The position numbers were made by a program, and so were the translations under genes. The notes under the pieces were generated by a model. The model searched no databases. It saw only the letters and a program-made list of their open reading frames with translations, and was not told the DNA's origin. DNA of 32,959 nucleotides, taken from positions 1 to 32,959 of the forward strand of contig CAVPLU010000015.1 of the NCBI GenBank assembly GCA_963706285.1. Reading direction: 5' to 3'. Positions 1-32,959 of the stretch are shown in pieces (within the stretch, counting starts at the first letter, position 1; each line of letters opens with the position of its first letter). Source of the DNA: Candidatus Bathyarchaeota archaeon. GTDB taxonomy: Archaea > Thermoproteota > Bathyarchaeia > 40CM-2-53-6.

Positions 1-299
1 CCCCATTTTTTTTAAAATCCGATTTTTCTTGTTATGAATCCAAGGTGCCCATATTCAGACACGTGTCCGCGTGCTCACTCTCTGCCAAACTGCGCATTTC
101 AAAACTCATGGCGAGAATCCGATCGCTCGCACCAAGCACGGAACACATCTAAGTCCAAAAAACCACGAACGAGACGGTTTCGTCAAATGTACATGCCCGC
201 GCCATCGTCCGTCAAGATAAAGGGGAAGCTGTCAAGTAATGCCGCAAGGTCTCAAGATGACAGAATTGGCGCGTTTCGCTTCAGACTGTAGACGGTGAA

Positions 300-1155
300 T
301 TGATTCAATTGTCGTTTGAAATCCAAGAACTAGCTGACATCATAAGAGTGATTGTTCTTCTTAGCCTACGCAAGGGCGATCGGCACGAGTTCCTGTCACT
401 TAAGCGACGGATAGACAAGATCTGTGCAGGCCCTCACGTCCACGTCGAAATGAATGACCTCGATCGAGCGTTGAAAGAGATGGTTTCCGAGGGACTCGTT
501 CTGTTTCAAGAGGGAGCGGTTCAGCTGACTGATCGAGGCGTCAGACTCGGCGAGGAATGGCGAAGGCTCCTCTTGAAGAAGGACCCTGTGATCGAAGTTG
601 TAGCTGGATTAGCTGATGGATCAGTTACCGGGACTGGTTGTCGTGCTTTCCGCATTCATTGCAGGCCTATCCACCAGCGCTGCAACGTTCGCAGCCTTTC
701 TGACGCTGACCTCTGTCGCGATCACCAATTTCTCCAGTTTCATGCTTGGCGGCATCACTGAGGACTTGGCAGACTTGGTGAACCTGCGGGCATTGATGGA
801 CTATAGTGTGAGCGACATTCCTGACAAGATGGAAAGAGACAAGTCTCTTGCAGTACTCAGGCACCTATTCACCGTTCTTCACAAAGAGATAGGTAGATCG
901 AACCTTCAAGCAGCAGCGATCTGTGGAACAACCACATTCCTATCAGGCATCATGCCAATCCTGGCATACTTGACTCTGCCAAGCCCGTTAGACATCATTC
1001 TGTCGTTGAGTTTGGTAGCCACCATCGCTGGTGTTTTCTTAGTCAGATATCGTTCCAAAAAAACAAGAGTCCACTGGAAAGCCACGCTGCTTGAAACAAT
1101 TGTAATAGTGACTATCGCAGTTCTCGCTTCACTACTGCTTGGACGTAGTCTCTAG
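300..1155 (+). CDS. Winged-helix domain fused to a VIT1/CCC1-family membrane domain; one apparent frameshift at GGG 630-632
   Basis: ORF 300..761 up to VVAGLADGSVTG joins ORF 616..1155 at LVVVLSAF if one G is removed from 'accgggactg'. The N-terminus has a wHTH signature (LDRALKEMVSEGLV...VQLTDRG). The C-terminal part has VIT1-like motifs GLADG, SFMLGG-x-TED and TFLSGIMPILAY, with about 5 TM segments. Confidence 0.7.
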
Positions 1156-1172
1156 ATCAAATGCTAGGTTCC

Positions 1173-1652
1173 TCAACCACTGAGCAGCTGACCAAGGAGA
1201 GCCCATCCGTAGTATCCGGCGTAAGCATAGAAGAGGCTCAGGATGGTCTTCCCGATGATTCCTGCCAACAAGGCCTTCGCTTTCGGGTACCGCATGAACC
1301 CGAGCGGTATCCACACTATGTCGTCAGGACTTAGCGGCGTTGCCGCAGTGGCGACGATCAGCCAGAACCCGTATTTTCCGTACCTGACGCGCCATTTCTC
1401 GAATCTTTTGCGAGTCTCGGGAGAGAACAGGATCCTCCCACCGAGACCGATGTAGTAGTGGAGAAACTGACCGGCTCCTGCCCCGATTCCCGAAACAACC
1501 CCCACCACTATCGGGTTCAGTTGCGTCGCCATCAAGGGAATGAGAACATAGGAGGGAAAGAAGGGAATAACCGACCCTAGAAAGCCCGCCAGGAAAGCAC
1601 CCAAATAACCCATTCGATCCATTGTTTCAAGTGCTGATTCAATCCAAGACAT
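1173..1652 (-). CDS. DedA/VTT (SNARE-associated) family membrane protein
   Basis: GYLGAFLAGFLGS...P, GAGAGQFLHYYIG and TPLSPDD...PLG...GK pattern typical of DedA/YqaA-like proteins; hydrophobic throughout. Confidence 0.85.
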   Translation of the reverse strand: MSWIESALETMDRMGYLGAFLAGFLGSVIPFFPSYVLIPLMATQLNPIVVGVVSGIGAGAGQFLHYYIGLGGRILFSPETRKRFEKWRVRYGKYGFWLIVATAATPLSPDDIVWIPLGFMRYPKAKALLAGIIGKTILSLFYAYAGYYGWALLGQLLSG

Positions 1653-1926
1653 GCAGTTCTCAGCGCCATTCTATGGTCTCGTGCCACTCGTATGCCTTTG
1701 ATCGAGCGGCCCGCTACGAATGCTTTGACCTACTTGAATACTTGCAGATTGACGGCCTCACATCGTTCTCTTTATCCAAGAAGACGTGACAAAACTGGAA
1801 TCAGGTCCTCCACAAGTTACATCATCTAAGTCTGGGCTCTCCAGGCACGAGCATTGACGCCTTAATCCCTCCTCCGTGGGCACGAGCAACACTAATTGAA
1901 CCGTCGTTCAGACCGTGATTTTCTTG

Positions 1927-2099
1927 GTGGTGGTGCGCACCAAGCTGATCGCACGCAATGGAACGATTGAATCGTCCATGCATGTTCGGGGCAAGATCTG
2001 GGGGCGGAAGTAGTCCGAGTTCAATGCGGCGTGTGTGGCATGTTCAAGATCGCATTCTGCAAAGAGGTGCCGCCCTCCGGGAAAGAGGTACCGCTTTGA
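1927..2099 (+). CDS. Possible small zinc-ribbon-like protein (needs one added base near 1970)
   Basis: Manual translation: VVVRTKLIARNGTIE / IVHACSGQDLGAEVVRVQCGVCGMFKIAFCKEVPPSGKEVPL*, with HxC...CxxCG. Not in the ORF track. Confidence 0.3.
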
Positions 2100-2198
2100 A
2101 AGTTCTAATTAACGCGGATAAGGCGTGAGTCATCGTCTACCGTGGATGTGTGTGGCACATTAGGGACGGGCACCACAATTTCAATGCCATAGGAGGAT

Positions 2199-2792
2199 CT
2201 ATTTCGAGTGAAGCAGGATCTGGTTGTGTTTTCCCATGGCAAATAAGGCGCGATCTAGTCTGCGGAATGGCGGGTATTCTATCGAATTCCAAACCCTACT
2301 TGGCACTTGCCTGACCCAGCTATTGAAGTCGATTCGATAGGATTCGTACTCCCTCTCATCGTGGATCAGCTCGCCTGCTCGCGCAATCTCATCACTACGA
2401 CCAGAGATCAAGAGGTGCGCCTTGAGCACATACTGATCCCAAACCGGGTACTTGCGTGGGCTTATGATGTGGCATATGAAGAAGCGTTTCACCAGCCCCC
2501 CTTTCGAAAATGTTTCTGCAAATTTGACAACAGAGCGACCTTCCTTGAACCTCAACTCGTTCAATTCGCGTAAGCGTTTGATAACTGGACGAGGATCCCA
2601 GCTGGGTACTGGTCTGTATTTCCAGCCAAACAGATACCTCACATCATCTGCGGTGAGTTTTCCACCCTTCCACTTCAAATGCTCCAAGAACTTAGAGTCC
2701 GGATGCTGCGTGTTCTCTTCGTAGAATTGCTCCCAATAGTCAACAAGGTCCTCTGGAGAGCTACACGTGGTCTTGGAAAGTTTGACAAACAC
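2199..2792 (-). CDS. Hypothetical protein resembling the HhH DNA glycosylase superfamily
   Basis: 197 aa. Motif order FGWK, GGLVKRFFICHII-SP-xx-YPVWDQYVLKA, YESY, RRLDRALFAMGK parallels HhH, then P-x(1,2)-D, then the C-terminal helix of HhH-GPD-like proteins. Confidence 0.55.
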   Translation of the reverse strand: MFVKLSKTTCSSPEDLVDYWEQFYEENTQHPDSKFLEHLKWKGGKLTADDVRYLFGWKYRPVPSWDPRPVIKRLRELNELRFKEGRSVVKFAETFSKGGLVKRFFICHIISPRKYPVWDQYVLKAHLLISGRSDEIARAGELIHDEREYESYRIDFNSWVRQVPSRVWNSIEYPPFRRLDRALFAMGKHNQILLHSK

Positions 2793-2940
2793 GGATCAGT
2801 CCCTCTCCAAATCCCATGCTGATTGTTCCAAGTTATGCGGAATTGACTAATCCTGCTTTCTGGATGCTCAATCAGACGCTCCATCAGAGAGTGTCTAAAG
2901 GGTTAGATAGAATGTTCGTTAGATTGCTGATCGACGCTCT

Positions 2941-4059
2941 TTGATTGGTGAGGTTGCGAAGAAAGTCGCTCAGGATCTCGATCGCTTGATCGTTGAGAAG
3001 GAGCTTGGCGATCCATTTCTAGGCAATCGCAACTACCGACCGTATCCGCTAAATCCCAACTACCTCACGCAAATTCGACGTGTAGAGAGTGGCAGGAAAC
3101 TTGCCTTCATAGATGGTGGGAATCAGGAACTCATCGGCGCACCAAACTTCTCTGTCCAACTTAACAGAACCTACTTCAACCTCTTCGCAAGAGCGAAGAT
3201 GACGCAACCGAAGTCGCTGCCAAACAGGGTTGAGTTCATCTCAGTCACACACGCTGACTTCAGAAACGGGAAGATACACTACCACACCTCAACGTTTCCA
3301 GCGAATGAGAAGTGTTCCAGTTCTGTTCCTGACTTGTCCAACATTTCATTTGATTCGGCGGACAAGAGAATCATGGTAGGTAATGCACGCGCAGATATTC
3401 GTCGTGTTGCTTCCATAACCAGAAGATTCGCTGAATGGCAATGTGCCAAACAAATACTTGAGAATGAACTTGATCGAAAGGATATCTTGGTAATGGACGG
3501 TACGCTTTGGACAGGTTTTCCGAACGAGTCCAAGTATGCCAGAGCTGTATACTCAACGGCGAATGAGAAAGGGATTCTTTGCTCTGGCTTGTCGAAGACT
3601 AGTCGGCTCCTAACTACAACCGGGCTTTCTCTCTCGGGTGCTGTTAGAAGGCTGGCTTTGGACAACGAAGTCGGACCGGTGTGGTATTATTATCCTATTG
3701 CGGATTCACTGAGTACGGATCATCAGGCGGCCATTTTCCTGTTGAAGCTCAGCGATCAGTCACAACGCATCTTCAGATACGAGATCAATTCAGGGCAAGC
3801 AAGATCTCTCAATCCTGAGGAGCTTAATGAGATCTTCAGTGAGTTGTCGATCAACGCGAGCGACCTCAGTTTTCCTGGCTACCCTTATGGTCTGATTGAC
3901 GCGGATGACAATGCCCGCGTCAGGTTCGAAGAACTGGAGACATATCGAGTGTTATTGTTGTCTGAAATCTCTAAGCTCGGTTCTGCTGCGAAATTCGTTC
4001 GCCACATGCAATCAAGTGACGCTCACGATGTTTTGAATGGCCTCAGGGGGGTTTCGTAG
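2941..4059 (+). CDS. nurA: DNA double-strand break repair nuclease NurA
   Basis: Motifs AFIDGG, LVMDGTL, GLSKTS and GYPYGLIDADDNAR; lies directly upstream of herA-mre11-rad50. Confidence 0.93.
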   Translation: MIGEVAKKVAQDLDRLIVEKELGDPFLGNRNYRPYPLNPNYLTQIRRVESGRKLAFIDGGNQELIGAPNFSVQLNRTYFNLFARAKMTQPKSLPNRVEFISVTHADFRNGKIHYHTSTFPANEKCSSSVPDLSNISFDSADKRIMVGNARADIRRVASITRRFAEWQCAKQILENELDRKDILVMDGTLWTGFPNESKYARAVYSTANEKGILCSGLSKTSRLLTTTGLSLSGAVRRLALDNEVGPVWYYYPIADSLSTDHQAAIFLLKLSDQSQRIFRYEINSGQARSLNPEELNEIFSELSINASDLSFPGYPYGLIDADDNARVRFEELETYRVLLLSEISKLGSAAKFVRHMQSSDAHDVLNGLRGVS

Positions 4060-4061
4060 GC

Positions 4062-5583
4062 TTGACAGTCTGCGGGCAGATTGTTGCTGGCGAAATAGGC
4101 AAGATCCTCATACGAGAGAAGAGCGGTGAGAAAATCGAGCTTGGAGACCTGCTCGTAGTCGAAGATGCTGAAGGCTTTCTCATAATGCAGGTCTACGATC
4201 TTCTCTATGGAAGCCAGATATCGAAAATGGCAAGGGAACAGATTGCCGGCCTGAAATTGGAGGGTTTCGGCGTCGGGTTAGAATTCTTTGAACCGCAGCT
4301 GAGAAACTACGTGCTGGCACAGGCGAAAGCGGTCCTACGATTCACCAGCAAAGCTCAGGCGGCAAAGACGCTCCCAGATTTCTTCGGAATAGTAAGACAC
4401 GCAGAAGCGAAAGACCTGCAGTTCCTGAGCAAGCCCGAGAATCCGATCTACCTCGGCAAGGTTCGCAGCGGTTCGAAGGTGATGGATGTTCCGGTCTACT
4501 TGGACGGGTCGGAGGCTCTGGTTCACCACATACTCATCCCCTCCGCGACCGGCAGAGGAAAAAGCAACCTGGTCAAAGTCATGCTCTGGAGCATTATCGG
4601 TCAACACAAGTTTGGCGTCTTGGTCTTGGACGCTCATGACGAGTACTACGGCAGAACGGGCGTAGGCCTCAAAGACCACCCGACAGCCAGCGGCGGGTTA
4701 GCGTATTATTCGGTGAATCCGCCGCCCGGCACGAACACCCTCAGTAATCAGTCTCAAGACGATTCTGCCCTCACACCTTGAAGGCATTATTTCGCTCACT
4801 GAAGCTCAGGGGCAGGCTGTGCGCAGATACTACACAGAATACAGGGAAAACTGGATAGAGAATATTCTCCGAGGAACGCCATTAGAAGGCGTGAAGGACG
4901 TAACGCTCGGCGTCCTACAGCGAATCATCAACACCAAACTATCCATCCACATTAAGGACGGAGAGATTGCCTGCAGGAATAGACTCTTCAGCGCCACCGC
5001 GGGCGAGTCTACAGTCAAGGAGATCGTGAGTGCGCTCGAGAATGGCAAGATCGTCGTTATCGACACGTCGAAGATCGGCGACGAGGCCGAGCTTCTAATT
5101 GGAAGCATGATCGCAACAAACGTCCTCGACAGTTACCAGAACAGCAAAGCCGAGGGAACACTCAAGGACAAGCTCCCGGTTAGTATCGTGATCGAGGAAG
5201 CCCCTCGAGTACTAGCAAGCGAAAAGCTGCAGGCTGGGGAAAACGTTTACAGTCGGATCGCGAGGGAAGGTCGAAAATTCAAGGTTGGCCTGATAGCGAT
5301 AACTCAGCTTACAAGTGTGATTCCACGCGACATTCTAACGAACATTAACACGAAGATAATTCTTGGAAACGAGATGGCTACGGAGAGACGTGCGGTAATA
5401 GATAGCGCCGCTCAAGATCTCGAAGACGACGACCAGATGATAGCGAGTCTCGATAAGGGCGAGGCGATAGTTACCAGTATATTCACAAGATTCGCCGTGC
5501 CGATACAGATACCTCTCTTTGAGAGCCTCGTCAAGGAACAGAAGGCCGCTCGGAAGCAGTCAGATTTGGAGTATACTGGGTAG
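4062..5583 (+). CDS. herA: HerA helicase/translocase (HAS barrel plus FtsK/HerA ATPase); one frameshift near 4743
   Basis: N-terminal barrel (GQIV...IELGDLLVV), Walker A ATGRGKSN, LDAHDEY, Walker B IVIEEA and IAREGRKFKVGLIAITQ. ORFs 4062..4781 and 4819..5583 join through TNTL/VISLKTILPSHLEG when one base is removed. Confidence 0.93.
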
Positions 5584-5590
5584 ACTCTAT

Positions 5591-6857
5591 TTGGGAAGCT
5601 TCGCTCACCTGTCGGACATTCACATCGGCGCGTTCAGACAGCCAATTCTCCAAGACCTTGCACTCAAATCATTCACACGAGCAATGGACATCTGCATTGA
5701 GCGAGCGGTCGATTTCATAATAGTGAGCGGCGACCTCTTCGACTCAAACATCCCAGACATGGCATTGGCAAATGCAGCGGTAAAGAAGATCAGAGAAGTC
5801 ACAAAGAAAGGCATCCCATTCTACGTCGTTTACGGCAGCCACGACTTCAGCCCAACCCAAACATCTATCGTTGACCTGATCGAAAGTGCGGGCCTCTTCA
5901 AGAAAGTCACACAGGGCAAAATGATCGACGGTAAATTGCATCTTGAGTTTCAGGTCGATGACCGTACCAATGCGAAACTCTGCGGCATTTCGGGCAGAAG
6001 GCTAGGAATCGAGAAAGAATACTACAACGTCTTGGACAGGGCTTCGCTGGAGAAAGAAGACGGATTCAAGATATTTGTGATGCATGGCGCCGTAACCGAG
6101 TACAAGCCAAAGTACGCTGCGGAATCAGAATCAATCCCTTTGTCGAGTTTGCCGAGACAATTCGCTTACTATGCTGGAGGGCATATCCACGAGAAACTCC
6201 TCAGCAACGAGTACGGGTACAATCTAGCATATCCCGGGACGCCCTTCGGCGCCGACTATCGCGACCTAGAAACCACCGCAAGAGGCCAAGAGAGAGGCTT
6301 CTTCATCGTCAAATTCTCCACAAGAGTCGAGAAGATTGAGTTTGTGCCAGTCCCGGTTTGTAGCTACGGGCTAATCGAATACGATGCTAACGGCAAGACC
6401 GCAGCGAAAGTGCAGGAGGATCTTCTCAAGCTCGCGGGAGAGCATGATCGGGTGAGCAACCGATTGTTCCTTCTGAGGGTCTCGGGGGAAATGTCAGGCG
6501 GCAAAACCTCCGAGATAGATTTCCAGCACATAAGAAGGACGATGAAAGACAACGGCGCACTTGAGGTGCTGCTCAACTATCAGAGATTGACCTCGAAGGA
6601 ATACCGCTGCGATACGAGTAGCCGGCATGGGCGAGGAAGTTCACAAGATCGAGGAGAGACTCTTCAGGGAAAACATTGGAAACGTGAGAGTCTCAAACCC
6701 CAAGCTGAAAGCTGACTCAGGCGTCCGAACCTCGTGCGAGCTACTCTCTGTCCTCAAGCAACCAAAGAAAGAAAATGAAACCAAGGGAAGCCACGAAACT
6801 CGAATCATCAGCGCCGCAGTTGACGCGCTTGGCTTGAAGGAGACGTTGTCGGAATGA
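5591..6857 (+). CDS. mre11: Mre11 nuclease; one frameshift near 6605
   Basis: Phosphoesterase motifs SDIH, GDLFD, GSHD, MHG, GHIH and YPG. Likely TTG start at 5591, just after the herA stop. The C-terminus continues KEY/AAIRVAGMGEEV into ORF 6627..6857, whose stop overlaps the rad50 start (ATGA). Confidence 0.93.
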
Positions 6858-8996
6858 TGCTCAAAGCGCTGACGCTTGAGAACATCCGCAGCTACAAGGA
6901 TGAGATGCGCATTCAGTTCCCTTCAGGCACGATCCTATTCGAAGGCGACATTGCATCCGGAAAATCCACGATACTCTACGCGATTGAGTTCGCGCTCTTC
7001 GGTCTCGGTGACATGAAATCCTCGTCGCTGCTAAGAAACGGCGCCAAACGCGGTCAGGTCGCCCTTCGGTTCGAAGTCGACGGAAAAGAATACGAAGTTC
7101 ACAGGAGCCTAATCAAGAAAGGGAAAATCATTCAGCAGGATGAATGTTACATCGACGGACCAAATGGGAAAAATGTTCTCTCTGCTTCTGAGTTGAAGGA
7201 GAGAGTCCTCCAGCTTCTAGGATTCAACGAACCGTCCAATCCGAGAGCTCAGAGCGTGATCTACCGCTACGCAATCTTCACTCCGCAAGAAGAGATGAAA
7301 GAAGTCATCCTGAAGCAACCTGACGAGAGACTGCAGACACTACGAAAGGCGCTGAGAATTGAAGACTACAGAATTGCAGCCGACAACACTTCAGCACTTC
7401 TTGGAAAATTGAAGGAGAGAACAAAATACCTCGAAGGCGCAACCCAAGACCTAGACGCCATCAAGAAGAAGATTGATGATGAGAAGAAGCTGATCGCAAA
7501 GATCACGGATGAGCTAGGCCCTCTAAAGCAGAAGGAAACACACCTCAAGGAAGAAATCAAGACCAAGAACGAGAAGCTGAAACAGCTTCAGGGAGAACGA
7601 GAGAAGATCAGGAAAGCCGAGGCGACAATCCCGCTTCTGAGGAATCAAATCGAAGACAAGAATGCATCAGTGAGACTCGCTACAGAACAGAATCAGTCGC
7701 TCAAGAAGAGAATCGATGACACACAGACCCAGGATATCAGAACTTGAATCCGTAAGGCAACCTACTGAGAAATCAAAGGATGAACTCAGACGAACACAAA
7801 ACGAACTCAAGATTAGACTGGAGAATGTGCAGAAACGGAAGGGTGGATTCGATGAGCGCATCGCCAACTTGAACTCGATACTCCAGCAGAAAATATGTCC
7901 GGTGTGCGAGCGGCCCGTGGAGTCGGAGGAGTTTCGCAGCAAATGCCAACATGTGACCGCGGAACGCTCCAGACCTTGATCGCGAAATCGGCAATTGTGA
8001 GAAGTCAATCGCAGAAATCGAGCAGCTCATAGACGGACTAGGCCGATACGAAACGGCGCAAAGTCAGCTGAGCATACTTCGCTCGCAAATGAAGGAGAAC
8101 ACCGATAGATTCGAACGGAACAATCGAACAGTCAACGAGCTCACCGAAGGATATCAAGGTGCTCCAAGCGCAGCTGAACGATGCATTATCGAAGGTCGAG
8201 CCTCTGCAACAGGTCTTGCGAAGTACTGATATGTTGGAGAAAGAAGTTGAGAAACTGAACGACGAGCTCGCCGATGTTGGGAAACGGATTTCGGCGAAAC
8301 AAACGTCCGTGCAGAGCTGCCGAAGAGACTCTGAAAGAACTGCAGACGCAATTGGATCAGAAGACGAAGTGGCTGGAAACATTGAAGTCGTTTCGAGAAC
8401 ACAACATCTGGCTAGGCGAATACTTGGCTCCCACGATCGTAAATATCGAGAAGCACGTGATGACTTCAATAAATCAGAGGTTCGCTGAGCAGTTCGCAAA
8501 ATGGTTCCAGATCCTGATAGAAGACGCGGACATGCAGGTCCGAATCGACGAGGACTTCTCACCGATAATTGAACGGGAAGGATACGAGCAGGACTTCAAC
8601 GCCTTAAGCGGAGGTGAGAAGACAAGCGTCGCTTTAGCCTACAGATTAGCCCTAAACACTACCGTTCAAGAAGTCACGATAGGTGGAGACTCGAACTTGC
8701 TGATCCTTGATGAGCCCACAGACGGCTTCAGCAAAGAACAGCTCTACAAGATTAGGGATATTCTTGAGGAGTTGAAGTGTCCGCAAGTAATTCTGGTGTC
8801 GCATGAAAGGGAACTTGAAGGCTTCGCAGATCATGTCTTCAAAGTGAGCAAGTCGGATGGCGTTTCCGGGCTTGAGAGCGAATTAACGGCGTGTAAAGGA
8901 CCGAACATGGTTGCCAGTTTTCTTCCTAGCAACGTCAAGATGAAATCCGAGTTAGGTATTTGCTTTGACTGTTCTCCGATCCCTGCAATTTTCTAG
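6854..8996 (+). CDS. rad50: Rad50 ATPase; four frameshifts (about 7727, 7972, 8150, 8314)
   Basis: LENIRSY, Walker A GDIASGKST, Q-loop FTPQEE, coiled coils, zinc hook CPVC (7896-7907), signature LSGGE, Walker B LILDEPT and H-loop VSH. The last ~35 codons may not be genuine. Confidence 0.93.
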
Positions 8997-9004
8997 CTGA
9001 GCGC

Positions 9005-9578
9005 TCAGTACACATCGTACACTGTTACGTCCCAGAATACGAGGAATGTTGGATTAGAAGCGTGGTTTGGGCCTTCTAGGAATATCTCGATTTCAAGTCC
9101 GACCCGTGTTCTCCCTAATTGTTCGGCGGGAATACTGTACAGGGGAACGTACTTCGTCTTGCTGTATTCTTCATGGAAGTCCCATGTGGTACGGTTCATT
9201 ATCGTTTCTGGATAGAGGCCAAATATTCGTGTCTCACGGGGCCCCTCTCTGTCCTCAATGATCATGTAGCCGACAATGCGGGCTACTTCGATCGTGGCAT
9301 TGATCTGTTGATTCGCACGCAATGTCAGGACGATCTTCAGTTGGTTCGTCTTTGGAACGAACTGTTCCGAACGGAGATAGTTGATAGGGACTCCTTCGAT
9401 TAGGGTTCCGTTGACTGTCAGTAGGTGCTCCTCGCGTGTTCGAGGTTGAGTCAGGGTCGGTGTTTCGTTAGCTGTGATCGGATGCTCCTCGCGGTGCGGA
9501 GGCGCCAAGCCACATACAGGATAGGGATCGCTATGACGATCAGAACGAGAAATGCAAGATCCACCTAGATCTCGTCAT
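9005..9578 (-). CDS. Hypothetical protein with a probable N-terminal membrane anchor (frameshifted 5' end)
   Basis: ORF 9005..9508 looks beta-rich and protein-like. An upstream alternate frame encodes LAFLVLIVIAIPILYVAWRLR, and there is an ATG at 9578 (MTRSRWI). Two indels are needed to join them. Confidence 0.5.
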
Positions 9579-9777
9579 GTCCAGATCTTCCTTGGTGATG
9601 AGAGCAGATGCGGCATATTCATCTGTAATAAGATGACCGGTAGACTGTGGCACTTCGTCAAAACACACTGTGCAGGCAAGGTAAAATCTTCTCATTGAGT
9701 GCAGGAATAGTTGAGTAGTCCGAAGCTGAAGCTAGTCAAAAGCACGTAGATTATCAGCTATCGCATACGCATCGCGG

Positions 9778-10103
9778 TCAACTGAATCGGAAAAAGAAGC
9801 TCAAGTAGAGGATCGGTAGGAAGAGCGCTACGCCGACAAGAACGGGCACGAGGTTAACCAGTAGACTTTCCTTCGTCTTCGATTTGAGCAGCATGAATCT
9901 TATCCTAATCGCAAAATGGATTGTGAATACAGCCATCGTTGGAACCGCTAGATCGAAGTGAGCCAGAAAACCCCAGTATCGATCGATGAAACCTTTCGTA
10001 AGCATGTAGCCGCTAACGGTCATAACTAGAACAATGCCCAGAGTATCCACGCGGTTACTCGGTCCAACTTGTTCAAGGCTACATTGAGATCCAAATCAGT
10101 CAA
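9778..10103 (-). CDS. Small 3-TM membrane protein with two His on one helix (cytochrome b-like); frameshift near 10042
   Basis: LDLNVALNKLDRVTAWIL (frame of ORF 10026..10313) joins GIVLVMTVSGYMLTKG...AHFDLAVPTMAVFTIHF (H-x13-H). Directly downstream of the molybdoenzyme gene. Confidence 0.6.
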
Positions 10104-10152
10104 CCGAACATCGGAGACAGTCTCGACAAATTTCCTCTCAGGAATCGTGAGG

Positions 10153-10830
10153 CTATCCGTACCTGTCGTTTGTCCACGGGTCGGCGGTGTTGCTGTATCC
10201 TCTGCTCTCCCAGTAACCAAGCTCCTGTGTCTCGGTAAATCGAACTCGGCTAACCCACTTCGCGCTCTTGTACCCGTACTTTCCCGGAACCACAAGCCTG
10301 AGAGGACCCCCATACTTGGGTGCTAGCGGTTTTCCATCAAGATTGTAAGCGAAGAGGACGTCATCGTGCATGAGATAATCGAGTGGCAATGAAGTTGTGT
10401 AGAAAGGTGTTCCGTAGCACTCGATCGTTGCATACTTCGCGTTCGCAGTTGGACGAGCCTGCCTCGCGATTTCTGCGAATCGGACTCCTTCCCAGCTACT
10501 GTCTAGTCTGGTCCAACCTGTCACACAGTCAAATTCCGAGACACTCACTATCTTGGGCAACAGCATGAACTGATCCCAGTTCAGTTTGAATGGATTCTCA
10601 ACTTCCCCAGCAACTTCGAAACCCCAAGTGTCAAGGCCAAGTTGGGGAACTCCATTCACCTCAAGCTCCTGGAGGCCTTGGACCTCGTACTGCCCCGGCG
10701 GCAACTTGCGACCACTTGATGTCTGCCCCGATCCACGTGACAGGAAGTAAGCTGACGCGCCTCCGAGACCCACGAGTATCGCCGATACAACGCCGTACTT
10801 GATGAATCGTCTTCTACTGACTGTCTTCAT
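10153..10830 (-). CDS. Sulfite oxidase family molybdopterin oxidoreductase (YuiH/MsrP-like) with Tat signal
   Basis: Likely start MKTVSRRRFIKYG (twin-arginine motif plus h-region); LPPGQ, CVTGW (Mo-ligand Cys), YTTSLPL, GGPLRLVVPGKYGYKSAKW and GYWESRGY. Confidence 0.9.
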   Translation of the reverse strand: MKTVSRRRFIKYGVVSAILVGLGGASAYFLSRGSGQTSSGRKLPPGQYEVQGLQELEVNGVPQLGLDTWGFEVAGEVENPFKLNWDQFMLLPKIVSVSEFDCVTGWTRLDSSWEGVRFAEIARQARPTANAKYATIECYGTPFYTTSLPLDYLMHDDVLFAYNLDGKPLAPKYGGPLRLVVPGKYGYKSAKWVSRVRFTETQELGYWESRGYSNTADPWTNDRYG

Positions 10831-11036
10831 GCTCAATTCCCATCCGGAAAACGGAGATAGGAGAAATATCGCGATGTTGAGACTGTGTTCAATCCTGCAT
10901 AAGGATGTTCGGCCTTTCAACCCTAACGCCAAAGCGACGCCAGTTTTCAATACGTGAAGACTAGCGAGGATCTTTCTAGCAGACGATCGGTGCGAGAGCG
11001 TGCAAGTGTCTGACATACTAACTGTGACTAGGCTTG

Positions 11037-11792
11037 CTAGATATTGCTGACGACATCGAGAAAGTTACGCAAGTATTCCCTCATTTGTTCCCGAAATTCA
11101 TCTTCAGAGACATCTTCCTTTAGGCCGACCATGAATTTGTTGAAGTACTCAAACCAGATGGCTCCGTTCGGTTTGATCTGTTTCAAGAACCGGTTGTTGA
11201 TTGCTTTCGCCTTCTCGATCTGACTTTCTGTTATCCCATGCCTTTCCATGTTGCTGATTGCGAAACAGTTGTTGAGCAGTATGGATGCATTGGTCCATTG
11301 ATCTCTTCGATGCGCCTTGCTTCTTGAAGGGTTTTCTTTGATCCAGCCGAGAAAGAATTCGCCTAGCTGCTGCAAATCAGGCGCCGTAGTGGGATGAGCT
11401 GTGAGAACTCTGATTGACACGTCATCTGCGTACAGATCCTGTATGTGGTTTATGACCTGATGCAGTATTCCCTGCTCGTATTTCTTGTCAAGCTTGTGAT
11501 CGTCGATGAAAAGGCGCATAAGATCTTCGATTAGGGGTTCGCTGTGTGAAGGATGATTCGTTATGTTTCTGTATACGTGTGAGAGTTCATGAGTGAGCAA
11601 GCCCTCAAGCATTGGGGATTTGAGAGCAAAGCCTGAAACAACAATTAGGTGGGTTTGCCATCGGCGAGAGGTGTAGCCCATGAAGGGGAGTTTCTCATCT
11701 ACGGCTACCTTGACCTCTTGATTGATCTCGAACCCAGCCTGTTCCATTTTGTCCAGTACATTTCTGAGGGCTTCCTCAACACTCGATGTCAT
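11037..11792 (-). CDS. Putative zinc metallopeptidase-like protein (HExxH; DUF5781-like)
   Basis: LLTHELSHVYRNITNHPSH followed by NHIQDLYADD. Confidence 0.65.
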   Translation of the reverse strand: MTSSVEEALRNVLDKMEQAGFEINQEVKVAVDEKLPFMGYTSRRWQTHLIVVSGFALKSPMLEGLLTHELSHVYRNITNHPSHSEPLIEDLMRLFIDDHKLDKKYEQGILHQVINHIQDLYADDVSIRVLTAHPTTAPDLQQLGEFFLGWIKENPSRSKAHRRDQWTNASILLNNCFAISNMERHGITESQIEKAKAINNRFLKQIKPNGAIWFEYFNKFMVGLKEDVSEDEFREQMREYLRNFLDVVSNI

Positions 11793-11855
11793 GATGGATC
11801 CCGATCCAGCGGCATTCACTCAGCCAAGATACTGGTGAGTCGTTCCATTCGATGT

Positions 11856-12392
11856 TTAGGCCTTGAGACTCTGGGGATCGAAACGGTTGCCATACTTGCC
11901 GAGAAAGACGATCTCGCCGAGCGGTTTGCGGCTCTTCCTACCAATGATCTTCTTCGCTGGATATCCGAAGCCTAAGATGATGCTTGGATTCATTTCGCTC
12001 GGTATATTGAAGTCTCGGCGAATGGCCTCGTTCTTCACTCCCGTGTAGACGCCTGAAGCAACTCCAAAATTCCACGCGGCAAGTTGCATGTCTTGAGCCA
12101 CTCTGCCCGCGTCGATTAGATGAAATGGATATCGCGGATTGGTCAGAACTATGATTGCAAAGTTGGAGCCTTCAACCCATGCTCCTGTGGTGCTGTCTTC
12201 AGCTAGCCGTTTGAGTTGATCGGAGCCTTGGACTAGAATGAACCGCCAATGTTGCACATTCATTCCACTTCCCGTAAGCCTCGCAGCCTCAAGGATCTTC
12301 AGTTTCACATCGAAGGGCACGTTCTTGGAAGCGAACTCGCGAATCTCCAGTTTAGTGGATACACACGTGTAGGCATCCATGACGTTCACCAC
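11856..12392 (-). CDS. Nitroreductase family protein
   Basis: IREF...ILEAARLTGSGMNVQHWRFILV, DAGRVAQDMQLAAWNFGVAS and LGFGYP. Confidence 0.92.
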   Translation of the reverse strand: MVNVMDAYTCVSTKLEIREFASKNVPFDVKLKILEAARLTGSGMNVQHWRFILVQGSDQLKRLAEDSTTGAWVEGSNFAIIVLTNPRYPFHLIDAGRVAQDMQLAAWNFGVASGVYTGVKNEAIRRDFNIPSEMNPSIILGFGYPAKKIIGRKSRKPLGEIVFLGKYGNRFDPQSLKA

Positions 12393-12462
12393 CTGACTGA
12401 TTGAGGATAGAACGAATGTGGTAATCTCTGTTGCGGCTTACGAACACATGTCCTTCGTGTGA

Positions 12463-13122
12463 TTAACCGCGGACTACCTTGAACGCGTGCTTCCACGTAT
12501 TTAGTGCGGCTCCAACCCTCACCCAGAGGGGAACGAGCGCCTCAAGCCATCGTGCCTCTTCGATCCCGCCAATGTCAATCGCGCCAGGCCATCCGAATTC
12601 TTTCAAGATATCAATGACTTGCTGTTTTGCTTGTGTATCGTTTCCGCAGATGAGCATCTCTGGCTTGTCCTCGCCGAAGTTTGGGTTCACCATCTGCGTG
12701 TTGGGCACGGTGTTGAAGCATTTTACCACCTTCGCCTGTGGCAGTTTTCGCTGAACGCGTTCTCCGAGCGAGTCGTTCATTCCTACGAATAGGCCGGGCG
12801 ATGAGCCCTTTGAAAAATCGAGTGCATTCGTCACGTCAATCACCAACTTTCCTGCGAACTTTTCACGCCCGGCCAGATCGATCGCGTTCTCAACGGCGGC
12901 TCCCAAGATCGCTAGGATTAGTATGTCGCCGTGATTCGAGGCTTCTGCGAAGGTGCCTGTGGAAGTTTTTCCTGCGGTTTGTTTCAGCCATGCTTTCAAT
13001 TTGTCACTGTCTGGGGTTCGCGAGCCTATCTTCACATCATATCCACGGCTCGCGAATCCTCTGCCAAGCGCTTGCCCCACATCTCCACTGCCCAAGATGC
13101 CTATTCTCAAAACACAACCCAC
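12463..13122 (-). CDS. NADPH-dependent F420 reductase (Fno)-like dinucleotide-binding oxidoreductase
   Basis: IGILGSGDVG Rossmann motif, IGSR, VIDVTN, VVKCFNT, ICGND and IDIG. Confidence 0.88.
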   Translation of the reverse strand: MGCVLRIGILGSGDVGQALGRGFASRGYDVKIGSRTPDSDKLKAWLKQTAGKTSTGTFAEASNHGDILILAILGAAVENAIDLAGREKFAGKLVIDVTNALDFSKGSSPGLFVGMNDSLGERVQRKLPQAKVVKCFNTVPNTQMVNPNFGEDKPEMLICGNDTQAKQQVIDILKEFGWPGAIDIGGIEEARWLEALVPLWVRVGAALNTWKHAFKVVRG

Positions 13123-13163
13123 ACTCCAAACAGAGTAGAAAGATCTGAGAGGGGAACGCGAGC

Positions 13164-13586
13164 CTATCGCATCTTCTGGAGGTTTGCGTTGTCTTCGTTG
13201 AAGCCTGTTGTGTAGAAATCGTCCAGCATCTTGAGTTGAGCTGATTCAGACATTCCTGGGATTGCCTTGTAGTCGCCTTTCAGTTCGACTTTGGTTTTGT
13301 TGCCTATCGGCGTGTATGTGTGGTTGAATACCGCGCCATCCATGGCGCTCCCTTTGACGGTCGTTTGCCAACCGATTGGTGGATTCATAATATGTTTGAA
13401 GATGGCTTTGCTGGTTGTCTTGCCGTCTGGGTTGAAGACTTCTGCGTCAATCGTAACCTCGTTGCCAGATTGACTTGCTACTTTGTAGCTTTTGAACCCA
13501 CTATGCGTGTGTTCCATGCTTGAGAGATATTTCCAAACCTTCTCCAACGGAGCATCGAATACTCCATCACTTTCGTAGTGTACCAT
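13164..13586 (-). CDS. SRPBCC/START-like ligand-binding protein
   Basis: FDAPLEKVWKYL N-terminal motif, beta-strand core and C-terminal amphipathic helix. Confidence 0.65.
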   Translation of the reverse strand: MVHYESDGVFDAPLEKVWKYLSSMEHTHSGFKSYKVASQSGNEVTIDAEVFNPDGKTTSKAIFKHIMNPPIGWQTTVKGSAMDGAVFNHTYTPIGNKTKVELKGDYKAIPGMSESAQLKMLDDFYTTGFNEDNANLQKMR

Positions 13587-13992
13587 CTTGACTCATCTGA
13601 GGCAAGAGATGTCTGCGTGGCTTATCTCTCCGCCCGCTTCCGATGCGAACGGCGACGCGGTCTCTTCTTTACGTATGCCAATTTCCAAGCGTAGAGTTCT
13701 TCTTTTGAAGAGACTGAGGCGACTCTGTCGGAGCCATTCTTTCGTACGAGCACAATACCAGATTCGTGACGATTATTGGCTTCGGAATCAGTGCCACGTT
13801 CGAAGTGTCCGACAGGGAAAACAAGCGTCTGAGTAGATGCGGTTGAGCCAACTGGAGAAAACATCGGGTGTTACAAATGTGTCAATCGCATTACCAAAAC
13901 GGTGCCATCGATACGCTGCCGGTGTGCAAATTGAGGGCATTGATGTATCGACAACGGAACGTTGATATACCCTGAGAACTGCGCTCATCAGT

Positions 13993-14463
13993 ATGAGCTT
14001 GGGCCAATTCGACGTCAGCAGCGCTTTTCTCATCTTGTCGATAATCTCCAGCGGGGGAGCTGCCTCACTCCTTGTCTATGCTACCGTCCGCTCGAGAACA
14101 CGCAAAGTCAGATACGTTAGCGTGGGAGTTCCAATTCAGCTCTACGGCGAAGACAACAGCAGTATGCAGGGCCATAGTTCAGCGCAAGAGGCAGGCCTGC
14201 ATGACGAAAATTTGACTCAATGTCCCAAATGCTTCATGATTGATCATACAGAAGCACGATTCTGTATTCGATGCGGGATACCGATGCGACGACAAGTCCA
14301 GCGTCCACTAGGCGATTTTCGTTACGCTGAAACTCCACATTCGATACAAGAAGGATCATCTCGAGTGCTCGGATTCTCCACTTGGCTCGATCCCGAGACT
14401 CGGCTCGGTGTTATCATCGGCATACAGAAACGAGAACCTCTGCAATATGTCAACGAAATCTAG
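13993..14463 (+). CDS. Membrane-anchored zinc-ribbon protein
   Basis: N-terminal hydrophobic segment followed by a basic stretch, then CPKC-x10-CIRCG. Confidence 0.65.
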   Translation: MSLGQFDVSSAFLILSIISSGGAASLLVYATVRSRTRKVRYVSVGVPIQLYGEDNSSMQGHSSAQEAGLHDENLTQCPKCFMIDHTEARFCIRCGIPMRRQVQRPLGDFRYAETPHSIQEGSSRVLGFSTWLDPETRLGVIIGIQKREPLQYVNEI

Positions 14464-14503
14464 ACTAAACCGAAAGAAGATTGGCAAAAAGCGATTTCGA
14501 GAA

Positions 14504-15109
14504 TCACGCGATTCCGAGTTTCTTGTTTCTCATTAGAAGAGCGATTGCTTTCTTCAGGCGTTTCTCTCTAGTTTCCGGCTTCTTTGCGCTGGTGAGCCAG
14601 TACGCGTACTGTTCCTTTGAAGATGGAGCGAGCTTGCAGTAGTTGTTCCATGCTTTTTCGTTGATCATGAGTCGTCTTTTCATCTCCTGAGATATCCGGA
14701 ATCTTGGTCTCAATCGACCGTTCTTAGGGAGTGGCCTCTTCAGTGTCTTGTTGTCTATCTTCGCGAGTCCGGCCGGGGTCATCCTGCCTTCTTCTATGAG
14801 CTTACGGACCCTTCTCACGTTCCGATCCGACCAGACGCTTCTCTCCCTGCGTGGAGAGAACCTTATCATGTGTCTTTCATCGTCAATTCTTTTCAGTCTC
14901 CCGTCAATCCATCCGAAACACAAGGCCTCGTCAAGCGCCTCAAGATAGGACATTCTCCCCGCGCTAACCTGCTTCTTGTAGAAAATCAGCCATGCCTCCT
15001 TCTCCCTTGAGTGATTCATCTTCAACCAGGAACGCCATTCGTCCCTCGCAAGAGTTCGGGGTGTCTTCAATGATTCGGCATCATTTACCATGAAATCGCT
15101 CTCTGACAT
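14504..15109 (-). CDS. YdeI/OmpD-associated family protein
   Basis: WRSWLKMNH, ALDEALCFGWIDG, RFSPRR...SVWS, GRMTPAG and SAKKPETREKRL. Confidence 0.92.
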   Translation of the reverse strand: MSESDFMVNDAESLKTPRTLARDEWRSWLKMNHSREKEAWLIFYKKQVSAGRMSYLEALDEALCFGWIDGRLKRIDDERHMIRFSPRRERSVWSDRNVRRVRKLIEEGRMTPAGLAKIDNKTLKRPLPKNGRLRPRFRISQEMKRRLMINEKAWNNYCKLAPSSKEQYAYWLTSAKKPETREKRLKKAIALLMRNKKLGIA

Positions 15110-15166
15110 TGCTCATGTGTGCGCTCCAAGGAGCGACATGCTTCGAATGTTCTCGTGCAACGCTTC

Positions 15167-16003
15167 TCAGTTCGTCGCGAGTGTTCCGTGGACGCGTGCA
15201 TCATCTTCAATCTTCTTGAAGGCGAAGAATCCGGCCACTAGCATGCAGACTGACAGCAGTGCAGCTATGACGTATTCAAGAGTCACGGGTAAGATCGTCG
15301 GCGTTGCAAGGGCCGCATGTCGGACTATGTCATTGAAGTATGTGAACGGAATGGCGAGGGAGAGGTAGCGGAACGGAACTGGTATCACGCTGATTGGAAA
15401 GAGGGCGCCAGTCAGAATCATGTAGCCGAAAAAGACTAGATTGGAAACCGTGTTGTAGGATTTGATGCGCATCGTCAACCCCGCGAAGAAAAGTCCGAAA
15501 CCGATCAGGCCCAATTCATAGAGGCCAACCGAGAATAGAAAGAGCACTGGGTCATGGAGCGCCACAAGGCCACCCCAGAGCAAGTAGAGAAGTAATGTTG
15601 TGTATCCTATTATTAGCGTGTCCGTGAGGAAGATGCGAGCCCATCTTCCTATAATTAGCGTGACTCGGCTGGCCGGAGTGAGGAAGAATTGTTCCAGTGT
15701 GCCGGCCATCTGCTCGTTTCTTACGGTTTGTCCCATTCCCCACACTCCGGTGCTGAAGAGGATTATGAAAACAAATCCGAAGAAGAAGACAGTGATTCCG
15801 CCCTCAATTGGTGAGGTGGAAGAGAGGGATGTTGGCGCAAAAAGTGTTACGCCAAGTGCAAAGAAGAAGAACCATAATGGCGTGCTTATGAATTCGCCTA
15901 CCATCCATGCAGGATAACGAACGTATGAACGTAGGTCTTTCAGGAAAGCCGCTCTAAACTCGGCCACGAATCTTAGGACAGGACTAGTATTTCGAGAATT
16001 CAC
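15167..16003 (-). CDS. ABC-2 type exporter permease
   Basis: Six-TM pattern; EQMAGTLEQFFLTP, GALFPISVIP and IPFTYF. Confidence 0.92.
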   Translation of the reverse strand: MNSRNTSPVLRFVAEFRAAFLKDLRSYVRYPAWMVGEFISTPLWFFFFALGVTLFAPTSLSSTSPIEGGITVFFFGFVFIILFSTGVWGMGQTVRNEQMAGTLEQFFLTPASRVTLIIGRWARIFLTDTLIIGYTTLLLYLLWGGLVALHDPVLFLFSVGLYELGLIGFGLFFAGLTMRIKSYNTVSNLVFFGYMILTGALFPISVIPVPFRYLSLAIPFTYFNDIVRHAALATPTILPVTLEYVIAALLSVCMLVAGFFAFKKIEDDARVHGTLATN

Positions 16004-16823
16004 CTGTCATACTCGCCTTCCTCTCGAGCTGTTTGAAAACCGCGTAGCCGAGTGTTGGGTAGGCAATAGCCAAAGCGAGAAGTATGAAGATACTTCCATA
16101 GAGGCTAACCAGAGTCTGGTTAGCTAGGACTATTCTACGCATATCCTCAATTACGTACGTTTGGGGCAATGCGCCGGATAGGAATTGAACCCAATAGGGC
16201 AAGAGGGAAACGGGATAGTAAGTGCCTGTTAGTGTTGCAAAGAGAAGGTTTACGATCTGAGTAAATATGTAGGGTTCTTTGAACCTGAGAACGAATCCTG
16301 CAAAGAGGAAACCAATCCCAAATAATGGAATTAGCCCAATCAACAAGACTACAAAGGCTTGAAGAAGGCTCAGAGCAGCAGTCGGCAATGCTATCATTGT
16401 CGTCACCCCGACAACCACGACAAAGACTGCGCTCGTAACCACTATGTCAGTCAGACTAAGCCCGATCAAGAGCGTGGCACGGTTGACGGGCGCCAAGAAG
16501 TTCTGTTCAAGCGTTCCCTTCATCTGCTCATCCCTTAAGGCAACTCCAACATCTTCGACAACCACCCAGCCTATCATCCAAACGGCGCTTCCAAGAATCT
16601 CATAGACCAGAATATTGCTGGTGCCAGTGCGCTCAGCAAAATTCAGGGAGGCATCAGAACCGCCGACAAACTGACCCATCCCGAAGATCATCAGTGTAAA
16701 CAGGAAAGGCATCACGAGGATGAGCACGAAGCTTCCTGGGTATCTAGTGTAGTGCTTTATTCCCTTCCAGAAGATTGCAGTCAGCGTACCGATTGTTGCC
16801 TTGTACCCCGATACAGTTCGCAT
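15984..16823 (-). CDS. ABC-2 type exporter permease
   Basis: DEQMKGTLEQNFLAP, GTYYPVSLLP and LPQTY; likely ATG at 16823, just after the ATPase stop. Confidence 0.92.
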   Translation of the reverse strand: MRTVSGYKATIGTLTAIFWKGIKHYTRYPGSFVLILVMPFLFTLMIFGMGQFVGGSDASLNFAERTGTSNILVYEILGSAVWMIGWVVVEDVGVALRDEQMKGTLEQNFLAPVNRATLLIGLSLTDIVVTSAVFVVVVGVTTMIALPTAALSLLQAFVVLLIGLIPLFGIGFLFAGFVLRFKEPYIFTQIVNLLFATLTGTYYPVSLLPYWVQFLSGALPQTYVIEDMRRIVLANQTLVSLYGSIFILLALAIAYPTLGYAVFKQLERKASMTGEFSKY

Positions 16824-16824
16824 T

Positions 16825-17820
16825 CTAGTCTCTGAGGCTCCTGCCGGTTTCTGATATGAAAACATCTTCGAGGGTAGGCTCGATGAAACTCACCTTGGTC
16901 ACACTGACTTGGTTACGGACCAAGAACTCAAGGACCTTCGGCAGCACCTCTTTTCCTTTAACGGCGTGAATTCGCAGCGACCCCTTCTCGCTCGATTGCG
17001 GATCTGGAGCAACGGCTACCTTCGATACTTCGCTGAACGCTTCAAGAGCATTCACGGTGCTTCCGGAAAGATTTCGGGCCTCAATCTCAATGATATCACT
17101 GCTCTTGACTTTATCCTTGAGTTCCGAGGGTGATCCTAAAGCTACGATTCTGCCGCGATCAATTATGGCAACCCGGTCGCTCAGGAAGTCAGCTTCTTCC
17201 ATGTTGTGAGTCGTTAGAATGATCGCGTGCCCTTCCTTTTTCAAGCCCCGAATCGTTTCTCGAATCAGGCGTGATGACTGAGGGTCTAGGCTGGCGGTCG
17301 GCTCATCAAAAAGGAGCACTGGGGCATCATTGAGTATTGCTTTGGCGAAGGAGAGACGTACTCGCATACCTGTAGAATAGTTTTCCACATACATGTTCTC
17401 ATGTTGCTTCAAACCGACTAAGTCAAGAAGGTCATCGATGCGTTTCCTAGCGTCCAGAGGGTCTAGATGATAGAGCGCAGCGAAGTATTCCAGATTCTCG
17501 CGTCCGGTTAATTTCCAGTACAAGGTTCGCTCCCCAGTCAGCATCACACCGAGATTTTCCCGTACCTTCTGCTGGTCGTTCGCTACGCTGTTCCCATTGA
17601 CGAATGCGTCTCCCGATGTGGGAGTAATCAAGGTGCAAAGCATCTTGATGGTCGTAGTCTTGCCGGCGCCGTTTGGACCAAGAAGCCCGAAGATTTCTCC
17701 GCTCGGGACACTGAAACTAATTGCATCTACGGCGACGACTTTCTTTGGAACCTTCCGTAGCAGCGGCCCCTCTTTCGTTTCGAATATCTTGGACAATGAT
17801 TGAACTTCAACGGCATTCAA
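16825..17820 (-). CDS. ABC exporter ATP-binding protein (DrrA/CcmA-like)
   Basis: GPNGAGKTT, YSTGM signature, LFDEPT, TTH and C-terminal EPTLEDVF. Confidence 0.95.
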   Translation of the reverse strand: MNAVEVQSLSKIFETKEGPLLRKVPKKVVAVDAISFSVPSGEIFGLLGPNGAGKTTTIKMLCTLITPTSGDAFVNGNSVANDQQKVRENLGVMLTGERTLYWKLTGRENLEYFAALYHLDPLDARKRIDDLLDLVGLKQHENMYVENYSTGMRVRLSFAKAILNDAPVLLFDEPTASLDPQSSRLIRETIRGLKKEGHAIILTTHNMEEADFLSDRVAIIDRGRIVALGSPSELKDKVKSSDIIEIEARNLSGSTVNALEAFSEVSKVAVAPDPQSSEKGSLRIHAVKGKEVLPKVLEFLVRNQVSVTKVSFIEPTLEDVFISETGRSLRD

Positions 17821-18008
17821 GGTGCATCGCGAGATTGCTCGTATGACGACGAGGAGGCGTGCTAATTAACATGCTCGCAAATCTCATGGCGCTCGTACAA
17901 AGTTCTTACCTTCCTTGGACGCGTGCAGAACAACGTTTTCGAAATACCATAACATAGCAATCCTAAGAAGTCTCGCACACAATCATAATCTGCCAAAGTG
18001 AATGAGGA

Positions 18009-18650
18009 ATGAAGAAACCAATTCTTGCCTTCATTGCGATAGCCTTCTGTTTGATTGTACCTGGTTCCGCCTTAGCTCAGGCGCAGCAAGCTGCAGCTGA
18101 AATCAAGGATGCAGGCGGGCAGGTTGTCGGGAATGCCATCTTCACTCAACAGTCTGAAGGCGTGCGAATCAACGTCGAGGTGAAGAATCTGTCGCCAGGT
18201 AAGCACGGCATCCACATTCACGCGCAAGGTAGATGCGATCCTCCTGGCTTCACTACAGCTGGCGGTCACTTCAACCCCTATGGGAAGCAGCACGGAACAA
18301 TGAACCCAATGGGGCCTCACGCAGGTGACGTACCGAACTTGGATGTGGCTCAAGACGGGACCGGGAAACTAGATTATACTGACATGCTCGTGACACTAGC
18401 CAGCGGCCCGGACAATTCCCTGTTCAAAACCAATGGGACCTCACTGGTAATCCATGCTAACCCCGACGACGAGAAGACAGACCCATCGGGAAACAGTGGA
18501 ACACGCATTGCTTGCGGCCTCATCCTAGCGGTTCCAATGCCATCATTCATCGAAGTATACGGCTGGGCGATAGCTGCGCTAGTCGCAATAGCAGTCATCG
18601 TTGTCGCACTTGTCGTAGTCAAGCTGAGGAAAATGAAACCGGCAGCTTAG
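18009..18650 (+). CDS. sodC: Cu/Zn superoxide dismutase with signal peptide and C-terminal membrane anchor
   Basis: All ligand motifs are present (HGIHIH, GGHFNP, QHG, PHAGD, VIH), as are both disulfide Cys and the catalytic Arg (RIACG). Signal peptide ends ALA-Q; TM tail is followed by KLRK. Confidence 0.93.
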   Translation: MKKPILAFIAIAFCLIVPGSALAQAQQAAAEIKDAGGQVVGNAIFTQQSEGVRINVEVKNLSPGKHGIHIHAQGRCDPPGFTTAGGHFNPYGKQHGTMNPMGPHAGDVPNLDVAQDGTGKLDYTDMLVTLASGPDNSLFKTNGTSLVIHANPDDEKTDPSGNSGTRIACGLILAVPMPSFIEVYGWAIAALVAIAVIVVALVVVKLRKMKPAA

Positions 18651-18963
18651 TCATTACACATTCGATGCGGGCATCCGCCATTATCAGCCAAACTCTTTCA
18701 CCTAGACTACGAAACGTCATGCATTTGGACATCGTTCAACAGAAGCATGTTCCTTGCTGTGGCAGGTGAACATGAGAAGTACGGCGAGCTGGGCTGGCTT
18801 GACTAGCTCGAATGCTTCTGAATCACGCTCATGATTCCCTCACCGAGTATTTCCACCGGACAGACTGTTTGTTCGATGAATCAACGAGCATCAACACCAT
18901 ATCCTAATTGCCCGTATCCCTATGATATCTGTCTGAGCTGCCTCTAATCGTTGCGCGTCTCTA

Positions 18964-19025
18964 CATGCAAGCACGACTGCTATCGTGCTTCATGAAGACT
19001 GAAAGAAAAAGGTCCGGATTCGGAC
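18964..19025. terminator. Hairpins plus a minus-strand T-tract between convergent genes
   Basis: AAGCACGA-ctgcta-TCGTGCTT (18969-18990, flanked by CATG/CATG) and GTCCG-gatt-CGGAC (19012-19025), next to gaaagaaaaa, which is a U-tract on the minus strand downstream of the 19053 stop. Confidence 0.4.
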
Positions 19026-19052
19026 TCGTGGTGCGCTAGCGTGCGGAAAGAC

Positions 19053-19586
19053 TCAGCTGCCGGATTTTCTGTATGCTAGGAGTAGAGCGATCACTCCCAG
19101 CAGGACACCTAGAGAGGCAACGAGGGCCAGTATCCCTATGGGCTGTACTACGAAGTTGATTTGAACGTGCACTATTCCTGGAATATCTTTGGCTGCAGTG
19201 CCTTTTGCTGTCTCGTTAAGGGTTATGATGCCTCCAACGTATCCCGCGTACCCAAGCAGTGCTGTACCTACTACTGTCCCGATTTCCAGCAGCGTCAAAT
19301 GTAGCCACGCGAGAATGTTGTTCACCTTTCCACCTGTTGTCTTAGGGATTATGTAATATAGGGACGCGAATGCTGCGAACCCCAAAACCCCCACGATAAG
19401 AAACAGCATGAAGCCGAGGAATCCCCAAGTTCCTACGGAACCACCTGCAATGGTACGCGAGATTCGAGTATCGAGGACGATTGGGAAGAGCAGCCAACCA
19501 ATCGCAATCAAAGCATTCACAAGAGCAACAACGCCGAATCTTTTCGACCAAACTTCGGGCGATGAAGATGCCATATCAATCAACAA
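19053..19586 (-). CDS. 4-TM membrane protein resembling the C-terminal helices of heme-copper oxidase subunit I, lacking heme ligands
   Basis: GVLGFAAFASLYYIIPKTTGGKVNNILAWLHLTLLEIG matches the COX1 helix X-XI pattern (YY-xx-PK-x-TG...W-x-H); no HFH motif. Confidence 0.55.
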   Translation of the reverse strand: MLIDMASSSPEVWSKRFGVVALVNALIAIGWLLFPIVLDTRISRTIAGGSVGTWGFLGFMLFLIVGVLGFAAFASLYYIIPKTTGGKVNNILAWLHLTLLEIGTVVGTALLGYAGYVGGIITLNETAKGTAAKDIPGIVHVQINFVVQPIGILALVASLGVLLGVIALLLAYRKSGS

Positions 19587-19683
19587 CTAGTGTGTCATAT
19601 GCGTCGCTCCCGTCTATGAATCGTGACCAATTCCAGTGACAAGATTCGAGCCTGCTTGCTTGGCTAGTGAAAAGTCAGAGCCG

Positions 19684-19699
19684 GTTTGTATTTACAAAC
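19684..19699. promoter_or_regulatory. Perfect 7-2-7 palindrome, candidate operator
   Basis: GTTTGTA-tt-TACAAAC, about 100 nt upstream of the 19053..19586 gene. Confidence 0.3.
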
Positions 19700-19757
19700 A
19701 CAACATGTCGTAGTGCGTTACGAGCCGGAACTCTAGATCCTTGTATCAACCCTACGC

Positions 19758-20228
19758 TTACTTGTCAGTAGACTTGATGCGAAGCCAATAGTCGTTGACT
19801 GCGGTGATCTGTTCTGGAATCTCGGGCCCTCGTCCACGTTTCTTATGAACAAGTTCCAGCGCGTCTCTTGCAGTGAATCCTTTGTATACTAAGTAGCAGG
19901 CCAGTATCACGCCTGATCGGCCGATGCCTGCGTTGCATGATACCCCGACGCGAATTCCAGCTTCGATGCGGGAGTCCATGTACGCGATGATCTTGTCGAT
20001 CTGCGTTTGGGTTGGCCCTTGGAAATCTGGGATGGGCTCGTGATAGTCCTCTAGGCCAGCTTCGTTGATCTGATTAGCTGTCAGCCATGCCTCGTCGGGC
20101 TCAACAAGCCTCACGAGCGCACCTATGCCCTGCTGCTTCAACACGGTGAGATCTGACTTTGAGCGTGGGCCTCTTGAGCCTGCAAGTTTTTTGTCGATCA
20201 CCCAACTGAAGTTCAAACTCATGACCAC
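19758..20228 (-). CDS. Dual-specificity/tyrosine protein phosphatase (CX5R)
   Basis: NFSWV, PIPDF (acid loop), VSCNAGIGRSG...ACYL and PEIPEQ. Confidence 0.92.
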   Translation of the reverse strand: MVMSLNFSWVIDKKLAGSRGPRSKSDLTVLKQQGIGALVRLVEPDEAWLTANQINEAGLEDYHEPIPDFQGPTQTQIDKIIAYMDSRIEAGIRVGVSCNAGIGRSGVILACYLVYKGFTARDALELVHKKRGRGPEIPEQITAVNDYWLRIKSTDK

Positions 20229-20252
20229 CGTCCGCCCACTCTCAGAGATCTG

Positions 20253-21155
20253 TTAAGGAATCGGCTTCATCATCTTGTGTACAAAGTATTCTCCAGCCCG
20301 GTAGGAGCTACGCACTAACGGACCAGACGCGACGTATAGGAACCCCAACTCCTCGGCCACCTCTTGATAATGGCTGAACTGTTCAGGTCTAATGTATGCT
20401 CGCACGGGAAGGTTTCGTGGTGAAGGTCTGAGGTATTGGCCCAACGTTAGAAAATCGGTGCCGACAGCTCGGAGATCATGGAACGTTTGGAGGAGATCAT
20501 CTTCTCGTTCGCCCAATCCGAGCATAAGCGATGACTTCGTGAAAACCTGTCGATCCAACCTTTTCACGTGCTTCAAGACCGCGAGCGATTGATCATAGCT
20601 TGCTCTCGGATCCCTTACCTCCGATGTCAGTGATTTCGTGGTCTCAAGATTGTGACCGATAACATCGGGACCTGCCTGAACGACTGTCTGAATCTGCGCG
20701 AGGGCTCCCCCAAAGTCGGGAATGAGAGCCTCAATCCTCACGTTCGGGGTGAGCTTTCTAACGGCAGTGATCGTCTTGGCGAAATGTGATGCGCCACCGT
20801 CCGGCAAATCGTCACGATCGACCGAAGTCAACACAACGTACTTCAACTCGAGATCCTTCACGGCTCCTGCAACGTTCGCAGGCTCGTCAGGATCCAGGAT
20901 ACCGTTCGGTTTGCCGCTCTTGACGTTGCAGAATCTGCAAGCGCGAGTGCAGAGCTCGCCCATTATCATGAAAGTTGCCGTGCCGCTGCCCCAGCATTCG
21001 CCAACGTTTGGGCAGTGAGCCTCCTCGCAGACCGTGTTCAACGAATACTGTTCCATTATTGTCTGGAGTCGCGCATAGATTGGGCCCTGAGGGGCTTTGG
21101 CCCTTACCCACCTAGGTTTGGTCGATTGGCTCATCATGAAACGCGCGTCATTCAC
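20253..21155 (-). CDS. lipA: Lipoyl synthase
   Basis: CEEAHCPNVGEC auxiliary cluster motif, CTRACRFC radical-SAM motif, TSVDRDDL, GQYLRP and RSSY. Confidence 0.97.
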   Translation of the reverse strand: MNDARFMMSQSTKPRWVRAKAPQGPIYARLQTIMEQYSLNTVCEEAHCPNVGECWGSGTATFMIMGELCTRACRFCNVKSGKPNGILDPDEPANVAGAVKDLELKYVVLTSVDRDDLPDGGASHFAKTITAVRKLTPNVRIEALIPDFGGALAQIQTVVQAGPDVIGHNLETTKSLTSEVRDPRASYDQSLAVLKHVKRLDRQVFTKSSLMLGLGEREDDLLQTFHDLRAVGTDFLTLGQYLRPSPRNLPVRAYIRPEQFSHYQEVAEELGFLYVASGPLVRSSYRAGEYFVHKMMKPIP

Positions 21156-21304
21156 GCGGTCACCGGAACTATAAACGTTCCCAGATCACCAGAGCAATCC
21201 TTGCATCTCGTTCCGCTTCGTGGCTTCTCAGCGACGCCTAATCCAACAAGGTCTCTCTTGGAGGGCTTGAAGAGTGGCGGTCGTGATCTATCTGCGCAGG
21301 CAGG

Positions 21305-21595
21305 TCAGATGACAAATCCAAATGCGGTTGCAAATCTTTCAACCGCCCTGAATTGATTCACGAACTCAATGCCTTTCTGTGTTAGCCTGTAGAATCGGTC
21401 ATCATGGTCATCGACCTCTTCGATTACGCCGAGCGTTTTCAGCTCATCGAGATGCTTCACAAGTCGGTCATAGGAGAGGTTCGCGCCGTAAAGAATACGT
21501 GTAGGTTTCGCGTGATTATCCTCGCGTTGAATGACGTGCATGATGTCAACGTAGATTCTCATCTGTGACCGGTACTTTGGAAGTTTCTGAGTCAT
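21305..21595 (-). CDS. Archaeal winged-helix transcription regulator
   Basis: YRSQMRIYVDIM...PTRILYGANLSY...YRLTQKG; its start overlaps the upstream stop (ATGA). Confidence 0.9.
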   Translation of the reverse strand: MTQKLPKYRSQMRIYVDIMHVIQREDNHAKPTRILYGANLSYDRLVKHLDELKTLGVIEEVDDHDDRFYRLTQKGIEFVNQFRAVERFATAFGFVI

Positions 21596-22269
21596 TGTTG
21601 GCGTGTCACTCGCAGAAGCATCGTGAACAGCGAGACGAAGCCAAGGAGCTGAAGGATGTGTCCGATCACGAATAGTAGCGGGCCGAATGGTTGTAGGATG
21701 AAGAACAGGTGACTTAGTGTGAGAAGCAGGAAGGCGAGGAACACTAGGAACGCGCTTCTGTCTTTCGTTGATGAGTAGTTCATGCCTGTTTGGACAGCGA
21801 TGTAGAGCGCGAGGAAGAGCAAGATGATCTCTGGTATTGGATGATACTCTACCAGAGGTCCGAGTAGTCTAATGCCTTGAGCGGGCGTGGTTTGAAGCGT
21901 CGCCAAGCCGATCAGGGAAGCGAGCGCAACTGTCGTAGACGTTGTGCCTAACGTTCTTGTCTGGGAAACGTACGCATAGATCAACATAGAGTATGCGAGC
22001 AGTTGTGCGAGGAAGTAGATTGAGTATCCAATCCACGTGAGGCTTAACGTTCCTCTAAATGTGCGAGCTAGTATTCCTAGGAACCCTGTCAGTGAATCGA
22101 TCAATAGACCTGCTGATAACACTGCGAAGCTGAAGTGCACGTACCATAGCGTTCTCTGTTTTGTGAGTCTGTATCCTTTCAGAGCCTGATAGGCGATGGC
22201 GAGGGCGATGATGAAAGCCACGAACTCCATTAGGCTGTCGAAGCCGACGAACCAGCGAGGGCCAACCAG
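21592..22269 (-). CDS. Approximately 7-TM membrane protein with an internal 3-TM repeat
   Basis: ORF 21592..22230 extends in frame to LVGPRWFVGFDSLME, starting at CTG 22269 behind GAGGTGG. TM1-3 resemble TM5-7. Confidence 0.75.
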   Translation of the reverse strand: MVGPRWFVGFDSLMEFVAFIIALAIAYQALKGYRLTKQRTLWYVHFSFAVLSAGLLIDSLTGFLGILARTFRGTLSLTWIGYSIYFLAQLLAYSMLIYAYVSQTRTLGTTSTTVALASLIGLATLQTTPAQGIRLLGPLVEYHPIPEIILLFLALYIAVQTGMNYSSTKDRSAFLVFLAFLLLTLSHLFFILQPFGPLLFVIGHILQLLGFVSLFTMLLRVTRQQ

Positions 22270-22366
22270 ATTTTTCCACCTCGTTTCATGCCACGGACTT
22301 GATGGGTTTATTGTACGTTATGGACGATGCGTACATCTCCGTTCCAGCGGTTTAACAGTTGGTCTA

Positions 22367-23537
22367 CTATATTGCGGCTTCCGCTTTGAGTCGTTCAACA
22401 TCGCTCGTTGAGTATCCGAGTTCCTGCAATATCTGGAGAGTGTGCTCGCCGAGCTTGGGAGGAGGAGACCTAACAGATAGCGAATTTCGAGACATCTTAA
22501 TCGGTGTTGCTAGTTGATTCAACTTCCCGAAGGTCTTCGTCTCCATTTCGAAGAGCATCTGTCTTGATTTCACGTGTGGATCGGATGGAACCTCGCTTGC
22601 GTCATAGACTGGGGCGCAAGGTATCCCATGCTCGTTGAGAATCTCGAGCCACTCGTCGCGACTCTTTTGGCGGAACAATGCGGCTAGGTCCTGATGGATT
22701 CGCCGAGCAGTTTCTTCGGCGGCAAGCTGTTGGTCTTCGTATTTCTCCAGTTTCAGGGTTCTGCACAATTCGGTCCAGAACTTCGGCTCAAGCGCCGCTA
22801 TCGAGATGAATCTATGGTCCATGGTTTCGTAGACATTATAGAATGGCGCACCGCCCGAAAGGAGCGATGCTCCTCTCTCCGTTGATGATCCCGCGAAATA
22901 GAAACTCAACGGCAGGATCATTGACGCAACCCCGGCGTCCATGAGTGAAATATCAATAAAGTCACCTTTCCCAGTTTTCTCTCTCTGATGCAATGCCGCC
23001 ATGATCGCGATGGCAGCGTACATTCCACCTTGAATGTCGGAGACTTGGGTGGCAGGAATAACTGGTGGGCCTCCCTTGAGGCCTGTGGCTCCGATTATTC
23101 CACTGTAGGCCGCATAGGTCAGATCGTGGCCGACTAGGTCGCGATACGGCCCGCTCTGCCCGTAACCTGAGATCGAACAATAGATTATGCGTTCGTTCAC
23201 TTTGCTGATGACGGGATAGTCAACGTGGAGTCTCTCTGCCACTCCTGGCTGATGACTCTCAATGAACACGTCAGCTCTTGTTGCGAGCTTGTGCAGTATC
23301 TCCTGCGCTTCAGCGTTCTTGAGATTCAGCGTGATGCTTCGCTTGTTCCGATTGAGCATTAAGAAAGCAGCGCCGGTGTCTGCCGATGAAAGGTGGTGCA
23401 GAACGAGCGTAATCGCCGATTTCCGGCTGTTCGACCTTCACCACATCGGCACCAAGATCACTCAGAATCATCGTGCAAAGCGGACCCGGCATCAGTCTAC
23501 TCAAGTCTAAGACATGTAGGCCATCAAGCGGAGCCAT
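22367..23537 (-). CDS. CoA-transferase family III (CaiB/BaiF, AMACR-like); frameshift near 23382
   Basis: [17 protein letters not shown]...LGADVVKVE (ORF 23310..23555) joins [26 protein letters not shown] and catalytic D in VSDIQGG (ORF 22367..23359). Confidence 0.93.
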
Positions 23538-23634
23538 CGCTAACTCGGGCATCATATGTGATAGCCTGGCAATATTACAATGATTACGGCAGCACTCTGC
23601 AGTGTGGTCTCAACGGAGACATTGGCAGGGAGCT

Positions 23635-23749
23635 TCAGATCCATTCGGTTTTGACAGTTCTTGATTTCTCTGAAATGCTGGTCGTCTGATACGACACGGC
23701 CTGACTTTGTCTCGATCGCAGTCGCAGCCACGATCGTGACGTGTTCCAT
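23635..23749 (-). pseudogene. C-terminal remnant of a PIN-domain (VapC-like) gene
   Basis: IVAATAIETKSGRVVSDDQHFREIK matches the PIN C-terminal pattern IAATA...VS-x-D-x-HF, and a shifted frame ends VKTEWI*. No N-terminal half is visible. Confidence 0.55.
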
Positions 23750-23777
23750 TCCTGAGCTGGTCGAGGAATCTATCTCG

Positions 23778-23939
23778 TTATGGTGTAGGCATGACCGTGA
23801 GTTTGCCTTCTGAAAAATATCCTTTCAAGCCGCATAGTTGGCAGGCGGCGCCGAGTCGGAATCCTGAATCTTCCTCATAGTAGACATTCAAGGAATCTCT
23901 GAAGCATCTTGGGCATCTGTTGCCTGGACTCTTCTCCAT
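23778..23939 (-). CDS. 53-aa zinc-finger microprotein
   Basis: Manual translation MEKSPGNRCPRCFRDSLNVYYEEDSGFRLGAACQLCGLKGYFSEGKLTVMPTP*, with CPxC...CxxCG. Below the ORF-track cutoff. Confidence 0.7.
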   Translation of the reverse strand: MEKSPGNRCPRCFRDSLNVYYEEDSGFRLGAACQLCGLKGYFSEGKLTVMPTP

Positions 23940-23961
23940 CACTATTCAGGAGAGTATTGAA

Positions 23962-23980
23962 GTGGCTTCGATATAGCCAC
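23962..23980. promoter_or_regulatory. 6-7-6 inverted repeat over the probable promoter of the zinc-finger microprotein
   Basis: GTGGCT-tcgatat-AGCCAC, 23-41 nt upstream of ATG 23939; the minus strand reads CTATAT inside it. Confidence 0.3.
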
Positions 23981-24061
23981 GAGACATAGCTGAAACTATT
24001 GACTCCTCATGAATATGCAATTGATTTTAGACTCTTCCGAGTATTTCTGGGGCAACTATGG

Positions 24062-24202
24062 CTGAGGTTTACGCTTGTGCTGAAGGACCCGTTCGGCAAC
24101 AGCATGATTATCTCTCAGAAGGCGAAGAAACGCAGAATAGGCGAAAGAGAGCTCAAAGGGCTCAAGTTCGGCGAGGAAGCAATCGCTACAAGGAAGAGGT
24201 AG
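24062..24202 (+). pseudogene. C-terminal remnant of archaeal ZPR1 zinc-finger protein
   Basis: RFTLVLKDPFGNSMIISQKAKKRRIGERELKGLKFG matches the ZPR1 C-terminus (FTL-xx-x-DP-x-GNS). The upstream frame lacks the CxxC knuckles. Confidence 0.7.
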
Positions 24203-24206
24203 TAGT

Positions 24207-24500
24207 TTGTCGTCACCCGGACCGACGCTGTTTCACATGCTCGAGAAACTCGTCGGCAAACGCGTGCTTGTCGTCGTGGAACGAGACTTCGGATACGAAG
24301 GTGAACTTGTCGTCATCTCACATCATCCACCAGGCATATGGCTTTCAGAAGCCGAAGCCATCATTCTACGCTCGACCGTGGTGAATCCCATCCCACAAGT
24401 AGTAAGCAAAGAGAAGAAGCACGAGCTCTTTCTCCATCTTAATTCCGTGCTAAGAATTGAAGCTGCGTCTGAAAGTGGAAAGACGAGTGAGAGAAAATAG
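24207..24500 (+). CDS. Divergent Sm/Lsm-fold protein
   Basis: LEKLVGKRVLVVVERDFGYEGELV...IWLSEAE resembles the Sm1 motif, and ELFLHLNSVLRIE resembles the Sm2 strands. Confidence 0.6.
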   Translation: MSSPGPTLFHMLEKLVGKRVLVVVERDFGYEGELVVISHHPPGIWLSEAEAIILRSTVVNPIPQVVSKEKKHELFLHLNSVLRIEAASESGKTSERK

Positions 24501-25500
24501 AGTCGGTTGGCTCGGCGGCGTCGTCATAGACACCAACGACGGAAGAATGGTCTTCGATCCGGCCGCAACACGTAGCATGGAACGCGATGCACACATATTC
24601 ATCTCACACGCGCACTCTGACCATACGCTCGGCTTTCAATCAAGCATCATGAAGTATTCCACAAAAGAGACGAAGCGAATCTTCGAGAAGCTTAGAGGAA
24701 AGACCGTCAGAAACTGGCGGCCGGTTGAATACGGACAGAAGATACGCATCGGCGACACGGAGATACTTCCACTAAACGCGGGTCACATGCTCGGCTCAGC
24801 ACAATTCAAAGTCGTCACGAGCGATCACACTTACGTGTACACTGGCGACCTGAACTGCGTCAACACGTTGACAACCGAAGCTGCTGAAGTGCCCAAGTGT
24901 GATACTCTCATCATAGAAGCGACCTATGGAGATCCGAGTTTCATCTTTCCCCGACGCGAAAGAACGTACGCGAGAATTGTCAACTGGGCTCTTCAGGAAG
25001 TGAAGGATGGACACATGCCCACCTTTCACGTCTACTCATCAGGAAAATCGCAGGAGATCGTTAGACTATTCAACGTGTACACGAAGCTCCCGGTCGTCTG
25101 CGCCTCGATCGTCAATCGGGCGAACGAAGCATACAATGAAGCTGGCATCGATTTGTCGTTCGTCGAGGCTGATACAGCAGAAGGCAAGAAGTTGCTTCGC
25201 AAAGGCAATTGCGTCTACGTCACTACAACGAGAACCAACTCATCGGTTCCACACCACGCCTCGGAAGCCATGGCAACGGGCTGGGCTGTCCGTTTCGGTT
25301 CAGGGAGCTACGCATCATTCCCGCTGAGCAGTCACGCCGGCTTTGACCAACTGATCAAGTATGTGGCCAAGACGGATGCAAGACGCGTCTACGTATTCAC
25401 AGGCTATGGCGAACTTATCTCAAAACACTTGAGGAGAGAGTTGAAGGTTGAAGCGGATCCGCTTCCGCTATTTTCGCAGAGAAGTATCCTAGACTACTAG
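24457..25500 (+). CDS. MBL-fold beta-CASP nuclease
   Basis: FISHAHSDH, AGHMLGS, YTGD, EATYG (motif A) and SSHA (motif B); the motif C region reads VFTGY. Confidence 0.88.
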   Translation: MKLRLKVERRVRENRVGWLGGVVIDTNDGRMVFDPAATRSMERDAHIFISHAHSDHTLGFQSSIMKYSTKETKRIFEKLRGKTVRNWRPVEYGQKIRIGDTEILPLNAGHMLGSAQFKVVTSDHTYVYTGDLNCVNTLTTEAAEVPKCDTLIIEATYGDPSFIFPRRERTYARIVNWALQEVKDGHMPTFHVYSSGKSQEIVRLFNVYTKLPVVCASIVNRANEAYNEAGIDLSFVEADTAEGKKLLRKGNCVYVTTTRTNSSVPHHASEAMATGWAVRFGSGSYASFPLSSHAGFDQLIKYVAKTDARRVYVFTGYGELISKHLRRELKVEADPLPLFSQRSILDY

Positions 25501-25517
25501 AGTGCGAATATGGTGCT

Positions 25518-25694
25518 CTACTTGAATGTCATGTAGGTGAAGATACTGACCGCAATCAGGGCGATGGAAAGTATCAAGACGACCTCAGGCCGCACCTTAA
25601 TGCCGGGAGTCTCCTCCTCAAAAAATCTTAGCAGCCCTGCGCTTGCAGCTGGCATTGGTGCTTCGCTCTTGCGCCGTTTTTCTCGTCTGCTCAT
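25518..25694 (-). CDS. secG: Preprotein translocase subunit Sec61beta (archaeal SecG)
   Basis: Manual translation MSRREKRRKSEAPMPAASAGLLRFFEEETPGIKVRPEVVLILSIALIAVSIFTYMTFK*, with the AGLLRFF-EE...IK-x-x-P plus TM signature. Missed by the ORF track (58 aa). Confidence 0.93.
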   Translation of the reverse strand: MSRREKRRKSEAPMPAASAGLLRFFEEETPGIKVRPEVVLILSIALIAVSIFTYMTFK

Positions 25695-25996
25695 GACCTA
25701 AAGCCTAGTGAAGTGAGCGGGTGGGGCGCCCTCTTAAACATTGACGCGGCCAAGCGACTTTTCACGCTAGTAAAGAGACTGTGAGTCAGCGTATCGTGAG
25801 GTGTTAGCGCCTGCTGCATGTTTCCTCCTGCTGCAATGATTACGATTGAGATTAGCAAGTCTAAATCAGGGATGATAGATCCCCAGACGATTCCGAAACG
25901 CATAGTTCGAGTTCCGACTTCTCCCAGGATCGTGCGTCGTCTGGTTGCGAACGCTACATCGATTCCGATCAGACCGCGAAGCCCTGTCCAGACCAT
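25691..25996 (-). pseudogene. Truncated membrane metal-dependent hydrolase (YdjM-like), N-terminal part only
   Basis: GSIIPDLD and PHDTLTHSLF match G-xx-LPD-x-D...HR-xx-THS. Similarity ends right after THSLF, and the first motif His appears as Arg. Confidence 0.6.
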
Positions 25997-26171
25997 TCGC
26001 CTCACAGAGACTACTGGGTCACCTTTTTTATACTGGTCTTGCCTTCTGCGTGATCAGTATACTGGGAGATCTTACTGCGTGGATGACGGGAGGGCCGCGT
26101 GGCTCGTGCCGATTATCGCATGGAGTATTATCTTTCGTATAACTAGAGAATAGGGACGGTGGAATGCGAAT

Positions 26172-26324
26172 ATGGGTTATGAGAATCGACGGTCTGGTCC
26201 CCCGAGGCAAATGACGAAAGTCAAATGCTCCGACTGCGGCGCAGAGACGGAAGTACCGTTTGTGCCTACTGCGGGCAGACCAGTCTACTGTAGAGAGTGC
26301 TACCAGAAGCACCGAAGATACTAG
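26172..26324 (+). CDS. CxxC-x17-CxxC domain microprotein
   Basis: Manual translation MGYENRRSGPPRQMTKVKCSDCGAETEVPFVPTAGRPVYCRECYQKHRRY*. Confidence 0.92.
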   Translation: MGYENRRSGPPRQMTKVKCSDCGAETEVPFVPTAGRPVYCRECYQKHRRY

Positions 26325-26373
26325 GCTAATCGCCTAGCGTCAAGACTACCCGAATTTCTTCATTTTCTTTCTT
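26321..26373 (+). terminator. Hairpin plus T-rich tract after the CxxC-x17-CxxC gene
   Basis: CTAGGC-taatc-GCCTAG followed by tttcttcattttctttctt. Confidence 0.45.
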
Positions 26374-26496
26374 ATGAAACAGGTATCCTGTCAAGGATGC
26401 CATTCCGACCCATCTCGATCCAGTGGGTACTCTGACTTACGGACAAAAGCCTCAATATAGCTGAAGCAACCATTATCTCCGTCAGACAGGAGAGAC

Positions 26497-26741
26497 TTGC
26501 GATCCCCCGTTACAAGAGACCAGGCATAGGCGAAGAAGAAGTCAAGGAAAGAGTCCTCAAGATGATTCGAAAAATCTCTCCTCACGGATATGGGATAGAG
26601 TTTCGTAAGATACGCCAAGTCGGCGACTTCTGGGAGGCAGAGGGAGTCTACCGCTCAGAAGGAAAGGAATCCCCTTCCCGCTTCACAATCAGGCTCAACT
26701 CGCAAGGAGCCGTCAAATTCAAAGACATAGAGCCACCTTAA
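26497..26741 (+). CDS. Hypothetical ~80-aa protein, PepSY-like helix plus beta-meander pattern
   Basis: Open frame PRYKRPGIGEEEVKERVLKMIRKISPHGYGIEFRKIRQVGDFWEAEGVYRSEGKESPSRFTIRLNSQGAVKFKDIEPP*. TTG 26497 behind CAGGAG becomes in frame if the C-run at 26504-26508 has one more C. Confidence 0.5.
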
Positions 26742-26840
26742 ACAACCATCTTTGCCATACCGCAAGACCAAGCAGAAGTCTCTTGTCACACACGCTTGTG
26801 ACTCACCATACTTAATCTACTAGTACCATCCGCTTGATGT

Positions 26841-28729
26841 TTGTGGATGGCCTCTTCAATGCGCAGGTGTCTTCCAATCTTAGTAGTCTTCATTCTTGCA
26901 CTTCCATTCTCGGTTGTCACTGCATGCTATGCATCGGTGACAAATCCCTACGCGCCCCTGTCCACTCCTGTTAACCACTCAATGACGGTAAGAGTAAGCA
27001 TAATCGGGATTTCTGATATTGACCTGAATCAGCTTCTCTGGAATCTGGAGCCTGAGATTCGACCCAGCATTCAAACAAATCATAGCCCTCAGGGATTCTC
27101 CCCTCTGAATTGGGGCACAAGCTTCACGATGAAATATGACATAAATTCGGTTTCGACATCAGCTGCCTCTAACCTGAAGAGTTATCTCAAATCCATCGCG
27201 AAGACCGAGACAGTTCCAGACTACCTCCAAGGATCTCAACCAGACTCGAACCGTTACACAACGCTGGACGCCTTGAAGACTGAGGATTGGCTGAATACTC
27301 ACATATCCGACTTTGGTGGAATCCCAGACGACGGATATCTTCTCATAGTGGCTGACCTCTCAGACATCTCCAACCTTTACCATTACTACAGCATATCATA
27401 CAACGACCTTGACAAGGCATCCTCACAAGCGACGAATGCCGGTGATCCAACACTTTTTCCAATCGTCGATTGGATGTTCTCTTGGGGCGGCCATCACAGG
27501 TTCTACTTCATAGATCTCTCAGGAGGAGATCCTGATTTTGACTATACACAGACAGGGCATGTTCCGATTCAGGATTTTGATGTGAGAACCATCTCGAATC
27601 AACAAGTGAGGTTCAGCAAGAATGGTCAGACTGTGACTGAGTATGTGGCAGACTACATTGCGGAGGCAACAAGAAACCTCTTCCTCCCAGACTACGCGTA
27701 CGCACCAACCTATGCTACCTCCTATAGGATCGTAGTGAACTTGTTCGATGAGACGGGTCAGATTTCTGATACTAACGTGGGTAATTATCTTTCAACATCT
27801 ATGATGAAGCAGGCATACGAGGCTTTCATTCCTTACGCCAGCTGGGATGTTTCGGTCACCACGCATCAGCTTCGAGATGATGCTGGATTAGCGAAGGCTG
27901 TCTCCGACAGCCTAGCATTTACACGCAGTACGGGATCTAGGGGCGCGACCTCCAGCATAGACTACTACGACTACAGGCAAGTCTACTTCTACCTGCAATC
28001 TCACATGGGACAGTACGTGGATGCGAAGGGTGACACGATCGTTCTGCCAATCTTCGAGTTTGTCTTCAAGAATGGGGCACGTTTCGAGCAATCAATCGAA
28101 GAGAGTATTGGCTCATCTTCGAGGAACATCGAATTCGCCAGTTGGATCGTTCGCGGGAATAAGCCTAGGCGACTTATCCATAGTGGGCTCTAAATGACAT
28201 CAATCTCTTTGACAATGGAGTGGAATTGACACATGATACGATTCACGAAGTGGGACACTCAATGGGTTGTATGCACCCGCACAGCTTCGGGCAGACAGAG
28301 GATTTCGTATCTTCAGTAATGGCTTACGCCCCGTACGAGTATGCGTTCAGCCAGTTTGATACTGATGCGGTGCAGAGAGCTCACGTAGATCGCTTACTAC
28401 TGCAAGCACAGGACGCTGCTCGCCAGCAGGCTGCGTTGGCTAGCTACTCTAAGAAGGATTACGTTCAAGCGATCAAGATCCTGCAAGGCGTATCTCAAGG
28501 CGTCACAGCATCCACAACACAGACTCAAACACAGACAATGCAGACCCAGACGCAGGCTCCACCTTCCGAATGGCTCCTCGTGGCCGGATTTGGTGTTGGA
28601 ATCGCCGTCGGAATCATCATAGGAGGCGCGTTAGCGGTAGTTCTGATTCGCCGAAGAAAAACACCCCCAATCCCGAGCCTCCCTGCGCCGCCGCCCATCC
28701 CCGAGCCTCCACCGAATCAACCGGTTTAG
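26841..28729 (+). CDS. Secreted, C-terminally anchored zinc metalloprotease (metzincin-like); frameshifts near 28135 and 28192
   Basis: Signal peptide; bridging frames PVGSFAGISLGDLSIVGS / NDINLFDNG; HEVGHSMGCMHPH (HExxHxxGxxH); SSVMAY Met-turn; T/Q linker, TM helix, RRRK and Pro-rich tail. Confidence 0.8.
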
Positions 28730-28808
28730 TGGACGAATAGATGCGAAATGTTTCCCTTACGATTCTCCTCACACCAAGACCCAGACTCTGCAATCTGACA
28801 GATACGAT

Positions 28809-29735
28809 TTATTGAGCGCCAGACGAAGACCGAGTAGTCTTTGATGATATTTCTGACCAGTTCGTGATCAGAGCGCCAACGATTATCGTGCATCCCCCTA
28901 CTATCGTGGTAGCGGTTGGAACAGTCCCGAAGATCAACGCCTCTCCGATGAAGGCGACGAGAGGCTCAAGATACAGCCATACCGCAACTTTGACCGCATC
29001 AACCGTCGACAAAGAGTAGTTCCATAGCAGGTAGCCCACACAAGAGCAGCCTACAGCGAGATAGAATATGCTGAACCATTGCCCGGGCTGCAAAAACCCT
29101 ACTGAACCCCAATCCGATGAAACCGACATTGGGATCAACAGTAATGTTCCAAGAACCATTACGTAGGAAGTAGTGAGAAGCGGTTTGCCAGTTTCCTTCA
29201 TGAGTCGCCTACTCAAGGTTGAGTACAGCGCCCAGCAGACTGCATCTAGCGCGAGACAGAGGACGCCTACATAGAAGAGCCAGTCAATCTTCTCTAAGAA
29301 TAGTCCTGGCGCCGCAACCAGCGCCACGCCAAGGAGCCCAAGGAGAGTCCCAAACACCCGCCAAATTCCATATTCTTCCTTGAGGAAGAATGCCGACGAC
29401 ACTCCTGTAAGAACAGGTATCAAACCTACGACGAGAAGAGCAGAGATACCCGCGCCAGCATATTTGACGCCGGTGTACTGAAGCACGAAATAGATCGAAA
29501 TACTTAGGAAACCGAGAAACGCAAGCTCGACCAACTTGCCGGGTTCAGGATAGTTCCGGCGGTGGTACTCGACGACAATGACGGGAGCGAAGATCAATGA
29601 GGCAATCCCGAATCGGACGGTCGCCAAGATTACTGGTGATAGAGTAGAGAGAACGATTCGCGCTGCCACGAATGAGAAACCCCACATAACCGCCGTTAGG
29701 ATCGCAGCGACTATGCCATAGGAAGAAGTCCGCAG
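28809..29735 (-). CDS. EamA/DMT family transporter
   Basis: WGFSF...RF, GLLGVALV, WALYS and YLEPLVA. The frame extends upstream of 29687 through a hydrophobic TM1 (RTSSYGIVAAILTAV) to CTG 29735. Confidence 0.92.
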   Translation of the reverse strand: MRTSSYGIVAAILTAVMWGFSFVAARIVLSTLSPVILATVRFGIASLIFAPVIVVEYHRRNYPEPGKLVELAFLGFLSISIYFVLQYTGVKYAGAGISALLVVGLIPVLTGVSSAFFLKEEYGIWRVFGTLLGLLGVALVAAPGLFLEKIDWLFYVGVLCLALDAVCWALYSTLSRRLMKETGKPLLTTSYVMVLGTLLLIPMSVSSDWGSVGFLQPGQWFSIFYLAVGCSCVGYLLWNYSLSTVDAVKVAVWLYLEPLVAFIGEALIFGTVPTATTIVGGCTIIVGALITNWSEISSKTTRSSSGAQ

Positions 29736-29970
29736 AACACGTCACCACTCATATGACACGCGGATACAGGTGACGTTATTGCTGATCTGTTTTGGCATTT
29801 TGTGACAGATCACGTCTCACGGAAGACGTGGTGAGATAAGGCGCATATTGTAGAGCTTATCTCGTCTTCTCCGCATCATACAACTACTTGAGAATTGAAG
29901 CGAGACGGTTTCTGTAGTACGATACCTTGCGGTGTCCGCGTTTCCAGGATTCCGTAGAGAATTCAGGGGC

Positions 29971-30288
29971 TCAAGGAGGGGGAGTTATCTTGATCGCTTG
30001 CACTGGGCATTGAACTTCGCATGCCATGCATTGAATGCAGTCCTTCTCTCTAGCAGGGTCTGACTTCTTCACAGAAGTAGGATGACCCGGACTGTCAATC
30101 ATCTCAAATACAGTTGTAGGGCAAACGCTCACACAGATCTCATCGCCATCGCATACGTCTTGATCTACTGCAACATTTGTTCCGTGGATTCCACGCTTCG
30201 TGGGAAGGCTGGTCTCACCCCAAATCTTGTGACCATTGTGATCTCCACTAGCCTTCATCTTACTTTGGAATTCAGGATCTATTGGCAT
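29971..30288 (-). CDS. zfx: Zinc-containing 7Fe-type dicluster ferredoxin
   Basis: PIDP...HNGH...GIHG N-terminal extension (three His) plus KSDP Asp, as in Sulfolobus/Thermoplasma zinc ferredoxins; CxxDxxCxxxCP and CxxCxxCxxxCP. Confidence 0.93.
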   Translation of the reverse strand: MPIDPEFQSKMKASGDHNGHKIWGETSLPTKRGIHGTNVAVDQDVCDGDEICVSVCPTTVFEMIDSPGHPTSVKKSDPAREKDCIQCMACEVQCPVQAIKITPPP

Positions 30289-30609
30289 GGCTTGTGATCT
30301 CGGGCCCTTAGTTCGACCGGCATTGGTACTAGAACTTTTCTACTCAAGGATATAGGACGGAATGAGAGGCGCTCCATGATATCCCTTCTATTCGTGTTGG
30401 TTGATCTTGTGCATCATGCTTGACACTCACCACATACAAGCTGAGAGATCAAAGCGGCAAAACTCCCTTAGAGTGACATGCCTGATCTGGGAATCATGCC
30501 GGAGTGAGATTGCGAAAGTGACAGCTTCCCAATCAATCCGGCGTTTAAGACGTGCACTCCATGGCTTATATGTCAACAGAGGCATACGTGCTCTACAAAG
30601 TGATGGTTC

Positions 30610-30996
30610 ATGGTGCATGAAGAACCGGTCTGGAAACGAGCAGTACTAGATTTGTCAGCCATCCTATTCTTGATAGGCGGCATTATCGGTCTGGTGAGCG
30701 TCATTATGATGATCCCGATCTCTACAGTGTATCCGTTCATGCTGACCGCAGGCATCGGTTTCATCCTGATTGTTGTGCTAGTTGTGGGCGTCATCTGCGC
30801 CGTTGAGGCTCTTGAGTGCTACAGTTTCGCCTCGAAACGAATGTCAATGAAAGCAGGAACGCGTGGAATTGTGATCGGCGCAATTCTTCTTGTCGTAGGA
30901 CTCCTTAGCGGATCAGATTTGAAGACTCAGATTCTTATCGGTAGTGCAATCCTGATCCTTGTCGCAGGCGCGATAAACTACGTCTATCGCGAATGA
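30610..30996 (+). CDS. Hypothetical 4-TM membrane protein
   Basis: 128 aa with four hydrophobic segments. Confidence 0.7.
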   Translation: MVHEEPVWKRAVLDLSAILFLIGGIIGLVSVIMMIPISTVYPFMLTAGIGFILIVVLVVGVICAVEALECYSFASKRMSMKAGTRGIVIGAILLVVGLLSGSDLKTQILIGSAILILVAGAINYVYRE

Positions 30997-31097
30997 CTCA
31001 CTCGATCGATCTCGTCCGTGGTCCTAGGTCTCGGGAGCAGTCACTAGCGCCGTCTGCTTGAGCCAAACGCTTCCGTGACTGCCGAGTTACCGAACTA

Positions 31098-32420
31098 TCA
31101 TTGTCGGATCTTGATGTATTCATAGGCTGAAGGTGCAGTCTCGAAGGCGTAGTGCACTTTCTGGAAGTCTCTGCGGAATGCTGACACATCGGCTTTGATT
31201 TTTTCGGGAGACTCCTTGTCGATAACCACGCGTTTGATGAATTCAGCTATCTCCGCCATCTGTGACCGTTTCATTCCGAGGCGGGTAATCTCAGAGACTC
31301 CAAGCCGTATCCCACCTGGATTGTGATAGTGGCGTCCGGCTTGAATGTCGCCTGGGAGTAGTTGTCGATTCACGATGATGTTCGCTTTCTCTAGGGTTTT
31401 TTCGATGTCTCCTCCGAGGCCGTACTTGGTCGTGTCAACCGCGATCTGATGCGACTTTGTGAACCCTTTACTCTCAGCAAGCGTGTTTAATCCGCATTCG
31501 TACAGTGCCTGCCCGAGCGCCTGAGCATTTGCAACTATCTCGGACGAATATTCGCGACCAAATTCAAGCATCTCCGCAAACGCGATGGCTTTCCCAGCGA
31601 CTGTGTGGAGGTGATGGTTGCTCGTGTTCGATGGGAAAGTCGCCGTCTTGATCTGCTCTGCATATTTCTCGAACGAGACGACAGCGCCGCCTTGAGGGCC
31701 GAAGAGCGTCTTGTGCGTACTCATCATCATCACATCCACGCCTTCGCGGAGCGGATCCTGAAATTGTCCGCCAGCTATGAGACCTGAAACGTGTGCAGCA
31801 TCATACGCAATGTTCGTGCCAATTCCGTGGAAGTACTCGGCCAGTTCCTTGACAGGGTGGGGAAACAGGAAGAGGCTTCCGCCGAATGTTGCGAGCTTCG
31901 GACGCTTACCGTCCTTGCTCAACTTCTCGACCTTGTCCTTAGTCTTGTCTACGTCGATGTTCATCTCGTTGCGGTCGAAGACGAAGTATTCCACATCGAG
32001 GCCGTGGACGCTGCCGGCGGTTCCGTTGAAGTCCTTCTTTGCCATGGAAATGTGGCCGCCGCTCGGAATCGCCAGAGCCATCATAACGTCTCCCGGCTTA
32101 GTGAAGGCCGTGTAGGTGACGAGGTTCGCGCAAACGCCAGACACTGGGCGGACATCTACAAATTCGGCACGAAAGAGTTGCTTCGCCAAGTCTATGCAGA
32201 TCTGTTCCACTTGATCGATGTACGTGCATCCTGCGTAGACGCGCTCGCCAACCCATCCTTCCGCGTAACGGTTGCCAAAATCGGAAACAATTGCTTCACG
32301 GACCGCTGGGCTCGGAACATTCTCAGACGCGATGAGCGGAATGCTCTCAGAGAACCAACTATGATGCTGCTTGAGCAGCTCGAACACCTTATCATATGAG
32401 CCCTTAACTGAACTCAACAC
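31098..32420 (-). CDS. glyA: Serine hydroxymethyltransferase (archaeal type)
   Basis: LIASEN, RYAEG, GGHIS, DAAH, STHKT (PLP Lys) and GIRLG; start probably GTG/TTG at 32420/32417. Confidence 0.97.
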   Translation of the reverse strand: MLSSVKGSYDKVFELLKQHHSWFSESIPLIASENVPSPAVREAIVSDFGNRYAEGWVGERVYAGCTYIDQVEQICIDLAKQLFRAEFVDVRPVSGVCANLVTYTAFTKPGDVMMALAIPSGGHISMAKKDFNGTAGSVHGLDVEYFVFDRNEMNIDVDKTKDKVEKLSKDGKRPKLATFGGSLFLFPHPVKELAEYFHGIGTNIAYDAAHVSGLIAGGQFQDPLREGVDVMMMSTHKTLFGPQGGAVVSFEKYAEQIKTATFPSNTSNHHLHTVAGKAIAFAEMLEFGREYSSEIVANAQALGQALYECGLNTLAESKGFTKSHQIAVDTTKYGLGGDIEKTLEKANIIVNRQLLPGDIQAGRHYHNPGGIRLGVSEITRLGMKRSQMAEIAEFIKRVVIDKESPEKIKADVSAFRRDFQKVHYAFETAPSAYEYIKIRQ

Positions 32421-32513
32421 TACTTCCCCTAGTGCTAGAATGCATGGGAGTGAACTAATCACTCTTTAGATAGCCTGCGTAGCACTGCTGGAACGTTAGG
32501 GGGTTGTCTTGGA

Positions 32514-32959
32514 GTGCCCAAACGTCGACAGAGTCGAAGGCAGAAGACAGGCAGATCTACTAAAGACAAGGCAAAGGCGAGGAAGTACTTTGCCGCTGTG
32601 GCGAACCGCTGGGACAAGATGCGCGAAGACTTCTTCGATGAGACCGTAGCCGACTCGATACTGAAAGCCTCGGATGTGAAGCCAGGAAATACCATAGTTG
32701 ATGTGGGCTGTGGAACCGGCTTCCTGACCCGGCGGGCTGCTCTGCAGACACAAGGCAAGGGAAGGATAATCGGCGTGGATCTCTCCCCCTCAATGCTAGA
32801 AAAGGCGAGAGACAACTTAGCCGAACTTTCACTACTCGATGCTGTAGAGCTACGATCCGGTGATGCAGAAAATATCCCCGTTGAGGACGGTTTTGCCGAC
32901 GCAGTTGTGGGCAATATGATTCTCCATCATTGTCCGAGACCGAAACGAGCGATCTCTGA
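32514..32959 (+). CDS. Class I SAM-dependent methyltransferase, truncated by the window end
   Basis: Manual translation ...YFAAVANRWDKMREDFF...IVDVGCGTG...GVDLSPSML...GDAENIP...NMILHH; no stop codon before 32959. Confidence 0.92.
   Translation, partial: MPKRRQSRRQKTGRSTKDKAKARKYFAAVANRWDKMREDFFDETVADSILKASDVKPGNTIVDVGCGTGFLTRRAALQTQGKGRIIGVDLSPSMLEKARDNLAELSLLDAVELRSGDAENIPVEDGFADAVVGNMILHHCPRPKRAIS

Follow-up and report, generated by a model that had tools for sequence, protein, structure and literature searches.

Winged-helix domain joined to a divergent VIT1/CCC1-fold membrane domain: a conserved Bathyarchaeial protein family and a gene copy interrupted by one extra G

Positions 309–1155 of the window (the whole analysed stretch of 32,959 nucleotides from contig CAVPLU010000015.1 of a Candidatus Bathyarchaeota archaeon) are one gene for one protein of about 281 amino acids, broken by an extra G. 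The protein belongs to a tight and conserved family, found almost only in Bathyarchaeia, in which a winged helix is followed by a linker of about five residues and a divergent five-helix domain of the VIT1/CCC1 fold. The extra G probably stems from an error in sequencing or assembly, or from a very recent lesion. The best explanation of the whole is that this gene and its family encode a metal-sensing or metal-capturing VIT-type exporter with a role in redox and metal stress, a proposal to which slightly better than even confidence is attached. The features of the locus are as follows:

198–1167, + strand: sole part of the first 4 kb of the window that is homologous to the loci of the nearest relatives (79–91% nucleotide identity); both flanks differ
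294–298, + strand: Shine–Dalgarno-like GGTGA, 10 nt upstream of TTG 309
309–1155, + strand: whole gene, winged helix plus VIT1-like membrane domain, with the +1 frameshift inside; stop codon TAG at 1153–1155
330–572, + strand: winged-helix core (H1-strand-H2-H3-hairpin-H4), mapped from the AF2 model of P0002, a 93% identical homologue
423–449, + strand: H2–H3 loop, Cys42-Ala-Gly-Pro-His46-Val-His48-Val-Glu50 (numbering of P0001, the read-through product), candidate metal site from the family pattern
588–663, + strand: TM1 with the VIT1 signature E-V-V-A-G-L-A-D-G; Glu at 594–596, Asp at 615–617 equivalent to Asp43 of EgVIT1
630–633, + strand: frameshift site, one extra G in the run 630–632, located from the read-through, the C16 copy and the relatives' contigs
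673–813, + strand: TM2 running into a cytoplasmic helix; Asn at 727–729 in the position of EgVIT1 Met80, a Met at 742–744
826–975, + strand: second cytoplasmic helix running into TM3
988–1149, + strand: TM4 and TM5 with the basic loop RYRSKKTRVHWK between them (net charge about +6); invariant Glu-Thr in TM5

The interrupted gene appears as two overlapping ORFs on the + strand in different frames (300–761, 153 aa; 616–1155, 179 aa). When GGGA at 630–633 was taken as one step, an uninterrupted product of 284 aa (P0001) was obtained. The frameshift had already been placed at 630–632 in an earlier sequence-only reading, and this position is right: read-through of one G gives the 284 aa, and a second copy of the gene in the same genome bin (contig C16) is without the extra G. 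The same reading had held that the fusion does not depend on the repair, which is also the case, the first VIT1 motif (EVVAGLADGSVTG) being in frame with the winged-helix part upstream of the break. The start consistent with the family is TTG 309, not TTG 300, and the repaired protein then has 281 aa. A GGTG[AG] sequence lies no more than 25 nt from the start in 72 of 79 upstream regions of the family, and a promoter-like motif is conserved in 64 of the 79. Decay of the promoter in the window copy, which is without the family motif AAnAGTTATTAG, was considered and rejected because another upstream sequence is conserved throughout the subclade.

The C16 copy is identical to window positions 197–811 (615 bases) except for the missing extra G. 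Contigs from four metagenome runs (X1–X4) were inspected at the same site; all of them represent relatives only, the best public run having 16% of the sampled words of the source. The site is bridged by one contig only, X2, in which one base is missing at this point, and the X1, X3 and X4 contigs are clipped at 629–631 with loose ends that read in frame. The frameshift is absent from every relative seen. Against six relatives, dN/dS was 0.05–0.21 upstream of the break and 0.09–0.16 downstream of it (shifted frame), values which indicate that the gene has been under purifying selection until now. Over about 5.3 kb, 27 indel events separate the overlapping ends of C16 and of the window's own contig (C15). 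Two further genes of the window, HerA and Rad50, are also split; the open frame of HerA has 389 aa on C16 and 253 aa in the window.

A real frameshift would make the window copy a recently acquired cassette decaying as a pseudogene, one haplotype having the +1 frameshift and the other having lost its 3′ part; this is the strongest competing explanation, and we regard it as doubtful. It would fit the blastn comparison of window positions 1–4000 with metagenome loci L118–L124, L143 and L150, in which homology to the nearest relatives was confined to 198–1167, as for an inserted cassette. No family member was found in the three same-genus and 11 same-family genomes sampled (the listed ones being 77–95% complete). 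The C16 copy, moreover, is truncated after residue ~197: homology ends past window position 891, and the next 1 kb or so is unrelated. The window copy lacks the RcnA-like partner known from its subclade, and no remnants of that gene were found in the window or C16. Set against this, there is a single lesion in 847 bases, the extra base lies within a homopolymer run, and dN/dS stays low downstream of the break. Many of the 27 indel events between C15 and C16 are clustered +1/−1 pairs within coding sequence and look like sequencing noise. HerA and Rad50 are split as well, and HerA on C16 continues past the stop of the window copy. An error or a very recent lesion thus remains the preferred account of the extra G.

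The family was delimited by database searches. Of 8000 candidates scored against P0001, 2232 matched at E ≤ 1e-3, and more than 2000 homologues are intact, with about 280 aa and 65–93% identity, nearly all from Bathyarchaeia. The length was 276–289 aa in 114 of the best 120 homologues, and the junction motif DGS[IV][TA][GSA]L[VI] was unbroken in all 120. In species-representative genomes, 209 of 275 pattern matches encode a relative, and 77 of the best 80 relatives carry Bathyarchae- names. About one in ten of the sampled genomes of Bathyarchaeia, an abundant and uncultured group of sediment archaea, has the family. A phmmer search with P0002 against 1.84 billion representatives returned 79 matches, mostly fragments of the same family and without any canonical VIT1 among them. 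Short N-terminal-only database entries that were inspected resemble fragments or frameshifted calls. The architecture is not rare, being that of a widespread though unnamed family, of which databases label one half or the other: members are entered as “hypothetical”, “VIT1/CCC1” or “PadR regulator”, never with both halves together. The ESM Atlas clusters that matched are all labelled “hypothetical protein” and come from Bathyarchaeota; in one, 25% of the members have VIT1. Full-text searches of freely accessible literature brought up no paper that, judged by its listing, deals with a winged-helix–VIT1 fusion.

The N-terminal domain was characterised on the AF2 model of P0002 (mean pLDDT 79.9), in which the N-terminal elements are H8–19, E25–27, H28–38, H47–59, E63–66, E69–72 and H74–87. 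The best VIA match of this part is the PadR protein Rv0047c (Z 11.8, rmsd 2.0, 75 residues aligned), followed by RosR, MarR, HxlR and ArsR-type regulators at Z of about 9–11; Foldseek matched it to PadR/LmrR with a probability of 1.00. The assignment of the first ~90 residues to a winged helix is thus borne out by the model of the 93% identical homologue and by both structure searches. The hairpin is followed in the family by a V-Q-L-T-E-x-G motif, as is usual in PadR/MarR/ArsR-type regulators. Searches by profile gave no comparable match: no DNA-binding Pfam family was significant (best HemN_C, E 9.5e-4, and HTH_45, E 0.024, both below the cut-offs), a PadR model was not listed up to E 1 in the Pfam search of the family proteins, and the family profile found nothing significant among PDB sequences (SlyA, E 0.26; 6iu3, E 0.62; PadR 9qbd, E 0.78). 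Ferritin or rubrerythrin models did not match the N-terminal domain. The domain is acidic: over 117 members the putative recognition helix and the wing each have a median net charge of −2, as has the domain as a whole, whose median pI is 5.66. Between H4 and TM1 there is a linker of about five residues with an invariant Pro.

The H2–H3 loop follows the family pattern C-x2-[YHF]-x-[C/H]-[VI]-[ED], in which Cys39 is present in 113 and Cys44 in 102 of the 117 members; P0124 and P0130, the two full-length members that diverge most, are without the Cys pair. In the subclade of the window the second Cys is exchanged for His, a ligand-for-ligand change. The loop widens the helix-turn-helix turn to eight residues, and in the window it also contains a three-base insertion (Pro codon 432–434) that is specific to this genome, being present in the C15 and C16 copies and absent from the relatives, whose contigs omit three bases at 431/432. 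In ArsR-type sensors metal is bound in the helix-turn-helix turn, which releases the DNA. The conserved Cys-x4-Cys/His-x-Glu loop looks like a metal site, and the earlier suggestion that C-A-G-P-H-V-H might bind metal gains support from the Cys/His conservation.

The membrane helices of the P0002 model comprise residues 93–117, 121–167, 172–221, 226–251 and 255–279. The top VIA match of model residues 90–280 is EgVIT1 (6iu4_A, Z 15.8, rmsd 5.1, 188 residues aligned), and the top Foldseek match of the membrane part is 6iu3 (E 2.7e-3, probability 1.00). In hhalign, the family alignment (A2) was matched to an alignment of 20 Bathyarchaeial VIT1 proteins with a probability of 98.2% (E 2.2e-13, 208 columns); the 20-sequence target was needed, a single canonical VIT1 giving a probability of only 23.9%. 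The anchor protein of this comparison matches 6iu3 at E 1.4e-33. A jackhmmer search started from the genome's own canonical VIT1 recruited a family member at E 1.6e-30 in a small local database. Fold and profile comparison therefore agree that the membrane part is VIT1-like, as had been proposed. The Pfam VIT1 model (PF01988, cut-off 28.1 bits) scored 28.8 bits with ORF 616–1152 and 27.1 bits with the read-through P0001; of 12 aligned members it matched 11 at E ≤ 0.1 (1.7e-6 at best), in each case only over profile positions 104–214. The part matched is the half with TM4 and TM5.

The sequence-only reading had described the TM1 Asp (GLADG) and the TM2 Met (SFMLGG) of VIT1 as retained. The former, which with the next Gly corresponds to the metal-coordinating Asp43-Gly44 of EgVIT1, is kept, with Asp in 116 and the Gly in all of the 117 family members. 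The latter is not: the Met in question (742–744) is Leu in 99 of the 117 members and aligns with a Tyr of canonical VIT1, and the position of EgVIT1 Met80 is occupied by Asn in 116 of 117. The position of Glu72 is Thr in 106 and Ser in nine of the 117, and that of Gly76 is Val in the family. Met80 and Glu72 were placed by two profile alignments in which no gap falls between the DG motif and the Glu after TM2. According to the available text of PMC7714665, Met80 of EgVIT1 determines transition-metal selectivity and Glu72 belongs to the proton/metal path. An invariant G-G-x-T-E-D follows the Met at 742–744 in the TM2/helix region. Where EgVIT1 carries a three-helix domain for metal binding, the cytoplasmic insert here consists of a hairpin of two helices. 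Because the loop between TM4 and TM5 has a net charge of about +6, this loop should be cytoplasmic and with it the N-terminal domain, as in EgVIT1.

We propose that the protein would be a VIT-type exporter or sequestering channel for divalent metals that works as a dimer. Its winged helix would not primarily bind DNA; it would be a cytoplasmic metal-binding or thiol/metal-sensing domain at the pore mouth, in which the Cys-x4-Cys/His-x-Glu loop might capture metal or gate transport. In this way it might play the part of the Glu-rich cytoplasmic domain of plant VIT1 or of the ferritin-like domain of MbfA. The pore would retain the TM1 Glu/Asp-Gly motif and the TM5 Glu. Since Asn stands in place of Met80 and Thr in place of Glu72, the pore may carry another ion, or be coupled in another way, than in the canonical Fe2+/H+ antiport. 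With Met80, Glu72 and Gly76 all replaced, the membrane domain could also be a sensor that does not transport. Contig C17 of the genome encodes a canonical VIT1 (199 bits) as well, which may already provide for iron export. A homodimer prediction from A2 with two copies gave a score of 0.19 (mark 0.42) and is taken neither as support for a dimer nor as an argument against one. The gene neighbourhood would suggest a role in redox and metal stress: at least one redox gene (glutaredoxin, ferredoxin–thioredoxin reductase, peroxiredoxin, FMN reductase, disulfide oxidoreductase or flavodoxin) was counted within 4 kb in 56 of 80 genome loci. The window itself is without such a neighbourhood, which elsewhere may be gene order inherited among related genomes. 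In the window's subclade a His-rich RcnA-like membrane protein is encoded directly 3′ on the same strand in eight loci (L119–L124, L143 and L150).

The protein could instead be a membrane-tethered one-component regulator or “transceptor”, with a VIT1-like domain for sensing or passing metal and a winged helix for binding DNA at the membrane; its targets could be the downstream RcnA-like exporter in the window's subclade and redox genes elsewhere. This we consider unlikely, even though several observations are in keeping with it. The winged helix has a true topology, its best structural matches are the DNA-binding PadR, MarR, HxlR and ArsR-type proteins (Z 9–11.8), V-Q-L-T-E-x-G follows the hairpin as in such regulators, and the Cys/His loop is located in the helix-turn-helix turn. 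In the family the gene is preceded by a promoter-like motif of its own, conserved in 64 of 79 upstream regions, and a metal-exporter-like gene adjoins it 3′ in the eight subclade loci. EgVIT1 works as a dimer according to the available text of PMC7714665, and a dimer of this kind would pair two winged helices. DNA binding is disfavoured by the acidic recognition helix and wing, by the net charge and pI of the domain (medians −2 and 5.66, 117 members), by the widening of the helix-turn-helix turn to an eight-residue loop, by the approximately five residues with an invariant Pro between H4 and TM1, which leave little room for DNA, and by the absence of a significant DNA-binding Pfam match. In its most specific form, judged a shade less likely still, a VIT1-derived pore that has lost the canonical Met and Glu would serve as a metal sensor, and the Cys/His winged helix on its five-residue linker would bind DNA or a partner at the membrane and switch a neighbouring metal-efflux or redox-defence gene. 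If this were true, a “transceptor” built from a transporter fold would be widespread in Bathyarchaeia.

That the ORFs are separate genes, one for a small regulator of the winged-helix type and one for a short membrane protein resembling VIT, or that a +1 frameshift is programmed here, can practically be discarded: possible start codons exist for both ORFs (TTG 300/309 and ATG 616), but the TM1 motif and helix straddle the break, the best 120 homologues are all continuous across it, the TIGR00267 model aligns across it (residues 100–283), the N-terminal-only entries inspected look like fragments or frameshifted calls, and neither the twin copy nor any relative seen has the shift, which is therefore not a conserved recoding site.

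The exporter proposed above was compared with known systems. With the VIT1/CCC1 transporters of plants and yeast, which carry Fe2+ and Mn2+ (PF01988; EgVIT1, 6IU3/6IU4), the family shares five TM helices, a cytoplasmic helical insert between TM2 and TM3, an N-terminus inside, the TM1 pattern [E/D]-x3-G-x2-D-G and the TM5 Glu. It differs in having Asn at Met80, Thr/Ser at Glu72 and Val at Gly76, a two-helix hairpin where the insert of EgVIT1 is three-helix, Glu-rich and metal-binding, an additional N-terminal winged helix, and a Pfam score just at the threshold. The short archaeal VIT-family proteins of TIGR00267 (~170–210 aa, without the metal-binding domain) resemble it in that the alignment spans the whole membrane part; since this model aligns end to end (positions 3–169 of 171), the two agree in how large the membrane domain is and how it is laid out. 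Membership in TIGR00267 was rejected because the scores (P0001, 19.4; P0002, 14.4; the member at locus L112, 23.0 bits) are far below the cut-off of 156.95 and because TIGR00267 proteins are without the winged helix. With PadR/MarR/ArsR-type regulators the N-terminal domain shares the fold, the order of secondary-structure elements and the helix after the wing, whereas it is acidic, has no match to a family HMM, contains an enlarged Cys/His turn and is fused to a membrane helix. FeoC, of which some representatives hold a Cys-bound Fe–S cluster, likewise has a winged-helix fold tied functionally to a metal transporter (the Feo Fe2+ transporter); unlike the present domain, it is a separate small protein and the partner of a different transporter class. 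DNA binding by FeoC has never been shown according to the available text of PMC7762939. MbfA (erythrin-VIT1) carries an N-terminal ferritin-like domain on VIT1 and is linked to oxidative stress (available parts of PMC7762939 and PMC7714665). The family resembles it in placing a cytoplasmic N-terminal metal-handling domain, here a predicted one, on a VIT1 membrane domain and in a probable tie to oxidative stress, and is unlike it in that this domain is a winged helix with a Cys/His loop and not a four-helix di-iron bundle. Fusions of the erythrin-VIT1 type (~290–330 aa) also occur in Bathyarchaeia.

For the window, the practical lesson is that the split is most likely an assembly indel. Knowledge of what the winged helix does would also improve the annotation of more than 2000 database proteins. 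Among the exporters that detoxify iron in plants, fungi and parasites, the VIT1/CCC1 proteins are the main ones. The only N-terminal VIT1 fusion named in the available parts of PMC7714665 and PMC7762939 is that of the MbfA ferritin-like domain. The Bathyarchaeial family would represent a second fusion solution, in which a winged helix with a conserved Cys/His site is located at the mouth of a VIT-type pore with changed selectivity residues. A DNA-binding fold would thus have been re-used on a transporter, where it may serve gating, metal capture or DNA binding.

The gene is carried by two open reading frames, located in the window as follows:

300..761, plus strand: upstream open reading frame, overlapping the second one in another frame
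616..1155, plus strand: downstream open reading frame, in a frame different from that of 300..761
309-1155, plus strand: gene read from the family-consistent start (TTG at 309, preceded by GGTGA at 294-298), repaired protein of 281 aa

When GGGA at 630-633 was taken as a single step, the two frames were joined into an uninterrupted 284-aa product (P0001, plus strand), in agreement with the sequence-only reading, which had proposed one surplus G in the run at 630-632. Its further claim that the fusion is independent of this repair also holds: the first VIT1-type motif (E-V-V-A-G-L-A-D-G-S-V-T-G) lies upstream of the break in the same frame as the winged helix, so the fusion does not rest on the repair. 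In relatives, GGTG[AG] was found within 25 nt of the start in 72 of 79 upstream regions, and the starts are mostly GTG or TTG.

A search with P0001 returned 2232 proteins at E≤1e-3 (8000 candidates scored). Among the best 120 of these, query coverage was 93-99% and identity 65-93%; 114 had lengths of 276-289 aa (exactly 280 aa in 74), and the junction motif was unbroken in all 120. The fusion is thus a real, conserved protein. Clustering at 50% gave 79 family representatives, fragments for the most part, with P0122 (56% identity), P0124 (43%), and P0130 (35%) as full-length ones; canonical VIT1 was absent from these 79. The family is a tight, isolated clade.

A relative was encoded in 209 of 275 pattern matches (contigs, one genome per species). 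Names of the Bathyarchae- type were borne by 77 of the best 80 genome loci, the others being one 'miscellaneous Crenarchaeota group' genome and two metagenome-assembled genomes labelled Acidobacteriota. The latter loci (L059 and L069; Acidoferrum and Sulfotelmatobacter) have the same gene neighbourhood as the Bathyarchaeial loci, so that their contigs are probably mis-binned. The family was found in 15 of 151 sampled genomes of the window's class (11 of 94 high-quality ones) and, in a sample of the phylum, in 25 of 251 genomes, 17 of them outside this class.

The window begins at the first base of its contig (C15), and a second copy of the gene is located on another contig of the same genome bin (C16). 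The start of C16 (reverse strand; L117, G000:C16:1-6333) overlaps the start of C15 (window 1-6589) at 95-97% identity. Window 6-891 matches C16 at 97.2%, the extra G being the sole difference within 197-811. Beyond 891 the C16 copy continues into approximately 1 kb of unrelated sequence, followed by homology to window 2187-6589 at 94.7%; window 892-2186, comprising the 3' third of the gene and a VTT/DedA gene, is thus exchanged in C16. Because homology is lost after 891 and resumes at 2187, the contig ends are read as overlapping haplotypes or an unmerged overlap, not as a duplication; the presence of two strains within the bin (contamination 7.5%), or else the unmerged overlap, may account for the difference. 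The ends (ca. 5.3 kb) differ by 27 indel events, many of them neighbouring +1/-1 pairs in the Mre11 and HerA coding sequences. Two genes of the NurA-HerA-Mre11-Rad50 cluster are split in the window:

4062-4781 and 4819-5583: HerA, two open reading frames in different frames
6854-7747 and 8274-8996: Rad50, at least two pieces

Compared with C16, the window has one inserted base at 4742, ahead of the HerA stop; the open frame extends to 389 aa in the C16 copy and to 437 aa in a same-genus genome. These splits suggest an indel-prone assembly. Upstream of the C16 copy, a gene (L001 2384-3592, minus strand) that by our own reading of its sequence would encode a tryptophan-synthase-beta-like PLP enzyme has at its end a long tail rich in Arg and Thr, which looks like another frameshift.

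The window copy was most likely broken by an assembly indel: the extra G is probably an assembly or sequencing error, a very recent mutation being the less probable origin. At the break, the single bridging contig of relatives (X2) lacks one base at 628, and the non-bridging contigs are clipped at 629-631 with their loose ends in frame. Values of dN/dS against six close relatives were 0.05-0.21 upstream of the break and, in the shifted frame, 0.09-0.16 downstream. The source reads were not found among public runs (best run: 16% of sampled words). A real lesion is favoured by the absence of the gene from close kin (the sampled genomes, 3 of the same genus and 11 of the same family, yielded no family member), the truncation of the C16 copy, and the restriction of homology with the nearest relatives to 198-1167, which resembles a recently inserted cassette. 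The extra G is not a programmed shift.

An AlphaFold2 model was prepared for P0002 (93% identical to the window product; 31-row alignment, mean pLDDT 79.9). Residues 8-87 are predicted to form a winged helix (H-strand-H-H-hairpin-H), as had been anticipated, followed by five long helices (93-117, 121-167, 172-221, 226-251, and 255-279). With Foldseek, the N-terminal part matched PadR/LmrR entries, and the best PDB match was the plant transporter EgVIT1 (6iu3; E 2.7e-3, probability 1.00, 221 columns). With VIA-align (48,161 representative chains), 6iu4_A ranked first, matching model residues 90-280 (188 residues aligned at rmsd 5.1; Z 15.8, which exceeds the level below which the tool urges caution with helical proteins); the N-terminal domain matched PadR Rv0047c (Z 11.8, rmsd 2.0, 75 aligned) and, at Z 9-11.4, RosR, SarZ, MarR, HxlR, and HlyU (ArsR type).

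The assignment of the membrane part to VIT1 was also borne out by profile comparison. Pfam VIT1 scored 27-29 bits (cut-off 28.1) with the C-terminal half alone, and TIGR00267 aligned weakly from end to end. The reference was the canonical VIT1 of the same genome:

L084 1453-2208, minus strand (G000:C17:12177-12806): canonical VIT1, 251 aa, 199 bits to Pfam VIT1

This protein aligned with EgVIT1 (E 1.4e-33) with Asp43, Glu72, Gly76, and Met80 all in place, and the EgVIT1 numbering was taken from it (Asp43-Gly44 in G-V-S-D-G, then Gly69, Glu72, Gly76, Met80). A jackhmmer search started from it recruited a family member with E 1.6e-30 in a small database (open reading frames of Bathyarchaeial VIT1 loci), and an hhalign comparison between the family and 20 Bathyarchaeial VIT1 proteins gave a probability of 98.2% (E 2.2e-13). 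No gap interrupts either alignment between the D-G motif and the Glu that follows TM2, the spacing being 48 residues in both proteins.

Table. EgVIT1 pore residues and their equivalents in 117 family members (P0002 numbering).
Asp43: position 102, Asp in 116
Gly44: position 103, Gly in 117
Glu72: position 131, Thr in 106, Ser in 9
Gly76: position 135, Val in 115
Met80: position 139, Asn in 116

The roles of Asp43, Met80, and Glu72 in EgVIT1 are treated in PMC7714665 (section 3). The TM1 Asp is retained, as the sequence-only reading had it, but the TM2 Met is not: its position is occupied by Asn, and the Met that had been pointed to (742-744) lies opposite a Tyr of canonical VIT1, at a position where Leu (99 of the 117 members) is commoner than Met (10) or Val (6). 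The family also keeps a Glu in TM1 (116/117), the G-G-x-T-E-D that follows TM2, and the invariant Glu-Thr of TM5. Its cytoplasmic insert consists of a hairpin of two helices, whereas EgVIT1 has a three-helix Glu-rich domain. The changes from Met to Asn and from Glu to Thr suggest a different ion preference or coupling. Bathyarchaeial genomes also encode VIT1 proteins of approximately 288-328 aa with an N-terminal extension (L091, L094, L096-L099, L102, L104) that by eye looks ferritin-like, as in MbfA, as well as short VIT proteins (ca. 200 aa), so that one lineage can have up to four VIT-type paralogues.

The turn between H2 and H3 of the winged helix is an 8-residue loop, C39-x2-[Y/H/F]-x-C44-[V/I]-[E/D]46, with Cys39 in 113 of 117 members and Cys (102) or His (9) at position 44; it reads C-x2-H-x-H-x-E in the window's subclade and is absent from P0124 and P0130. 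Because a Cys-to-His exchange preserves a metal ligand and not a disulfide, the loop is read as a putative metal site rather than a thiol switch. The charge of the TM4-TM5 loop (+6) places the N-terminal domain in the cytoplasm.

The family protein would act as a dimeric divalent-metal exporter of the VIT type, with the N-terminal domain next to the mouth that TM1 and TM2 form on the cytoplasmic side. There the Cys/His/Glu loop would capture or sense metal and so feed or gate the pore, and the domain would assume the role that falls to the Glu-rich domain in EgVIT1 or to the ferritin-like one in MbfA. The main rival, a membrane-tethered regulator as earlier proposed, fits the fold and the placement of the metal loop within the turn of the helix-turn-helix, but is considered unlikely in view of the charge of the winged helix (medians over 117 members: net charge -2, pI 5.66; putative recognition helix 47-59 and wing -2 each, H2 alone basic at +3), the short linker from H4 to TM1 (about 5 residues, including an invariant Pro), and the lack of a family signal.

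Gene context was examined by clustering the ORF calls of 80 genome loci and naming the clusters with Pfam. A common same-strand upstream block consists of glutaredoxin, a fusion of the ferredoxin-thioredoxin reductase catalytic subunit with a rubredoxin-like domain (FeThRed_B and RUBY_RBDX at L012 2321-2866), endonuclease III, and then peroxiredoxin or FMN reductase. A convergent CoA-binding protein follows downstream in 45-46 of the 80 loci; HtrA, two HTH proteins, a weak ferritin-like protein, and flavodoxin lie farther away. In 56 of 80 loci, one or more redox genes occur no farther than 4 kb away; since the loci are kin, this association counts as a lead rather than a statistic. The gap to the upstream gene is about 70-170 bp, and 64 of 79 upstream regions (L004-L083) carry the promoter-like motif C-x2-AA-x-AGTTATTAG, probably a BRE/TATA element, 46-57 nt ahead of the start; the gene probably forms a transcription unit by itself. 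The upstream sequence of the window's subclade (metagenome loci L118-L124, L143, L150) is different and conserved within it. Directly downstream in 8 subclade loci lies a gene whose product, a membrane protein of 233-248 aa, contains a His-rich loop and shows weak similarity to RcnA, a Ni/Co efflux protein (NF007454, E 6e-8, far under the cut-off):

L119 2048-2749, also L120-L124, L143, and L150, same strand as the family gene: RcnA-like putative Ni/Co efflux gene

Neither the window nor C16 has this gene, nor do the other loci searched (L004-L083 and the remaining metagenome loci); in the window, a convergent VTT/DedA-type gene and then NurA-HerA-Mre11-Rad50 follow.

Judging from the gene context, the protein would have a role under redox and metal stress. 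Source labels of family members ('hypothetical protein', 'VIT1/CCC1 family predicted Fe2+/Mn2+ transporter', 'DNA-binding PadR family transcriptional regulator') include no name for more than one half, the Atlas clusters are 'hypothetical', no NCBIfam model reached its cut-off, and no model of any kind spans both halves. A full-text literature search, with subscription journals outside its coverage, found no publication on this fusion, and in the parts consulted of two reviews (PMC7714665, PMC7762939) the sole N-terminal VIT1 fusion named is ferritin-like. The family thus represents a VIT1 architecture that is real, widespread, and undescribed.
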